64,000 nt of DNA, from contig JBKBPM010000001.1 in NCBI GenBank assembly GCA_046293175.1, forward strand, positions 299,446-363,445, written 5' to 3'. This document shows, piece by piece, positions 1 through 64,000 of this stretch. A model generated the notes under the pieces. The model was given only the letters and a program-made list of their open reading frames with translations, had not been told where the DNA came from and ran no database searches. Positions within the stretch are counted from its first letter, which is position 1. Each line of letters opens with the position of its first letter. This DNA comes from Minisyncoccia bacterium (GTDB lineage Bacteria; Patescibacteriota; Minisyncoccia; Phycocordibacterales; UBA918). A program made the translations under genes and the position numbers.

Positions 1-385
1 ATAACCCTCGTCGCATCCTAGATTATCAGTGTGGGAGTGGGCATTGCCAACTGGTATCAGAATACGAACAAAAGTAACTGGCAAATTACTTTGTTGTACA
101 TACAAAACATGACCATTATTGAGGTCAAACTTTTCAAAATGGAGTTTATCTTGCTGAACCATACAAACAGTATACTAAATTAAAATGGGCGCGAAAGTTT
201 TTGCTTCCGCGCCCATCAGCCTTACTCGCTCCGCCGCAGCTTTGTGGTCGTCAGAGTCAGGTGAGTCGTGTGAACGTGCAGGGGGTGGTTCAAACTTGTG
301 CCACTTACCCGCCGTCCTCCAAGTCCACACTGACCGTGACTAGACAAAATTGTGCGAATTTCAGCTTCTGCCGCTGCCAGCCGAC

Positions 386-508
386 TCATTGCGGACGCTT
401 CGAGCTGGACGTACCTTTGCTTCCGCCGCCGCTGTACTTGTTCATGTTCTGGTTACCGCGGTAGCTGGTGCCAGAAACTGCGCGGCTTTTTCCGCCTTTA
501 AAACCCAT
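386..508 (-). CDS. candidate small basic Gly/Ser/Lys-rich peptide (40 aa, MGFKGGKSRAVSGTSYRGNQNMNKYSGGGSKGTSSSKRPQ)
   Basis: Not in the ORF track (under 60 aa). ATG on minus strand at 508..506, TGA at 388..386. Very strong RBS GGAAGGAGGTGA ending 5 nt upstream of the ATG. Upstream TTGACA-like -35. No recognised family. Confidence 0.3.
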   Translation of the reverse strand: MGFKGGKSRAVSGTSYRGNQNMNKYSGGGSKGTSSSKRPQ

Positions 509-590
509 CTGTATCACCTCCTTCCTATTTGGGGTTTTCCTAGCAATACACTACAGTTTTCTTTTTTTGTCAATAGGTCAAAATTATGTC

Positions 591-1067
591 TTAATTTAGG
601 TAGAGAAAGACCACCGGAGCCAAGAGCCACCAGAAGAAGTATTCTTTGGGTGAGAAGATGGCTTGGATAGGGCTGCCGGGGGTGACGAATTCGGTGACGG
701 GAAGGACATGGAAGCTAAAGACCATAACGAGGATGGTACCACCGGTGGCGAGAAGGAGCTTTTTGCCAAAGCTTTCAAACTTCTTTTCTTGGTAAGGTCG
801 AGGCATGAGTCTCGCCATGAGGATGGTCGAGATGACCGTAAAGACTCCAAAGATGAGCACTTTCATAAATGAGTCGCCTTCCCCACCACTGAGGATTGTG
901 CTGTAATACGGGAACTCAAGGGAGATCAAGAGGGCGAAGTAGAGTCCGACGGTGAGATTGATCACTGCCTGTCGGCCACGCACGATGCTGTACACCAAGA
1001 AGAAGCCAAAGACGCCGAGTAGGTACGCGAACTCTTGGATGATGAGGAGGATGTCCCCGGTATTCAT
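591..1067 (-). CDS. hypothetical integral membrane protein (about 4 TM)
   Basis: 158-aa ORF with several hydrophobic helices. No recognised motif. Confidence 0.45.
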   Translation of the reverse strand: MNTGDILLIIQEFAYLLGVFGFFLVYSIVRGRQAVINLTVGLYFALLISLEFPYYSTILSGGEGDSFMKVLIFGVFTVISTILMARLMPRPYQEKKFESFGKKLLLATGGTILVMVFSFHVLPVTEFVTPGSPIQAIFSPKEYFFWWLLAPVVFLYLN

Positions 1068-1278
1068 AGGTACATTATAGAACTCTTTTGTGGTGTGTGG
1101 ATGCGCTATCCCCTGTTACTCGAAAGTATGATAAGCTTTTTTATACATCCGCTGTCAAGCGTTTTCGCTTCATAATTTTTTGTGTAGCGAATAGAGGTTA
1201 TGGTAGACTAAACTTACCTCGAAATACTCCTGTAACGGTTCCGTCCATTGTGAGGTTATTTCATTTGACCTCAAGTAT

Positions 1279-2029
1279 TTTAGGGGTCCAACCCTGTGAC
1301 TGTGCACAATCACCGGGTTGGACCCCTAAAATGGGTATATCATTAAGTATGCCTAGAGCTGTTGTCCCGTTAGTGGCCGGTGAAATGTACCATGTCTATA
1401 ATCGTGGAGTAGATAAACGAGTGGTCTTTCAAAATAAAAATGATTACCTACGTTTCTATTTATCACTTGCGTATTTTAATAACCAGGAGCGAACTGAAAC
1501 TTTTAATTCAGCCAAGTTGAAATTTACAAACAGAAAAGAGCCCTTAGTGTATATACATTCCTATGCGCTATTACCGAATCATTTTCATTTACTGGTTGAA
1601 CCACTTATAGACACTGGGCTTAGTGAGTTTATGAAGCGCGTTTCAAATGGTTATACAGCGTATTTCAATGAACACAACAATCGTTCAGGAGCACTTTTTC
1701 AAGGCAAGTATAAGCGAGTGCATGTCGATACAGATGAATATAAAAATTATTTACTTGCGTACATTAATGAAAACCACTTAGTTCATGGTTTACCAGAGCC
1801 TGGTGAAGTCTACCAAACAAGTAAAATGCATTTAACAAATCAAATGAAGAGTATTGTTATTAATACTTCAATGCATGATATATACAATCAAAACGAAAAT
1901 ACAGCGCTGGCAAAAGACATCTACAGGCGAAGACTAGAATTAAAGACACTATTGTTTGAAACTGAGTAATGCTTAGCGTTATCTACAATTTAGGGGTCCA
2001 ACCCCGAGACTCGGGGTTGGACCCCTAAA
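1279..2029 (+). mobile_element. IS200-like (IS200/IS605 family, RAYT-type) element, about 751 bp: hairpin - tnpA - hairpin
   Basis: Palindrome tttaggggtccaaccc...gggttggacccctaaa at 1279..1330 directly abuts the tnpA ATG. A near-identical perfect palindrome tttaggggtccaaccccgag/ctcggggttggacccctaaa lies at 1989..2029 just after the tnpA stop. Size and organisation match IS200-type elements (TnpA only, subterminal hairpins). Confidence 0.6.
1331..1969 (+). CDS. tnpA: HUH/Y1 transposase, IS200/IS605 family TnpA (COG1943 / RAYT-like)
   Basis: Internal ATG of ORF 1088..1969. HxH motif (NHFHLLVEP), catalytic-Tyr region (QGKYKRVHVDTDEYKNYLLAYINENHL) and N-terminal YHVYNRGVDKRVVF are typical of the transposase-17 / RAYT family. 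Flanked by the two palindromes. Confidence 0.75.
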   Translation: MGISLSMPRAVVPLVAGEMYHVYNRGVDKRVVFQNKNDYLRFYLSLAYFNNQERTETFNSAKLKFTNRKEPLVYIHSYALLPNHFHLLVEPLIDTGLSEFMKRVSNGYTAYFNEHNNRSGALFQGKYKRVHVDTDEYKNYLLAYINENHLVHGLPEPGEVYQTSKMHLTNQMKSIVINTSMHDIYNQNENTALAKDIYRRRLELKTLLFETE

Positions 2030-2030
2030 G

Positions 2031-3110
2031 TTAGAGGCCTTCCTTACGGAGTTCTTCGATGAGTTTGCGGGCGGACTTGGAGACTGACTTCGGGAAGCCA
2101 ATTTCTACTTTGACCATAAAGTCGCCCCGAGCACGGCCATCAACTGGTACACCCTTCCCTTTGATACGGAGGAGTTCGCCATGAGTAATGCCAGCGGGTA
2201 TCGAGAGTGTCACCGGTCCATCTAACGTCTCGACTTTGTATTCGCCACCGAGGAGGGCGTCGGTGAGCTTGATACCAAGTCGTGTGTAGAGGGTCGAACC
2301 ATCACGCTTGATGGTCGGGTGTCCCTCGACGTGGACTTTGATGTAGAGGTCGCCGCTTTGACCACGTGGCAGCGCTTCCCCGCGGCCAGTCATACGAATT
2401 ACTTCACCGTTTTCGATACCAGCAGGTACTTTAATCGAGACTTCCTCTTCAGCGCGCATGATACCGGCCCCAGCACAGTAGCCACAGCGTTCCTTTGGCA
2501 CCTTACCGGTACCACCACAAGTATTACATTCGCGCACGGTTTGGAAGGTACCCATGATACTCTGGCGAGTCTCACGGATCTTGCCGTTGCCGTTACAGGT
2601 GGTACAGGTAGACATACTCGTCCCCTTCTTTGCACCGGCACCCTCGCAGTAGGTACAGGTGTTGTTTTTGTTGAGAAGTACATTGCGAGTAGTACCAAAG
2701 ACCGCTTCACTGAAGTTGAGGTTGATATCTATCGAGATATCACGACCACGAGATTGCCTTGATCTTCCTCCGCCAAAGCCAAAGTTTTCGAAGATATCAC
2801 CCAAATCAAATTCAAAAGTACCACCTTGGCCACCAAAGCCTTGCTGAAAGTCGGCCCAGCTGAAGCCACCAAAGCCCGCTCCTCCGCCACCGCCATTTTG
2901 ATAAGCGTGACCATAGGTGTCGTATTCGGCTTTTTTCTTTTCGTCACCCAAGACCGAGTAGGCTTCGGTGATTTCTTTGTACTTGGCTTCGTTGCCAGTC
3001 TTTTTGTCTGGGTGGTACTCGGCAGCCAGTTTACGAAAGGCCTTCTTCACCTCGTCACGTGAGGCGCCTTTTTGGAGTCCAAGTACTTCGTAGTAGTCTT
3101 TCATACGCAC
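2031..3110 (-). CDS. dnaJ: chaperone DnaJ
   Basis: J-domain with HPD (YHPDKK), Gly/Phe-rich linker, four CxxCxGxG zinc-finger repeats, C-terminal domains. Confidence 0.95.
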
Positions 3111-3277
3111 ATGCTACGCTAATAATGAGAGTCTGCAACATTGTTGCTCATAGAGAGTGTGGCCAAAATCTTGACTGACTAGGCGTGCGAATGAGGAAAT
3201 GTGAGTTGTATGTGGTTATACGGTGAACGTTTCCGATTGAAGCACAACAACGTCAGACGAGATTTTGGACATGCTCG

Positions 3278-5170
3278 TTACTTGGTAGAATCATCTTTTA
3301 CATCCGCATCACGAACAGGAGAATCTGTGTCGTGTGGGATTTCAGGTGATGTACTTTTTTCAGCGGTGGCGGCTTGGTTCATCACTTCACCAATTTTCTG
3401 CATGGCAGTTGAGAGGGCTTCGCTTGCTGACTTGATAGCGGCGATATCATCTTTACTCTTGGCTTCGTTTACGAGCTTGATCTTGTCTTCGACGTCAGTC
3501 TTGATTTCGGGAGTGATCTTGTCACCAAAATCCTTAAGAGACTTCTCGGCGGTATAGACCATTTGCTCGGCGAGATTCTTGGTATCGATGAGTTCTTTTT
3601 TCTTCGCGTCTTCACTGGCATGTTCTTCAGCATCCTTTTGCATGCGTTCGATATCAGCGTCGGTCAGACCGGAAGAGGCTTCAATCTTGATTGACTGTTC
3701 CTTGCCGGTAGCCTTGTCTTTAGCTGTGACCTTCAAGACACCGTTACTATCGACGTCAAAAGTAACTTCGATCTGTGGGACGCCGCGGGGAGCTGGTGGA
3801 ATACCATCGAGAACAAAACGACCAAGTGATTTGTTGTCAGCCGACATCGGACGTTCACCTTGGGTAATATGAATCTCGGTTGAGGTCTGATTGTCAGCGG
3901 CAGTTGAGAAGATCTGAGACTTCTTCGTAGGGATGTGGGTATTCTTTTCGATGAGCTTCGTTGCTACGCCTCCCATAGTTTCAATTGAAAGTGAAAGTGG
4001 AATCACGTCAACGAGCGTGATGTCCTGCACTTCACCCTGGAAGATACCGGCTTGAATAGCAGCACCAAGAGCCACTACTTCGTCCGGGTTCACACTTTTG
4101 TTTGGTTCTTTGCCAAAGAGGTTGCGTACAGCGTCCACAATCGCTGGCATACGAGTCTGGCCACCGACGAGGATGATTTCGTTGATGTCTTCTTTCTTGA
4201 GACCAGACGCTTCAAGGGCACGCTTTGTGATTTCAATCGAACGGTCAATGTACTCGTGAGCTAGTTCTTCGAGCTTCGCACGAGTGATGGTCATCATCAT
4301 GTGAACTGGTGCACCGTTGTTGTTTGCGATAAACGGAATGTTGATGTCGGTTGAACCAGTGGTTGAGAGTTCCTTCTTCGCTTTTTCGGCGGCGTCATCA
4401 AGGAGACCAAGCGCGAGGGCATCTTTTGAAAGATCAATACCTTCGGCCTTCTTAAATTCATCGATGAGGTACTGCACAAGACGATAGTCGATGTCGCGAC
4501 CACCCATATGTGCGTCGCCGTCGGTAGACTGTACCTCAACTACCCCGTCGCCAACTTCAAGCACGGTCACGTCAAAAGTACCACCACCAAAGTCGTACAC
4601 AACAATCTTCTCGTCTTTCTTCTTGTTAAAACCGTAAGCGAGGGCGGCGGCAGTTGGTTCATTGATGATACGCTTCACATCAAGACCAGCAATTTTGCCA
4701 GCATCTTGGGTTGCCTTACGCTGACTATCGTTAAAGTAGGCCGGCACAGTAATCACTGCTTCGGTAATCTTTTCACCAGTTTTTGCTTCGGCGTCGGCTT
4801 TGAGCTTTGCGAGGATCATCGCTGAGACTTCCTCTGGGCGGTACTCCTTGTCACCAAGGACAACCACCGCACCGCCATCAGCGCCTGCTTTTACTTCATA
4901 CGGAACAATCGCTTTGTCTTTTTGGACCACCTCTTCATTAAAGGTATGCCCCATGAAGCGTTTGATACCGTAAATGGTATTTTTTGGGTTTGTTACAGCC
5001 TGACGCTTTGCAATCTGACCGACGAGTCGTTCGCCAGTCTTTGAAATCGCAACCACAGATGGTGTGGTACGGACGCCTTCGTTGTTTTCAATAATTTTTG
5101 GTTCACCAGCTTCAATAATGGCCATTGCTGAATTGGTGGTTCCAAGGTCGATGCCGAGAATTTTTGCCAT
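3278..5170 (-). CDS. dnaK: chaperone DnaK (Hsp70)
   Basis: Start taken at [18 protein letters not shown] (canonical Hsp70 N-terminus); the track ORF extends to 5236. Hsp70 signatures throughout ([21 protein letters not shown]). Confidence 0.97.
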
Positions 5171-5216
5171 ACTGTAAATAAGAATTAAATAACTAATGTT
5201 AAGAACATCTTTGCCT

Positions 5217-5825
5217 TTAAGTTGTATATTCGCCAACGGTCACACGAGCCGGACGGATAACCTCTTCCCCATTGTTGGTTGCTTTGATGTAGCCAAGCTG
5301 CATGACGGTCATTACCTGATTGTGCTGTGACTCATCCGCAACAGTAACTGTACTCATCGCCTCGTGCTTAATCGGGTCAAAGGGGTGACCGGTTGGATCC
5401 ACTGCACTGACACCATAGCCACGAAGGATACTGGTCAGCTGATTGTTGATACCTTCAATACCTTTGCGCCATTTCTCGTCAGCTTTTTCCCACGCTTCTT
5501 TGTCTAACATAGCGAGGTAAAAGCTGTCGGCGAGTGGTAAGAGCTTCTCAATATGCTTTACCGTATCACGTTCACGATTCCGTACCTGCTCCTCTTCAAG
5601 ACGCTTACGAGCATTGAGGAAATCGGCTTTGGTGCGTTGGACTTCTTCGTGAAGCTCACGGTTTTTTTCCGTCGCTTCTTGTAACTTCGTACGTAATACT
5701 TTTAATTTTTGTTCTGCGGTTGCTTCTTCATCTACTAATTCAGTATCAGAGGGACTGTTATCTTCGTAGGTGAGGTCGCTACTGTCAGTCTGAATAGTAG
5801 GTTCGTCGTTTTTTTTATTCACCAT
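5217..5825 (-). CDS. grpE: nucleotide exchange factor GrpE
   Basis: Coiled-coil N-terminus and GrpE C-terminal beta domain. Sits immediately upstream of dnaK in the classic grpE-dnaK-dnaJ order. Confidence 0.9.
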
Positions 5826-5917
5826 ACTCTCCCATTATAAATCGAAAAAACGTTGCTGTCAAAATAGTAAAACCGGCCCCACGTATGGAGCCGGTTGCAT
5901 TTTTGGTCGATGCCGCT

Positions 5918-6181
5918 TCAGCGTTTCTTCTTGATGATGTGTCGCGTGACTGGCGCGCTTATGGGTGGTCCTCCGTACGGCTCAGACACAACAACCAGCT
6001 TGCCGCGCTGCCACTGCACGTCCTGCCGTTCACTTTCGGCAGGCAACTTGCCGACGTCACCCTCGATGTCGACGACATCGTCGCAGTTGGCGGCAATGTA
6101 CAGGAAGCCGGTAAGCATATTTTGCCCGATCCAGGCATCGTCCGGTACACGGGTGTTGATGGGCGTTCCGGTTTTTTTCAT
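5918..6181 (-). CDS. hypothetical small protein (87 aa) upstream of grpE
   Basis: Good RBS GAAGGAG 6 nt upstream of the ATG. Basic C-terminal tail (IIKKKR). No recognised family. Confidence 0.45.
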   Translation of the reverse strand: MKKTGTPINTRVPDDAWIGQNMLTGFLYIAANCDDVVDIEGDVGKLPAESERQDVQWQRGKLVVVSEPYGGPPISAPVTRHIIKKKR

Positions 6182-6252
6182 CTGGTCACTCCTTCTGACT
6201 TTTGAAATTATATCACAGAATATAAAAAAATCAAAAAGCTACAAACACAAAC

Positions 6253-6276
6253 AAAATCCTCCCGAAGGAGGATTTT
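6253..6276 (-). terminator. rho-independent terminator-like hairpin (aaaatcctcc cgaa ggaggatttt) with U-tracts on both sides
   Basis: Perfect 10-bp stem. In minus sense it is followed by UUUGUUUGUGUUU. Lies downstream (minus sense) of repeat element R1. Confidence 0.5.
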
Positions 6277-6376
6277 GTGTTTTAACGCTTCGGACAGGAA
6301 ACGTAAAAAATGAAATGGAGAGTAAAGCGTGAGATTTCAAAACGGTAGAAATTGGATGCAATACGAGGCGCGCAAG

Positions 6377-6402
6377 AAAAAAGACCCGAATGGGTCTTTT
6401 TT
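6377..6402 (-). terminator. bidirectional rho-independent terminator (aaaaaagaccc gaat gggtctttttt)
   Basis: GC stem flanked by A6/T6 runs. Likely 3' end of the rpsI/R1 transcript. Confidence 0.55.
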
Positions 6403-6545
6403 CTTATTGTGCTTTGTTATAAAACGGAAAGTTTTTGATGTATGGCGAGGAGCATAGGAGAAAATGTTGTGAGTGGGATGAATAATCCAGCGAACAATGT
6501 TTTCTTCGTAGCGACAAAGCCAATCGTCAAAAATTATCGCTTCCC

Positions 6546-6701
6546 CACGAATCACTAAGTATATTTGTTCGCTACGCTCCAAATCTACCAAGTGTTCTCG
6601 GACCCGCCTCGCGGTTTTCTGCTTTGGTAAAGCAGAAAACATCGCTGCGGCCTCAAAACGATAATGGAGTCCAGCAGTGGACTCCATTTGATTATCGTTT
6701 T
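6546..6701 (-). ncRNA. copy R1 of a 3-copy structured repeat / candidate ncRNA family, immediately 3' of rpsI (overlaps the rpsI stop codon)
   Basis: Shares conserved blocks with 53305..53497 and 45708..45775: cacgaatcactaagtata, aagtgttctcg, cccgcctcgcggtttt and aaaacatcgctgcggc (plus strand). The stems between the blocks differ by compensatory changes (see findings). The G-U versus A-U pair in the long hairpin is only valid in the minus-sense transcript. Confidence 0.5.
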
Positions 6702-7096
6702 GACCAAGCTGGGCGCTTGCGAGCTTTAAGGAGACCAAACTTCTTACGTTCTACTGAACGAGCATCACGCTTGAGGAATCCGGCTTTCTTGAGGGTGGTA
6801 CGACGAGCGTCCTTTTCCTTCACGAGTGCACGAGCGATACCAAGTCGGATAGCGTCAGCCTGTGCTGAGATACCCCCTCCTTGTACCTTGGCGGTAATTG
6901 CGTAGTGCTCGATTCCAGCGTCTGGAGTGGCGAGTACTGACTCAATCACCTGTTGGTGACCAACGTGCTTGAAGTATTCAGCCAGTGGACGGTTGTTCAC
7001 GATGACTGAAGTCTCTTTGGCTGGCGTGAGACGCACACGGGTAGTGGCGGTCTTACGACGTCCAATGGCTTCAGTGTAACGAGTTGCAGTAGCCAT
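6692..7096 (-). CDS. rpsI: 30S ribosomal protein S9
   Basis: GRRK N-terminus and the characteristic C-terminus ...KARKRPAWSKR. Confidence 0.9.
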   Translation of the reverse strand: MATATRYTEAIGRRKTATTRVRLTPAKETSVIVNNRPLAEYFKHVGHQQVIESVLATPDAGIEHYAITAKVQGGGISAQADAIRLGIARALVKEKDARRTTLKKAGFLKRDARSVERKKFGLLKARKRPAWSKR

Positions 7097-7097
7097 A

Positions 7098-7463
7098 TTA
7101 TTCAGTAATTATAAGATTTTTAAGCATCGGCTTTTTGAGCTTGTTGTTTGGAAGCATACCACTGATAGATCGGCGCAGTACTTCAGCGTAACCGCGACGA
7201 TCACCGAGGTGTCTGAGGGTTTCTTTTTTAAGTCCTCCTGGGTATCCAGAGTAGGTTTGGTAGATTTCATCTTTCTTTTTCTTTTCAGAAATATCAAGCT
7301 TGCCAGCATTTGTGATTGTGACTGTTACTTCGGACACGAGATGCTTTGCAAAGTCTGCCTGATCCTTACCAAGGAGTACTTTAGCTGCTTCAGTCGCCAC
7401 TGTACCAAGACGCTTTCCAGTTGCGTCAATAGTGTAGTTACGAGTTGTAGTTGAGGTAGTCAT
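7098..7463 (-). CDS. rplM: 50S ribosomal protein L13
   Basis: IDATGKRLGTVATEAAKVLLGK matches the L13 N-terminal signature. ATG at 7463 preferred over the TTG at 7481 used by the track ORF. Confidence 0.9.
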   Translation of the reverse strand: MTTSTTTRNYTIDATGKRLGTVATEAAKVLLGKDQADFAKHLVSEVTVTITNAGKLDISEKKKKDEIYQTYSGYPGGLKKETLRHLGDRRGYAEVLRRSISGMLPNNKLKKPMLKNLIITE

Positions 7464-7470
7464 ATAATAA

Positions 7471-7827
7471 TTATTCGACAAATTCGATTACTGCCTCATC
7501 ACGACCAGCCTGAGTACGACCAACCTTGATCACGCGGGTGTAGCCACCAGCACGCTGCGCAAAACGTGGTGCAATGTCATCAAATACTTTCTTGATGACG
7601 GCTGCACTTGGTTCGCCGAGACGACTCGCGACTATGCGACGAGCAGCTACAGTATTCTTCTTCCCGTGAGTAACGAGACGTTCAATAAATGAGCGAAGTT
7701 CTTTCGCTTTTGCTTCTGTGGTCTTGATCTTGCCATCACGGATGAGTGAGACAGCCAAACCACGCATAAGGGCAGTCCGCTGATTGCGTGATCGCCCAAA
7801 TGTTCGATTTTTATTTCCGTGTACCAT
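7471..7827 (-). CDS. rplQ: 50S ribosomal protein L17
   Basis: L17-like sequence (RTALMRGLAVSLIRDGKIKTTEAKAKELR). Confidence 0.9.
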   Translation of the reverse strand: MVHGNKNRTFGRSRNQRTALMRGLAVSLIRDGKIKTTEAKAKELRSFIERLVTHGKKNTVAARRIVASRLGEPSAAVIKKVFDDIAPRFAQRAGGYTRVIKVGRTQAGRDEAVIEFVE

Positions 7828-7838
7828 ACTAATATACG

Positions 7839-8798
7839 TTATACTGCAAGACTAAGACCCATAGTGGTCAAAAGTTCAATAATTTCTTCTACTCCTTTTG
7901 GACCGATACCATCGAGCGCAAGAATATCATCTTTCTTCTTGCGTACAAGGCCACCTACTGTACGGATACTCGCGGCTTCAAGAGCCTGGAGGGTACGAGA
8001 ACTAAGTTCAAGTGTCTCAATACGAGTCTTTAATACTTCAGTGTCTGGTTCAGTTGTTGCCCCTTTGACTTCAACCTCAGGAGCACTATTGGTGTGCGGA
8101 GTTTGATCCTGGAAACCAATAATAGCCTTGAGTTGATGAATCATGATTTCGATTGATTGTTCAAGGGCAGCACGAGGAGTAATAGTGCCATCGGTCTCAA
8201 TCATTAGACGGAGACGGTTGTAGTCGGTACGGTCACCAACTCGCATGTTTTCTACTTCATAGTTAGCTCGGCGGATTGGTGTGAATACCGCATCAAGAGC
8301 GATAGTACCAATTTCTACTTTGTCCTTCTGGTGCACTTCGCGAGGCACGTAGCCAAGACCACGTTCGATAGTGATTTCCATATCGAGTGTTGTACTCTTC
8401 TCGGTAATTTCAGCAATCGGTTGCTCAGGACTGAGGATTTCAATCTGAGAAGGTACTGTTATATCCGCAGCGGTAACCATGCCTACGCCACTCTTTTTGA
8501 GGGTGACCTTGATTGGTCCTTCACCGTGGAGCTTAAAACGTACGCGCTTGAGGTTGAGAAGAATGGTGATAACGTCTTCACGGACACCAGCGATGGTAGC
8601 GAATTCATGCGCAACACCTTCGATCTTTACCTGGGTGATGGTTGCACCTGGGAGTGAGGCGAGGATAATGCGACGAAGTGAGTTACCAAGCGTGTGACCG
8701 TAGCCTGGGAAGAGGCCGTCAATCTCGTAGATGCCTTGAAACTCTTCTTCTGAAACAACTCGTGGCTTTGATGGGAGGGTTACATTTGTTTCCAACAT
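7839..8798 (-). CDS. rpoA: DNA-directed RNA polymerase alpha subunit
   Basis: 319 aa with N-terminal dimerisation domain (LRRIILASLPGATITQVKIEGVAHEF) and C-terminal alpha-CTD. Confidence 0.95.
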   Translation of the reverse strand: MLETNVTLPSKPRVVSEEEFQGIYEIDGLFPGYGHTLGNSLRRIILASLPGATITQVKIEGVAHEFATIAGVREDVITILLNLKRVRFKLHGEGPIKVTLKKSGVGMVTAADITVPSQIEILSPEQPIAEITEKSTTLDMEITIERGLGYVPREVHQKDKVEIGTIALDAVFTPIRRANYEVENMRVGDRTDYNRLRLMIETDGTITPRAALEQSIEIMIHQLKAIIGFQDQTPHTNSAPEVEVKGATTEPDTEVLKTRIETLELSSRTLQALEAASIRTVGGLVRKKKDDILALDGIGPKGVEEIIELLTTMGLSLAV

Positions 8799-8840
8799 AG
8801 TGTGTGTGATTACAACGTGACTAAAACGACGAGTGTTTCA

Positions 8841-9449
8841 TTAACGGCTATAGTACTCGAGGACCTGCTCTGCATCGAACATAAACTCAGCTGGCGTATA
8901 ACTTGCTACACCAGTTACTGTACCCTCTAGCCCCTTGGCATTAAAGGTGAGCCATGAAGGGATTGAGAGAAGCTGATCTGATTCTTGGAGTCCAAGATAC
9001 ATTGCACTTCCCTTACTTCCTTCACGTATAGTAACGACATCTCCAACCTCCACCTTGTGAGATGGGATTGAAAGACGACGACCATTTACAAGAATGTGAC
9101 CATGAGCCACCATCTGACGTGCAAAGCGACGAGTCTTTGCGAGACCAAGTCGGTATACAACGTTATCAAGTCGACTTTCGAGACGCTCAATGAGCTTTGC
9201 AATTGGCTGGTGGCCACTTTCGATAGCCTCATTTACGTAACGAGTAAGTTGCTTTTCGGTAATACCGTAGATAAAGCGCATCTTTTGCTTTTCGATGAGC
9301 TGCTTCTTAAAGTCACTTGCTTGTCCACTTCCACGCTTTCGTGGACGACCAGGACGTTGTTCTGAGAGGGCAAACTTTGCACTCTGAGTTTTTTCAAAGA
9401 TTGGAGCACCGAGACGCTTCGCAATCTTGTATTTAGGACCAATTTTCAT
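8841..9449 (-). CDS. rpsD: 30S ribosomal protein S4
   Basis: S4 N-terminus (KIGPKYKIAKRLG) and S4 RNA-binding domain. Confidence 0.95.
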   Translation of the reverse strand: MKIGPKYKIAKRLGAPIFEKTQSAKFALSEQRPGRPRKRGSGQASDFKKQLIEKQKMRFIYGITEKQLTRYVNEAIESGHQPIAKLIERLESRLDNVVYRLGLAKTRRFARQMVAHGHILVNGRRLSIPSHKVEVGDVVTIREGSKGSAMYLGLQESDQLLSIPSWLTFNAKGLEGTVTGVASYTPAEFMFDAEQVLEYYSR

Positions 9450-9463
9450 ATGACTGTTGGTGA

Positions 9464-9895
9464 TTAGATACGGCGAGGCTTAGGCGCACGAGGACCATTA
9501 AATGGTACTGGCGTCATATCGACGATGCGAGTAATACTAATGCCCTTGCCAGCAAATGCACGGAGAGCTGATTCGCGACCAGCACCGACACCGCGGACAA
9601 CGACTTCAGCATCCTTCATACCCATCTGGGTAGCTTTTTCGCCGATGATTTCACCAACTTTGGCTGCGGCAAACGGAGTACTCTTGCGAGAACCTTTAAA
9701 GCCTAAGGCACCGGAAGATGCACTCATAACTGCGTTACCCTTTGGGTCACAAAGAGTAAGGAGAGTATTGTTAAAAGTGGCTAAAATATTAAGGCGACCA
9801 GTTGCTACTTTACGTTTTGGAATGCGGTTGAGTGCTCGTGAAGAGCCTGCTACATCCGAGCCGCCGCTCTTTTTCATGATTCGTTTCTTTCCCAT
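9464..9895 (-). CDS. rpsK: 30S ribosomal protein S11
   Basis: GFKGSRKSTPFAA and C-terminal PKPRRI motifs. Confidence 0.95.
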   Translation of the reverse strand: MGKKRIMKKSGGSDVAGSSRALNRIPKRKVATGRLNILATFNNTLLTLCDPKGNAVMSASSGALGFKGSRKSTPFAAAKVGEIIGEKATQMGMKDAEVVVRGVGAGRESALRAFAGKGISITRIVDMTPVPFNGPRAPKPRRI

Positions 9896-9926
9896 ATGTT
9901 TAAGATACTTGAATTAAGAGAGACTT

Positions 9927-10304
9927 TTAAGTCTTTTCGAGCTTACGGCGACCGCTACCCATCGTCTTCTTCACACCCTTGAGGGTACGAGCATTGGTCT
10001 TGGTGCGCTGTCCACGGGCAGGCAAACGCTTTGCGTGACGTGAGCCACGGTAGCTTTGGATGTCCTTGAGGCGTTTAATATTGGCAGAAACCTCGCGCTT
10101 AAGTTCACCTTCAATAGTGAAGGCTTCGACACTTTCACGGATGAGGTTTTCCTGTTCGGTGTTTAGATCAGTAGGTTTTAATGTCTCTTTGATCTTGTGC
10201 GAGGCAAGGATCTTTTTCGCGCGCGAAAGTCCAATGCCATAAACAGCGGTGAGACCATAGGCCAGCTGTTTATCGTCGGGGATTGTGATACCTGAAATAC
10301 GCAT
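9927..10304 (-). CDS. rpsM: 30S ribosomal protein S13
   Basis: MRISGITIPDDKQLAYGLTAVYGIG and basic C-terminal tail. Confidence 0.95.
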   Translation of the reverse strand: MRISGITIPDDKQLAYGLTAVYGIGLSRAKKILASHKIKETLKPTDLNTEQENLIRESVEAFTIEGELKREVSANIKRLKDIQSYRGSRHAKRLPARGQRTKTNARTLKGVKKTMGSGRRKLEKT

Positions 10305-10317
10305 ACACTTTTGTTAA

Positions 10318-10434
10318 CTAGCCTTGTCGCTGCTTGTGACGTGGCTTCCTCTTATTAATTACGTAGATAACACCTCGTCGCTTAACGATGATGTCATCAG
10401 GACTCATCTTTTTGACTGATGAACGAACTTTCAT
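10318..10434 (-). CDS. rpmJ: 50S ribosomal protein L36 (zinc-independent variant)
   Basis: Internal start of ORF 10318..10500. [38 protein letters not shown] aligns with L36, but the Zn-ligand cysteines are replaced (C11S, C14D, C27N). Confidence 0.85.
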
Positions 10435-10444
10435 GTTGTTCTTC

Positions 10445-10675
10445 TTACATTCTCTTACTAATACGTGCTTTGCCGCCGTACGGGTCGATAACCATACCAA
10501 CTCGGTCGCCGACTAAAACTCTGATTCTAAACCGTCGCATTTTACCAGCGAGATAGGCAATCTGTGATTCTTTAGTATCGTCACGAATAACACGGAAAAG
10601 CGCATTTGGGAGCGCTTCTTCCACCGTGCCAAAAACTAGGTCTTCACGTGAATTGTCGAGTTCTTGCTGATCCAT
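10445..10675 (-). CDS. infA: translation initiation factor IF-1
   Basis: S1-like OB fold sequence ([18 protein letters not shown]...[16 protein letters not shown]). Confidence 0.9.
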
Positions 10676-10740
10676 TTAGACGGGAGTGAGTGTAGCAAAA
10701 GAATCGCAATTCGTCAACAGTATAGGGGTTAATTTATAGG

Positions 10741-12177
10741 CTAATTCTCTCCTACCACCTCGACAATGTCAATTTCTGTGTAGTCACTTGGCATCGTGCG
10801 CTTCCAAATTGGGCGGATTTTGACCTCACTCTTCTCAATTCCTCGGTAACTCGACATGATTTGTGGAATGGCTGTCTTTTCTTTGTTGACGAGGTCTAAA
10901 GCCAATTTTCCTTCATCCACGGTCCAAACGATCTTAGGGACACCGACGATTTTGAAACTAAGGCTTTCCTCATTGGCGAGGAAACTTTGGCTGGTGGTAG
11001 CGTTTGTGTAGGTAAAGGTCAAAAGGTCAATATTATCAATCCGAACAGGATCATTTTCGTAGCCAACAATAGTTTCTTTGGCAATAAATGAGGCAAAGTC
11101 AGCCGCTTTAAATAACGGCATCTGAAGCACGGCTTGTTCTTTAATGGTAACGAGTTTGTCTCCGTACTGTACGGGCTGTAGCTGGTTGTACACGATAGAT
11201 ACTGAGTCTTTGAAGGTAGTATAGCCAGCGGGACGTTCTGATTCGATTCGAGCCAGTAATGTGTCTCTCAGTTCAGCCTGGAGACTCTGACGTGCGGTAG
11301 CAAGTGCGTCTTCATTTATAATAAACTTTGGTCCATTAAATCCATTTGTAAAGGCGACTGGGTTCTTGGCACTAATAGCATTATAAAGGTCCATGTAGTT
11401 ACCTTCCTTAAAACCAGGCACCTTCAAATCAGTACCGGCTTTGAGGTTGTATTTGTCTCCCGGTTGATCAGCAAAGACTTTGGCGCGGATAGTGCCAGGT
11501 ACCAATTTACCATCAACTGTTACTGCTCCCGGTACAACAACTGATTCCTCGATGCGAAATACGAGACCATCGAGGGTTTCAAAACGGGTATTTTTGATTA
11601 AGCGTTCAGCACCCGGTGTAGTTTTTGAAATTTCTATTTCACCGGAAGCCTGTACTTTTACCTGTTCTTGGCCGCTGGCTTCTACCTGGCGCTCACTGGT
11701 GGCTTCAAGGGTCAGGATCTCATAGCTCAGTTCCTCTGGACGCTGTTCTTTATACGCGGTGAAGGTGGCGTTAACGTTGAGTTCACGTATTTTTGGATAA
11801 AACGTGACGGTGGCACCGCCGGTAAGGTAACTAATAAAAATCCCTATACTCGTGATGCCAACAAATAGAACAGAGGCGATGATAAGATGCTGACGACTCT
11901 TTTTCTTACCATTTATTACCGGTATTGAGTCAAAACCCTCATCTTCGTCTGAAGCAAAGTGTGTCTCTTCTGGTTCCGTTTCTGGTTCTGGTGCATGACG
12001 GCGTGGTCGCATATCAAGTCCAGCACCAGCCCGTGGAGGCTTCATGTCACTAATCTGGGTCCGTACTGGAGTCCCTTCGTTACTTTGCGACCGGATAATA
12101 GTTGGATGCTGACCGTCGGTGCGAGTTCGACGCGGCTCGGTCGGACGAATGTCCTGCAGGTTCCATTTTTGTGTCAT
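10741..12177 (-). CDS. hypothetical membrane-anchored protein (disordered N-terminus, 1 TM, large extracytoplasmic domain)
   Basis: 478 aa. Pro/Arg/Glu-rich N-terminal 100 aa, single TM (LIIASVLFVGITSIGIFISYL), then about 360 aa with no motif I recognise. Sits where secY-adk-map normally precede infA. Confidence 0.6.
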   Translation of the reverse strand: MTQKWNLQDIRPTEPRRTRTDGQHPTIIRSQSNEGTPVRTQISDMKPPRAGAGLDMRPRRHAPEPETEPEETHFASDEDEGFDSIPVINGKKKSRQHLIIASVLFVGITSIGIFISYLTGGATVTFYPKIRELNVNATFTAYKEQRPEELSYEILTLEATSERQVEASGQEQVKVQASGEIEISKTTPGAERLIKNTRFETLDGLVFRIEESVVVPGAVTVDGKLVPGTIRAKVFADQPGDKYNLKAGTDLKVPGFKEGNYMDLYNAISAKNPVAFTNGFNGPKFIINEDALATARQSLQAELRDTLLARIESERPAGYTTFKDSVSIVYNQLQPVQYGDKLVTIKEQAVLQMPLFKAADFASFIAKETIVGYENDPVRIDNIDLLTFTYTNATTSQSFLANEESLSFKIVGVPKIVWTVDEGKLALDLVNKEKTAIPQIMSSYRGIEKSEVKIRPIWKRTMPSDYTEIDIVEVVGEN

Positions 12178-12200
12178 AGATTTCTCTACAGTATAGCTCT

Positions 12201-13433
12201 TTATACCTGGGTAAAGCGAGTGGCACTCCCCTGTTTGTGGAAAAACTGTCCACTCATAAGGACGCCAGTGTCAATTCTCCGCTTGAGGAGGTCGATTTTT
12301 TGTTCTCCAGTAAATTGCGTGAGCATGAGGTCATGTGAGAGGGTGTGTACCGTGTGGGCTGAGCTCGTGGCGGCCTTTGCAGCAGCGGCGATATAGTTAT
12401 CAAAAAAGCGCTCATGGAGGTAGCTGCTATGCAAAAAAATTACCTTTGGAATAGCAAGACTGTCACCAGTTTCGTGGAAAAGTGACTCGAGCGCATTTTG
12501 GTATTCATTCATGAGAACAGTAATCGCTTCTTTTTCACTAGCAGTGACACAGTCAAGTGAATCAGCATCGTAAGTTCGTTTGAGGATTGTGGCAGCGTCT
12601 CCTTCTGGGGTATCAAGTCGTGTTGCAAGATTACGAACCAGGGTGTTAATACCAATTGGTGTGTAGGTAGTGTACTGAAGGACGCCACCGCGAACGATAG
12701 CTAGTTCCGTCGCTTCGTAGGTCAAATCAACGAGGCAGTACTCGGTCATATCGGGATACAGATCTTTGATGGTGCTATGAAAAACTAGCATGGCTGAGTA
12801 CCGTTCAAGCTTAGTATTGGTGAACATGCGCTGGCGGAGATCCTCAATTGCACTAGTAATCAGATTTTGGGCAATAGCTGAAACCTGCGTCAGGGTAACT
12901 ACTGATGCAGTTTGCCCGATTGGATTCATGGTACGATAGCCGTTGGCGGTGATATCGGTAGTAGCTCGAGTCATGATAGTTAGTCCAGAACCATGCTCTT
13001 TTTCGCTTTCGGAGAGGGCTTCCATAGTTTTTTGATTGGCCTTTTCGGTCAGATTATCAATGAGGGCACTGGTAATTGTAAAGGGTGTCTCACTTTCGTA
13101 TTCAATAACTTTACTTACTGTGTATGACCACGGGGCGGTAATGGACACCTGGAGGGTTTCGATACTGTGTCGGGGGAAACTCTTGGCCAGTGCGGCTCGT
13201 CCTTCACTATCAAGTGCTATCATACTATTCATAAGCGCAGTGAGCATACTTTTGGTACTACGTGCAAAATCGTAATCAATACCAATGGTCGCAAACTCGC
13301 GTTTGGCCCAGACAATTGTCGGTTGCTTTTCACTAGTCAGAGACACTACAACTGCAGTCAATACACTACCAGAGCCAATCTCAATGATGGCACCAACTCG
13401 TGAGGTACCTCCTGACTTACTAAAGAGCTTCAT
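12201..13433 (-). CDS. actin-like ATPase, FtsA/PilM-like (possibly Ppx/GppA-like)
   Basis: N-terminal phosphate-1 loop (AIIEIGSGSVLTAVV) and a second motif (LVDLTYEATELAIVRGGVLQYTTYTPIGINTLVRNLATRL) resembling FtsA/PilM DIGGGTTD...P.GG..IT.DIA. Motif-level only. Confidence 0.5.
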   Translation of the reverse strand: MKLFSKSGGTSRVGAIIEIGSGSVLTAVVVSLTSEKQPTIVWAKREFATIGIDYDFARSTKSMLTALMNSMIALDSEGRAALAKSFPRHSIETLQVSITAPWSYTVSKVIEYESETPFTITSALIDNLTEKANQKTMEALSESEKEHGSGLTIMTRATTDITANGYRTMNPIGQTASVVTLTQVSAIAQNLITSAIEDLRQRMFTNTKLERYSAMLVFHSTIKDLYPDMTEYCLVDLTYEATELAIVRGGVLQYTTYTPIGINTLVRNLATRLDTPEGDAATILKRTYDADSLDCVTASEKEAITVLMNEYQNALESLFHETGDSLAIPKVIFLHSSYLHERFFDNYIAAAAKAATSSAHTVHTLSHDLMLTQFTGEQKIDLLKRRIDTGVLMSGQFFHKQGSATRFTQV

Positions 13434-13507
13434 GTTCTTTGTAGTATAGCAAACTACTCGACCAGAAATAGTCGACTAGTTCTGAGAACGTGGATTGTGC
13501 AAGAGTA

Positions 13508-15454
13508 TTATTCGAGCACTGCTTTGATACGACGGACACCAGCAGACGATGATTCTTCTTTGGTGATCTTGAAGGTTCCTTTGATGTCGGCGAGGTCTTC
13601 GACGTGTGGACCACCACAGAGTTCTTTGGAGACGACCACACCAGCATTGGTGGTCATGGTGTAGACCTTTACTTCATCGGGATAGCGATCCCAGAATGAA
13701 GCTTCGATTGTTGGGTCGTTTTGCGCAGCCACCTTACTCATCATGGTGATGGTAACTGGACCACCTTGCTTGATGGCATCATTTACGTAGGCCTCTACTT
13801 TGCGGAGATCTTCATCACTGATTTTTTCTCCATGGGTTACGTCGTAGCGAAGTCGTTCACCAGTGATATTGCTTCCCGCCTGGTGGACATGAGTACCCAA
13901 AACTTTTCGTAAACCAGCCAGCATGAGGTGGGTGGCGGTGTGGTACTGTACCACCTGCTCTGATTGGTCAGCGAGGCCGCCCTTAAACTTCTGTTCAGCG
14001 CCCGCTCGACTGAGATTGCGGTGTTCATCCATTAGCTTTTCAAACCCCGCTCGCTCGACAATGAGTCCCTTCTCGGCCGCAATTTCTTCGGTGAGCTCAA
14101 TTGGGAAACCGTAGGTTGTGTAGAGATCAAAGGCATTTTGGGCACTAATGGCTTGCTTGGTCACCGGTGCTACGTCTTTATCAATCACTTTTTTGCCATC
14201 GACCTCCTTACTTGTCAGATGAATCTGAAGGGAAACTTTATTAAATTGCTTAAGACCAGCCTCAAGCGTCTTGCGGAATTGCTCTTCTTCTCGGGCAATA
14301 GCAGTCTTAATATCTTCTCGTTTCTCTGCGAGATTCGGGTAGTGAACTTCGTAGGTCGCAATCACACTTGAAGCCAAGTCGGCAAATTTACCGGCCGGAA
14401 TGCCAATCTTATCTGCATACCGCACCGCGCGACGAAGGAGACGACGGACGAAGTAGCCTTGTTGGTCATTGCTTGGATATACCCCATCCCCAATCATAAA
14501 GACCGCCCCACGAATATGGTCAGTAATGACGCGGAAGGCGACTTCATTACCGGCGTAGAGTTTCCCGGAAAGTTCAACAATTTGTTTGATCACCGTATGG
14601 AGGAGATCTACATGAAAGACGTCAGGATTTCCTACCTTCGCTGCGGCAATACGTTCAAGTCCACCACCAAAGTCGACGTTTCGTTGTGGGAGCTTTGCAA
14701 AACTACCATCCTCCTGTTTGATATACTCAATAAACACTGAGTTGCCAATCTCGAGGAATTGCCCTGAGTCACTGTTTGGATGCGCCGCTTGCTGGCCGTA
14801 GACCGGATGAGTGGCGTGTTCCGGACCAAAGTCATAGAAGACTTCACTATCTGGTCCACCAATTTCACCAACGGGCATATTGCTTGGCTTGCCGCTGCGA
14901 CTCCACCAGTTTTTGCCGGCGTCGTAGTAGAAGATACGGCCTCCTTGCATACCAACTTCGTAACCGTCTTCTTCACTGCCGATAAAGATATCTTTGGCCT
15001 CAATGCCGCGTTCGGCAAATAATTCTTTCCAAATAGCGACTGATTCATCATCTCGGGGAATACCAAGTGTTTCGTCTCCTGCAAAGACGGTGACGTAGAT
15101 ACGAGCCGGATCAAGCCCGACTTCATCGACGAGGAAAGTAAAGAACCAGCGGAGTTGTTCCTTTTTGAAGTAGTCACCAAGAGACCAGTTACCGAGCATC
15201 TCAAAGAAGGTGGTATGACGATTGTCCCCTACTTCTTCGATATCATTCGCGCGGAAACACTTTTGCGAGTCAGCGAGACGAGTGCCCATTGGGTGCTTTT
15301 CTCCCATCAGATACGGGATGAGTGGCTGCATACCACTGCCCGTGAAGAGTGTCGTGGGGTCATTTTCTGGTACGAGGGCGGCAGACGGAATAACCGCATG
15401 ACCATTTTTGGCCATAAAGTCGAGATACCGCTGTCTGATTTCATTTCCGCTCAT
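13508..15454 (-). CDS. alaS: alanyl-tRNA synthetase (short form, lacks C-Ala domain)
   Basis: Class II catalytic core (FTGSGMQP, FEMLGNWSLGDYFK), editing-domain HxxxH (HTATHLMLAGL) and CGGPHV motif. 648 aa versus about 870 in typical bacteria. Confidence 0.9.
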   Translation of the reverse strand: MSGNEIRQRYLDFMAKNGHAVIPSAALVPENDPTTLFTGSGMQPLIPYLMGEKHPMGTRLADSQKCFRANDIEEVGDNRHTTFFEMLGNWSLGDYFKKEQLRWFFTFLVDEVGLDPARIYVTVFAGDETLGIPRDDESVAIWKELFAERGIEAKDIFIGSEEDGYEVGMQGGRIFYYDAGKNWWSRSGKPSNMPVGEIGGPDSEVFYDFGPEHATHPVYGQQAAHPNSDSGQFLEIGNSVFIEYIKQEDGSFAKLPQRNVDFGGGLERIAAAKVGNPDVFHVDLLHTVIKQIVELSGKLYAGNEVAFRVITDHIRGAVFMIGDGVYPSNDQQGYFVRRLLRRAVRYADKIGIPAGKFADLASSVIATYEVHYPNLAEKREDIKTAIAREEEQFRKTLEAGLKQFNKVSLQIHLTSKEVDGKKVIDKDVAPVTKQAISAQNAFDLYTTYGFPIELTEEIAAEKGLIVERAGFEKLMDEHRNLSRAGAEQKFKGGLADQSEQVVQYHTATHLMLAGLRKVLGTHVHQAGSNITGERLRYDVTHGEKISDEDLRKVEAYVNDAIKQGGPVTITMMSKVAAQNDPTIEASFWDRYPDEVKVYTMTTNAGVVVSKELCGGPHVEDLADIKGTFKITKEESSSAGVRRIKAVLE

Positions 15455-15576
15455 ACAAAATAATGTTATTTCTAGTGGTAGTTACTATACCAGATTTATG
15501 AGCTTTGGCGAGAGGAAGGTTGCGAGAGAGACCAGCTGTGCTACTTTTTGTGGTGACTCAGAACAAGGAGATTCAA

Positions 15577-15708
15577 ATGGGTGAGTATGATTACTCTTCT
15601 GATGGAGGTCCGGAAGAAGTGAAGCTGGTGTTCAAGTTGGGACGTAGCGGCGGGCAACTGTTTTCAGAACTACCACTCGACATTCAAGGTCGCTTCTTTT
15701 TGAGGTGA
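15577..15708 (+). CDS. candidate small protein (43 aa, MGEYDYSSDGGPEEVKLVFKLGRSGGQLFSELPLDIQGRFFLR)
   Basis: Internal ATG of ORF 15505..15708 preceded by AAGGAG (7 nt spacing). Followed by a 10-bp hairpin (cgcttcgaca...tgtcgaagcg). Divergent from alaS. Confidence 0.3.
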   Translation: MGEYDYSSDGGPEEVKLVFKLGRSGGQLFSELPLDIQGRFFLR

Positions 15709-15819
15709 TGCACCATCTGGACGCTTCGACACGGAAGCTTGTCGAAGCGAGACGTTTAGGCAGTTGAAGCCTTCCTACCTTACAGTAGCGGAATCCCGCT
15801 GCGGTGGGGTTCTTCATTA

Positions 15820-17679
15820 TTATTTCGGCTTTTGTTTTTTGGCCAACTTTTGGAAGGTTTTGATGTCCTCTTCGAGCTTGGTGAGCGCTGCTTCAAAGGT
15901 AGCGGCTTTCGTCGTATCGATACCAGCGTCTTTGTAGATATCTTTGATGAGCTTTGATTCGCCAGCGGTGAGGAATTGGTCAATCTTCGCACTATAAGAC
16001 CGATCAGCGCGGAAGCGAGCGGCCATGATACTACTCATCAAAAGGCCATAGGCGTAGCTGTATGTGTAGAAGCCCATTCGGAGGTGTGAGACGTACACAT
16101 AGGTGTAACCATCATCTGGGGTCAATTTCACGCCTTTACCGAGGTACGCTGCGAGATGTTTGTTAGTGAGTGCGGCGTATTCTTCGTTTGTGAGACCACC
16201 TTCACGCATAACCGATTCATGTATATCAAGTTCGGTGTTGAAGAAGGCAATTTGGCGTTGGATAGTTGAGATATCGCGGAGAATACGGTCGTGGAGTAAA
16301 ACAAACTGCGTATGTTCATTCATCTGCGCATACACCGCATCAAATACCAAATTTTCAAACAAGGTACTTGCTGTCTCCGCAGTCACTATCGAATGACCAT
16401 CATAAAATGGCGATTGTCCGTCCATGCTACGACGGGCATGAATTGCGTGACCCATTTCGTGGGCGAGGGTTTCAAGTGATTTGAAATCAGTGATGTGATT
16501 GAGAAAAACATTAATTGGCTGGCCACTTTGCGCAGACATAAAAGCACCACCTGATTTGCCACTCCGCGGCCAGACATCAATCTGCCCTTTCTCTAACATG
16601 GTATCAAAGAGTTCACCGTACCGTGGGTTTACGTCATAAAAGACATCACGACAAATAGCCACCGCGTCGGTAAATGAGATCTTTACGTCTTCACCAATTG
16701 ATTCATTTCGTTGACTGTAATCAAGGTGAGGGACACCGTGATAGGCCGCTTTGATTTCATAGAATTTGCGACTGAGAGCAAAACCCTTCTTCCCCACTAC
16801 TTCACGGAGAGTCATGAGGGCTTCTTCGGTGTCTTGGTAACTCTGTACGGTAGCACTGTAGGGATGTTTGTACCCGCGGATATCGTCTTCGGTACGAGCA
16901 TCGGTCACAATTGCGTTCATTTCATGCTCTGCCACTTCGCCAATTTGCTTTAATTCCTCAACAATCAATTTCCAGAGCTTTGGCTTGTCGGCAAACTTCT
17001 GCACGTTGATGAGCTCAATCGCCTCTGGCAAAGCCACTCGCTTCCCTTTCCAGGTGATGTGTCGGTCAGTAATGATTTTGTCAGTCATATCCACCCACCG
17101 ACCACTGGCTTGTCGGCTCTTGAGGCTTATAATCTTTTCTTCGGCTTCACTGAGGTGATGGGCAGCTCCAACAAACAGCCGTTCAAGGTAGTAGTGATAC
17201 GGTGCGAGTTTTGGATCTTTGAGCAGCACCTTCTGTGTTGCTTTGGGAATCTTGCCGAGCTCAAGTGGGAAAAAGAGGGTCTCATCACTCGCTTTGCGGA
17301 GACGGTTCTGAATAAGTGAGAGTTGCTTGGTTGCGTTCGTGTCCTTGGTATCAACACAGCTACGGAGCCAGAAGTAACGGGTAGCGCGTGAGTACGTCGG
17401 GTTGCCGGCCATTGCTTCGCTATCCTTGAGTGCAGCAAGGAGAAGGTCGGTTTTGGTCGTAAAGGCTTTGCCTCGCCATTTTTTGGCAAAGGCACGATAG
17501 GCAGATTCGGTGGCAGCGATATCTTTTTCAATCTGCGGGTCTTTATCACTCTTGTAGTACAAAGAAAAGTCCCATGATTCTTGTATGGTCACGGGTGCAT
17601 GACTGTTTTTTTGCGTATACTTAAAACTCTTTTTCTTGGGATTTTTGGACGGCATAAATAAATTCTTTGTAACTTTCAA
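15820..17679 (-). CDS. pepF: oligoendopeptidase F (M3 family metallopeptidase)
   Basis: HEMGHAIH zinc motif and M3B-like length and architecture. Confidence 0.9.
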   Translation of the reverse strand: MKVTKNLFMPSKNPKKKSFKYTQKNSHAPVTIQESWDFSLYYKSDKDPQIEKDIAATESAYRAFAKKWRGKAFTTKTDLLLAALKDSEAMAGNPTYSRATRYFWLRSCVDTKDTNATKQLSLIQNRLRKASDETLFFPLELGKIPKATQKVLLKDPKLAPYHYYLERLFVGAAHHLSEAEEKIISLKSRQASGRWVDMTDKIITDRHITWKGKRVALPEAIELINVQKFADKPKLWKLIVEELKQIGEVAEHEMNAIVTDARTEDDIRGYKHPYSATVQSYQDTEEALMTLREVVGKKGFALSRKFYEIKAAYHGVPHLDYSQRNESIGEDVKISFTDAVAICRDVFYDVNPRYGELFDTMLEKGQIDVWPRSGKSGGAFMSAQSGQPINVFLNHITDFKSLETLAHEMGHAIHARRSMDGQSPFYDGHSIVTAETASTLFENLVFDAVYAQMNEHTQFVLLHDRILRDISTIQRQIAFFNTELDIHESVMREGGLTNEEYAALTNKHLAAYLGKGVKLTPDDGYTYVYVSHLRMGFYTYSYAYGLLMSSIMAARFRADRSYSAKIDQFLTAGESKLIKDIYKDAGIDTTKAATFEAALTKLEEDIKTFQKLAKKQKPK

Positions 17680-18274
17680 ATACGTGATTAAATTCGTTTA
17701 AGAGTGGTCCCTCAAGGCGATTGTTAATGACATTCGCTAGGGTTTGGTACACCTCAAGACGTTCGGTGAGATTTTTACCAAAGTCTTGAAGGAACCGCGC
17801 TGGCGTCTCGTAATATTCCTCGACAATGGTGCGGAAATTGTGTGCTTTATCAGCGGCCGCAATCATAATAGCGTCTTTCGGTCCTTTTTTCAGCTGCACG
17901 GCATAGGCCTTTTTCTTTTCAGTCCAGGTGAGCTTACGGTCGCCATCGTGGGTAGGTTCGGTGAGAGTTTCGACGAGCTCACGTACCGTACCGCCAAAGT
18001 CTTCTTCGAGTTCATCCAGTGTATAGTCGGTATCCTCAACGGTATCGTGAAGAAGAGCCGCTACCATCACATCCTCATTGTCGGTGTAGTCATGGAGAAT
18101 AAACGCCACAGACATGAGGTGGGTGATGTACGGATACGGCATCGAACCCTTACGTTCCTGGTCGCGATGAAGGACAGCAGCGGCACGGATAGCTTGTTCG
18201 ATACGGTAGGAGTACATAATGTTTATAGTTTTAGGCAGCTCGTCTCGAGTCAGATGATCGAGAGCCATAACCAC
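17621..18274 (-). CDS. HD-domain hydrolase of the RelA/SpoT (p)ppGpp-hydrolase type (small alarmone hydrolase-like)
   Basis: H...QERKGSMPYPYITHLMSVAFIL....AALLHDTVEDT matches the RelA/SpoT HD signature. Stand-alone 217 aa. Overlaps the annotated pepF start by 59 nt (start choices uncertain). Confidence 0.7.
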   Translation of the reverse strand: MVMALDHLTRDELPKTINIMYSYRIEQAIRAAAVLHRDQERKGSMPYPYITHLMSVAFILHDYTDNEDVMVAALLHDTVEDTDYTLDELEEDFGGTVRELVETLTEPTHDGDRKLTWTEKKKAYAVQLKKGPKDAIMIAAADKAHNFRTIVEEYYETPARFLQDFGKNLTERLEVYQTLANVINNRLEGPLLNEFNHVFESYKEFIYAVQKSQEKEF

Positions 18275-18836
18275 CTGAACTCTTTATGTTGAGGTTTGTG
18301 CGGCCGGCAGTGTTCGGTGTAACATTGTTCTTTGCCTGATTGGCCTTGGCTTGGTTGGCCATAGCTCGTGTTAAATCGGCCTGGAGGTTGCCGAGACTGC
18401 TACGCTTTTGTCTGATTTCACTATCAAGGGCGTTGATTTCACGCATACGGGTGTCACGTGCTCGTCGCTCAGCCTCACTCTGTTCACGTGTGAGGCTTGT
18501 TAATTTTTGGTTGAGATCATTAAATCGGTTGTGCTGCTCGTTGTGTTTACGTTGAAGTACAGACTGTTCTTCCTGAAGTTTATTGAGTTTGTTTTGGAGA
18601 GTGGTTTGCTCTTTTTGATAGTAGTCTATATTGTCTTGGAGTGCTTTTAGGCTATTTTGTAGTGTTCGGATATCTTGAGTCACTTTACGATTGTCGTTGG
18701 CATACTTCGCTTGAATGGCAGTTAGCTCACTTTGCATCATGAGAGTGATCCGCTGCTTTTTGGTTTCTAAATCGACGACACGTTTTTGTTGGTCATCAAC
18801 GAGTTTTCGTTTTGTGTCTACATCATCAAAAGCCAT
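18231..18836 (-). CDS. hypothetical coiled-coil protein
   Basis: Heptad-rich Q/K/L sequence over about 160 aa with a Ser/Arg-rich tail. 6-nt gap to the upstream MGMT-like gene. Confidence 0.5.
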   Translation of the reverse strand: MAFDDVDTKRKLVDDQQKRVVDLETKKQRITLMMQSELTAIQAKYANDNRKVTQDIRTLQNSLKALQDNIDYYQKEQTTLQNKLNKLQEEQSVLQRKHNEQHNRFNDLNQKLTSLTREQSEAERRARDTRMREINALDSEIRQKRSSLGNLQADLTRAMANQAKANQAKNNVTPNTAGRTNLNIKSSGGYGSRSSDSRRAA

Positions 18837-18841
18837 AGTAC

Positions 18842-19141
18842 CTAGAGTATAACACCTTCTTTTTGTAAAATCTCCCTTTTCACAACTTCCCCACCTCGGT
18901 TGTAGCCACCAAGTCTACCGTCGCTTCGGATCACTCTGTGACACGGAATGTCAGGATTGTAGTTCTTGGCCATGAGGTTTGCGACTGCGCGAGCGGCTTT
19001 CTGATTGCCGGCTTTGGCTGCTACTTCGCCATACGTCATTGTCTGACCTTTTTTGATGCTTTTTACCACCCTATGCACTTGTTCGCTAAACATTGTCATA
19101 TTTTCATTTTTACCGAGGTTGCCGAGGGGTACCCTAGGCAA
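18842..19141 (-). CDS. methylated-DNA-protein-cysteine methyltransferase family (MGMT/Ogt C-terminal domain-only)
   Basis: PCHRV active-site motif in NYNPDIPCHRVIRSDGRLGGY. Only 99 aa. Confidence 0.75.
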   Translation of the reverse strand: MPRVPLGNLGKNENMTMFSEQVHRVVKSIKKGQTMTYGEVAAKAGNQKAARAVANLMAKNYNPDIPCHRVIRSDGRLGGYNRGGEVVKREILQKEGVIL

Positions 19142-19144
19142 ATT

Positions 19145-19948
19145 TTATTTACTTGCTTGTTTGATGGCGATAAGCTTTTTGCCGCACGCTTCGCGATACG
19201 GGCAGTATTCGCAGGCGGCACCACTTTCTGGATACATATCAGAGTCAAGGGTGGTTTTGATGGCCTTTAGCGTCTTCCCGATCCAACTAATGTCTCCCAC
19301 GCATGGCACGAGGGTGGTATCGAAGTGTAGCGTGTCAAAGAAACCGTCCTGGTCTTTGTTGGCGTTCGCGTACACAAAGTAACCAGTATCAGAGACGGTG
19401 AAGCCATTTTGACGCAAGAGCCACTGGTAGACACCCATCTGGCGTGCATACTGAGCACTCCAGGATGAATCATCAAGGGTGAGTATCTCTCCGTCTTTTG
19501 AGGTGGCTTTGTAGTCGACCACAATGAGTGTGCCATCAGGTTGCTGCCAGATATCGTCAACGGCACCGGATACAACGAGGCCAGTTTCTTTGTCTGTCCA
19601 TTCAATGCCCGAGAAATTGTCCCGCCAGAGATCTATACTCTCGTGCATAAACGGCACCGCGTCTATGTTGTACTTCTCGGCGATCGGGTGTCTTGTTCCT
19701 GCTACTCGATGAGTGTCAAACTCTTTTTTTAGGAGTTCATCAACCGCGATGTTTAGGTTAAATGATGGCATGCTCGGACGCTTTGTACCGAGCTTGTTAT
19801 CAAGGTAAAAGCAACGTGGACATTCCACAAAAAATTCAATCTTCGAGCGGGATAAGCGCCACTTCGCTCCCCCATAATTCCACTCAGCACTGCGGTTTGG
19901 GTTGTATTTCTTTACGTATTCGGCCATATGATGCTTTGAGTATAGCAC
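19145..19948 (-). CDS. PD-(D/E)xK nuclease with Cas4/RecB-like Fe-S cysteine cluster
   Basis: N-terminal CPRC plus C-terminal CEYCPYREAC (4 Cys) bracket a D-x-K core (VVDYKATSK), as in Cas4/AddB-type nucleases. An alternative ATG at 19927 is more likely given the hairpin at 19954..19976. No CRISPR or cas genes nearby. Confidence 0.65.
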   Translation of the reverse strand: MLYSKHHMAEYVKKYNPNRSAEWNYGGAKWRLSRSKIEFFVECPRCFYLDNKLGTKRPSMPSFNLNIAVDELLKKEFDTHRVAGTRHPIAEKYNIDAVPFMHESIDLWRDNFSGIEWTDKETGLVVSGAVDDIWQQPDGTLIVVDYKATSKDGEILTLDDSSWSAQYARQMGVYQWLLRQNGFTVSDTGYFVYANANKDQDGFFDTLHFDTTLVPCVGDISWIGKTLKAIKTTLDSDMYPESGAACEYCPYREACGKKLIAIKQASK

Positions 19949-19953
19949 AAACA

Positions 19954-19976
19954 GGCGGAACCAAAGGTTCCGCCCG
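19954..19976 (-). terminator. hairpin ggcggaacc aaa ggttccgcc (terminator of the 20120..20653 gene)
   Basis: 9-bp GC-rich stem directly downstream (minus sense) of the stop at 20120. Confidence 0.4.
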
Positions 19977-20119
19977 TTTGTATTCAGGTGCCACTAAGAG
20001 TGGCTAGTCAATGGTCTCAGATTCGAGACGGCAAGGAGAAGAAAGGTGAGGTGTACTTATTGTACATTGAACTTTTCTTCGACGCAGCCAACAAAGAAGA
20101 TGAGGTCAGTGGGTAGTCA

Positions 20120-20653
20120 CTACTCAGCTTTGAAAGTGGTGAATACGGTGTCGAGCTGCTTATCAGATGCAGAGTTGAATGACTTATCGCCACCGTTGGT
20201 GAACATCATCACCGCGTATTCGCGACCAGCTACAGTTGGTGTAACAAGTGGAATGGCTGTGGGTACTACGTTGCCAGCCTTACTAAAGCGAATCACACCG
20301 TTGATGTAGCCAAGCTTACCGTCGTTGTATTCACGAACACCAATCCAACCTTCTTCAATTGGGTATGATACTTCTGCGAGATTTACCATGCGGCCAGCCT
20401 TCTTGTCGTTTATAACTACCTTACCTTCTCCCATTGGAAGTGTGGTAACTGGAGTTTCAGCGGTGGTATCATCAGAATTATTTTCCTCTTCAGTTGAAGT
20501 AGCGGTTGCATCTTCCTTTTTTTCATCCATTGGCTTGTTATCATTGCCTTTATCACCACCCATAAATGCCCATACGAGGAGGCCACCGATGAGGAGTCCA
20601 AAAACAAATGAAACTACGGTCTTCTGAGATTCTTCTTTTTGTACGTCTGTCAT
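20120..20653 (-). CDS. hypothetical membrane-anchored protein
   Basis: Single N-terminal TM (VVSFVFGLLIGGLLVWAF), acidic low-complexity linker, C-terminal globular domain. Confidence 0.5.
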   Translation of the reverse strand: MTDVQKEESQKTVVSFVFGLLIGGLLVWAFMGGDKGNDNKPMDEKKEDATATSTEEENNSDDTTAETPVTTLPMGEGKVVINDKKAGRMVNLAEVSYPIEEGWIGVREYNDGKLGYINGVIRFSKAGNVVPTAIPLVTPTVAGREYAVMMFTNGGDKSFNSASDKQLDTVFTTFKAE

Positions 20654-20731
20654 ATACGATTACACCAATTAATTTAATACTTGCCATTATACCATGGATA
20701 AAAAAGCCCTTGATAGTTGACACTCACCCGT

Positions 20732-21607
20732 TTATTGTGCGCTGGTAGTAGTGTGGTGTGTGAGCGAGGCCGCTTCATTAAGCACGGCAGCTTGCCGTTC
20801 TTGGCTGAGATTGATACTCCGCAGTAGATGCGGCTTTGCGGTTATGTCACTCGTCACAATAATGTCTCGTTCAATTAAACGAGCAATTTGTAGACGATTG
20901 AGAGTCTGTAGTACCGTAATGGGATAAACTTTGGCCCGCTGAATCCGGTCATGGAGATTGTTTTTACGCGGATAGTCCCATGATAAGAGATTAATACCAA
21001 CACACTCACTGTACTTTTCAGCTGTAACGGTAAATTTGGTGTTAGTAATGAGCCAAAACTCCTTAACCCCACAGACATCACCTTGGCAGATCTTTTGGTC
21101 GCGGAGATCAAGGAGTCGTGCATAAGAGTACATAGCGACTTGCAGGTCAGTCTTGATGCCGGGTCTGGCATGAAACTTCGCTTCACCCACAAAGGCATGG
21201 TCTTCTTTATAGGCAGCGATATCGATTTCATGCGGTGCACAGTGGCCTTGCAGTGTGATACCAGTTTCGGTGGTGTAGCCATCGGCAGCAAAAAGTCTTG
21301 CGAGGAATCGTTCAAACGGGAAGCCGGTAGGACCAAGACCTAAAAGGGCACGCCGCAGCGCATACCGGGTCGCCGCAGTAGCACCAATGTTGCGTAGGAG
21401 GTCAAAGGCGATACGGTAAATTTCTTGCGTTCGTATGCCGTTGTAGAGCTGATGCTCAATGCGATTAATAATAGTTACAATTTCTTCAGGAGTTGCGCCG
21501 GCACGTCGAAGTGAACGTCGAAGTTTTTCGACTTTGAAGTACTCCTTGGTGCCATCAGCTTTTTCTACGAGGAACGTCACTACCGCATCATACCACCCCC
21601 GATACAT
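20732..21607 (-). CDS. ATP-cone domain fused to Mrr-like restriction endonuclease domain
   Basis: N-terminal ATP-cone-like (VEKADGTKEYFKVEKLRRSLRRAGATPEEIVTIINRIE...) and Mrr_cat-like core (FERFLARLFAADGY...HEIDIAAYKEDHAFVGEAKFH). Confidence 0.65.
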   Translation of the reverse strand: MYRGWYDAVVTFLVEKADGTKEYFKVEKLRRSLRRAGATPEEIVTIINRIEHQLYNGIRTQEIYRIAFDLLRNIGATAATRYALRRALLGLGPTGFPFERFLARLFAADGYTTETGITLQGHCAPHEIDIAAYKEDHAFVGEAKFHARPGIKTDLQVAMYSYARLLDLRDQKICQGDVCGVKEFWLITNTKFTVTAEKYSECVGINLLSWDYPRKNNLHDRIQRAKVYPITVLQTLNRLQIARLIERDIIVTSDITAKPHLLRSINLSQERQAAVLNEAASLTHHTTTSAQ

Positions 21608-22656
21608 CTTCCCCCCTCATATAGTACACAGGACTGACCGCTTGCTCCTTGTTCGATGGTGGTAGTTGGAGTGAGATCTATCTCATTGTCTCGCACGGCA
21701 GTGATGGTGAGTGGAAATGGTGTTTGACGGTAACGGAATTGTGCTTCGATAGTCTGGCCGACCACAGGCGGAACAGCATCACGCCAGACTAGGTTGGTGA
21801 TGGCGATAGTATCATTAACGCTGATAATAGGGGCTTCGTCACTGACGGTGATGGTGTTTGCACTTACATCTTTCTTTACCACATACTGTGGCTTACTATC
21901 AGCGCTCGTATGATGCAGGGTGAAGCCATGACGCTGACCAAGGGTGTACACAAAAGCTCCCTGATGTTCACCCACTACCTTCCCAGTTGTATCAAGTACA
22001 GGACCAGGGGTAAGGGCGATGTAGTGCGATAGAAATTCTGGAATATCGATATGCCCGAGGAAGCACACTCCTTGACTATCTTTCTTTGCGGCGGTTGGTA
22101 ATCTGGCTACAGCCGCTTCAGCTCGGAGGTTACTTTTCACCGTATTTCCTACCGGAAAGAGGATTTTTTCAAGCTGTTCAGGTTTTAGCGACCAGAGGAA
22201 ATAAGATTGATCCTTCTGAGGATCAATCCCCCGCCAGAGCTCACGTTCCCCTCCCTCCCCCTTCCCTTTTTGTGCATAATGACCAGTTGCGACATAATCG
22301 GCTCCATTTTCGAGGGCGAACTTGAGAAAGGCTCCAAATTTCACCTTTTCATTACAAAGCACATCCGGATTTGGCGTGAGGCCTTGGCGATAGCTTTCGA
22401 TAAAATACTCCGCTACTTCATCACGATAGGCTGCGACCGCATCACAGGTCATAAATGGGATGTCGAGGTGAGCGGCGACGCGCATGGCATCAAGCCTTTC
22501 TTCTTCCCAGTTACAAACGAGCCAATCCGGGTGCCAGACTTTGATAAACACCCCGACGACCTGGTAGCCCTGGTTCTTGAGACGAAGGGCGGCGACAGAT
22601 GAATCTACCCCACCTGATAGTCCAACAAAGACGGTTTTATTTGCTTTTCCAGCCAT
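21580..22656 (-). CDS. mnmA: tRNA-specific 2-thiouridylase
   Basis: PP-loop SGGVDSSVAA and MnmA-like length and motifs. Confidence 0.9.
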   Translation of the reverse strand: MAGKANKTVFVGLSGGVDSSVAALRLKNQGYQVVGVFIKVWHPDWLVCNWEEERLDAMRVAAHLDIPFMTCDAVAAYRDEVAEYFIESYRQGLTPNPDVLCNEKVKFGAFLKFALENGADYVATGHYAQKGKGEGGERELWRGIDPQKDQSYFLWSLKPEQLEKILFPVGNTVKSNLRAEAAVARLPTAAKKDSQGVCFLGHIDIPEFLSHYIALTPGPVLDTTGKVVGEHQGAFVYTLGQRHGFTLHHTSADSKPQYVVKKDVSANTITVSDEAPIISVNDTIAITNLVWRDAVPPVVGQTIEAQFRYRQTPFPLTITAVRDNEIDLTPTTTIEQGASGQSCVLYEGGRCIGGGMMR

Positions 22657-22873
22657 AGATAAGGCTACTATAGCCTAGAAAACGCGAAATGAGAATCAGC
22701 AGGTTGTATGGGACAATGTTAGAACTTTTTTAGTATATATACATGAAAGATCGCCCTGAAGACCAAGGCGGTCAATCAAGGCGGTTTGGCGTCATGATTC
22801 AACAGCTTGTGGGTCAGAGCTACGCTTACGCTCACCTGTCAGTCTGTTGATGCCCATAGTCTCTTTTTATAAG

Positions 22874-23872
22874 TTACTTCAAATAGCGGGCAATATTCCG
22901 CTTATGGTCGTCGTAGGTGGTGGCGTAGTAGAAGACACCATCCTTGCCGGTGATATAGAAGTAATAGTCACTTGGGGTAGGATCAAGAACGGCGCCGATC
23001 GAGGCAGCGCCAGGGTTCCCAATTGGAGTCGGTGGAAGGCCTTTATTGAGGTACGTATTGTACGGAGAATCAATCTTCAAATCTTCCGGCGTAAGTTCCT
23101 CAAGAGGCTTATCAAGCACATATTCGATAGAGGCATCAGCCTGTAGCGGCATACCATCGCGGAGGCGGTTTTGAAGGATACCTGAGACCATTCCCATTGA
23201 TTCAGGGTCATTCGCTTCACGCTCGATAATAGAGGCAAGGATAACTACTTCGGCTTCAGAAAGACCACTGGCGGCAATGGTGCCACGCTTTGGAATCATA
23301 AATTCCTCGTATTTTTCATTGAGCGTTTTGATGACATCATCCGCCGTGAAATGTGGCGGAAAGAAATATGTTTCTGGGAACAGTGTGCCTTCGTATGGCA
23401 GGGCGGCTGCAATGAAATCGGCTTCACTGATGTTTGGTAAGGCGGTGTGCACTGCTGCTGCTAATTCAGTTACTCTCTCCCCTTCACGATGGGTTACGCG
23501 TACGAGATTACTGGTAAAGTCACCAGTAGCAAGCTTATCAGCCACTTCAAAAACATTGTACGGTTTATCAAAGACATACTGACTGGCCTTGATATCCTGC
23601 GGCGAATACTTGGTGAGGATAATTGTGTAGAGTAAGAGCGAAGAGCGAACAACACCACTTTGGTGGAGAGTAGTAACAATCTCACTGATACTTGAACCTT
23701 CTTCAATAGTGATCGGGGTACCAATTGGGAAATTTGCTGGTGCAGGTGCATTACGAACCAAAAAGTAAATGAGTGCAATAGCAACGAGACCGAGTATACA
23801 AAGCAACAGTACGAGGTACTTAACAGCCCGCTTGGGAGAAACCACAGTAAATGGTGATGGTGTTCCTTCCAT
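22874..23872 (-). CDS. mltG: endolytic murein transglycosylase MltG (YceG family)
   Basis: N-terminal TM and YceG-like motifs (ASIIEREAN, PYNTYLNKGLPPTPIGNPG). Confidence 0.85.
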   Translation of the reverse strand: MEGTPSPFTVVSPKRAVKYLVLLLCILGLVAIALIYFLVRNAPAPANFPIGTPITIEEGSSISEIVTTLHQSGVVRSSLLLYTIILTKYSPQDIKASQYVFDKPYNVFEVADKLATGDFTSNLVRVTHREGERVTELAAAVHTALPNISEADFIAAALPYEGTLFPETYFFPPHFTADDVIKTLNEKYEEFMIPKRGTIAASGLSEAEVVILASIIEREANDPESMGMVSGILQNRLRDGMPLQADASIEYVLDKPLEELTPEDLKIDSPYNTYLNKGLPPTPIGNPGAASIGAVLDPTPSDYYFYITGKDGVFYYATTYDDHKRNIARYLK

Positions 23873-23875
23873 AAA

Positions 23876-25207
23876 TTAGATGTCAAAACTACCCGTTGGT
23901 AGATTTGGTGGTGCTTCTTTACGTGTTGATGGAATGCGTGATAATCCTGGAGTCATAACCGTGCTACTTGGAATATGGAACATGGTGGCGAGCTCCTCAA
24001 CTGACATAATCTGCATTGGCATACTCGGTTGTAAGGCGTTGCCGTGGGTCGGCGCACGGTGTTTGTACTTATTAAGTTCACGAATTTTCAGCTTACGCTT
24101 TTTGGCGCCAGACCAGTCAGAGAACCAGTTGTAGTCAAAGTCCGTACGCCACGCTACACCAATTTGGTTACGACCAATCAGATCGTACGCTGAAAATGAA
24201 CGAATGGTTGGGGCAATCATATTACCATCAAAAGCACCTTTTTTGGTGGCATAAATCCAACGAATACCCACTTCATACGCATACTTTCCCATTTGACGCT
24301 CCATGGCTTCGATGGTGGCGCGTTCACCTGGTGTGAGGCGGACTTGTGGTTCACCGGTAGCGTCTTCTTCATGACCACCTTTAGCACGACCCATAAGTTC
24401 ATCAATCTTGGCTTGAATACGCTTTTCCCAGGTGCCGTGTTCATGGAAGTGGCCGGTTTTGAAGGTCTTTTTGGCGTGTGGGATACAAAGGAACTGTATC
24501 CAGATATGCTCGTACGGCTTACAGGTCCCAAGGTGCTCAATCATGGCGGCCATCGGGTCAATTTTAAATTCTTCCTTTGGAAGCTTGTCCATACCCATGT
24601 CAATATAGGTTTTAATTGGGTATTCTTCATCACCCTTTTGTTTCATCCAGAATGCAAAGAGATCATGTTTGTCTAAATCTGGCACCACACAAGCAGTGTA
24701 GTCAATTTCTTCTTCAACAACTTCGACCCCTGGGTATTGCGCATAGAGTTGGGACTCAACGGCATTCTTCACTTTTTTTGTGGGACAGTTGATATACAAA
24801 CGAACATCACCGCCAACCGAGACAATCTCAAGTGACATCACCAAGGGGTGCTTCCCATCGATATAGGTCTGCCAGAGGTTGTCTGGTGACTGTACGTTGT
24901 GGACCTGAGAAAGAACCTGCTCCATGGCTTCAGGAGATTTAAAGACTTCTGAGGGCAGCTTGATACGAAGGGTTGTTCGCCCTTGCTGGTGCATGAACTT
25001 ATGCTTCACGTATTCCATCCACTTTTCGTAGAGAAGCCAGAACAACAAAAATGGCAACCAGATTGGCGTTATTGCAATTATAAGCGACAGTATCGGCTCG
25101 ATATCGACGCCCATGATATTAAACGTGGTGCGCATTACGAGAATACCGATGATAATTAGAATTGGTGCAGCCAAGAATCCAAGCATGGCTTTGAACAAAT
25201 CGGACAT
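23876..25207 (-). CDS. hypothetical membrane protein (2 N-terminal TM plus about 370-aa cytoplasmic domain)
   Basis: 443 aa with no recognisable catalytic motif. 4-nt gap to mltG suggests co-transcription. Confidence 0.6.
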   Translation of the reverse strand: MSDLFKAMLGFLAAPILIIIGILVMRTTFNIMGVDIEPILSLIIAITPIWLPFLLFWLLYEKWMEYVKHKFMHQQGRTTLRIKLPSEVFKSPEAMEQVLSQVHNVQSPDNLWQTYIDGKHPLVMSLEIVSVGGDVRLYINCPTKKVKNAVESQLYAQYPGVEVVEEEIDYTACVVPDLDKHDLFAFWMKQKGDEEYPIKTYIDMGMDKLPKEEFKIDPMAAMIEHLGTCKPYEHIWIQFLCIPHAKKTFKTGHFHEHGTWEKRIQAKIDELMGRAKGGHEEDATGEPQVRLTPGERATIEAMERQMGKYAYEVGIRWIYATKKGAFDGNMIAPTIRSFSAYDLIGRNQIGVAWRTDFDYNWFSDWSGAKKRKLKIRELNKYKHRAPTHGNALQPSMPMQIMSVEELATMFHIPSSTVMTPGLSRIPSTRKEAPPNLPTGSFDI

Positions 25208-25284
25208 AGGTGGGTATATTGTACACTAGAATTAGGTCTAGATTAACAAATTATTCAGGCGTCTTTGGTTTTGCGTTGATAAAC

Positions 25285-25318
25285 AAAAGCGGTCGGGGCC
25301 TAGGCCGCGACCGCTTTT
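25285..25318 (-). terminator. rho-independent terminator (aaaagcggtcg gggcctaggccg cgaccgctttt)
   Basis: Stem plus U-tract immediately downstream of the 25326 stop. Confidence 0.6.
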
Positions 25319-25325
25319 TGTTTGA

Positions 25326-26363
25326 TTAGTCTGCCAAAGTGTACTGTCCGTTACTGAGTCGTTTGAATAGATTGGTGTCTTGGAGGTTTACGATAATCGT
25401 GTTGTCCTTGACGTAACGTTCTTTTCGCACTTTTTCAATCAATTCTTCGCGTGAGAGTGGACCTTCGTTTTCGAGGATATCTCGAAGAACATCCTTCACG
25501 ACACCGGCGGTGTACCCCCACTCAGTGAGTGCATAGAGGCCGCGACCTACAAGTACAAAACGTTCATCCTTGATAAGTTCGTTGTGGGTAGTAGCGACGT
25601 GTGCCTTGTGGTTAAAGAGATCCTGAATCGCCTTTGATACTTCCTTAAAGTGCATCGGTGAGCCGTGACGCTTGACCGCGAGGTACGCGTAGTCGCGGAT
25701 ACCCTTTACACGGACATTTGGACTATCAGCTGGTCCCCAGTCACCGAGTGGATTCTTGGCAATCTGTTTTGAAATCAGTAGCCAACGCTTGAGAGTCTCG
25801 TCATCATGCTTATCTGCGATTTCAATCAACTCATTGCGGAAACGAGAGAGGATTTCACTTTCAGATACAAGGTCGTCACGATTGAGAGTGCTATGAACAT
25901 TTTTGAGAGCTTTTTCAACCATATCAGCCACCTTCTTTTCGGTGAACCAACGGTGGTGGTAGAGAGGGTTTTCTTTGCCTTTGTAGAAGGCGTCGCCAAC
26001 AACAAGGAGAAAGTAGAGGTGATTGCGGGTAGATTCGTCCTTTGTGAGACTCTCGAGGAGGACGTTCTCTGCCACGACACCACCACCAAGAAGACGGATG
26101 GCTTCCTGGAGTTCGGCGAGGAGTTCAGCGTGTTCGGAATAAACCGCTGACTTCTGGATAGTTGAAATACCGTAGTTTTCAATCTGACGCACACGCTCGC
26201 GGGTAATACCATAGGTCTGACCGATTGCTTCAAGCGTAAAAGTCTCACCATCGTTGCCGAGGCCATAGCGCTTTTCAAGGACATCACGAGCACGTTCGCC
26301 AATGGCGCTAAGGAGCTTTTTGGTGACCTGTTTTGGTTTAAACGTAATCATATTTCCGCACAA
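25326..26363 (-). CDS. sigma-70 region-4 HTH domain protein (N-terminal HTH, C-terminal domain unknown)
   Basis: TLEAIGQTYGITRERVRQIE is a sigma-70 region 4.2 signature. The rest (about 270 aa) is unassigned. Confidence 0.55.
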   Translation of the reverse strand: MCGNMITFKPKQVTKKLLSAIGERARDVLEKRYGLGNDGETFTLEAIGQTYGITRERVRQIENYGISTIQKSAVYSEHAELLAELQEAIRLLGGGVVAENVLLESLTKDESTRNHLYFLLVVGDAFYKGKENPLYHHRWFTEKKVADMVEKALKNVHSTLNRDDLVSESEILSRFRNELIEIADKHDDETLKRWLLISKQIAKNPLGDWGPADSPNVRVKGIRDYAYLAVKRHGSPMHFKEVSKAIQDLFNHKAHVATTHNELIKDERFVLVGRGLYALTEWGYTAGVVKDVLRDILENEGPLSREELIEKVRKERYVKDNTIIVNLQDTNLFKRLSNGQYTLAD

Positions 26364-26462
26364 ATAATCTATTTTTTAATTGAGTTGACCACCCTCTCGT
26401 GTAGTCGTCGTCCTCCGTTATATCATGCTATTTGACAAACGTCAAACACCATCGTAAAGCCC

Positions 26463-29285
26463 CTAGGCCACGATAATGTTGAGGATTTTGCCAGGGATGT
26501 AGATAACTTTGGTAATAGTTCCCCCACTCACGTACTTCGAGATGTGATGATCACCACGGGCAAGCTCAAGAGCAGTAATTTCACTGGCGTCTGGTGCCAA
26601 GGTGATCTTGCCGCGCAATTTACCATTAATCTGTACACCAATCACTACCGCAGTGTCGCGTGCAAGTGTCTCGTCGCCGACCGGATACTCTTCACGGTGG
26701 ATACTTGAGGAGTGCCCAAGCTCGTGCCAGATTTCTTCGGTCAGGTGTGGAGCAAATGGAGCCAAGAGTCGCACAAATAATTCGTATGAGGCTTTGGTGA
26801 GTCCTGCTTTCTCAGCGAGGTTTACAAAGATCATCATCGCACTAATTGCGGTATTGAACTTGAACTCTGTAATATCTTGACTGACTTTGATGATGGTCTT
26901 GTGCAGTTGACGGGTCACTTCTGCAGTTTCTGCGCCGACGATGTGTTCAGGAAGGCCATACACACGTTCGAGGAAGCGACGGATACCGGCGATACCGCCC
27001 ATGTCCCATGGGTAGTTGTTACCCTCATAGGGCCCCATAAAGGCGAGATACATTTTGACTGTATCAGCACCGACGAGCTTCACTTGTTCGTCTGGATCAA
27101 TAACATTCCCTTTACTCTTACTCATCTTGTTACCATCTGGACCCAGGATGAGTCCCCGGTTGATACGCCGACGGTACGGTTCGCTCTCGGTCACCAGACC
27201 AAGGTCAAAGAGCGCCTTCTGCCAGAAGCGGGAGTAGAGGAGGTGCATGGTGGTGTGTTCTGCCCCACCAAAGTAGATATCAATCGGCATCCAATCTTTC
27301 TGACGTTCTAGGCTGGAGAGAGCATCATCATTGAGGTTATCGATGTAGCGAAGGAAATACCATGAAGAGTCGACAAAGGTGTCCATAGTTTCAACTTCAG
27401 GTGACCATCCTTCACCAAATAGCTCGACGGTTCGGCGTTTCAACTCTTCACTTTTGGCGAGTGGGGCGACACCGGTAGGGGTTGGATCGACACCTTCGGG
27501 TAGGAGCCATGGTAGGTGTTCTTTTGGTACTACGTGCGCTTCACCATCGGGACTGTATACAATTGGGATTGGGACGCCCCAATAGCGCTGTCGCCCAATC
27601 GACCAGTCACGGAGACGATAGGTCGAGGTCATCCGACCACCGACTTTCGCAACAATTTTTTCTTTGGCGGTTTCTGACGGTAATCCATCGAACTCACCTG
27701 AGTTGCAGACAGTCCCGCTACCAGTAAATGGAATCACCCCATCAAGTTGTCGGAGACAGTAGAGATCTTCTTCGATAGTAAACTTTTCAAGTAATTCTTC
27801 CTTGGTAAGCCATACCGGTTCTTGCTTAGCTAACTCCTCAGCTGGTATTTCGTTTTGTGTGTCTGAAGTTAGTTCAAGGAGGACTCGACGACTAGTTAGA
27901 ACTCTATTTACTTGTTTACCGGGATGGAAAAAGTGAGCTTCTGTTTCCTCAGAGATAAATCGAACGAATTTGGTTTTGTAACCTGTTTTTTCCTCGACTT
28001 CACGGATCGCTGCTTCCTCATAACTTTCTCCTTTCTCGAGACCACCAAATATGAAGCTATAGTTTTGAAACTCATGACTATACTGCACAAGATATTTGTC
28101 GGTCTTAGGGTTGTAGACGAGTGATCCAACAGCAGTGCGTGGCACCGGATTCGGTAGAGGTTGACCGAAGACTTTTCGTACCACCTGCTTCACCGGCAAA
28201 TCAAACTTCTTTGCAAATTCACCGTCACGTTCATCGTGAGCTGGTACGGCCATAATCGCCCCGGTGCCGTAGTCACCAAGCACGTAGTCTGCGACAAAGA
28301 CAGGGATTGCTTCTCCATTGGCGGGATTGATAGCAGTAATACCTTCGAGCTTCACGCCCGTCTTTTCCTTCGTGGTGTCAAGACGATCTTGTTCGTCTTT
28401 TTGTTTGGCTTTGGCTACATATGCATCCACATCAGTTACGTTCGCGGTTTTTTCCCGCACTTCAGCTGTCTGGAGTAGCGGGTGCTCCGGGGCGAGGACG
28501 AGGTAGGTAGCCCCAAAGAGCGTATCAGGACGAGTGGTGAAGACAGTGACTTTGTCACCAGTTGAAAGAGTAAAGTCTATCTCAGCGCCCTTTGAGCGAC
28601 CGATCCACTGCCGTTGGGCTTCTTTGATATGCTCTGGCCAATCGAGCGCGGCGAGGTCGTCCGTCAGTCGATCAGCGTACTTCGTGATACGCAACATCCA
28701 CTGTGGCATCTCGCGCTTCTCTATGACATCACCCGACCGTTCACAGGTACCGTCTGCGAGTACCTGTTCGTTCGCTATCGCCGTGTTACAACCCGGGCAC
28801 CAGTTTACGACCCCTTTGCCACGGTACGCAATACCATTGTTAAAAAACTGCGTGAACATCCACTGCGTCCACTTGTAGTAGCTCTCGTCGGTACTGGAGG
28901 TGGTTTTGTCCCAGGCAAACATGTTGCCCATACTCGCGAGCTGCTCGCGCATGTAGGCCATGTTGTCATACGTCCAGGTCTTGGGGTTGAGGCCACGTTT
29001 AATAGCGGCGTTTTCGGCGGGGAGACCAAAGGCATCAAAGCCCATCGGAAAGAGCACCTGCTTACCCTGCATCTGGCGAAAGCGGGCGTAGATATCAGGT
29101 ACCGCAAAAGCGTACCAATGACCGATATGGAGGTTGCCAGAGGGGTATGGCCATTCGACGAGGAGGTATTCCTTTTCGCGACTGTGGTCACGGTCACCAA
29201 CCGTGTGTTGACCCGATTCGGCCCAGACTTGTTGCCACTTCTTCTCAATCGCGTTGTCGAATTTTTTGTGCATAGAAAATACCAC
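26463..29285 (-). CDS. leuS: leucyl-tRNA synthetase with a Nudix-like insertion
   Basis: HIGH (HIGH at YPSGNLHIGHW), KMSKS (KMSKSKGN), CP1 editing motifs TTRPDT and GTGAIMAVPAHDERD. Extra segment of about 125 aa between ...KQVV and NSGEFDGL containing GGLEKGESYEEAAIREVEEKTGY. Confidence 0.95.
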   Translation of the reverse strand: MVFSMHKKFDNAIEKKWQQVWAESGQHTVGDRDHSREKEYLLVEWPYPSGNLHIGHWYAFAVPDIYARFRQMQGKQVLFPMGFDAFGLPAENAAIKRGLNPKTWTYDNMAYMREQLASMGNMFAWDKTTSSTDESYYKWTQWMFTQFFNNGIAYRGKGVVNWCPGCNTAIANEQVLADGTCERSGDVIEKREMPQWMLRITKYADRLTDDLAALDWPEHIKEAQRQWIGRSKGAEIDFTLSTGDKVTVFTTRPDTLFGATYLVLAPEHPLLQTAEVREKTANVTDVDAYVAKAKQKDEQDRLDTTKEKTGVKLEGITAINPANGEAIPVFVADYVLGDYGTGAIMAVPAHDERDGEFAKKFDLPVKQVVRKVFGQPLPNPVPRTAVGSLVYNPKTDKYLVQYSHEFQNYSFIFGGLEKGESYEEAAIREVEEKTGYKTKFVRFISEETEAHFFHPGKQVNRVLTSRRVLLELTSDTQNEIPAEELAKQEPVWLTKEELLEKFTIEEDLYCLRQLDGVIPFTGSGTVCNSGEFDGLPSETAKEKIVAKVGGRMTSTYRLRDWSIGRQRYWGVPIPIVYSPDGEAHVVPKEHLPWLLPEGVDPTPTGVAPLAKSEELKRRTVELFGEGWSPEVETMDTFVDSSWYFLRYIDNLNDDALSSLERQKDWMPIDIYFGGAEHTTMHLLYSRFWQKALFDLGLVTESEPYRRRINRGLILGPDGNKMSKSKGNVIDPDEQVKLVGADTVKMYLAFMGPYEGNNYPWDMGGIAGIRRFLERVYGLPEHIVGAETAEVTRQLHKTIIKVSQDITEFKFNTAISAMMIFVNLAEKAGLTKASYELFVRLLAPFAPHLTEEIWHELGHSSSIHREEYPVGDETLARDTAVVIGVQINGKLRGKITLAPDASEITALELARGDHHISKYVSGGTITKVIYIPGKILNIIVA

Positions 29286-29346
29286 CTCATTTATGAATAA
29301 CGTATTTGTTAGTATGCCATGAATTGGCAGAATGTAAAAAGAAAGC

Positions 29347-29372
29347 GAGCGGGCGCAAAGTTGCGCCCGCTC
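29347..29372 (-). terminator. rho-independent terminator (gagcgggcgc aaagtt gcgcccgctc)
   Basis: 10-bp GC stem followed in minus sense by a U-rich tract. Confidence 0.55.
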
Positions 29373-29379
29373 GAAACGG

Positions 29380-30105
29380 TTAGGTGGTGGTAGACCGCCG
29401 GAATGTCAGCATGGCCCATAGGAACAGCCCACTGCCAGCATAGGAGACGAGCACAAGCCAGAACGGCATAGATGAACCTTTGCTGTTCCAGCCTAAAAAC
29501 ATGATACCTGGGATGGTGACTGAACCAACCCACCACATCCAGTCTTCGGCCCGGTCTGTCGCATCCTCGGAAGGATGTTGACACAGATACTGCCAGAAGT
29601 AGCGCGGCCAGAAGTAGACCGGCCAGAGCATGAGCACCCAGATGAACGGGACACTGAGCCACCGCCATTTGCTCGGCGGTGGCGGTTCAACCGCCTCGCC
29701 CGCTGTGTCGTCTGCTGCGAACTTCATGATAGCCTCGACTTCGTCGATTTCTTCTTCCGTGACTTGGACTGATGTCGGTTGCGCCGGTGATCCGGAAATC
29801 CCCCGCATTTCATCCATATCGTCATAACCGAAGCGAGCCAGAAGTGAGGTATTTTCCCCGTGCGGTTCTGCCGCCCCATCCTGGTCTTTTCGCCTGAAAA
29901 AGAGCAGGAGGGTTGACCCTGCTACCACGATGCTGGCGAGGGTGGCGAGGAAAAATGTCCACCAGCCAACCCAGTACCCGACCGTGCCGATAGCGGCAAA
30001 GACGAGAACAGCGAGGCCGATGGACACGGCCCAATAGAGGGTCCGGTCATCTTCCGGTGTGTGTTCGCCCCAGCTGCGGTGCGGTTCGTTCGTTTGTTCT
30101 GTCAT
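29380..30105 (-). CDS. hypothetical membrane protein (Trp-rich), in a locally high-GC segment
   Basis: 241 aa with about 5 TM. GC visibly higher than its surroundings. Confidence 0.5.
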   Translation of the reverse strand: MTEQTNEPHRSWGEHTPEDDRTLYWAVSIGLAVLVFAAIGTVGYWVGWWTFFLATLASIVVAGSTLLLFFRRKDQDGAAEPHGENTSLLARFGYDDMDEMRGISGSPAQPTSVQVTEEEIDEVEAIMKFAADDTAGEAVEPPPPSKWRWLSVPFIWVLMLWPVYFWPRYFWQYLCQHPSEDATDRAEDWMWWVGSVTIPGIMFLGWNSKGSSMPFWLVLVSYAGSGLFLWAMLTFRRSTTT

Positions 30106-30200
30106 TGGCTACTCCCTCTGGTGCCTGTTTCCCTGCTTGATTTGCAGGTCCATTCGTGACCTTACAAAAAATAGCGACATTTGTCTATCCACAGGTAAGA

Positions 30201-30229
30201 AAACCCACAAACGTGGTGTTTGTGGGTTT
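30201..30229 (-). terminator. rho-independent terminator (aaacccacaaac gtggt gtttgtgggttt)
   Basis: 12-bp stem downstream of the response-regulator stop. Confidence 0.55.
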
Positions 30230-30236
30230 CTCGTTT

Positions 30237-30641
30237 CTACTCTGCTGTGTATAAAAGGAGTCTGATCTGCTTCACGAGGTCATCGAGGCTATGGTGCGCC
30301 TTAATAAAGTAATCGAGAGGCTTCGCTTCATGTGCGAGGCCGATGTTGTTCACATCATCCATGGCAGTAAGAATCACCACGTTGGCACTCCGACCCCATT
30401 CGTCCTCGCGCAAGCGACGGAACATTTCCTGTCCGTCCATAATCGGCATCATGAGATCAAGAAGAATCAAGTCTGGATGATCACGAAGCGCCATTTCAAG
30501 TCCTACCTGACCGTTTTCGGCTCCTGATACCTTGTATCCTTCTTCGTGGAGGGCTTCTATCATCGCCTCGCGGAGGTCGACTTCATCTTCAATGACAAGA
30601 ATACGTTTTTCCATGTCCCCGATTGTACCATAGCTACCCAT
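30237..30641 (-). CDS. stand-alone response-regulator receiver domain (CheY-like)
   Basis: ILVIEDE...DLILLDLMMP...T receiver motifs with no output domain. Start chosen at MGSYGT with a GAGGA RBS. Confidence 0.8.
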   Translation of the reverse strand: MGSYGTIGDMEKRILVIEDEVDLREAMIEALHEEGYKVSGAENGQVGLEMALRDHPDLILLDLMMPIMDGQEMFRRLREDEWGRSANVVILTAMDDVNNIGLAHEAKPLDYFIKAHHSLDDLVKQIRLLLYTAE

Positions 30642-30677
30642 GGTCTGTCCTCTACCACATTGGTATGATACTTGTAT

Positions 30678-31943
30678 ATGCAAATTAAGGTCGGCTTCGG
30701 GACTTGGCGAGCCGTGCGTATGTTCCTTATTGTTCTCGCTCTGTCTGCAGTCTATGGCGGTATCTATTTTGTTGTGTCGCTCTTGTTGCCAACTATACTC
30801 GGGCCAGTGTTGCTTGTAAGCTTCGTACTCTTACTTGCCTTTGGGGTGGTGACAGTTGGTTCGCCTGATGAAGCTATGGCCAAATGGCACGAAGACCAAC
30901 TCCTCTCGACCCGCGAACTTTACTCCACCCTCTATACGCAGAGTCCAGTGCCGTATCTTACCCTGGATAAGGCAGGGGTGATTACAACGTGTAACCAAGC
31001 AGCCGCTCGCCTCTTTGGAATTACGATGGAACAAATGGTCGGTACAACCGTGAGTGACCGCTTCACTCACGAGGATGAGGTACATCTTTCGGTAGTGCTC
31101 GGTAAGTTCTCATCTGGCTCGACCATTATGGATAGCGAACTACAATTTCGTACCTACACTGATGAACTACGCTGGGTCTCTCTGTACTACTTCGTAAACC
31201 AGACCTTTGACCAACGTCTCGTCTCAATGATTGATGTCACACAGCATAAGATAGTTGATAAGGCGAAGAGCGAGTTTGTCGCGCTTGCGACCCACCAGTT
31301 GCGGACGCCTGTCGCGGCTATCCGCTGGAATGTAGAGCTGCTTGAACGGTCGATGCGTGGTGCCGCGAGTGAGAAGCAAACCAACTACCTCATGAAGATC
31401 GGCCGCAATGTGACCCGTATGCTCGCCCTCATTAATGACTTTCTTAGTGTCTCAAAGCTTGAGACTGGTACCTTCTCCACTGCTCCCGAGCCGATTGAAC
31501 TCTCGACCTACCTCCCGACCATTGTGGAAGAATTTGAAGGTCAGATTAAAGAAAAGCAGATTGAACTTACGGTCAATTATCAACCGGCACCTTTCACCTA
31601 CACTGCTGATAGTCGTCTTTTCCATATTATTACGAGCAATCTTCTCTCCAACGCAGTGAAGTACGTGCGACCGAGCGATCGTATTGCTTTTGGCTACGTG
31701 CTTGAAGGCAATGAACTCGTCTTTACCGTCGCTGATAGCGGTATTGGTATTCCCGCCGAGCAGCTGCCGCGCCTCTTTAGTAAGTTCTTCCGGGCTTCAA
31801 ATGCTATGCAGCACCGCGCCGAAGGTACAGGACTTGGGCTCTACATCGTGAAGGAATCAGTGGAGCAGCTTGGGGGGACGATTACCGTGCAGTCAGTTGA
31901 GAATCAGGGTACAACCTTTATTGTCAGGCTTCCAGTGGCATAG
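30678..31943 (+). CDS. sensor histidine kinase (2 TM, PAS, HisKA, HATPase_c)
   Basis: H-box HQLRTPVAAIRWNVELL, PAS-like segment, G-boxes (GTGLGL). Divergently arranged with the receiver gene. Confidence 0.85.
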   Translation: MQIKVGFGTWRAVRMFLIVLALSAVYGGIYFVVSLLLPTILGPVLLVSFVLLLAFGVVTVGSPDEAMAKWHEDQLLSTRELYSTLYTQSPVPYLTLDKAGVITTCNQAAARLFGITMEQMVGTTVSDRFTHEDEVHLSVVLGKFSSGSTIMDSELQFRTYTDELRWVSLYYFVNQTFDQRLVSMIDVTQHKIVDKAKSEFVALATHQLRTPVAAIRWNVELLERSMRGAASEKQTNYLMKIGRNVTRMLALINDFLSVSKLETGTFSTAPEPIELSTYLPTIVEEFEGQIKEKQIELTVNYQPAPFTYTADSRLFHIITSNLLSNAVKYVRPSDRIAFGYVLEGNELVFTVADSGIGIPAEQLPRLFSKFFRASNAMQHRAEGTGLGLYIVKESVEQLGGTITVQSVENQGTTFIVRLPVA

Positions 31944-32086
31944 ACAAACAAAAACCGCTTCCTTTTGAGGAAGCAGTTTTGTTATCACCATTCAAAACTA
32001 AGTGATAAGACACGGATAAAGCCATTAGGAATAGGCTTTACTCGCGAAAAATCGCAATTGTCGCGCTTTGCGCTCTGTAGCTCATT

Positions 32087-32986
32087 TTACTTAACGACTC
32101 GTTCAAAACAATATCGTCCTTCTTTATAGTTCCAATTTTCAGGATTCTTGATCCTGGCCATCGGGTCTACATAGCCACTGTCCATGAACTCATTTGGCGC
32201 ACTATCGCGGGAGAAGGTGGCGCAGAGCTTAAAGCCCTTGTCGGTTTTTTCATAACTATAGGCCTCGCGTCCTTCTGGTGCGGTTGGTACTACCCCACCA
32301 ACGTCCGTATACGCCTCTTCGAGCGTATTTGGCAGGGTTGAGCTACTCATCGCCATATAGCTATCAATTTGCCACTGGATATTGCGGAGGTCGTTTACCT
32401 GTTGCTCATCAAGCTTCATGTCGCGGACCACGGCTGGGGTTTCGATATTACCAAGGCCAAAGGCAACTGCTAGAAATACCACCAAGGATGCACCAATACC
32501 AAACATGACTGACTTCCCCTCTTCTTTCACCCAGATACCGCGGGCATCAAGAATGTAGTAATGGAAGGCGGCACCTACCACAACGAGTACGGTCGCGGCC
32601 TTAAGGAGGAACCGGGTGGTCAAGTCACCGTTAAGGAAGGTGTAGATGGTGGTTACGAGTGTCCCAAGGAGTACCAGTCCGCCAATGAGGAGTGAGAGGT
32701 AAATGAGCCACTTCGTGATGTTCTGATAAAGTGCACCTTGTTCAACCCGACGGAAACGGTTCATGAGCCGAGTGAGGACGAGATAAGTTGGGAAAAAGAC
32801 AAGCAACATCGCAATACCGATACGGATACCTTCAGTAGCACTTTCTATTTCCCAATAGGTGTCACTAGCACTTGGGTAACTGATATTAATAAGTCCAAAT
32901 AAGAGCGTGATTAAAAATGATGCAGACAAGTAAAGCGCAATTAATGACCCTACTTGTAAGACAACGTTACGTGGTGTGTTTTCCAT
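32087..32986 (-). CDS. hypothetical membrane protein (polytopic N-terminus plus extracytoplasmic C-terminal domain; DUF5671-like)
   Basis: About 5 TM followed by a soluble domain with conserved Cys pair. Family assignment from memory only. Confidence 0.5.
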   Translation of the reverse strand: MENTPRNVVLQVGSLIALYLSASFLITLLFGLINISYPSASDTYWEIESATEGIRIGIAMLLVFFPTYLVLTRLMNRFRRVEQGALYQNITKWLIYLSLLIGGLVLLGTLVTTIYTFLNGDLTTRFLLKAATVLVVVGAAFHYYILDARGIWVKEEGKSVMFGIGASLVVFLAVAFGLGNIETPAVVRDMKLDEQQVNDLRNIQWQIDSYMAMSSSTLPNTLEEAYTDVGGVVPTAPEGREAYSYEKTDKGFKLCATFSRDSAPNEFMDSGYVDPMARIKNPENWNYKEGRYCFERVVK

Positions 32987-33023
32987 ATATCTTTATTATA
33001 CGCTTATACAGGCTGAAAAGTAA

Positions 33024-33617
33024 CTATCTGTTGGTATTGGTCCAAAGGTCTTTCCACCATTCGGACGGATCCCGCTCATAGAGGGTTTTGCCAAGTTCTT
33101 TGGCAGCGTCAGTCTTGAGGCGATCAATTGGTCGCGAATCTACATCGCTGCGTTTACCTGCGAGCCAAATCTGTGCTTCTTTACTACCCTGCCACTCGTA
33201 TTCACGGAGGAGGAGTATTTGGTCGATAATATCAGCGTCTTTGGCACAGAGAGATTCGAGTGATTCTCGTTTCTCATACTCCTGGTTAAGTACCAGCAGG
33301 TCATCAAATGGCAGTGTGCCAAGTTGATCTTCGGCTATTTCTGCATCAAATACCTTCACGTAGCGTTTGTGTACCCAGTTGTGGTCGTTACTGCGGATTT
33401 CACCAAGATCATGAATAAGACACATCATGACTGTCTTGTATGGATCGGCACCGGCAAGTTTGGCTAAATGCCAGCCGATAATGGCGACGCGGTAAGAGTG
33501 CGAAGCAATAGTATCTGACGAATCCTCGACAAGGAGCGTCTGCCGGTGCATGCGCTGCAAACGGCGCATGGTACCTACTTCGAATAAAAAGTCAGCCAAT
33601 CGCTTATTGGTATCCAT
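33024..33617 (-). CDS. HD-domain phosphohydrolase (YfbR-like)
   Basis: HSYRVA...HDLGE motifs. Start at MDTNKRLADF (33617) preferred over the track ORF start 33722. Confidence 0.7.
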   Translation of the reverse strand: MDTNKRLADFLFEVGTMRRLQRMHRQTLLVEDSSDTIASHSYRVAIIGWHLAKLAGADPYKTVMMCLIHDLGEIRSNDHNWVHKRYVKVFDAEIAEDQLGTLPFDDLLVLNQEYEKRESLESLCAKDADIIDQILLLREYEWQGSKEAQIWLAGKRSDVDSRPIDRLKTDAAKELGKTLYERDPSEWWKDLWTNTNR

Positions 33618-33775
33618 ACCAGTATTATACGCCAGTTTGTGGCGAAAGAAAAAAGGGGCGCAAAGCGCCCGACGTGCCAGAGTGGCACCAAGTACCGACA
33701 GTGTGGGCAACGTACCACCCACTCAAAGCTTGGGGTGAAGAACGCGTGGCCACAATGCGGACAATATATAATCAT
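33575..33775 (-). CDS. candidate zinc-ribbon small protein (two CPHC motifs)
   Basis: MIIYCPHCGHAFF...VRCPHCRY with a strong RBS AAGGAG 7 nt upstream. Overlaps the preferred HD start by about 43 nt, so uncertain. Confidence 0.3.
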   Translation of the reverse strand: MIIYCPHCGHAFFTPSFEWVVRCPHCRYLVPLWHVGRFAPLFSFATNWRIILVWIPISDWLTFYSK

Positions 33776-33867
33776 AGACTGCTCCTTTTTTGGTTTTTCC
33801 TTGCTCTATGACGGTCGAAGTAGGAAAAAGGTTACAGAACCGATGAATCACGGTATACTCTAGGTAT

Positions 33868-34137
33868 ATGAAACCTGATGATTTGAAACAAGCCCCCAAG
33901 CTTTTTTGTGAGAGTATTAACATTGGCTTTACCTCCGAGTTCTTTGTGATGGGACTCTCCTCTGGTAATCAGGCCTCTATCTATTCACTCACTCCCCAGC
34001 ACGCGAAGCGCTTGCAGCAGTATCTCACGCACCAAATTGCCGACTACGAAAAGACCCATGGCGCTATCAAAGCCGAGTGGTCCCCAACAATTATCAGTCC
34101 CGTCCAGCGGGCCAATCCTCCGAGCGACCTTAGTTAA
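33868..34137 (+). CDS. hypothetical small protein (DUF3467-like)
   Basis: 89 aa with FVMGLSSGNQASIYSLTPQHAKRLQQYL resembling DUF3467. Recalled, not searched. Confidence 0.4.
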   Translation: MKPDDLKQAPKLFCESINIGFTSEFFVMGLSSGNQASIYSLTPQHAKRLQQYLTHQIADYEKTHGAIKAEWSPTIISPVQRANPPSDLS

Positions 34138-34164
34138 AAGCTTCAAAAACGTTTAAGTAATAAC

Positions 34165-34198
34165 AAAAACTTACTATCATATATGATAGTAAGTTTTT
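34165..34198. terminator. bidirectional terminator, perfect palindrome aaaaacttactatca tata tgatagtaagttttt
   Basis: 15-bp stem flanked by A5/T5. Between the convergent 33868..34137 (+) gene and ychF (-). Confidence 0.65.
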
Positions 34199-34246
34199 GC
34201 ACTGGCACTTTATGTTTTTACAAATGGTACCTCTTTGTAGCGGTAG

Positions 34247-35347
34247 CTAGATCAAAAACTCAATCACGTCACCATCTTGCACAATATACTCCTTACCTTC
34301 GGTGCGGAGTTTGCCGGCTTCACGCGCTTTGGCAATTGAGCCACACTCGACTAGGTCTGCAAAGGTTACTACTTGTGCGCGGATATATTTCTTTTCAAAA
34401 TCAGTATGGATGGCAGCCGCTGCTTTTGGTCCAGTTGAACCAATTGGTACGGTCCAGGCACGTGTCTCCTTTTCACCGGTGGTGAAATAGGACATGAGTC
34501 CAAGCCGGGTGTAACAAGCCCGGATGAGGGTGCCAATACCACTATCCTGGGCACCGTATTCACGACGGAAGTCCATCTTCTCGTCTTCGGCGAGGTCGCG
34601 TAGTTCATGTTCCATCCCAGCGTCAACCACTACATACTCTGCACCGGTGACATCAAAGAAATCAAGCAAGTCATGCCAGCGTTCGTCACTCTGGTCATCG
34701 AGGTTCATGCCGCCGTGCTTCTTGTTACAAATATACAAAAAGGGCTTCATGGTGAGGAGGTGGAGGTGTTTTACGACCTTTAACTCGTCTTCATTCATCT
34801 CAAGCTGGTTTGCAAGGTTTCCATCGGCGAGATGCTGTTTGATACGAACGAGGAGGTCGCGTTCGACGATCGCATCCTTGTCCCCTCGCTTCGTATCACG
34901 TTCGACGTTCTGGAGGCGCTTCTCCACGGTCTCTGCGTCAGCCAGCACAAGTTCGAGATTAATCACTTCGATATCCCCACGTGGGTCAATGTGGCCGGCC
35001 ACATGGTGGATGTCTTCGTCTTCAAAGATACGTACCACCTGTCCAATCATATCGGTCTCGCGGATGTTGGCAAGGAACTTGTTGCCGAGACCTTCCCCAC
35101 TGGCGGCACCCTCAACCAATCCGGCAATATCCACAAATTCAATCACTGCTGGAATAATTTGCTGTGAACTAGAAATAGCACTGAGGGTCTCGAGTCGACT
35201 ATCCGGTACTGCCACCACACCGACAGATGGGTCGATGGTAGCAAAAGGATAGTTCGCAATGAGGACCTCATTGCGTGTAAGGGCGGTGAATAAAGTTGAT
35301 TTGCCGACGTTTGGGAGGCCGACAATACCGACTGATAGTTTTGACAT
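34247..35347 (-). CDS. ychF: ribosome-binding ATPase YchF
   Basis: GLPNVGKST P-loop, Obg-like G domain, C-terminal TGS domain. Confidence 0.95.
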   Translation of the reverse strand: MSKLSVGIVGLPNVGKSTLFTALTRNEVLIANYPFATIDPSVGVVAVPDSRLETLSAISSSQQIIPAVIEFVDIAGLVEGAASGEGLGNKFLANIRETDMIGQVVRIFEDEDIHHVAGHIDPRGDIEVINLELVLADAETVEKRLQNVERDTKRGDKDAIVERDLLVRIKQHLADGNLANQLEMNEDELKVVKHLHLLTMKPFLYICNKKHGGMNLDDQSDERWHDLLDFFDVTGAEYVVVDAGMEHELRDLAEDEKMDFRREYGAQDSGIGTLIRACYTRLGLMSYFTTGEKETRAWTVPIGSTGPKAAAAIHTDFEKKYIRAQVVTFADLVECGSIAKAREAGKLRTEGKEYIVQDGDVIEFLI

Positions 35348-35511
35348 ATGGGGCTGAGTGTAGCAGAAAAGTCTATAAAAAAGAAGCCGCCCTCCGAAGA
35401 AGGCGGTGTCGAGGGAGCCGTACCAGGAGCCGGCGGGACTGCTCTAGGTACATCATGCGGCCAGCATCAATGAGGCTCACCTCGACATTTCTACTATAGC
35501 AGAGACGATAG

Positions 35512-36351
35512 TTATAGCAATGGGGCGACGTATTCGCAGAATTTGATTTCGTTCTTATCCTTCCCCAGCTTTACTGCAAAAGCTTCTTTAACTGCCTCAC
35601 GACCACCAAGAATATCAACGAGTTTTTTTTCTTGGGCTTTGGTACCGGTGAGGGTTGAACCATCGGCAAGTACGGCCACGTCATCGCGATTTATATTTCG
35701 GTATTTACTCACGAGATCAATAAAGTAGTTGTGTATCTCTTCGAGCTGTCCCTCAAGGAGTGCGCGCTCTTCTTCTGTTAGTGGTTTGTTTGGACTGCCG
35801 GTGTCTTTGAATTTACCAGAGTTAAGTGGTACGTAAGTGATACCTTCTTCTTCATTCTTTTCTGATTCCTCGGTGTATGACATGGTCACGCCGATGCTCC
35901 CGACGTCTGACATCGGGGACGCCACAATTGTATCGGCAGCCGAAGCAATCATGTACCCACCTGAGGCAGCGATGTCTCCGACGAGTGCGATGTTTGGTAT
36001 TTCGAGTGCAGCGATCTGACTGGCGATGTCTTCAGACGCCACTGGTGTGCCACCAGGTGAGTTGATTTCAAACATTACGCCTTCAATCATGCTTTCGTAC
36101 TCTAGAGTCGAGAGGAAGTCACGCACATCAGTTGGTGTGGTCACAAAGTCATCGTACATCACTCCATTGCCGTACGGCATAATCACCCCATTAATGGGCA
36201 TCACTGCGATGTTACATTCACCATCACTGATACTTGTGAGACTAAAGGTAAAGAAGCCAATCATCCCAATGATGATAGCGAGGGTCAGGATAACAGCAAA
36301 GACTTTGAGTAAAACACTGGCGAGCTCCCGCCTAAATGACATATGAGACAT
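35512..36351 (-). CDS. sppA: signal peptide peptidase SppA (36K type)
   Basis: N-terminal TM and ClpP/crotonase-like S49 motifs (GDIAASGGYMIASAAD). Confidence 0.85.
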   Translation of the reverse strand: MSHMSFRRELASVLLKVFAVILTLAIIIGMIGFFTFSLTSISDGECNIAVMPINGVIMPYGNGVMYDDFVTTPTDVRDFLSTLEYESMIEGVMFEINSPGGTPVASEDIASQIAALEIPNIALVGDIAASGGYMIASAADTIVASPMSDVGSIGVTMSYTEESEKNEEEGITYVPLNSGKFKDTGSPNKPLTEEERALLEGQLEEIHNYFIDLVSKYRNINRDDVAVLADGSTLTGTKAQEKKLVDILGGREAVKEAFAVKLGKDKNEIKFCEYVAPLL

Positions 36352-36375
36352 ATAGTGCTCAGTATAGCAGAGGTA

Positions 36376-36771
36376 CTACCAATTAAGGTAGGTAATGGTG
36401 AATTGGAGTACTGTCGCAAAAGAAACCCAAAGGAGATATGGGATATTAGCATACACAATCCATGGATAATATGGGAAGATGAAGTAAAGGGCAGCAACCA
36501 GAGAACCGAGCACCACTATAATATCAATAGCAGCTAGGAGGTTACTTTGAAGACCGAATTGCAATGGTGTAAATAGTATGTTGGCGACTAAGTTAAGGAG
36601 AAAGATACCGGCAATCCAGTACGGTACCTCGCCGGTGTAGGTTTTATAAAATACGTACGTGAAGCTCACCGCAATAATGGCGTAGAGGACACTCCAGACC
36701 GGACCAAAAAGCCAAGCTGGAGGTGCCCAGGTTGGTTTGATAAGGGTTGCGTACCACGTGTACTGTTCCAT
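36376..36771 (-). CDS. tspO: TspO/MBR tryptophan-rich sensory protein
   Basis: 5-TM 131-aa protein with WAPPAWLFGPVWSVLY and other TspO signatures. Confidence 0.85.
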   Translation of the reverse strand: MEQYTWYATLIKPTWAPPAWLFGPVWSVLYAIIAVSFTYVFYKTYTGEVPYWIAGIFLLNLVANILFTPLQFGLQSNLLAAIDIIVVLGSLVAALYFIFPYYPWIVYANIPYLLWVSFATVLQFTITYLNW

Positions 36772-36844
36772 ATCACTATTATATCACGTGTGCCAAACAA
36801 AAAGGCGGAAAGACTGAGTCTTTGACCCGCCTTTCCGCTGTGGT

Positions 36845-37180
36845 TTATTGCTTGGACTTCAGTCGACGTTTCCGATCCTTGATCACCTTTGGTTCGAGCC
36901 AGTAGCGCTCGTTCCAAGGCGGACCAATTTCAAGAATGGTATAAGTCTTACCGTGAAGCTTCATGTACGAACGAACTCGGGGTGCCAGAATCATATACCA
37001 ACCACATCCTTGCAGTTTTTCACCCACTTGCGCGGATTCGATTGCAAGGTCTACGCTCGTGCACATAAGTCGGTCAGAACCAGGTCTGAGCTGACGTTCC
37101 ACATACGACGGCGAGACTTCGATTTCTGCCAGTGCCGGTCCTGCTACCAAGAACAGCAGAAACAGAATAAATCTATTCAT
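36845..37180 (-). CDS. hypothetical secreted protein
   Basis: Signal peptide (MNRFILFLLFLVAGPALA). No motif. Confidence 0.45.
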   Translation of the reverse strand: MNRFILFLLFLVAGPALAEIEVSPSYVERQLRPGSDRLMCTSVDLAIESAQVGEKLQGCGWYMILAPRVRSYMKLHGKTYTILEIGPPWNERYWLEPKVIKDRKRRLKSKQ

Positions 37181-37287
37181 CTGTGCCTCCTTGGGCGATG
37201 ATCAATTTCGTTAGTACTATATCACATAAAACAAAGAAAATCAATGTGTTAGCATTGATTTTCTTGATAGTAGAGCCATTTTTCTGA

Positions 37288-37866
37288 TTAGATCCCTTTC
37301 TTCCCCATCGCGGCAATCTCACGGAGCCATTTTTCGCGGCAAGGTGAACCGACCTTCTCGCAGGGGCCATAAGCAGTCACGGCGGTGCGGATACCAGCGA
37401 ATTCGAGGATACCGTACTGGATTTCGTTCGTGAAATCACCAAAACGCCACCAGGTCTGGAATGGTGAGTGGGTACCAGAGAGGACAATCACACGGGCTGA
37501 ACGACCTTTGAGATGTTTGTCGATACGTTTCGTCTCTTTATTGAAATTAAAGGCAAAGCCAGGGAGCCAAAAACGGTCAAAGAGACCTTTAAGTAAAGCC
37601 GGCATGGCACACCACCAGTTTGGATACACAATCACGATATGTTCCGCTTCACGGAAGCGGTTTTGGAGGTCAATGAGATCTGGTTCAAGCTGTTGGATTT
37701 CTTTGTAGCCTTTATGGAGGATAGGATCAAACTGCAATTGGCCAAGATTCACGCGAACAACTTCGTGTCCAGCTTCACGAGCGGCGTTTTCGTAACTGTT
37801 CGCTACTTCCCCACTAAATGACTCGTGATCAGGGTGACCACAAAGAACTAAGATCTTTTTTGACAT
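37288..37866 (-). CDS. flavodoxin-like NAD(P)H dehydrogenase (quinone) family (Flavodoxin_2 / MdaB-KefF-like)
   Basis: KILVLCGHPDHESFSGEV and the overall flavodoxin_2 pattern. Confidence 0.75.
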   Translation of the reverse strand: MSKKILVLCGHPDHESFSGEVANSYENAAREAGHEVVRVNLGQLQFDPILHKGYKEIQQLEPDLIDLQNRFREAEHIVIVYPNWWCAMPALLKGLFDRFWLPGFAFNFNKETKRIDKHLKGRSARVIVLSGTHSPFQTWWRFGDFTNEIQYGILEFAGIRTAVTAYGPCEKVGSPCREKWLREIAAMGKKGI

Positions 37867-37885
37867 AGATACCTAGAGTATACGG

Positions 37886-37917
37886 CAACAGGACATCACG
37901 AATGTGATGTCCTGTTG
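37886..37917. promoter_or_regulatory. perfect 14-bp inverted repeat caacaggacatcac gaat gtgatgtcctgttg 20 nt upstream of the 37866 start
   Basis: Possible operator, or terminator of the 38079..38399 gene. Confidence 0.3.
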
Positions 37918-38078
37918 ATAATACTAATTTAGTATTTTTAAACCAAATCAAATCAAGAATTAGACAAGTGGCCCGAGATTCTAGGCGTCGAGCCAAAGAA
38001 TTAGGAGTCGTACTTACTTGTATGATGACTGTTTCTTTGGTGAAGACATCAACGACGATTAGGCTAATTGTTTGATTC

Positions 38079-38399
38079 TTAGCGTCGGATAGAGCCGTTG
38101 GGATTAAACTTACCTGCCGCCCCACCTCCCATCTGCATCTTCGCCAGTTTCTCCTTCATTTCTGGACTCATCACGGCGAGAATCTCCTGCTGGTACTTTG
38201 GGAGTACCTTCATAGCCGCTGCCATCTGGTTGTTGCCGTTTGATTTAAGCTCCGCTTGCATCTCTTTGGCAATTTTTTCAAATAGCTCGGGCTTCTTTTC
38301 GAGCATTTCAATAATCATTTGTTGTTGCTCGATTGGGACGTTTTTCATTTGCGATTGTACGAGCTTCTTAATCGCCATGTTCTTTAATTTTCCAAACAT
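38079..38399 (-). CDS. hypothetical protein (Lys/Glu/Met-rich, helical)
   Basis: 106-aa ORF. No motif. Confidence 0.4.
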   Translation of the reverse strand: MFGKLKNMAIKKLVQSQMKNVPIEQQQMIIEMLEKKPELFEKIAKEMQAELKSNGNNQMAAAMKVLPKYQQEILAVMSPEMKEKLAKMQMGGGAAGKFNPNGSIRR

Positions 38400-38488
38400 A
38401 CGTCGCCATCATACCACATACCACCAGCAACAGATGAAATATGGACATTATCTAATATTTATGGTACTATACTAATTATTTTTAGTAT

Positions 38489-40087
38489 TTGTATATGGGT
38501 ATCATTCAGGCTGTCATTGACTCAATAATTCACTTCATTTCTGTGACTTTAGTTAGTCAAGTAAAATTATTCTTCACTTCACGCTGGTCATTAAAGAAAA
38601 TTACTATATTGGTAGGTCTCGTTGCGGCTGGAGCTATTGTGTGGTTCGTGAGCAGTACTGAAGATAGCCCAGAAGTAGCTAGTCTCCCACCGCAAGTACG
38701 GGTTGCTACGGTAGATACCCTAAAAAATCAAAATACTGCCCAGTTTATTGGTACTGTGCGTTCGGTGAGTGAAGCCGACCTTCAAACCGAACGTGGTGGT
38801 CGAGTTACTAGCGTTCGTGTTAAAGCCGGTGATGTTATTCGTGCCGGGACTGTTATTGCCACACTGGAAAACGCTTCAGAACAAGCGGCTGTGTTGCAAG
38901 CTCAAGGGTCGTACCAAGCAGCACTCGCTGCTAATCGCCAAGGCATTCTTGGCATTGCCGAGGCTACCACTGCGCTTGAAACTGCGAAGCGTAATGCTGT
39001 AACTGGTAATGCTAGTGCCTATAATACAGTGAGTGGTGTTGTGCGAACGACAGTAGACTCATACTTCGCAAATCCAACTTCGCAGTTGCCTGGTCTTCGT
39101 ATCGATGGCAAAGGGAGTACCCAAGTTATTAATGCAGCTCGTGTTGCACTCGAAAGTACACTTGCGAAGTGGCAGAGTGAAAGTACTGCCCTGACCCCAG
39201 CAGGTAACATTACAGCCGCGATTGAAAATGGTCGTCGTTACACCAAAGAAGTAGTTGCGCTAGTAGATAGTTTGATTACAGCTCTTGAACGTGATACCGC
39301 TGGTGGTTCAGCTGGAGACCTGGAACGAGCAGCGAATATTACGGTGCTTACTACCGCTCGTGGTACTTTGCTTGGTATCGAGAGTTCACTCCAAGGTTCT
39401 CTCTCTGCTATCTCAGCGGCTGAAGATGCGAAAGCCCGGGCCGAGATTACTGCTGGTAGTAGTGGACCAACTGCCAATAGTGCAGCCATCACTCAAGCAC
39501 TTGGCGCGCTCCGTGCTGCGCAAGCGAATCTAGAAAAGACAATTATTCGCTCTCCAATTTCTGGAACCGTAGCTGTCCTCCGTGTTAATGCTGGGGAGTA
39601 TATTGCTGCTCAAACACCAGTTGCCCGTGTGACAGGTGGTACGGGACTCGAAATCTCAATTTTCGTTGGCGACCGCGACCGTGAGCAATTTGTGATTGGT
39701 AATACTGTGCAGATAGATGGAACAGCAACTGGTACGGTAGTGAATATCGCACCAGCAATTGATCCTGTCACGCAAAAAGTAGAAGTTAAAGTTGCTACTG
39801 ATGCAATGAACCTAGTGAATGGAGACACCGTTTCGGTAACGCTTAATGCGAGTACGAGCACTGTAGCAACTAAGCTCGAGGTGCCAATTACTGCTATAAA
39901 ATTTACTGACACAGCTGGTTTTGTTTTTGTTGTTGATAACAATCTCCTTCGTGCCGTCCCGGTTGAAATCGGAGAAGTGAATGGTTCACTGGTTACTATT
40001 AAAAGTGGTATCGATAGTACTACTGAATTTGTAGTAGATGCGCGTGGTAAAACTGACGGGGAGCAGGTAGAAGTAATTCGCGATTAA
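38489..40087 (+). CDS. efflux periplasmic adaptor / membrane fusion protein (HlyD family)
   Basis: N-terminal TM, biotinyl/lipoyl-like hairpin segments (VKAGDVIRAGTVIATL; IIRSPISGTVAVLRVNAGEYI). Sits 2 nt from the RND gene. Confidence 0.8.
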   Translation: MYMGIIQAVIDSIIHFISVTLVSQVKLFFTSRWSLKKITILVGLVAAGAIVWFVSSTEDSPEVASLPPQVRVATVDTLKNQNTAQFIGTVRSVSEADLQTERGGRVTSVRVKAGDVIRAGTVIATLENASEQAAVLQAQGSYQAALAANRQGILGIAEATTALETAKRNAVTGNASAYNTVSGVVRTTVDSYFANPTSQLPGLRIDGKGSTQVINAARVALESTLAKWQSESTALTPAGNITAAIENGRRYTKEVVALVDSLITALERDTAGGSAGDLERAANITVLTTARGTLLGIESSLQGSLSAISAAEDAKARAEITAGSSGPTANSAAITQALGALRAAQANLEKTIIRSPISGTVAVLRVNAGEYIAAQTPVARVTGGTGLEISIFVGDRDREQFVIGNTVQIDGTATGTVVNIAPAIDPVTQKVEVKVATDAMNLVNGDTVSVTLNASTSTVATKLEVPITAIKFTDTAGFVFVVDNNLLRAVPVEIGEVNGSLVTIKSGIDSTTEFVVDARGKTDGEQVEVIRD

Positions 40088-40088
40088 T

Positions 40089-43000
40089 ATGTGGGAATTT
40101 TTTGTCCGAAATACACGGTTCGGTTACCTTTTTGTGGTCGCCCTTATTGCGACTGGTACGTATACACTTTTGACCATTCCTCGAGAATCAGCACCTGAAG
40201 TGGTAATCCCAGTTGGTATCGTGCAGACAGTACTTCCTGGTGCACCAGCTGCTGACGTCGAGTCGCTCGTAACAAACGAGATTGAACGAGGCCTTGTATC
40301 ACTTGAAGATGTAAAAAAGATTACGTCAACCTCTCGTGAAGGTGTATCTATAGTACAAGTTGAGTTTGATGCCGGTGCCGAAGTTGATACCGCAATTCAA
40401 AATCTCAAAGATGAGATAGATACCATTGCACGCGATCTGCCAGAAACAGCTGAAGATCCATTTGTGAGTGAGGTCAACTTCGTTGATCAGCCAATTATGA
40501 CCGTGGCAGTGGCAGGTGATCTGTTACCGATTGAGTTTCGTACATTGGCAAATGATCTGGAAAAAGAAATAGAGTCGGTTCCCGGCATTTCAAGGGTAAC
40601 TGTTTCTGGTGTAGAAGAACGTGAATTAACGGTCATTGTTGATCAGGCGGCATTAGTACGTTATGACTTATCACTGAGTGCCGTTACCCAAGCTCTTGGT
40701 AATGCCAATCGAACCCTTCCCATTGGCCAGATTACCAACAATGGTGTGACATACAATGTAGCCTTTGAAGGTGATATTGAATCTCCTGCTGATATTGCGA
40801 ACGTTTCTGTTGGTCAAAAAGGTGGTCAGCCAGTGTACGTCCGTGATATCGCTGTAGTGAAAGATGAACTAGCCCCGGCCGCTACCCTCTCGCGGGTGAG
40901 TTTTGGTGGCGAACCCTCACTCACCTCTATTTCACTTGATGTGTTCAAGCAAAGTGGTGGTGACATCACGAGAATTGCCAAAGCAGTGAACGAACGTTTG
41001 GCTGAGCTATCTAAAGAAGGTAATATTCTCCACGGACTCAATTACACAGTATTGCTTGATTCTGGTGAACAGATCGAAACAGACCTTCGAAACCTCACTC
41101 TATCAGGCGTACAAACTGTCCTCCTTGTTGTTGGTTTGCTAGCCCTAACAATTGGTTGGCGTGAAAGTCTTATTGCTGGCGCATCTATTCCTCTGTCTTT
41201 CTTGATTGGGTTTATTGGACTCTACTTCTCAGGTAATACAATTAACTTCCTTAGTCTTTTTGCTCTTATTCTCGGTATTGGTATCTTGGTTGACTCGGCT
41301 ATCGTGATGGTGGAAGGCATTAATGCTCGCATGAAAGCTAATCCAAATATTGATAAAGATGAAGCTGCGATTCTGACTATTCGTGAATTCGCCGCGCCGC
41401 TTATCTCGGGCACACTCACGACTGTAGCGATGTTTGCGGGTCTCTTTATTGTAAGTGGTGTCATTGGACAATTTATTGCTTCAATCCCGTTTACACTTAT
41501 CTTCATCCTCTTTGCGTCGATGTTTGTAGCGCTCTCAATCGTGCCGCTATTTGCAGCACATTACTTACGTCGTCGCAACAGTACAGCGTTTGAAGCGAAG
41601 CAGGTTGCGTACGCTCATGCGCTCGAGAGTCGCTATAGAACCTATCTCGTGCAAATGCTGGGAGATGATGTCAAACAAGAAAAATTCCTCCAGTTAATTT
41701 TCTCCCTCCTTTTGGCGTCGTTGGTGGTCGTATATAGTCTCATTTCTGCTGTTCTCGTCTTCCTTATCACGTACTTCTTTGGTCTTCGCATTAAACGGTG
41801 GCTCAGAACCAAAACGTGGCGAGGCTTCTTCAAATGGCTGTTCTCATTTGTCGTTATGCTTGTACTCCTTGGTGGTACAATTTTTGCGAGTGGTCAGTTC
41901 TTGCCAAAGATTAACCCAGTAAAAGTAGTGTTTTTCGAACAGAGTGACGTTGATTATGTCATTATTGGTATCGAGAAGCCTGAGGGTACACAAAAAGAAG
42001 TTACGGATATCGCTACCCGCCGGGTGGAAGAAATCCTCTATACCATCCCAAACATTGAATCCTATGTAGTAACAGTAGGTAGTGGCAGTCAGTTTGCTGG
42101 TGGCGGAACCGGAGAAAAACTTGCGAATATCTTCATTACCCTCACACCAGACCGTGATCAAACAAGTACAGAAATGGTTGAGACCTTGCGCACCGCGCTG
42201 GCACCGATTCGTGATGTTAAAGTAACTGTGACGCAACCTAGTGATGGTCCGCCAACTGGAGCTGCGATCATTATCAAGTATCTTGGTGATGATTTGGTCG
42301 AGTTGACTGAAGTAGCAGACAAAACAGCGACCCTTATGCGCAGTATTCCACATACCACCAATGTGAATACGAGTACCAATAATAACAATACTGAGTTTGT
42401 GCTCGAACTTGACCGGGCCAAAGCAGCAGCCTTGGGACTTGATCCGTTTAGTGTTTCTGCGCTCATGCGTACCGCAGTGTATGGTAGTGAAGCAACTGCT
42501 TTGACCACCCTTACTGAAGATATTCCAGTTGTGGTGAAGCTTAACCTCTCTGGAGACGATCAAGCAACTACTGCTACTAACAACGATACAACTATTGATG
42601 CGCTCATGCGGCTTATAATCCCGACTCCTAACGGATCGGTGCCTTTATCTGCAATTGCGACTGTATCGCTGCGTGAGTCGAGTTCTGTAATCAATCACGA
42701 GGAAGGAAAACGAGTTGTATCAGTAACTGCGGATGTCACTGCTACTGGAAATGTCCGTGAAGTGCAAGCTGAAGTCTTAAAACAAATTGAAGAAAAACTA
42801 GATTTGCCAGACACGGTGACCCTTAGTACTGGTGGAGGTGAAACTGAAGAATCTAACAAGGCGTTTTTCGAAATGCTCCTTGCGCTCGTGGTTGGAGTAA
42901 TCCTGATGGTAGCCATCTTGGTTTACCAATTTGGTTCGTATCTCCATACCCGTTATGTACTCTCCATTCTTCCCTACTCCCTCATCGGTATCTTCTTTGG

Positions 43001-43358
43001 GCTAGGCATTACCTTTAACCCAGTCTCTTTCCCTTCTATTATGGGATTCATTGCATTGTCGGGTATTGTCGTGAATAACTCAATTCTCTTGATTGATATG
43101 ATGAACCAAGAACGTCGTCGTAACCCTGATCGTCCCATTCGTGATGTGGTTATTGATGCAGCAGTCAGTCGACTTCGTCCCATTCTTCTGACCACCCTCA
43201 CCACTGTGATTGGTATGATTCCGCTCACGTACGCTGGTGATCTTTGGGCACCACTGGCCTACGCAGTGATGTTCGGGTTATCATTCTCAGTTATCATTAC
43301 CCTGATTCTGATTCCGATAGTATACAATCGAAAGCCAGGTAAACTTGGTCATCGTTAG
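40089..43358 (+). CDS. RND efflux transporter (AcrB/HAE1 family)
   Basis: 1089 aa, 12-TM topology with two large periplasmic loops and AcrB-like conserved segments. Confidence 0.95.
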   Translation: MWEFFVRNTRFGYLFVVALIATGTYTLLTIPRESAPEVVIPVGIVQTVLPGAPAADVESLVTNEIERGLVSLEDVKKITSTSREGVSIVQVEFDAGAEVDTAIQNLKDEIDTIARDLPETAEDPFVSEVNFVDQPIMTVAVAGDLLPIEFRTLANDLEKEIESVPGISRVTVSGVEERELTVIVDQAALVRYDLSLSAVTQALGNANRTLPIGQITNNGVTYNVAFEGDIESPADIANVSVGQKGGQPVYVRDIAVVKDELAPAATLSRVSFGGEPSLTSISLDVFKQSGGDITRIAKAVNERLAELSKEGNILHGLNYTVLLDSGEQIETDLRNLTLSGVQTVLLVVGLLALTIGWRESLIAGASIPLSFLIGFIGLYFSGNTINFLSLFALILGIGILVDSAIVMVEGINARMKANPNIDKDEAAILTIREFAAPLISGTLTTVAMFAGLFIVSGVIGQFIASIPFTLIFILFASMFVALSIVPLFAAHYLRRRNSTAFEAKQVAYAHALESRYRTYLVQMLGDDVKQEKFLQLIFSLLLASLVVVYSLISAVLVFLITYFFGLRIKRWLRTKTWRGFFKWLFSFVVMLVLLGGTIFASGQFLPKINPVKVVFFEQSDVDYVIIGIEKPEGTQKEVTDIATRRVEEILYTIPNIESYVVTVGSGSQFAGGGTGEKLANIFITLTPDRDQTSTEMVETLRTALAPIRDVKVTVTQPSDGPPTGAAIIIKYLGDDLVELTEVADKTATLMRSIPHTTNVNTSTNNNNTEFVLELDRAKAAALGLDPFSVSALMRTAVYGSEATALTTLTEDIPVVVKLNLSGDDQATTATNNDTTIDALMRLIIPTPNGSVPLSAIATVSLRESSSVINHEEGKRVVSVTADVTATGNVREVQAEVLKQIEEKLDLPDTVTLSTGGGETEESNKAFFEMLLALVVGVILMVAILVYQFGSYLHTRYVLSILPYSLIGIFFGLGITFNPVSFPSIMGFIALSGIVVNNSILLIDMMNQERRRNPDRPIRDVVIDAAVSRLRPILLTTLTTVIGMIPLTYAGDLWAPLAYAVMFGLSFSVIITLILIPIVYNRKPGKLGHR

Positions 43359-43380
43359 ACCAATTACAAATCAAAACTAC

Positions 43381-43408
43381 GGCACCACTAGGTGCCGCGT
43401 TTTGTTTC
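43381..43408 (+). terminator. rho-independent terminator (cggcacc acta ggtgccg cgttttgttt)
   Basis: Stem plus T-tract right after the RND stop. Confidence 0.6.
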
Positions 43409-43418
43409 GTGTAATCAA

Positions 43419-43964
43419 TTAGTCTTGATTTGATACAGTGGGAGCTGGTGGTACTGGCTTCTTGTGTGACTTAAGTATTGCCATAATGCCATTCACAAGT
43501 CCGGTCGCAAGCATGAGCATCGCGATGTAGCCGAGTACGAACTGGAGATAGGTGAAGCTGGTGAGGCCAAGTGGCAGGAGTGCGGCGAGGGTACCAAGGG
43601 TGTACCAACTCCCTGCCTGGAGTGATGGCCCAAAGGTACTCGGCATAATGCGGAGGGTCATGAGGATGGCATTACTATAGAGCACTGCGAGGATGGTCCA
43701 CTGTGCAAACAAGAGTGGCGTAAAGGCCGCTGCTCCCAGGTGGTACGTATTGTATGCGGTGAGAATAGCCAGGGTAAAGAATAAAGCCACCATCGCGACA
43801 CGTAATACCACGTACAACACGGACATCATCTTGCGCTCGGTGCCATCGATGGACCCGTCAGCGATGGCGACAAAAAAGTTCGTTATGGCTAAGGTTGAGC
43901 TCCCGACCCCAAGTGAGGTCGCAAAGCTAAAAATCACTGCTACAAATAAGATAAGAAGTTCCAT
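43419..43964 (-). CDS. hypothetical polytopic membrane protein
   Basis: 181 aa, 5-6 TM. Confidence 0.5.
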   Translation of the reverse strand: MELLILFVAVIFSFATSLGVGSSTLAITNFFVAIADGSIDGTERKMMSVLYVVLRVAMVALFFTLAILTAYNTYHLGAAAFTPLLFAQWTILAVLYSNAILMTLRIMPSTFGPSLQAGSWYTLGTLAALLPLGLTSFTYLQFVLGYIAMLMLATGLVNGIMAILKSHKKPVPPAPTVSNQD

Positions 43965-44044
43965 ATGTTTCTATAGTACCACCTCAAAACCTTGTTACCT
44001 CTCTCCTCTGTTAATTGTTATACTAGAGAACAAATACATAAATT

Positions 44045-44761
44045 ATGAAAAAGCATTTCTTTTTTGATATGGACAAGACTATTGCTCCATCACGTCAGCC
44101 AATCCTTAATGAAATGTATGAGCTATTATCAACAAGTCCTATAGATGTCGTCATTGTGTCAGGACAAACAGTGCCTTTAATAGCCTGGCAAAGTAATAAC
44201 CTACCGGCGTATCGACTGGGACAAAATGGCAACCATGCGGTTGACCGAGAAGGAGTAGAACTTTGGCATACACCACTCGAACAACATCACCGTGACCAGA
44301 TTCTCGATCATATCAATGAAGTTATTGAGATTCTTGACCATGAATTAAATCACGAGTGGTCCCCCATTGAAGACCGAGGTGCACAAATTACATTTAGTCC
44401 AATCGGCAATACAGCTCCAGTTGAGGTAAAAGCAACCTATGATCCTGACAGAAAGAAGCGTGAACATATTCTCGCCACCATTCCTTTTGCAGCAGAAGAT
44501 CTGGTTGTAAAAATTGGCGGGTCAACTAGTCTCGATTATCTTCACAAAGATCGACAAAAAGGTAACAATGTCCGAAAGTTCATTGATCTTCTGGGATGGA
44601 GCGATGATGCGTGTGTATACTACGGTGACGGTCTCTACCCTGGCGGTAATGATGAGTCAGTAATTGGCGTTATTGATACTGTCTTCGTTGAAGATCACCT
44701 CGATTGCTACCAAAAACTAGTTGAGTACCTTAAAAAGGACTCTCTGACCACTCCATCTTAG
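44045..44761 (+). CDS. HAD-superfamily hydrolase, eukaryotic-type phosphomannomutase (PMM)-like
   Basis: Motif I FFFDMDKTIAPSRQPI (DxDxT), like PMM LFDVDGTLTPARQKI. C-terminal GDGLYPGGNDESV resembles PMM motif IV. Confidence 0.65.
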   Translation: MKKHFFFDMDKTIAPSRQPILNEMYELLSTSPIDVVIVSGQTVPLIAWQSNNLPAYRLGQNGNHAVDREGVELWHTPLEQHHRDQILDHINEVIEILDHELNHEWSPIEDRGAQITFSPIGNTAPVEVKATYDPDRKKREHILATIPFAAEDLVVKIGGSTSLDYLHKDRQKGNNVRKFIDLLGWSDDACVYYGDGLYPGGNDESVIGVIDTVFVEDHLDCYQKLVEYLKKDSLTTPS

Positions 44762-45506
44762 CAACATCAACACCCGTTTCAGTCATCGTACCGTCTACCT
44801 TGGCATAAGCGGCTTCTTTGAGTGTGTTTATATCACAGATTGCATCTGTATTATTCGTGCGGCAGGTACTGGCGGCACTAAAGCGGAGTGGCGCTACGTG
44901 TCCAGGTGTACCGCCTTCACTAAAGACGAGGTGCCACTGCGTATTATCAAACGGGGCTGGTACATTCTTTAGCAGCTGTCCTTTATTTGAGAACGAGAAT
45001 TCTCGTTCTTCGAGTACGTCACCCTTGGAACAACTGATATCCGTTATTACCCAGGTTTTATCAGCCACTTTCATCTTCACCAAAGCAAAACCACTTGGAG
45101 TTCCGGTAGCGTAATCTGAAATGACCATCAGCTCCACTTCGGTAGGATTTTCAGAAACATATTTCATTTTAATTTTGTCTGGTGCTACGCTCTGGCAGAG
45201 TACTGGATCTACCCCGTCGTTTCCACCATTGAGCTTCGCTATAAGTGAATCTCGGACACCATTTTCAAGAGCGGTACTACTGAGGAGGATTGAGTCAGTT
45301 TTCATTTTACCACCATTAGCCTGCACCTCATCAAGCCAGGCATCATAAAAGTCAAAAGCAATATCAAGGGACTCAGGTAACTTGCGGGTGTCTTCATTCT
45401 TAAAGGTCATACTATTACTGAACCAAAAAAGCGCTGAACAAGCGGCTAAAAGTGCCACCAAAAAAACACCATAAATAATAAACTGCCGTTTAGAAACTGT
45501 TTGCAT
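44730..45506 (-). CDS. hypothetical membrane-anchored protein
   Basis: N-terminal TM. No motif. Convergent 32-nt overlap with the PMM-like gene. Confidence 0.45.
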   Translation of the reverse strand: MQTVSKRQFIIYGVFLVALLAACSALFWFSNSMTFKNEDTRKLPESLDIAFDFYDAWLDEVQANGGKMKTDSILLSSTALENGVRDSLIAKLNGGNDGVDPVLCQSVAPDKIKMKYVSENPTEVELMVISDYATGTPSGFALVKMKVADKTWVITDISCSKGDVLEEREFSFSNKGQLLKNVPAPFDNTQWHLVFSEGGTPGHVAPLRFSAASTCRTNNTDAICDINTLKEAAYAKVDGTMTETGVDVAKMEWSESPF

Positions 45507-45658
45507 AAGATCTAGATTATACCAGTGAAGACGCCTGCCTAGGACTTTACTTACGAGGGATGTATGGTGGTGGGTTAGATGGTGGTGGAATTTATCGTTA
45601 CATGGTTAGTATAGTTTATCGCTATTTTGTGTCGCAATGCTCGCAAGTAACTGGTAAA

Positions 45659-45834
45659 CTTTTGATTCCCCTAAGGTCGCACAACAGCAACGACATAGGA
45701 ATCGGTCACCAGTCACTAAGTATATTTGTTCGTTTCACTCCAAATCTACTAAGTGCTGTCCACCCCGCCTCGCCGACCCAGAGGGTCCCCGGCTACGTCT
45801 TTCGATTCCCCTAAGGTCGCACAACAGCAACGAC
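45659..45834 (-). repeat. copy R2 of the structured repeat family, bracketed by 36-bp direct repeats (1 mismatch) carrying an inverted 16-18 nt copy of the tRNA-Ala(GGC) 3' end
   Basis: Direct repeats ctttYgattcccctaaggtcgcacaacagcaacgac at 45659..45694 and 45799..45834. Between them, 45708..45775 matches the long hairpin and the CCGCGAGG block of R1/R3. Confidence 0.55.
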
Positions 45835-45865
45835 CACAATGCAAAAACATTGTGGTCGGCTGATT

Positions 45866-45938
45866 GTGGACCTTAGGGGAATCGAACCCCTCACCTCTTC
45901 CATGCCATGGAAGCGCTCTACCAAATGAGCTAAAGGCC
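45866..45938 (-). tRNA. tRNA-Ala (anticodon GGC)
   Basis: Reverse complement folds as a cloverleaf GGGCCUU/AAGGUCC with G3:U70, anticodon loop AUGGCAU, T-loop GGUUCGAUUCC and A73. No CCA encoded. Confidence 0.9.
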
Positions 45939-45947
45939 CGGTGCGTA

Positions 45948-45976
45948 CGATTCTATCATGAAATCATTACCGAGCA
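45948..45976 (-). promoter_or_regulatory. sigma-70-like promoter for tRNA-Ala(GGC): TTGCTC -17- TAGAAT
   Basis: The -10 ends about 9 nt upstream of tRNA position 1. Lies in the 52-nt gap after queA. Confidence 0.45.
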
Positions 45977-45990
45977 ACTCGTACTCTCAT

Positions 45991-47031
45991 TTAGACAATA
46001 AGCATCGCATCACCAAATGAATAAAAGCGATAGCGCTCTTTTATTGCTTCTTGGTATAGCTCCACAATGTGACGATTACCTCCTTTATGCTCGATATAAG
46101 CCTGCACAAGACAAAGGAGTGAGGACTTCGGCACATGAAAGTTTGTCATGAGGATGTCTGGATAGGTAAAGGTATATGGTGGGTAGATAAACAGATCCGC
46201 CTTTCCTACTTCACCCACTCCATTTCCAATAGCTCCTTTGGCACTTTCAAGCGTGCGTACGACGGTGGTACCCACTGCCATAATTGGTCGGCCAGCTGTT
46301 CTTGCGCTGTTGATAACCTTTGCCGTACTGTCTGGCACCACGTAGTACTCTTCGTGAAGTTTTTTGTTGGCAAAGTTCTCAGCAAAGATTGGCGCAAATG
46401 TTCCTAATCCGACCTGGAGGGTGACTGGTGCAACAGTGACTCCGACTTTGTTCAGCGATTCAATAAGACCAGGGGTAAAATGGAGCGAGGCGGTTGGTGC
46501 TGCCACTGACGGTGTCTCATGTGCAAACATCGTCTGATAATCTGCGCGTTTGACTGCTTCGTCGTTGGTATTTTTGATATATGGTGGCAGCGGTGTCTCA
46601 CCATGAGCCAGCAAGAGTGCATGTAGGATTTCTGCCTTTCCATTAAACTGGAGAAGTATGCTTTTCTCGTGATTTTCAAGTACCGTAAAGAACATATCAA
46701 ACACTTCGATGATACCCCCAAGCTGTACGCTACGATTCACGAGCGCCCGTACTTTACCCTCAGGCGTAATGCCTTGATCAACCAAAATGAGGAGTTCGAT
46801 GGGTTCACTGTTGTAGCTGCCTTTGAGCCGAGCAGGCAACACTTTTGTGTCATTCACAATCATCTGTGCTCCCGCTACATAGCGAGGAAGATCGCGAACG
46901 CTACTATGCGATACCGTATTGCTCCGTGTATCATAGACAAATAAACGAGCAGTATCGCGTGGATTAACAGGCGAGTGCGCTATGAGGTCAGAAGGAATAT
47001 CGTACGTGTATTGGTCGAACAATGGCTCCAT
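45991..47031 (-). CDS. queA: S-adenosylmethionine:tRNA ribosyltransferase-isomerase
   Basis: N-terminal YDIPSDLIAHSPVNPRD...RL and QueA-like length. Confidence 0.9.
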   Translation of the reverse strand: MEPLFDQYTYDIPSDLIAHSPVNPRDTARLFVYDTRSNTVSHSSVRDLPRYVAGAQMIVNDTKVLPARLKGSYNSEPIELLILVDQGITPEGKVRALVNRSVQLGGIIEVFDMFFTVLENHEKSILLQFNGKAEILHALLLAHGETPLPPYIKNTNDEAVKRADYQTMFAHETPSVAAPTASLHFTPGLIESLNKVGVTVAPVTLQVGLGTFAPIFAENFANKKLHEEYYVVPDSTAKVINSARTAGRPIMAVGTTVVRTLESAKGAIGNGVGEVGKADLFIYPPYTFTYPDILMTNFHVPKSSLLCLVQAYIEHKGGNRHIVELYQEAIKERYRFYSFGDAMLIV

Positions 47032-47051
47032 GTGGTCAGAAATGAACGATA

Positions 47052-47486
47052 TTATAAATCATTATCACGCTGGTGTGTAATCTCACTAAGGTTCGCAATC
47101 AAATCATCGTACCCTTCGCGGGCGGTAGCGGCATCACGAGCGGTGAGACGAGCGTCTTCTTCGATATACCCCACAAAAGCTGGACTTGCCACCACATCAA
47201 GGGCGGTCTTGAGACCTTGTTCAATATGGGCGCGACGATCACTGAGTTGGCAGAGGTACGTCGAGAGGTCGTAGCGGACAGCCTCGATATTCGCGAGAAT
47301 GTCACTCGCTTCTTCTGATTCCTCATCTTCGTTTGATACCGTCTCCAAATTAGCTTCAGCCTGGCGCAAAAAGCGCTCTACCGCGAGCAAACGCACGCCA
47401 AGACGCTCTTCTTCACGCTTGAGCATTTGGAGCTGCTTCAGGGCAGATTCCTGGCTGTTTTTTAGGGTGATAAGGAGTTTTTCCAT
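47052..47486 (-). CDS. hypothetical coiled-coil/acidic protein
   Basis: 144-aa ORF 20 nt downstream of queA. No motif. Confidence 0.45.
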   Translation of the reverse strand: MEKLLITLKNSQESALKQLQMLKREEERLGVRLLAVERFLRQAEANLETVSNEDEESEEASDILANIEAVRYDLSTYLCQLSDRRAHIEQGLKTALDVVASPAFVGYIEEDARLTARDAATAREGYDDLIANLSEITHQRDNDL

Positions 47487-47661
47487 AACCGTATACTACC
47501 ACCAGACGTTCCTCGCACAACTTGACAGACCCGCTAAATCAAGCGAGTTTACACCAAAAAATGGCCTTTTAGACCATTGACATTCTGCCCATTCGTCTCC
47601 TTATGTAGTGATTTTGCTACTTGTATTTTACAGACAGTCATATTATTGCAATATCTAAAAA

Positions 47662-47982
47662 ATGTTGTACAGTATCGATAGACAGTTGCCAATTTGTGGA
47701 GAATCACATGGCCGTACCCCTCGCACACCTCGCCCACCTACCCACCGACTCAGCTTCAAGAAAACGTCTACAGGTAAGGCAACCAAGCCAGTCACTCCGG
47801 ATGCGGATACGCTCGATGACAACGACGCTCGCCTTGAAGCTGCCCGTCAGGCTGCAGCGGCTGCCGCTGCGCTTCCTCGTCGTAACCCCGGTGGAACGTT
47901 TCCCGCGGGGGGTGGGGCCGGTGGTACTGAAAGAGCCACCTCGTCCTCACAATCCAGAGCCCAGCAGACTGACCTCGACTGA
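47662..47982 (+). CDS. doubtful ORF: Ala/Pro/Gly/Arg-rich low-complexity protein in a high-GC patch
   Basis: Only ORF in a 600-bp gap. No RBS. Composition-driven. Confidence 0.2.
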   Translation: MLYSIDRQLPICGESHGRTPRTPRPPTHRLSFKKTSTGKATKPVTPDADTLDDNDARLEAARQAAAAAAALPRRNPGGTFPAGGGAGGTERATSSSQSRAQQTDLD

Positions 47983-48095
47983 GCGCTCTCCGGTACAGAC
48001 CGCGACACAGATCCAGTTACGCTCATGCCACTGCCTGATCAGCATCACAGCAGCGTCTACCAGTGCTGGTCATTTCTATTTTATTCTTTAACAAC

Positions 48096-48809
48096 TTACT
48101 TCCCTGCCTCGTACTCTGCACGCACGATTGCCTCATCCTCGCGACTGAGTGTCTTTTGATACCGAGCACCCTTGACCCCTTTAACCCGCGCTTCACACTC
48201 GGCCCAGGTAGCATGTATTTGCACTACCCCATCAACTTTGCTGATATACGAATAGGCCTTCTGCGTTTGGCGCTTGCGAGCATCACTGCGGTCTTGCTTT
48301 TTGGTGTCGTCATAACTTGTATCAGAGAGATCGTGCCCGTAGTCCTTCACAGGCCCGTTATAAAGCGGGTAAGTGCCTTTCTCTGCCATGGTTGATGCAA
48401 TTTCGTCTACTCGTTCATTACCGACAATACCGACGTGTCCTGGGACTTTATGCCAATCGATAGTCGTAATCTTCAAGAGCGGTAGAAGCGCCTGCCACAG
48501 TTCTTTGTTCGCCACATCGGTCTTCGCCTTCGTTTGCCAGCCATTTTCGGCCCACCTATACACCCAGCCGGTAGCACCTTCAACCACGTACTTCGAGTCG
48601 GTATAGATGTGTACCGTAGCAGTGGTGCCGGTAACCTGTTTTAGTGCCTCTACGACTGCCGTTAGCTCCATTTCATTGTTGGTTGTCCTGGTTTTGTATC
48701 CACCAAGCTCGGTGACCGTCTTGCCATCAGTAATGACTACTCCATAGCCACCGCGGCCGGGATTCCCTTTAGCTGCCCCGTCTGTAAATATCGTGATCGT
48801 CGCTGTCAT
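48096..48809 (-). CDS. rnhA: ribonuclease HI with a C-terminal hybrid-binding (HBD / Cauli_VI-like) domain
   Basis: RNase H core (TIFTDGAAKGNPG...ELTAV...HIYTDSKYV...WHKVPGH) followed by KAYSYISKVDGVVQIHATWAECEARVKGVKGARYQKTLSREDEAIVRAEYE, which resembles the RNase H1 N-terminal HBD fold motif. Confidence 0.8.
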   Translation of the reverse strand: MTATITIFTDGAAKGNPGRGGYGVVITDGKTVTELGGYKTRTTNNEMELTAVVEALKQVTGTTATVHIYTDSKYVVEGATGWVYRWAENGWQTKAKTDVANKELWQALLPLLKITTIDWHKVPGHVGIVGNERVDEIASTMAEKGTYPLYNGPVKDYGHDLSDTSYDDTKKQDRSDARKRQTQKAYSYISKVDGVVQIHATWAECEARVKGVKGARYQKTLSREDEAIVRAEYEAGK

Positions 48810-48875
48810 GAGGAAAAGTGTAACATGCGACCGACTTGCAGTCATAGTCGAGGTCTAACCTGCTATAATCAGCGT

Positions 48876-49157
48876 ATGGTTACCGTCGAACTTATCGCTG
48901 TCTTGCTTCTTGGTATTAATCTCATCAGCATCATGCTTATGGGCTATGACAAGCGTCAGAACACTCTCAATTCCGATGCTCCACGCCTTCCTGAAGGCGT
49001 ACTCTTTCTCATGGCCATCGTTTTTGGTAGTGCTGGTGTTCTCCTTGGTATGTTTGCCTTTCGGCACAAGATCCGCAAGTGGTACTTTCAAGTAGCGATT
49101 CCCCTCCTCCTCGTGCAGCAAATACTCCTTGGCTACTTTGTATATCCATTGCTCTAA
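48876..49157 (+). CDS. DUF1294-family small membrane protein
   Basis: MGYDKRQN...FRHKIRKWYF pattern. Start taken at MVTVELIAV. Confidence 0.55.
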   Translation: MVTVELIAVLLLGINLISIMLMGYDKRQNTLNSDAPRLPEGVLFLMAIVFGSAGVLLGMFAFRHKIRKWYFQVAIPLLLVQQILLGYFVYPLL

Positions 49158-49453
49158 AGCTGCCTGTAAAAAGACGATGCGCTTCCCGAGTATACGAAAA
49201 GCGCCCCAGGTATCCAAAGGGCGCTCTCAAGCGGGCAAAAAACCCACAAGGCACTAGTTACTGTTTGCTTCAAGGCAGTCAGCTGGACTCCAGTGAATAA
49301 ATCCATTTTTATCGATAAAGTATCGTCTCTGCATTTATATGCTCCTCTGGCTAAAAAACTTAGTTCCCAGAGGCTCTTCAAATCTTTACATCGTATAAAG
49401 TAAGCCTCTGTAGTGACAGTAAACTACAGATTATTAATAATTTCAAGTACTTA

Positions 49454-50260
49454 TTATAGTGACTTAGAATAGTTGCACTTTGGGTATGTTATACAACCAA
49501 GAAATTTTCCATACTTGCCAGATTTTTCAACTAGCTTACTACCACACTTTGGACAAGTTATTTCAGTAACTGTAACTAGCTTTTGTTTTGGTAAATCCTT
49601 ATCATCAAGAATTGATACAAGTTTTCGTCCGTCGATGAGATTAATATTATTTTTTTGTGCAAATGCCAGCGCTTCTTTTGTGAATTTACCTGATGTCACA
49701 ACAAAACCACCGACTGCCTTTTCCGCTGTCATTAATCCATAGACTTCACGGATAACAGTCACTGGTACTTTACTTGCTTTATAATGCTTGCACTGGACAA
49801 GGTGAAGTCCTTTTGAGTCATGTAATTTTATATCAATACCACCATCTGCACCTCCACCACCAGTTAATTGTGCACTATAGCCTTGCTTCTTAAACCACTC
49901 GAACATCAAAAACTCAAAGTCTTGCCAACTCATAGACTGAATTGCTTTTAAAGCGCCTTGTTGAGAAATAGAGCCAAAAAGTACACGACTCCGAATTCGT
50001 TGCAGTACACTGATAAGTGCACCGGTTAGCAACGCAGCTGGAACTATGTATTTAAAGAGCGCTATGTAAAAAACTTTAAAGATCATCAGCAGCACACCTG
50101 ATTGATCCTGAAAAAGCGATTGTGAGAGTTCGATGGCTGGAACAAAATAATACAAAAGAATTGCCGCTGGTATAGTTGCCCAAAGCGGTAGCATTATTGA
50201 TAGTTCTGTAAGTTCACTAAAAAAGTATTCAAACGGAGTTGGTTCTGATCGTCGAGACAT
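49454..50260 (-). CDS. membrane-anchored Mrr-like restriction endonuclease with C-terminal topoisomerase-type C4 zinc ribbon
   Basis: 2 N-terminal TM. Mrr_cat core (SWQDFEFLMFEWFKKQGY...GGADGGIDIKL...LVQCKHYK). C-terminal CPKCGSKLVEKSGKYGKFLGCITYPKC. Confidence 0.75.
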   Translation of the reverse strand: MSRRSEPTPFEYFFSELTELSIMLPLWATIPAAILLYYFVPAIELSQSLFQDQSGVLLMIFKVFYIALFKYIVPAALLTGALISVLQRIRSRVLFGSISQQGALKAIQSMSWQDFEFLMFEWFKKQGYSAQLTGGGGADGGIDIKLHDSKGLHLVQCKHYKASKVPVTVIREVYGLMTAEKAVGGFVVTSGKFTKEALAFAQKNNINLIDGRKLVSILDDKDLPKQKLVTVTEITCPKCGSKLVEKSGKYGKFLGCITYPKCNYSKSL

Positions 50261-50268
50261 AAATGTAA

Positions 50269-50850
50269 TTATACAAACCGCATACTTTTACTCCCCAGTG
50301 GCTTTAGATACTGCTGATACCGGGCGTCACTTATGGTGAGCTTGTAGTTCAAGCGATTGACTACGATACGGTAGTGCTTCCCTACCTTGCCGCGCACAGT
50401 CACGACGAGCTCAAGCTCAGCTGTCTTACTTTTTGGTACGACGAGGTACCGCAGTGTCCCGACACTGATCTGGGTCAGCCCTCGTGTCTGTACCGCGACA
50501 CTGGCACTAGCAACACTACTCTCCCCGGTACCCTCGATCTGATACATAAAGCCGACAACCGTCTTCCCAGACGCTATAGAAAGCGGTACATAGAGCGGCA
50601 CCTGCTTCGCAGTGAGCTCAAGGACAAAGCGGAATTCACCTACTGCCTTATCTGGACCTTCTGCTACCTTTGTTCGGGAGAAGCGCAGCTTTGTACCACC
50701 TACTCGTACTGCAAGGTATTCATCGATCCCTTCTACCTGCTTCGCAGTCACAAGTTCCTTTTGCAACTGCTTCACACGTCCAGCAAGCTCTTTAAGCTGG
50801 TTCTTTTCAGCTAGTGTCGGCTTTTTCATACTTTTAGTATGAAACGACAT
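50269..50850 (-). CDS. hypothetical protein (N-terminal coiled coil plus beta-rich domain)
   Basis: 193 aa. 9-nt gap to the Mrr-like gene. Confidence 0.5.
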   Translation of the reverse strand: MSFHTKSMKKPTLAEKNQLKELAGRVKQLQKELVTAKQVEGIDEYLAVRVGGTKLRFSRTKVAEGPDKAVGEFRFVLELTAKQVPLYVPLSIASGKTVVGFMYQIEGTGESSVASASVAVQTRGLTQISVGTLRYLVVPKSKTAELELVVTVRGKVGKHYRIVVNRLNYKLTISDARYQQYLKPLGSKSMRFV

Positions 50851-50877
50851 ATGACGGGCTGCAAGACCTACCTGGTA

Positions 50878-51297
50878 CTATAAAAAGTTAAACCCAATGA
50901 CAGCCGCCCCAATCCAACACGATACCGATACTGCCCCAGAGCCGAGGAGTGTGAGCTTCTGTCCACGAGTGAGGCTCGCAAACGGTGTGGTAGTAGACAG
51001 CGCAGACAGCCGACCGATCACAAAGCCGTTCACGAGGAGTGCTAACACCATGAGCATCTTCACTGCAAAGGTAGGTTCTTCAAGCACAATAGGATTTTGT
51101 CTGACCAACATGACACCGGTGACGATCATCGCGCCAAGGCCTACCCAGGCGAGCTGGTGGAGACGCTTGACCTTCACAGCGTTTAGTACAGCCTTCTTCC
51201 CCCGCATATACAGGTATCCATTGTGGTCGGCAATGATGATAACAACCGCAACAAACGCCAGTGCTAAAAGGTGTAGGGCTTCAAATTCAATTTCCAT
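50878..51297 (-). CDS. hypothetical membrane protein (4 TM)
   Basis: 139 aa. First gene of an apparent 3-gene minus-strand operon. Confidence 0.5.
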   Translation of the reverse strand: MEIEFEALHLLALAFVAVVIIIADHNGYLYMRGKKAVLNAVKVKRLHQLAWVGLGAMIVTGVMLVRQNPIVLEEPTFAVKMLMVLALLVNGFVIGRLSALSTTTPFASLTRGQKLTLLGSGAVSVSCWIGAAVIGFNFL

Positions 51298-51499
51298 ATT
51301 GATTTAAAAATTAAGGCTAGATGTTTCTAGATCAATATCTGTAAGTTTAGTTTTAAGAGAATCTAGAATTGGTATTTATAAATATAACATAAAACTGTCA
51401 ATTATCTCATATATAGTAAAGCTCAACAGTTACAACTTCTTGGCAGAAAGCGGTTCATGTGTCAGTATTAAGGCAGGTTGAACATTTTGGAGGAATGCC

Positions 51500-51958
51500 A
51501 TGAGGTCGATAAGAGTCGACAAGTTTGTGGCAGACTTCTGCTACAAAACTGATAGTCGAGGCCTAGCAAGACCGGAAGAAAAAGCGGTGTCCGCAGCCTT
51601 CTTCTACAAGCCAGGTCTAAAGCATGTAGTACTAGCCGACACGAAGGAAAATATCCGGATCATCAAGGAGTGGAACGACGACCTCATCCGGGTGTATGGA
51701 CAACCGCGACTTTCCCCATATGATTGTCGGTCAATCGTGTGGAAGGGGCGTGGGTGGTTCATCCTGAGCATGCCTGAGAGCGTCTTTCAGTCCCTCTGCG
51801 CGTATGTTGCCGATAGTGGGTACATGCTCACGGAGCGCTCTTTTGAGTTCGAGGACGAGTATGGGAACACGAGCATGTTCCTCTTCCACAGTCCGACGTT
51901 TCGGATGCTGCGGCCACAGCCATTGCGGCTTGAGCAACCGCAGCTGCTGTTGAAATAG
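51500..51958 (+). CDS. hypothetical protein, paralog A of a tandem pair
   Basis: About 30% identity to the 52059..52493 product over about 120 aa (CYK...HVVL...W.I.SM.E...GY.L). Confidence 0.55.
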   Translation: MRSIRVDKFVADFCYKTDSRGLARPEEKAVSAAFFYKPGLKHVVLADTKENIRIIKEWNDDLIRVYGQPRLSPYDCRSIVWKGRGWFILSMPESVFQSLCAYVADSGYMLTERSFEFEDEYGNTSMFLFHSPTFRMLRPQPLRLEQPQLLLK

Positions 51959-52058
51959 CGAGGGCGCCTGAGTAATCGGGCGCCTTTTTGATTTTGCTAC
52001 CTAGCTTGGCAGAATGCCGTTCCTATGCCAGTATAAATACAGATAGATCATCGGGAGG

Positions 52059-52493
52059 TTGATCGTGATACCGAACTTCAAAGAGCCTCTACGCGCGAAT
52101 GTTTGCTACAAAGTGAATAGAACTGCTGATGATCTTGATCGTGAAGCGGTCGGTATGTCACTGCGCTTTTTCGCCAATAAGCAACTGCGACATGTGGTCT
52201 TGGAACATACACCAGACCTCGCTCCGGTAGTGAACAGCTGGCGGTCGCATATCGGTGAGCTACCGAAAAAGGCTTTCCCAGTGGACCAGATACGGGTTGT
52301 CATCTGGGCGGCACGGGTATGGATCATCATGTCGATGGAAGAACGGGACGTGTATGGTCTTGTGCTCTATACTGAAGAATGGGGTTATGAACTCCGCCGA
52401 GAAATTCCAATCCGTAGAGATGGAGTTACTACCAACATAAGATTCCCATTCTGGGGTCAGAATTTTTTCACGCTCGTACCAACTGCGTCGTGA
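52059..52493 (+). CDS. hypothetical protein, paralog B of a tandem pair
   Basis: See paralog A. Same strand, 100-nt spacing. Confidence 0.55.
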   Translation: MIVIPNFKEPLRANVCYKVNRTADDLDREAVGMSLRFFANKQLRHVVLEHTPDLAPVVNSWRSHIGELPKKAFPVDQIRVVIWAARVWIIMSMEERDVYGLVLYTEEWGYELRREIPIRRDGVTTNIRFPFWGQNFFTLVPTAS

Positions 52494-52596
52494 AGAGAAC
52501 CAAATGATATGGCGTCCGGGACACTGGGCGCCTTTTTGATATGGAAAAGAGAAAGGCCGCGCTGGGGAGAGCGCGGCCTTTGGGGGCTGTGACAGG

Positions 52597-52863
52597 TCAG
52601 CAGTAGCCTGTTCCTTGATTCTGACGGCAGAGGACAGGCTTGCCGTCAATGGACACCAAGTAGTTGGTACCCATGACCTCGTAAGTGAACTGGCAGCTTT
52701 CGCTCTCGGCGCATGCTGCGATCAGATCGAGTCCAAGTTGGTTCTGACCTGCAGCGTAGCCGTATTCACGGCCTGCTTCAACGCCCCTTCGGTACGTGTA
52801 CGACGATGCGGCGAAGGTCACGAGCGCAACCGTAAGCATCAAAGCAAGATATTGCAGTTTCAT
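52597..52863 (-). CDS. hypothetical small secreted Cys-rich protein
   Basis: Signal peptide (MKLQYLALMLTVALVTFAASS) plus 5 Cys in 65 aa. GGAGG RBS. Confidence 0.5.
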   Translation of the reverse strand: MKLQYLALMLTVALVTFAASSYTYRRGVEAGREYGYAAGQNQLGLDLIAACAESESCQFTYEVMGTNYLVSIDGKPVLCRQNQGTGYC

Positions 52864-52950
52864 CTAGAAGAACCTCCGTGTTCAGCTGCTATGATAATAG
52901 CACAGATTTTGGTAAAAATCAAGGGTTATGAGAATATAATATTGAAAAAG

Positions 52951-52975
52951 CCGGGGTGTAACCCCGCCTTTATAT
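52951..52975 (-). terminator. rho-independent terminator (aaaagcc ggggtgtaacccc gccttt)
   Basis: Ends the tRNA-Ala(UGC)/R3 transcription unit in minus sense (GGCGGGGUUACACCCCGGCUUUUU). Confidence 0.55.
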
Positions 52976-53304
52976 ATGGGTACTCGACTTCTTCTGCCGA
53001 GACACGTTTTGAAATCGCTTCGACCCACCGGCTCCAGTCATGACGACGAGAGAACGGAATACGGCGGATTGACTCGATATACTCGCCTACCATAACACAG
53101 GCCGTTACGTAAGCTTCTTTAAGGTCTTTGTGGCTCACAAAGTGCAGTGTAGCGATTAGCTTCTTTGTTGGCCATGGTGACCTCCTTGTCTGGCGGTAGC
53201 ATAGAGGATTTGAGTAGGATGTAAAATGGAAGACCCTCGAAGATTCGGTCCTTACAGAACCAGTACCCGTTGTCGCTATATTGTTTTGCAATTACTGCAG
53301 TGGT

Positions 53305-53497
53305 CACGAATCACTAAGTATAATCTCTCACTACGTTCAGATTCTACTAAGTGTTCTCGACCCCGCCTCGCGGTTTTTCGCCTTGCGAGGGCGAAAAACA
53401 TCGCTGCGGCTTCCACATCGGCACGGAAGCGATACTTATCGCTTCCTAGACAAAACAAAGACCACTCCAGTGAGTGGTCTTTGTTTGTCTGCCGATG
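53305..53497 (-). ncRNA. copy R3 of the structured repeat / candidate ncRNA family, abutting the 3' end of tRNA-Ala(UGC)
   Basis: Same conserved blocks as R1, with compensatory stem differences. An extra 5'-proximal (minus sense) multi-hairpin domain is closed by ccacatcggca/tgccgatgtgg, which includes the last 3 nt of the tRNA. Confidence 0.5.
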
Positions 53498-53570
53498 TGG
53501 ACCCGAGAAGATTCGAACTCCCTGCCTCCTCAGTGCAAATGAGGCGCTCTACCAAGTGAGCTACGGGCCC
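53498..53570 (-). tRNA. tRNA-Ala (anticodon UGC)
   Basis: Reverse complement GGGCCCGUAGCUCA...CCUCAUUUGCACUGAGG...GGUUCGAAUCU...CGGGUCCA. G3:U70, anticodon UGC, A73. No CCA encoded. Confidence 0.9.
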
Positions 53571-53607
53571 AAGTTTTGCAAGCGCGACACCTGCAAAGCT
53601 GGTGCAT

Positions 53608-53636
53608 ATACTACTTAATCTAGAGTAAATAGTCAA
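53608..53636 (-). promoter_or_regulatory. sigma-70-like promoter for tRNA-Ala(UGC): TTGACT -17- TAGTAT
   Basis: Good match to consensus. The -10 lies 37 nt upstream of tRNA position 1. Confidence 0.5.
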
Positions 53637-53641
53637 TAGGA

Positions 53642-54238
53642 TTATTCTAGAACTTGAAGTTTCCACGGGGTGGCTACAGCGGCTGAACTATACTGTCCAA
53701 TGGTGATTGCATCACCATTCCAGGCCGCAGTCAGCGCGTCACTGATATTGGTGATGAACTTCTTTCCGTTAAAAGAAACCGGCTGAATCACGTTTTCCTC
53801 CACATCAAAGATATAGTGGGTACATTCTTCTACTTCTGTCTGTTGTTCACAGAAATGCACAAAGCGGTGGTCTGCAGATGCGCTATAGGTAGGAATCTTT
53901 TTGTGGATACCTTGGGTAGCAAAACCTTCCACGTTTTCTACTGGCATTATTTCATTACTGAGAGAGAGAACAAACCGATCGCCGTGGACATAGGCATAGA
54001 GTTTGCCATCTTCATAGCGAGCTACTTCCTCTGTGGTTGTTGGTACAACGTCTTCCGGTGGGTTGCCAGTTGGTGGTATATACCCCTCTGGAACAAAATC
54101 AGGGGCTACCACTACCTCGCTGGTTTCCAGAGAGAAGTGATTTGAAATACCAAAACCAATAAAACCGGAAGTAAGTCCAATAATGTAAGCCAGTACAACG
54201 AGCACGGCTTTTTCGTGTTTAGTACCTTCTAAATTCAT
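53642..54238 (-). CDS. hypothetical membrane-anchored protein
   Basis: N-terminal TM (VLVVLAYIIGLTSGFIGFGI), Pro-rich linker, C-terminal domain. Confidence 0.5.
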   Translation of the reverse strand: MNLEGTKHEKAVLVVLAYIIGLTSGFIGFGISNHFSLETSEVVVAPDFVPEGYIPPTGNPPEDVVPTTTEEVARYEDGKLYAYVHGDRFVLSLSNEIMPVENVEGFATQGIHKKIPTYSASADHRFVHFCEQQTEVEECTHYIFDVEENVIQPVSFNGKKFITNISDALTAAWNGDAITIGQYSSAAVATPWKLQVLE

Positions 54239-54306
54239 ATAGCTACAGTATAGTCCCTAACCATCACTTTGTGTAAGTGGTGTGTTGAAAAAGTTTTACG
54301 AAGCTG

Positions 54307-54663
54307 CTAGCGAAGATTGCTTGTAATGCGGTTGATGCGCTCGGCCATTTCGAGATCGTCTTCGGTCACGGCATTTATACTAGGTGTCTTGAGGGTCACT
54401 TTTACCAGTTCGGGTGTGATGCAGATTTCGGGATAGTGCTTTTGCACTTCGGCATAAACGGTGATGCGGGTGGCAAACATAAAGGCATCGAGGTAGCGTG
54501 AGAAAACAAACTGACCCACCAATACTTGGTGCTTCTGGTCGTAGGTCCAGTGGTGACCCAAGGCGCGCAGACGCTTCTGCGGTACTTTTGGTACCATCAC
54601 CTTTTTGGTTGCCTTTAGCTTCGTGGCTTTGGTGACCTTGTTGGTTATGGTAAGTTTAGCCAT
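54307..54663 (-). CDS. pterin-4a-carbinolamine dehydratase (PCD/DCoH)-like with basic N-terminal extension
   Basis: HHWTYDQKHQVLVGQFVF...EVQKHYPEI...L.T matches the PCD pattern ([HW]...HHPE). Motif-level. Confidence 0.55.
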   Translation of the reverse strand: MAKLTITNKVTKATKLKATKKVMVPKVPQKRLRALGHHWTYDQKHQVLVGQFVFSRYLDAFMFATRITVYAEVQKHYPEICITPELVKVTLKTPSINAVTEDDLEMAERINRITSNLR

Positions 54664-54664
54664 A

Positions 54665-55636
54665 TTACGAGTAGACTCGAGCAGTCCGTACTAGGTGATC
54701 AATGAGATCATTAAAACTGAGTCCCACCGCGGCCGCTGCTTTTGGGAAAAGCGATTCACTGGTGAGACCCGGGAGTGTGTTCACTTCAAGGAAGTACACT
54801 TCCCCATCTTTTACAATGCAGTCTGTACGGGAGTACTGCGAGAGTCCCAGGACACGGTGTACTGTCTCAGCAAGTTCAGCAATTTTCTCTTTTTCATCGT
54901 AGGAGAAACGGCCGGGACAAAGTTCAGTGGTACTACCATCATACTTGACTGTTTCATCAAAGAAGGCGCTGCCTTGTGGTGGGATGATTTCGATAGCTGG
55001 AAGAGTGTAGAGCTCATTATCACGGAAGTCACCTAAAACCGCACAGGTAGCCTCTCTTCCTTGTATATGTTCTTCAACCATACATTCGCCGTATTTTGCC
55101 ACCGCATGTGACAGCGCGTCTTTGAGCGTATCAGCCGAAACTATCTGCACACCATGGGATGAGCCACTACTGGTGGGCTTAAGGACATACGTTGGACCAA
55201 AGCTACTAGCTATCACACTGGACACTGCTTCAATATCAAGGAGGTTGTCACTTGTTACTCGAACATGGCGGGGGAGATGAAAGATATGCTCGCGGAGCGC
55301 ACGCTTCGTCATATCTTTGTTGAAGGCCATGGCGGAAGCAAATGAATTACTACCGGTAAATGGGATATGGAGCCGTTCACAGATGCGCTGGACGGTGCCG
55401 TCTTCGCCGTATGCTCCGTGCATGGCAATAAAGACGACATCAGTGGTCATGAGCGCCTTGTCAGGGTCTTTGACCCGACCATCGACAATCCATTCACCAG
55501 CTTTGGAGACGGTGACATCCGCCACATGATAGCCAAGGTCGGAGAGTGCTCGAAGGACACCCGCTCCGGTCTGCATTGACACGTCGTATTCACTACTAGG
55601 TCCGCCACGCAAAACTGCGACACGAGTCTTGATCAT
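54665..55636 (-). CDS. ddl: D-alanine--D-alanine ligase
   Basis: ATP-grasp. VAVLRGGPSSEYDVS N-terminus and EVNTLPG C-terminal motif. Confidence 0.9.
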   Translation of the reverse strand: MIKTRVAVLRGGPSSEYDVSMQTGAGVLRALSDLGYHVADVTVSKAGEWIVDGRVKDPDKALMTTDVVFIAMHGAYGEDGTVQRICERLHIPFTGSNSFASAMAFNKDMTKRALREHIFHLPRHVRVTSDNLLDIEAVSSVIASSFGPTYVLKPTSSGSSHGVQIVSADTLKDALSHAVAKYGECMVEEHIQGREATCAVLGDFRDNELYTLPAIEIIPPQGSAFFDETVKYDGSTTELCPGRFSYDEKEKIAELAETVHRVLGLSQYSRTDCIVKDGEVYFLEVNTLPGLTSESLFPKAAAAVGLSFNDLIDHLVRTARVYS

Positions 55637-55679
55637 ATGAATATTTTAGCATGGTATTTGCACCAATAAAAAAACAATA

Positions 55680-56915
55680 TTAGGAAAGTGTGCGTTTGCG
55701 TTGCTTTTGGCGGAAATAGGTGATGGAGAAGCGGTGAGCTTCGGCGTTGGCGTGAAGGATTTCGAGCTTGTGAGCCTCTATAAGAGCATCTGGGCCAAGG
55801 ATATGGTGGGCTTTGTGACGATCGTCCTTCACTACTGCGATGACAGGTATCAAGAGCGCGTGTTCCGCCAGAATAAGCTCAGCGGTGCGTTTCTGAACTT
55901 CGTTACCATCCACCACGATTATATTTGGAAATGGCCACTCCGGGTGTGCGAGGCGGCGGGTGAGGACTTCCTTCAGCGCTGCGGGATCATTCGCGTCTTT
56001 GAGCGTTTTAATCTTGAACTTACGGTACTCGTCCTTTTGCGGTTCGCTCCCTTCTACTACCGTCATCACACCAACCATGTCTTGACCGGCCATATGGGCG
56101 ACGTCATACGCCTCGATGCGCAGCGTACGACTGGTTCGTAAGCTTGCTCGTTCCGCTTTAATGAGTGCAATATCTTGAATATGTTCGAGGGCAAAAATCT
56201 GCTTTTTGATTTTGTTCGCCATCTCGAAGTGTTCGACCTTGGCCTCACGGTGCATATCACGAGTGAGTTCTTTGATAATTTCCTTCTTCTTGCCTTCAAA
56301 AAAGAGCTTTAAGTGCTTGATAGTACGGTCGTAGAGAGCTTTATCGGTGTGATTTGGGTAGAGACCAATCTGGCGATTGAAATCGACTTTGCCGCGAGCG
56401 AGTTTTGTACGCTCGAGTCCAACCGGCTCTTTGGTGTCGTAAAACTGGAAAAGTTTACGGACAATCTTGAGTGCTTCTCGTAAAAGACCACCACTCGGGA
56501 ACGGTCCGAAGTGGTATTTGATTTCTTTTTCGGTGAATTTTTCGGTGAGGTCTTTGCCGCGAACAACCAGCACTCGTGGCCACGGTTCGTTCGTGATCAC
56601 GAGGTGGTTGTATGACTTATCGTCCTTGCTCCTTGTGTTGTACCGTGGCTTGTGGCTACGAATAAGATTCGTCTCAAGGATGAGGGCTTCAAGGACGCTT
56701 TCGGTAGCAGTAACCTCAATTGAGGCGGCCTCGGCTACCATGTTCTTAATCAACTCGGAGCGCTTTTCTTTGATATCGTTCGCGAAGTAACTGCGGATAC
56801 GGTTCTTCAGTGATGTTGCTTTACCGATATATAAAATAGCTTTGTTAGCATCAAGAAAAAAGTACACCCCGGGTGTATCTGGCAGGTCGTAGTTTTTGAG
56901 GTCACTTTTGGTCAT
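55680..56915 (-). CDS. uvrC: excinuclease ABC subunit C, short form (no C-terminal HhH2 domain)
   Basis: GIY-YIG (GVYFFLDANKAILYIGKATSLKNR), UVR-like coiled segment, RNase-H-like endonuclease domain (RIEAYDVAHMAGQDMVGVMTV). 411 aa. Confidence 0.85.
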   Translation of the reverse strand: MTKSDLKNYDLPDTPGVYFFLDANKAILYIGKATSLKNRIRSYFANDIKEKRSELIKNMVAEAASIEVTATESVLEALILETNLIRSHKPRYNTRSKDDKSYNHLVITNEPWPRVLVVRGKDLTEKFTEKEIKYHFGPFPSGGLLREALKIVRKLFQFYDTKEPVGLERTKLARGKVDFNRQIGLYPNHTDKALYDRTIKHLKLFFEGKKKEIIKELTRDMHREAKVEHFEMANKIKKQIFALEHIQDIALIKAERASLRTSRTLRIEAYDVAHMAGQDMVGVMTVVEGSEPQKDEYRKFKIKTLKDANDPAALKEVLTRRLAHPEWPFPNIIVVDGNEVQKRTAELILAEHALLIPVIAVVKDDRHKAHHILGPDALIEAHKLEILHANAEAHRFSITYFRQKQRKRTLS

Positions 56916-56986
56916 AGCGAAAATACTCTATCACAAAATGTGAAAACCGCCCTGCGGGAGGGCGGTAGTCATCGTCTGGAGAGGCG

Positions 56987-57172
56987 TCAGATTGACGCCC
57001 AGTCCTTGAAGATAGGTTGTTGAGCCTGTTGTTGGTCACCACTCTCACCTTCCGAGTCACCGTATTGAATGGTGTCTTTGGTTTTCTCTCGTGAACGATG
57101 ATTCTGCGCACGTACGCGTGCTTCTTCGACGGCAGCAGCGGTGCTCCCTGGCGGCAGGTCATGGTCAATCAT
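56987..57172 (-). CDS. candidate small acidic protein (61 aa)
   Basis: GGGAGA RBS-like sequence 5 nt upstream of the ATG. No motif. Confidence 0.3.
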   Translation of the reverse strand: MIDHDLPPGSTAAAVEEARVRAQNHRSREKTKDTIQYGDSEGESGDQQQAQQPIFKDWASI

Positions 57173-57253
57173 TATCGTCTCCCAAGTTTGTTACTTTCCT
57201 GGCTATTATCTTACTCCACTACCGTTTATTCTGAGAGTCTAGGCTGTGCTTAA

Positions 57254-59914
57254 CTACAGTACCTTCTTCAAATAGCGGCCGGTATGTGATTTGGGGTTTT
57301 CGGCCACTTCTTCAGGTGTGCCTTTGGCGACTACCTCACCCCCGCCAGCGCCTCCTTCAGGGCCTATGTCGATGATGTAGTCAGCACACTTCACGAGGTC
57401 AAGGTTGTGTTCGATAACCATCACGGTATTACCCTTGTTCACGAGCTCCTGGAGAATCTCAATGAGCTTTCGTACGTCGTCGTAGTGAAGACCAATGGTT
57501 GGCTCATCAAGCAGGTAGATAGTCTTTTGGGTGTGTGGTTTGTAGAGTTCGGACGCTATCTTCACACGCTGGGCCTCTCCACCTGAGAGCGTGGTAGCAC
57601 TTTGACCGAGCTTCAGGTACGAAAGCCCAACATCAAGGAGTGTCTTGAGGCGTTCTTCAATGGCGGGCACGTCTTTGTAGAATTCATACGCTTCTTCGAT
57701 AGTCATCTCGAGCACCTGGTAGATATTCTTTTTCTTGTAGGTGACCTCAAGTGTCTCTTTGGTGAAGCGCCTCCCTTCACAAACATCACATTCGACATAG
57801 ACGGTCGGGAGGAAGTGCATTTCGACCGCAATCTCACCATTTCCCTGACAGGCCTCGCACCGACCACCCTTCACATTAAACGAGAAGCGACCAGGCTTCC
57901 AGCCACGGGCACGAGCTTCACTACTCGCGGCAAAAAGATCACGGATATGGGTGAAAGCACCAGTGTACGTGGCGGGGTTTGAGCGCGGGGTACGACCAAT
58001 TGGCGATTGGTCAATGAGGATGGAGCGGCCGAGGTACTCAGTACCTGTAAAGCTCGCGCAGTTGTACGTCTTTGGACTACGGTAGGCCTTTTCGAGGCGT
58101 GCTTTGAGGTTCCGATCGACAATTTCGTACATGAACGTTGACTTACCCGAACCAGAGACTCCAGTCACACAAATAAGTCGCCCAAGCGGGATATCGATAT
58201 TCAGGTTCTTGATATTAAAGGCTTTGCCACCTTTAATCTTGAGTGAACCCTTTTCACCAGTTCGGCGATCAGGAATTGAAATTGATTTTTCGTGCCGAAG
58301 ATAGGCTAGGGTTGATGAGCCAGAATCATTCTTCTTCGCCTGGAGTAAATCTTCAAGCCAACCGGATACCACTACCTGACCACCATGAATACCCGCTCCT
58401 GGGCCAATGTCAACAATATAATCTGATGCATAGATGGTATCTTCATCATGTTCGACCACGATAATGGTGTTGCCGAGGTCACGCAGCTCTGAAAGCGTCT
58501 TTACCAGCCGATCATTATCGCGCTGATGGAGACCTATGGTTGGTTCATCAAGGACGTAGAGCGCACCGACAAGACCGGAACCAAGCTGGGACGCAAGACG
58601 GATACGCTGGGCCTCACCACCAGAGAGGGTGTTCGCCCGGCGATCAAGTGTGAGGTACTCAATACCGACGTTATTCATGAACTCGAGTCGTTCAATTACC
58701 TCCCGCAGTGCCGGCCAGGCAATTTCTTGCTGATGTTTTGAGAGCTTGAGATTTTCGATAAACTTCGTCGCCTCTTTGACAGTCATCGCGGTGAAATCAA
58801 CGATATTAATACCAAGAGAATTGGCGTCTCCACCGAGGAATACACGGAGAGCCTCTTTACGCAAGCGAGCGCCGTTACAGACTGGACAGACATCACTCTG
58901 GAAAATCCCCACTACCCCAAGTCCGTTACACTCAGGACAGGCACCATACGGTGAGTTGAATGAAAAGAGACGCGGTTCGACTTCAGGGAATGATGAGCCG
59001 TCTACTGGACAAATAAACTTGGCCGAGAGCATGCGTGAGGTGCCGTCTGGAGATTCTATCTTCACCAGACCGTTCGCAAGACCTAGTGCGACTTCTACCG
59101 CTTCGGAGAGACGTTCGTGTGAGCCTTTTGGATCATCGGTGAATTCGCTCACGTAGATCTCATCGACGAGCACATCGATATCGTGACGCTTGGTTTTACT
59201 TAGTTCAATCCGTTCGCGGAGCTGCTTTACTTCCCCATCAATTTTAATCGTTTCAAAGCCTTTCCCGAGGAGATCGTAGAGGAGCTGGTAGTACTCACCC
59301 TTACGGCCGACTACGACTGGTGCAAAAATAACCACCCGACCCTTTGATACTTCAATTCCCATCACCTTTTGTGACTGGGCTTTGGTGGCAGACTTTACTT
59401 CCTTTGATTCGATTGATTCGAGTACGACGCGGAGGATTTCGTCTTGCGACATCTTCTGGATCGGGACATCAACATCAAGACAGTATGGCTGTCCAACTCG
59501 TGCATAGAGAATACGGAGGTAGTCGTAAATTTCGGTGATGGTGGCGACGGTCGAACGAGGGTTCCGACTCGCTGACTTTTGGTCAATGGAGATGGCTGGT
59601 GAGAGACCAGAGATTTCGTCGACATCAGGTTTCTGCATCTTGTTGAGGAACTGACGGGCGTACGGCGACAATGATTCGACGTAGCGACGTTGTCCTTCGG
59701 CAAAGATTGTGTCAAACGCAAGCGATGACTTGCCTGAGCCAGACGGACCGGTGATGGCAATCATCGCACCACGAGGCATTTCGACCGAGATGTCTTTGAG
59801 GTTGTGGGTACGAGCACCCCGCACGATGATCTTTTGTGATCGATCGTCCATGTTGGTGCGAGTCACCTTCTTTGGTGGCTGCTTTTCTTCACCTTTCTTG
59901 GTACCCTTAGCCAT
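57254..59914 (-). CDS. uvrA: excinuclease ABC subunit A
   Basis: Two ABC ATPase modules ([26 protein letters not shown] x2) and zinc-finger Cys clusters. Confidence 0.95.
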
Positions 59915-60240
59915 ACAAAAACTCTCTAAACGAATAACGCAACAAGCGAAACGCCACTGCCTGGAGGTAGTGGTTCCTTAGAGAGAGTATAGCAGAGAAT
60001 CATTATTTTATAAATGAAGTGACCCCCAAGCAGGCTTGGGGGGTCGTTTAATCTCCGGTACACGACGCTGTTGCCGGAGGCAAATCTTCAGCACCGAACG
60101 TTCTCGCCAGCGGATACTCAGCGTATGAATGAACCACCGAGCGGAGGCATCTCCCGATCAATAACTTAAACGTACACTTGCTATAGCATACTAAATAATA
60201 AAATGAAGCGCTGTTCTAGCGCTTGAAAATCAACACAAAT

Positions 60241-60263
60241 CTCCCTAGGCAAGGCCTAGGGAG
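60241..60263 (-). terminator. hairpin ctccctagg caagg cctagggag immediately after the uvrB stop
   Basis: 9-bp stem. U-rich tract follows in minus sense. Confidence 0.45.
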
Positions 60264-60270
60264 AGGGTTG

Positions 60271-62415
60271 TTACATAAGGGTTTTCTTGGCTTTTTTGCT
60301 TTTACCGGCAGCTTCGGCTTCAAGGAAGGCGATTTCGTCCCGGATGATGGCAGCAGTTTCGAAGTCGAGGATGGAGACGGCATCTTGCATCTGCTGGCGT
60401 TTTTCTTTCAGCACTTTTGTGGGATTACGCTTAAAAAGTTCCATGTCGACTTTAAGCATTGTTTCGATAGTATCATCGTGTTTGGTACGGAGTTGGTCAG
60501 CGATGGATTTGATTTCTTTTGCGATCGTGGTTGGAGTGATGCCATGTTCAGTATTGTACGCCAGCTGGATGGCACGACGGCGGTTGGTTTCGTTCACTGC
60601 GTACGTCAGTGCATCAGTCATCTCATCGGCATAGAGCACCACTCGCCCATTGACGTTTCGCGCGGCGCGGCCAATCGTCTGAATGAGCGCTGTCTCACTG
60701 CGGAGGAAGCCCGCTTTGTCAGCATCGAGGATGGCGACGAGTTCCACCTCAGGCAAGTCGAGTCCTTCACGAAGGAGGTTTACCCCCACAAGACAGTCGA
60801 ATTTACCTTTACGGAAATCGGTGAGAATATCGATCCGTTCGAGCGTTTCGACGTCACTATGGATGTACTTAGTATTAATATTTCGAGCCGTGAGGAATTC
60901 GGCGAGGTCTTCGGCCATTTTCTTCGTAAGTGTGGTCGCAAGGACACGTGCACCACCTTCTATTACCTTCACCGCTTCTTCGATGAAGTCCTTGATCTGT
61001 CCTGGATAGGTTCCCTTCTCTATTACCGGGCGCATATCAATCTCGGGGTCAATGAGACCGGTTGGACGAATGATTTGCTCTACCACTGCCCCTTCGGCCA
61101 CACAGCGGTTGATGTCTACCCCACGGAAGTAGGCAGATTGGCTTTCGGTGTCACTTTTACTCTTCTTGTCGGTATCGATTGCGTCAGCTGGGCAACAGTG
61201 CTCAAATTCGTACTTGCCTGGAGTGGCTGATGTGTAGATACATTGTCCGACACGGGCTTCAAATTCATCAAACTTGAGTGGACGATTGTCTACGGCACTC
61301 GGCAGGCGGAAACCGAATTCAACCAATGTATCTTTACGACTACGGTCGCCAGCATACATACCACCAATTTGTGGCAAGGTGACGTGTGATTCATCCACAA
61401 TAGTGAGAAAATCTGGGGTGCCATCGGCTTTGTGTGGGAAATAATCAAGAAGTGTGTATGGTGCTTCGCCAGGCTTGCGGCGATCAAAATGCCGTGAGTA
61501 GTTTTCGATACCACTACAGTAACCAATCTCACGAATAAGCGCGAGGTCGTGTTCAGTGCGACGGCGGAGACGTTCAGCTTCAAGAATCTTGCCGTCCTTC
61601 TTGAATTGCTCGAGCTGGAGCTGGAGTTCGATTTTAATATCTTCGTACGCAACTTTGCGCTCATCCTCTGGTGAGACGAAGTGCTTGGCTGGGAAGAGGA
61701 AGAAAACATTAGGTTCTTCAATAATGGCACGGGTAATACTATCGATCTTGGTGATGCCAGAAACAGTATTGCCATCAAAGCCGAGGCGATAGATAGCACG
61801 TTCGTTTGTCGGCATGATTTCAACCATATTCCCAACCGCACGGAACTGTCCGGGCGTGAGGTCAGCATTGGTGCGTTCAAAATAGAGATCGATTAGGGTA
61901 CGCAACATATCACTCCGAGTAGTTGAAAATCCCTTCCCGATCTTGAGATGTTTTTTCTCATACTCAGCTGGTGAACCAAGACCATAGATACAGGACACTG
62001 ACGCGACGATGATCACGTCTGGCCGGGTCAACAGTGCCTGGGTCGAGGCGTGGCGGAGGCGGTCGATCTCTTCGTTAATCTGTGATTCTTTTTCGATGTA
62101 GGTGTCTGAGGTCGGCATATACGCCTCTGGCTGGTAATAGTCATAGTAGGAGACGAAGTAGTGCACCGCATTGTTCGGGAAGAAGTCCTTGTACTCTTGC
62201 GCCAACTGCGCAGCAAGGGTCTTGTTATGTGCAATGACCAGGGTTGGCTTTTGGATTTGGGCAATTACATTTGCCACCGTGAAGGTCTTACCTGAGCCAG
62301 TGACACCAAGAAGAGTCTGATGTCGCAAACCACTACGAAAACCCGCCACGAGCCGTTCTATGGCCTTTGGCTGGTCTCCAGCCGGAGTCTTTTCGGTTGA
62401 GAGTTCAAATTGCAT
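60271..62415 (-). CDS. uvrB: excinuclease ABC subunit B
   Basis: Helicase motifs (GVTGSGKTFT, DESH), beta-hairpin region, C-terminal UVR domain. Start taken at MQFELST (track ORF extends to 62466). Confidence 0.95.
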   Translation of the reverse strand: MQFELSTEKTPAGDQPKAIERLVAGFRSGLRHQTLLGVTGSGKTFTVANVIAQIQKPTLVIAHNKTLAAQLAQEYKDFFPNNAVHYFVSYYDYYQPEAYMPTSDTYIEKESQINEEIDRLRHASTQALLTRPDVIIVASVSCIYGLGSPAEYEKKHLKIGKGFSTTRSDMLRTLIDLYFERTNADLTPGQFRAVGNMVEIMPTNERAIYRLGFDGNTVSGITKIDSITRAIIEEPNVFFLFPAKHFVSPEDERKVAYEDIKIELQLQLEQFKKDGKILEAERLRRRTEHDLALIREIGYCSGIENYSRHFDRRKPGEAPYTLLDYFPHKADGTPDFLTIVDESHVTLPQIGGMYAGDRSRKDTLVEFGFRLPSAVDNRPLKFDEFEARVGQCIYTSATPGKYEFEHCCPADAIDTDKKSKSDTESQSAYFRGVDINRCVAEGAVVEQIIRPTGLIDPEIDMRPVIEKGTYPGQIKDFIEEAVKVIEGGARVLATTLTKKMAEDLAEFLTARNINTKYIHSDVETLERIDILTDFRKGKFDCLVGVNLLREGLDLPEVELVAILDADKAGFLRSETALIQTIGRAARNVNGRVVLYADEMTDALTYAVNETNRRRAIQLAYNTEHGITPTTIAKEIKSIADQLRTKHDDTIETMLKVDMELFKRNPTKVLKEKRQQMQDAVSILDFETAAIIRDEIAFLEAEAAGKSKKAKKTLM

Positions 62416-62446
62416 GGGACTCAAGTATACAGGTGAAGGGGTAATA

Positions 62447-62725
62447 CTACAAAAGCACGCGTTCAAGGGTGGTCATGGCCATGAGGAGTGGTATGAGGGC
62501 GCCAACAAGGGCAAATAATCGACCAGGTAACGTAACTGCCACGAGAAAACCGGAGAACCACGTCACAAAAACGAAGCTATTTACGACGAGCTGCATAACA
62601 CCAAACCAGTAGCCGTCCTCTGGTTCAATATTGGCATAGATAAATAAAGTCAGTCCCATGACTCCAGAAATAGCCATCAGTACTTTGGCTATATTTGGCT
62701 TCGTTAAATGGGTGAACGACTCCAT
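62447..62725 (-). CDS. hypothetical small membrane protein (3 TM)
   Basis: 92-aa hydrophobic ORF between tgt and uvrB. Confidence 0.4.
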   Translation of the reverse strand: MESFTHLTKPNIAKVLMAISGVMGLTLFIYANIEPEDGYWFGVMQLVVNSFVFVTWFSGFLVAVTLPGRLFALVGALIPLLMAMTTLERVLL

Positions 62726-62788
62726 ACGTCTTAAAATTGTACCACAATTTATAACACCAATTTGATGTATAAAATGTGCAGCACAAAA

Positions 62789-64000
62789 TTATGCTTTTGC
62801 TAATAATTGCTCACGCAAATTCTTAGTGAAGTTGACGATGAAGTGAAGGTTGTGGATCGACGCGAGGTGCGGACCAAGTATCTCACCAGCGCGGAAGAGG
62901 TGCGCGACATAAGCCTTCGTGTATTTCCCGGCGACGTAGCCAGTTGAGAGTGGGTCAAGGAGCGAGTGGTCATCTTTGTACTGTGCATTACGGAGGCTGA
63001 TTTTTTTGGTCTCTGGGTAAGTGAAGGTACCACAGGGTGTGGTGATCATGTTGCCGGTCATGACGTAGATGGTGCCGGTACGGCCGATACGGGTTGGTGC
63101 AACACAGTCAAAGGTATCGCAACCTTGAAGGACACCCTGCACGATGTCTTCAGGCTCGCCGATTCCAAGGAGGTGGCGTGGTTTGTCGGTAGGCAAAATC
63201 TCATTTACCACCTGGAGGGAGTCGCCGAGGTCGTCTTTAGAAAAGCTGCCGCCAATACCAAACCCATCGAAGTCCATATCAGAGAGGATGCGTGCACTTT
63301 CCTGACGTAAGTCCATAAAGCGACCGCCTTGCACGACACCATAGAGACCCTGCTTCTTTAAAGCTTCATAGTTTTGCTTGTGGGCCAAGATACTGCGCTT
63401 CGCCCAGCGGTGGGTACGGTCAGACGCCTCCTTCTGGTACTCGTAGTCAGCAGTTGGGCTCGTACACTCATCAAAAGCGATGATAATGTCCGCACCAATC
63501 GCGTGTTGAATATCAATACTACGCTCTGCGGTGAAACGGTGCATCGAGCCATCGAGGTGCGAGGTAAAGGTCACCCCTTCTTCGTCAATGATACAGAGTT
63601 TGCCATGATCTTCGGCAAACTTCTGACTATAGACATTAAGGCCTTTTTTCACCGGTAGCTCGTTTTCATTGTCGTCGACTTCCCCTTTAGCGAACTTGGT
63701 TACCCCTTTACCAAACGCTGCGCCGAGACTAAAAACCTGGAAACCACCGGAATCTGTCATCGTTGGAGTGGGCCATTTGGCAAACTCATTTAGTCCACCA
63801 CCGGCTTTGATAACCTCGTGTCCAGGCTGAAGGAAGAGGTGGTAGGTGTTCGCGAGTGTAACCTCGTTTCCGACATACTGGGTGAGGTCTTCGGGCATGA
63901 GACTCTTTACACTGGCTTTGGTACCGACGACCACAAAGGCGGGCGTATGGATATCACCATGTGGGGTATGAATAATGCCGGCGCGGGCAAGATTACCTTT
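62789..64000 (-). CDS. tgt: queuine tRNA-ribosyltransferase (5'-partial; start lies beyond the window end)
   Basis: TIM-barrel Tgt motifs (MTDSGGFQVFSL, zinc site C..C..C..H region). The reading frame stays open to position 64000, where HTPAFVVVGT aligns with E. coli ETPCFMPVGT. Confidence 0.9.
   Translation of the reverse strand, partial: KGNLARAGIIHTPHGDIHTPAFVVVGTKASVKSLMPEDLTQYVGNEVTLANTYHLFLQPGHEVIKAGGGLNEFAKWPTPTMTDSGGFQVFSLGAAFGKGVTKFAKGEVDDNENELPVKKGLNVYSQKFAEDHGKLCIIDEEGVTFTSHLDGSMHRFTAERSIDIQHAIGADIIIAFDECTSPTADYEYQKEASDRTHRWAKRSILAHKQNYEALKKQGLYGVVQGGRFMDLRQESARILSDMDFDGFGIGGSFSKDDLGDSLQVVNEILPTDKPRHLLGIGEPEDIVQGVLQGCDTFDCVAPTRIGRTGTIYVMTGNMITTPCGTFTYPETKKISLRNAQYKDDHSLLDPLSTGYVAGKYTKAYVAHLFRAGEILGPHLASIHNLHFIVNFTKNLREQLLAKA

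What the first reader, a model, noticed from the sequence alone, without database searches (positions are those of the whole stretch)
53305..53570. tRNA-Ala(UGC) - R3 element - 18-codon ORF - terminator form one compact minus-strand unit, with a stem that includes the tRNA 3' end
The R3 copy starts at the nucleotide after tRNA-Ala(UGC). Its first helix (minus sense CCACAUCGGCA ... UGCCGAUGUGG) uses the last three tRNA nucleotides (C71 C72 A73) as part of the stem. It encloses two further hairpins and then the conserved core.

Downstream in minus sense there is a short ORF, MANKEANRYTALCEPQRP, with a very strong RBS (ACAAGGAGGUCACC-AUG, ATG at 53175..53173). The intrinsic terminator at 52951..52975 follows.

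A promoter-like TTGACT-17-TAGTAT sits 37 nt upstream of the tRNA. The tRNA and the structured element are therefore probably co-transcribed. The tRNA 3' end would be sequestered in a stem until processed.
Basis: partly seen in the sequence, partly recalled or inferred. Interest (0 to 1): 0.55.

Follow-up and report, generated by a model that had tools for sequence, protein, structure and literature searches.

The report
tRNA-trailing structured RNA insertion cassette
Just behind this alanine tRNA gene sits one copy of an apparently undescribed family of small structured-RNA cassettes, widespread in Patescibacteria, that lodge at the tail ends of tRNA, ribosomal-protein and ftsZ genes, carry a spare copy of the gene's end plus its antisense, and are gained, lost and swapped between genomes.

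Summary
The tRNA+R3 unit is real and general. A covariance model finds 3 copies in the window and 148 in 742 kb of Paceibacteria/Parcubacteria DNA, and no Rfam family matches. The core is a two-hairpin junction with strong covariation (14 of 27 pairs compensatory) and a conserved G.U pair. Copies always lie downstream of, and co-oriented with, a tRNA (71 of 71 cases) or rpsI, rplL, an L2-like gene or ftsZ. Each copy has a locus-specific antisense segment (S') that pairs with the 3' end of the upstream gene. The displaced original gene end survives downstream as a direct repeat. Cassettes stack in tandem, differ between near-identical genomes, and are near-identical between diverged genomes, so they are mobile. 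No recombinase or reverse transcriptase lies nearby. The 18-codon ORF is not part of the unit. It is the stump of a ~98-aa gene broken by a 95-nt deletion. Function and insertion mechanism remain inferred.

The parts
53608..53636 (-). Promoter-like site TTGACT-17-TAGTAT, 37 nt upstream of the tRNA.
   Evidence: Consensus scan, 9 of 12 matches. The same sequence is present in the close relative L125. Function not tested.
53498..53570 (-). tRNA-Ala(UGC), with G3:U70 and no encoded CCA.
   Evidence: ARAGORN; Rfam RF00005, 62.4 bits.
53490..53501 (-). S: 5' strand of the long-range helix P0. It consists of tRNA nt 70-73 plus the first 8 nt of trailer (UCCACAUCGGCA).
   Evidence: MFE fold; coordinates. 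The equivalent helix is found family-wide.
53449..53489 (-). H1: 18-bp hairpin with an A-rich 5' arm and a U-rich 3' arm. Its inner part is terminator-like.
   Evidence: Fold. Equivalent hairpins occur in most tRNA-linked copies. Terminator activity is inferred; the simple scan did not flag it.
53425..53446 (-). H2: 10-bp hairpin flanked by UAG...CG.
   Evidence: Fold. A recurrent module with the same flanks occurs in many loci.
53412..53423 (-). S': locus-specific antisense segment UGCCGAUGUGGA, the 3' strand of P0. Its 3' end (UGUGG) can alternatively pair with CCAC just after the core (helix P1).
53362..53410 (-). Core domain A: a hairpin with a conserved GNA/GA internal loop, an AU bulge and a variable apical stem.
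   Evidence: Alignment, RNAalifold and pair counts. Helices 1 and 2 show compensatory changes.
53303..53361 (-). Core domain B: a long irregular hairpin (GUCGAGAA CACUUAGUAGA ... UAUACUUAGUG AUUCGUGAC). It has a conserved G.U pair, a U.U and a G.A mismatch, and a GNA triloop.
   Evidence: Divergent subfamilies show compensatory changes inside the conserved arms.
53295..53303 (-). Short decayed direct repeat of the tRNA end plus trailer (CCACUGCAG versus CCACAUCGGCAG). It forms the 3' strand of P1.
   Evidence: Read directly from the sequence. P1 statistics.
53247..53294 (-). Extra module (UUGC...GCGACAAC GGGUACUG GUUCUGUAAGGACC). It resembles the expanded domain found in 'large' family variants and is probably a remnant of an older unit.
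   Evidence: Compared by eye with L024, L071 and L100. Weak evidence.
53227..53247 (-). Older direct repeat of the tRNA-Ala(UGC) 3' end, starting in the T-loop (CGAAUCUUCGAGGGUCUUCCA versus CGAAUCUUCUCGGGUCCA). Relatives L125 and L124 carry a further 178-nt R3 unit here, flanked by GACCGAATCTTC repeats.
53119..53187 (-). RBS AAGGAGG plus the 18-codon ORF MANKEANRYTALCEPQRP*. This is the 5' stump of a ~98-aa gene and is not part of the cassette.
   Evidence: The homolog P0122 is 98 aa; the window has a 95-nt deletion.
52929..53093 (-). Remaining 3' part of the same broken gene. It is called as a 55-aa ORF (P0121), has lost its stop codon, and reads through the terminator hairpin.
52944..52968 (-). 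Intrinsic-terminator-like hairpin followed by a T run. It belongs to the downstream gene.
45694..45939 (-). Copy 2.
- tRNA-Ala(GGC): 45867-45939.
- H1: 45832-45857.
- S': 45801-45823, with 18 nt exactly antisense to the tRNA T-loop/T-stem/acceptor 3' strand.
- Core: 45704-45799.
- Repeat of the tRNA T-arm: 45694-45703.
   Evidence: (85.3 bits).
6534..6703 (-). Copy 1, behind rpsI.
- Last codons plus stop, UCAAAACGAUAA: 6692-6703.
- Hairpin: 6663-6688.
- S' AUCGUUUUGA: 6653-6662.
- Core: 6544-6651.
- Displaced old rpsI end GGGGAAGCGAUAA: 6534-6546.
   Evidence: (109.9 bits).

Best explanation
R3 is the conserved RNA core of a family of small cassettes (about 150-300 nt including flanks) that lack their own promoter and any protein gene. 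The family appears restricted to Paceibacteria/Parcubacteria (Patescibacteria).

A cassette sits in the 3' trailer or 3' UTR of a highly expressed essential gene: a tRNA, rpsI, rplL, an L2-like gene or ftsZ. It always has the same orientation as that gene.

From 5' to 3' a cassette contains:
1. its own copy of the last 4-40 nt of the host gene (S), so the gene stays intact;
2. usually one or two hairpins (H1, H2);
3. a locus-specific antisense segment (S');
4. the conserved two-hairpin core.

The gene end that was there before is pushed downstream. It remains there as a direct repeat that slowly decays.

The cassette is transcribed by read-through from the host gene. In the RNA, S' clamps the host RNA's 3' end into a long-range helix (P0) next to the core. 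Alternatively S' pairs with the downstream repeat (P1), closing a three-way junction.

Cassettes are mobile on evolutionary time scales. They stack in tandem, are lost by recombination between the repeats, are replaced as whole units, and move between diverged genomes into the same site.

Shown: the architecture, the RNA-level structure, the co-orientation, the displaced gene ends, and the gain, loss, replacement and transfer of units.

Inferred: the read-through transcription, the insertion machinery (presumably acting in trans, with the structured RNA as its recognition or guide element), and any benefit or cost to the host.
For: Family and structure:
- The covariance model gives 114, 110 and 85 bits for the three window copies and 148 hits in 742 kb of related loci.
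- There are 27 consensus pairs and 14 of them show compensatory changes. 97.9% of cells are paired against 86.3% in shuffles, with 0 of 500 shuffles reaching the observed value. Slid controls give 25-41% paired.
- One G.U pair is conserved in 33 of 40 sequences.
- Subfamilies carry compensatory changes inside the most conserved arms.

Position:
- 71 of 127 copies have a tRNA within 400 nt upstream. All 71 are on the same strand and cover many isotypes.
- 70 of 108 tRNAs in the sampled loci are followed by a copy.
- Other copies follow rpsI, rplL, an L2-like gene and ftsZ.

Antisense segment and repeat:
- S' is exactly complementary to the upstream gene end over 11-25 nt.
- P0 of at least 11 bp occurs in 52 of 97 copies, against about 4% of controls.
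- Direct repeats of the tRNA 3' end, 19-22 nt long, follow the core.
- S' tracks synonymous differences in the gene end. For rpsI, UCAAAACGAU pairs with AUCGUUUUGA, while UCGAAGCGU pairs with ACGCUUCGA. For the L2-like gene, GGAAAACGG and GGGAAGAGAUA each have a matching S'.
- On the sense strand G.U outnumbers A.C 47 to 8; on the reverse complement the counts are 13 to 16.

Mobility:
- Relatives at 81-90% S9 identity lack the rpsI copy but keep the downstream flank.
- Repeats behind ftsZ still encode VPAFLRRSKLK* but with many synonymous differences from the functional copy, including Ser TCA versus AGT.
- Between L038 and L059 the cassette is 97-100% identical, while upstream ftsZ is 55-90% identical and downstream DNA 12-50%.
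- Between L065 and L072 the flanks are 97-100% identical but the cassette only 67-82%. Twelve synonymous changes in S are mirrored in S'.
- Tandem units of different subfamilies are common.
- At the finding's own locus, L125 and L124 carry an extra 178-nt unit flanked by GACCGAATCTTC repeats that the window lacks.
Against: - No transposase, integrase, reverse transcriptase or nuclease gene recurs within 2.5 kb of copies, and none is in this window. The means of movement is therefore unknown.
- Copies within one genome are only about 80% identical, so there has been no recent burst.
- The rpsI copy looks orthologous across four genomes, with a conserved core and co-varying S/S'. That fits a host-maintained functional RNA equally well.
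- Unit replacement could also come from ordinary homologous recombination after DNA uptake.
- How a cassette would acquire a new S/S' pair for a new target gene is not explained.
- Many tRNA-linked copies have a terminator-like H1 upstream of S' and the core. That would limit read-through.
- No expression data were available.
Confidence: 0.5

Rival explanations
1. R3 is a host-serving, cis-acting 3'-end module. Under this view it is an RNA that the host maintains behind translation and division genes, and mobility is not its defining property. S' clamps the 3' end of the tRNA or mRNA (including the stop codon) into helix P0, and the conserved junction recruits a protein such as an RNase. The outcome would be defined or protected 3' ends. 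Alternatively the element would act as a switch: P0 sequesters the gene end, while P1 (S' paired with the repeat) releases it. That would couple tRNA maturation and mRNA termination or stability to a signal.
For: - Copies are co-oriented with, and placed only behind, tRNA, r-protein and ftsZ genes.
- S and S' co-vary in apparently orthologous rpsI and L2-like copies, while the downstream repeat decays.
- G.U pairs are enriched on the sense strand.
- The core is strongly conserved, with conserved internal loops, across several candidate phyla.
- P0 and P1 are mutually exclusive pairings of the same segment.
Against: - Stacked tandem units, each displacing a still-coding gene end.
- Whole-unit replacement between near-identical genomes, and a near-identical unit in diverged genomes.
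- Presence/absence differences between close relatives.
- 38 of 108 tRNAs in the same loci do without a copy.
- P1 is weak in many copies.
- No ligand or protein partner is known.
Confidence: 0.3
2. R3 is a dicistronic tRNA-ncRNA gene. It would be a stand-alone small RNA that borrows the tRNA promoter and is released by RNase Z/P-type processing, as plant tRNA-snoRNA genes are. It would then act in trans, with S' as a guide segment.
For: - It follows tRNAs closely and in the same orientation.
- In 'long' copies, S'a-H2-S'b plus the downstream repeat imitate an acceptor stem and T stem with H2 in place of the other arms.
- Conserved scaffold segments alternate with variable target-matched segments.
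- There is a plant precedent, cited in the reference list of PMC12045711.
Against: - The same element sits in the 3' UTRs of protein-coding genes, with S' matching their last codons. No tRNA-type processing is expected there.
- The 'guide' matches only its own neighbour gene.
- I saw no box C/D-like motif by eye (not formally tested), and no other guide-RNA family was detected.
Confidence: 0.1
3. R3 is a DNA-level repeat of the REP/BIME or MITE kind. The hairpins would matter as DNA (cruciform or protein-binding sites) and the RNA structure would be incidental.
For: - It is an extragenic, multi-copy, palindrome-rich element located after genes.
- The two near-palindromic ACTTAGT boxes could be protein-binding sites.
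Against: - A G.U pair is conserved in 33 of 40 sequences; it would be C.A on the other strand.
- G.U outnumbers A.C 47 to 8 on the sense strand only.
- Orientation relative to the upstream gene is strict, 71 of 71.
- The flanking pairing segments are locus-specific. They are not conserved terminal repeats.
Confidence: 0.05
4. One reading: tRNA, R3, an 18-codon regulatory ORF and the terminator form one functional transcription unit.
For: - All parts lie on one strand between one promoter-like site and one terminator-like site.
- The RBS is strong.
Against: - The ORF is the remnant of a 98-aa gene with a 95-nt frameshifting deletion.
- No other family member is followed by a homologous ORF.
- Cassettes precede unrelated sequences.
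Confidence: 0.03

Closest known systems
Integrative elements that insert into the 3' end of a tRNA or protein gene and bring a replacement 3' end. Examples are tRNA-targeting genomic islands and prophages, and e14/phage 21 in E. coli icd (from my own knowledge).
   Same: - The target gene stays intact because the insert supplies a new 3' end.
- The old end is displaced downstream as a direct repeat.
- The supplied end can differ at synonymous sites.
- Insertion recurs at the same site in different genomes.
   Different: - R3 cassettes are only 150-300 nt and carry no integrase or any other ORF.
- They add an antisense copy of the gene end.
- They contain a covarying RNA structure on the sense strand.
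- They stack in tandem.
- They serve many different targets with one conserved core.
REP/BIME (REPIN) and MITE-type extragenic repeats, such as E. coli REP and Neisseria Correia elements (from my own knowledge).
   Same: - Short, multi-copy, hairpin-forming elements without protein genes.
- Located in 3' UTRs and intergenic regions.
- Transcribed with neighbouring genes.
   Different: - Those elements have conserved terminal sequences and do not copy or complement the neighbouring gene's end.
- R3's flanking pairing segments are locus-specific.
- R3's orientation is strictly tied to the upstream gene.
Right-end guide RNAs of IS200/IS605 transposons (TnpB/IscB omega RNA) and IS110 bridge RNAs (from my own knowledge).
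   Same: - A conserved structured scaffold is directly abutted by target-derived sequence (here core + repeat).
- Segments complementary to the target are embedded in a conserved RNA.
- A possible role in keeping or re-inserting the element at its site.
   Different: - No TnpB, IscB or IS110 gene is adjacent.
- No Rfam family, HEARO included, matched.
- The matched segments are 11-40 nt and include a full replacement of the gene end.
Dicistronic tRNA-snoRNA genes of plants (Kruszka et al. 2003, cited in PMC12045711) and functional tRNA trailers such as the E. coli 3'ETS-leuZ sponge (from my own knowledge).
   Same: A non-tRNA RNA is expressed from the tRNA's transcription unit, immediately 3' of the tRNA.
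   Different: - R3 also follows protein-coding genes.
- It pairs with its own upstream gene end.
- It is flanked by displaced gene ends.
- It shows turnover typical of a mobile element.
T-box riboswitch.
   Same: A structured RNA that base-pairs with a tRNA 3' end.
   Different: - A T-box lies 5' of the gene it regulates, reads the anticodon and the free NCCA end of a tRNA in trans, and has a defined Rfam model.
- R3 lies 3' of the gene, pairs in cis with gene-encoded sequence including the trailer, and gave no T-box hit.

Membership tests
tRNA (RF00005) | Cloverleaf scoring above the Rfam gathering score, with the Ala identity pair G3:U70. | tested here: met
   62.4 bits against a threshold of 29. 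ARAGORN gives anticodon UGC. G3:U70 read from the sequence.
Any curated RNA family (Rfam 15, 4227 models) | A match to a family covariance model for the R3 core or its large variants. | tested here: not met
   The whole window at gathering threshold gives only 2 tRNAs. Region 52900-53700 at E<=10 gives only noise (RNAI 18.4 bits, E 0.84). Eight loci with large variants give only tRNAs and noise.
Self-splicing intron (group I / group II) | A match to intron models, and a host gene that is interrupted and needs splicing. | tested here: not met
   No Rfam hit. The tRNA and the ORFs are complete without splicing.
Integrative element at a gene 3' end (attL/attR type) | Direct repeat of the target's 3' end flanking the insert, with the gene restored by the insert. 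| tested here: met
   19-22 nt repeats of tRNA ends. Displaced ftsZ, rplL and rpsI ends. Window repeat at 53227-53247.
Integrative element at a gene 3' end (attL/attR type) | An integrase or recombinase gene carried by the element. | tested here: not met
   The insert is 150-300 nt with no ORF. No recurrent recombinase-like ORF family lies within 2.5 kb of 151 copies. Pfam on window neighbours finds none.
MITE | Terminal inverted repeats conserved among copies, plus a short fixed-length target-site duplication. | tested here: not met
   The pairing flanks (S', repeat) differ from locus to locus and match the neighbouring gene. The duplicated length varies from about 9 to more than 40 nt.
REP/BIME-RAYT system | A conserved palindromic unit independent of flanking genes, with a RAYT transposase in the genome. 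| tested here: inconclusive
   The first feature is not met, because the flanks complement the neighbouring gene. Presence of a RAYT gene elsewhere in these genomes could not be checked.
Retron | An ncRNA flanked by inverted repeats, with an adjacent reverse-transcriptase gene. | tested here: not met
   P1 resembles the a1/a2 stem, but no RT gene is adjacent. There are many copies per genome.
IS200/IS605 omega RNA or IS110 bridge RNA | The RNA is encoded at the end of an element that also encodes TnpB/IscB or a DEDD recombinase. | tested here: not met
   No such ORF is next to copies. A trans-acting enzyme elsewhere in the genome could not be tested.
T-box riboswitch | A 5' leader with a specifier loop and a T-box sequence that pairs with the tRNA NCCA end. 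| tested here: not met
   No Rfam hit. The element is 3' of the tRNA gene, and S' pairs with encoded trailer sequence.
Small regulatory ORF / leader peptide | The short ORF is conserved in relatives and associated with the element. | tested here: not met
   The ortholog is a 98-aa ORF and the window has a 95-nt deletion. tblastn finds no homolog behind other copies.
Intrinsic terminator (52944-52968) | A GC-rich hairpin followed by a T run. | tested here: met
   Consensus scan: 6-bp stem with 5 GC pairs, tail GCTTTTTC. Activity not testable here.
Self-cleaving ribozyme (hammerhead, twister, pistol, hatchet, HDV-like) | A match to the class consensus or model. | tested here: not met
   No Rfam hit at E<=10. 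The junction GA(A)AG lacks a CUGAUGA partner on inspection. Cleavage activity is not testable here.

The most novel reading that the evidence does not exclude
R3 cassettes are natural 'home-and-rescue' selfish elements. Under this reading the structured core, together with its target-matched segments (S' and/or the abutting repeat), serves as the guide RNA for a nuclease or recombinase encoded elsewhere in the genome. That enzyme would cut cassette-free alleles of essential genes (tRNAs, ribosomal proteins, FtsZ) at a fixed position near the 3' end. The cassette would then be copied in, together with its own recoded replacement of the gene end, so the gene keeps working while the element spreads between Patescibacteria that take up DNA.
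Probability: 0.15. Interest if true: 0.95.

Novelty: categorically new. Interest (0 to 1): 0.82.

Why it matters
Patescibacteria make up a large share of bacterial diversity, yet almost nothing is known about their non-coding RNA or mobile DNA.

- This family is abundant. In the sampled loci about two thirds of tRNA genes carry a copy.
- It touches the most essential genes of the cell.
- It combines features that I know of in no described element. These are a covarying three-way-junction RNA, an antisense segment tailored to each host gene, a built-in replacement of the gene's end, and no protein gene.
- If it is a mobile element, it is a new way of parasitising essential genes safely, and possibly a programmable insertion system.
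- If it is a host device, it is a new kind of 3'-end control shared by tRNAs and mRNAs.
- On a practical level, it explains assembly breaks, spurious ORF calls and apparent 'duplicated gene ends' in these genomes.

Tried and rejected
- **Known RNA families.** Rfam at gathering and permissive thresholds on the window and on large variants gave nothing.
- **Ribozyme and protein-binding motifs.** I looked by eye for hammerhead (GAAA/CUGAUGA), kink-turn, box C/D and sarcin-ricin motifs in the conserved loops. None fits the covarying pairs.
- **tRNA D-loop resemblance.** CACUUAGUAGA in the core resembles the tRNA D-arm CACUUGGUAGA. I judged this compatible with chance.
- **5S rRNA resemblance.** AGUGAAACG occurs in the core, but in a variable loop. 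Rejected.
- **Internal promoter.** A promoter inside domain B (TAGATT-18-TATACT) is too weak.
- **Phage or plasmid origin.** There were 0 hits in viral contigs.
- **Autonomous parent element.** ORFs within 2.5 kb of 151 copies cluster only into housekeeping genes and spurious ORFs overlapping the repeat.
- **Intron reading.** I considered that the downstream repeat is the real exon. I rejected this because the repeat is decayed in several loci while the upstream copy is always intact.
- **Retroviral-type primer-binding site.** S' complements encoded trailer nucleotides. It does not complement a post-transcriptional CCA.
- **Precise ribozyme or RNase cut at tRNA position 73.** The junction-proximal end of P0 lies at position ~70 in short copies and at 54 in long ones, so the geometry is not fixed.
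- **Empty-site search for this tRNA.** A metagenome pattern search found nothing.
- **Clean filled/empty tRNA pairs.** A blastn search among the fetched loci returned mostly conserved neighbouring tRNAs.
- **Literature.** Six full-text searches found no description of the element.
Full report
**1.

On the minus strand ARAGORN and Rfam place tRNA-Ala(UGC) at 53498-53570. It has G3:U70 and no encoded CCA.

The 286 nt from 53575 to 53290 fold far better than shuffled sequence (-132.6 kcal/mol, z = -8.3). UCCACAUCGGCA (tRNA nt 70-73 plus 8 trailer nt, 53490-53501) pairs with UGCCGAUGUGGA (53412-53423). This helix encloses an 18-bp hairpin (H1, 53449-53489) and a 10-bp hairpin (H2, 53425-53446). 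Two further hairpins follow it and make up the conserved core (53303-53410; coordinates).

The promoter-like TTGACT-17-TAGTAT site, the terminator-like hairpin at 52952-52966 with its T run, the RBS and the 18-codon ORF are all present.

**2. R3 is a large family**

The window has three copies, all on the minus strand:
- behind tRNA-Ala(UGC);
- behind tRNA-Ala(GGC), core at 45704-45799;
- behind rpsI, core at 6544-6651.

The organism is a Patescibacterium of the Parcubacteria/Paceibacteria type, judging by the names attached to S9 homologs.

Nearly all hits are in Kaiserbacteria, Paceibacteria, Nomurabacteria, Yonathbacteria, Lloydbacteria and unnamed Patescibacteria MAGs, often with several hits per genome. 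The viral contig collection gave none.

Rfam 15 has no matching family at either gathering or permissive thresholds, including for enlarged variants. Six literature searches found no description.

**3. The core is a structured RNA on the tRNA-sense strand**

I aligned 40 cores. The consensus has 27 pairs, and 14 of them show compensatory double changes.
- 97.9% of cells are paired, against 86.3% in column shuffles.
- 0 of 500 shuffles reached the observed values on any of the five measures.
- Sliding the 3' partners by 1-3 columns drops pairing to 25-41%.

One G.U pair is conserved in 33 of 40 sequences. On the opposite strand it would be C.A.

The covariance model scores the window copies at 114, 110 and 85 bits. 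It finds 148 matches in 742 kb of fetched loci. Matches that lack my search pattern belong to sister subfamilies, for example GUACUUACUAGA...UAUAGUUAGUAAC. These carry compensatory changes inside the arms my pattern had fixed. The apparent invariance of those arms was therefore partly an artefact of my search, and the helix is genuine.

Domain A has a conserved GNA/GA internal loop and an AU bulge below a freely varying stem. Domain B has a U.U mismatch, a G.A mismatch, a bulged A and a GNA triloop.

**4. Position and flanks**

Of 127 pattern matches, 71 have a tRNA within 400 nt upstream. In all 71 the tRNA is on the same strand, and the tRNAs cover many isotypes. In the sampled loci, which are biased towards carrying a copy, 70 of 108 tRNAs are followed by a copy.

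The remaining copies follow another R3 unit (19 cases) or the stop codon of a co-oriented gene (30 cases). Those genes include ftsZ (8 loci), rpsI, rplL and an L2-like gene.

The segment immediately 5' of the core (S') is the reverse complement of the upstream gene's end.
- It gives 11-25 nt of exact complementarity to tRNA ends plus trailer.
- It complements the last 10-40 nt of ftsZ, rpsI and the L2-like gene, including the stop codon.

A helix of at least 9 bp between S' and its own upstream sequence occurs in 78% of copies, against 28% of swapped controls. A helix of at least 11 bp occurs in 52 of 97 copies, against about 4% of controls.

In the region from the tRNA end through H1, H2 and S', internal G.U pairs outnumber A.C mismatches 47 to 8 on the sense strand. 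On the reverse complement the counts are 13 to 16. These hairpins are therefore also shaped at the RNA level.

Downstream of the core lies a direct repeat of the gene's end. It is 19-22 nt long, running from the T-loop to the discriminator, in many tRNA-linked copies. S' can pair with this repeat instead, forming P1, which closes a three-way junction. This alternative pairing is weaker and less universal: at least 6 bp in 58% of copies, against 26% of controls.

**5. The repeat is the displaced original gene end**

Relatives with 81-90% identical S9 lack the core behind rpsI. Their rpsI ends in the sequence that in the window lies after the core, and their downstream flank aligns with the window's.

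Behind ftsZ, the repeat in five loci still encodes VPAFLRRSKLK* followed by a stop. It differs from the functional copy at many synonymous sites, including Ser TCA versus AGT. The cassette therefore brings its own version of the gene end.

In the window, 53227-53247 (CGAAUCUUCGAGGGUCUUCCA) is such a displaced tRNA-Ala end. In relatives, older repeats carry CCA (TCCACCA), while the present tRNA copy does not.

**6. Cassettes turn over and move**

- L038 and L059 share a cassette (the last 24 nt of ftsZ, S' and the core) that is 97-100% identical. Upstream ftsZ is 55-90% identical and downstream DNA 12-50%.
- The converse holds for L065 and L072. Their flanks are 97-100% identical, but the cassette is only 67-82% identical. 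Twelve synonymous differences in the gene end are each mirrored in S'. The whole unit was exchanged.
- Tandem units of different subfamilies are common.
- At the finding's own locus, the close relative L125 and also L124 carry an additional 178-nt unit flanked by GACCGAATCTTC repeats. The window lacks this unit.
- The S' of that older unit complements the tRNA end with CCA.

Against recent transposition, copies within this genome are only about 80% identical. The rpsI-linked copies in four genomes also look orthologous, with S and S' co-varying.

No transposase, integrase, reverse transcriptase or nuclease family recurs within 2.5 kb of copies, and none is in the window.

**7. The ORF**

The 18-codon ORF shares its start (MANK..RY) and RBS with a 98-aa protein (P0122, 77% identical) encoded at the same place in L124. 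The window has a 95-nt deletion after codon 10-12 that shifts the frame. The remaining 3' part (called as the 55-aa P0121) has lost its stop and reads through the terminator hairpin. No similar ORF follows other copies. The ORF and the terminator belong to a decaying neighbour gene, not to the element.

**8. Interpretation**

What is shown:
- a conserved sense-strand RNA structure;
- obligatory co-orientation behind highly expressed essential genes;
- a gene-specific antisense clamp;
- a replacement gene end together with a displaced original end;
- stacking, loss, replacement and inter-genome transfer of units.

I therefore read R3 as the RNA core of a small mobile cassette without any protein gene. 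It rides in the 3' trailer or UTR of essential genes and keeps them intact by supplying their ends.

What is inferred:
- that it is transcribed by read-through; in ftsZ-linked copies such as L072 the antisense follows the stop codon directly, with no intervening terminator-like hairpin;
- that the RNA is what a trans-acting enzyme recognises;
- how S and S' are generated for a new target.

The main rival is a host-maintained 3'-end module for processing, protection, or a P0/P1 switch. The covariation of S with S' supports it, and it need not exclude mobility.

**9. Comparison with known systems**

The nearest functional analogues are:
- integrative elements that restore the 3' end of their target gene;
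- transposon-end guide RNAs;
- REP/MITE repeats;
- plant tRNA-snoRNA genes.

Each shares one or two features with R3 and fails on a defining one: a recombinase gene, conserved termini, an adjacent nuclease, or box motifs. I could not place R3 in any described family.

Noticed in passing
window 6240-6540 (minus strand); L002 10405-10590, L003, L005: About 170 nt of non-coding sequence after rpsI ends in a terminator (AAAAAAGACCCAUUCGGGUCUUUUUU). It is conserved in relatives that lack R3. The window seems to carry a second, partial copy ending in a second terminator (AAAAUCCUCCUUCGGGAGGAUUUU). It may be another conserved 3' UTR element or small RNA.
   Followed up: partly
window 45659-45694 and 45799-45834: A 36-nt direct repeat (97% identical) flanks the core of copy 2. 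Each copy contains part of hairpin H1 plus the antisense of the tRNA-Ala(GGC) 3' end. The antisense segment is therefore present twice but the core only once, which suggests a deleted second unit.
   Followed up: partly
L021, L099, L089 (sequence downstream of the displaced tRNA ends): The presumably original terminator hairpins behind the displaced tRNA ends also include the tRNA acceptor 3' strand in their stem. Pairing of the tRNA 3' end with its trailer may therefore be a general habit of tRNA genes in these bacteria, independent of R3.
   Followed up: partly
L076 2171-2257, L012 3925-4021, L034 7563-7654, L041 3752-3820: A reduced relative of the family has a normal domain A but a different, shorter second hairpin (GUCGUGAGCGAUAUAUUUU...AAAAUAAUYGACUCCUGACC). 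It is probably a sister family.
   Followed up: no
L024, L071, L100, L068, L034, L047, L067, L095: 'Large' variants have domain A expanded by a multi-branched insert with the conserved motifs UUCGCAAGNGGUUGCC...GACAACCUGAACAG and a NNN-CUGUAAG-NNN hairpin. They have no Rfam match.
   Followed up: partly
window 26463-29285 (minus strand): The leucyl-tRNA synthetase ORF carries a NUDIX hydrolase domain (residues 382-502) right after the editing domain. This is an unusual fusion.
   Followed up: no
window 48096-48845 and 49454-50260 (minus strand): There is an RNase H with an RNase H1 N-terminal-type domain at its C-terminus, and an Mrr-type restriction endonuclease fused to a topoisomerase-type zinc ribbon. 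Neither is linked to R3.
   Followed up: no
L012 (contig JBLHQB010000003.1): A MAG labelled Patiriisocius sp. (a flavobacterium) carries five family-model (R1) matches behind Patescibacteria-like genes. The contig is probably mis-binned.
   Followed up: no
L096 3088-3177, L098 6855-6943, L123: tRNA-Ser(UGA) genes that lack R3 are followed by a different conserved block of about 160 nt (81-86% identical between genomes).
   Followed up: no
L032, L124, L125 versus window 53498: Displaced tRNA-Ala ends carry an encoded CCA (GGGUCCACCA), while the cassette-supplied functional ends do not. Insertion seems to convert CCA-encoding tRNA genes into CCA-less ones.
   Followed up: partly
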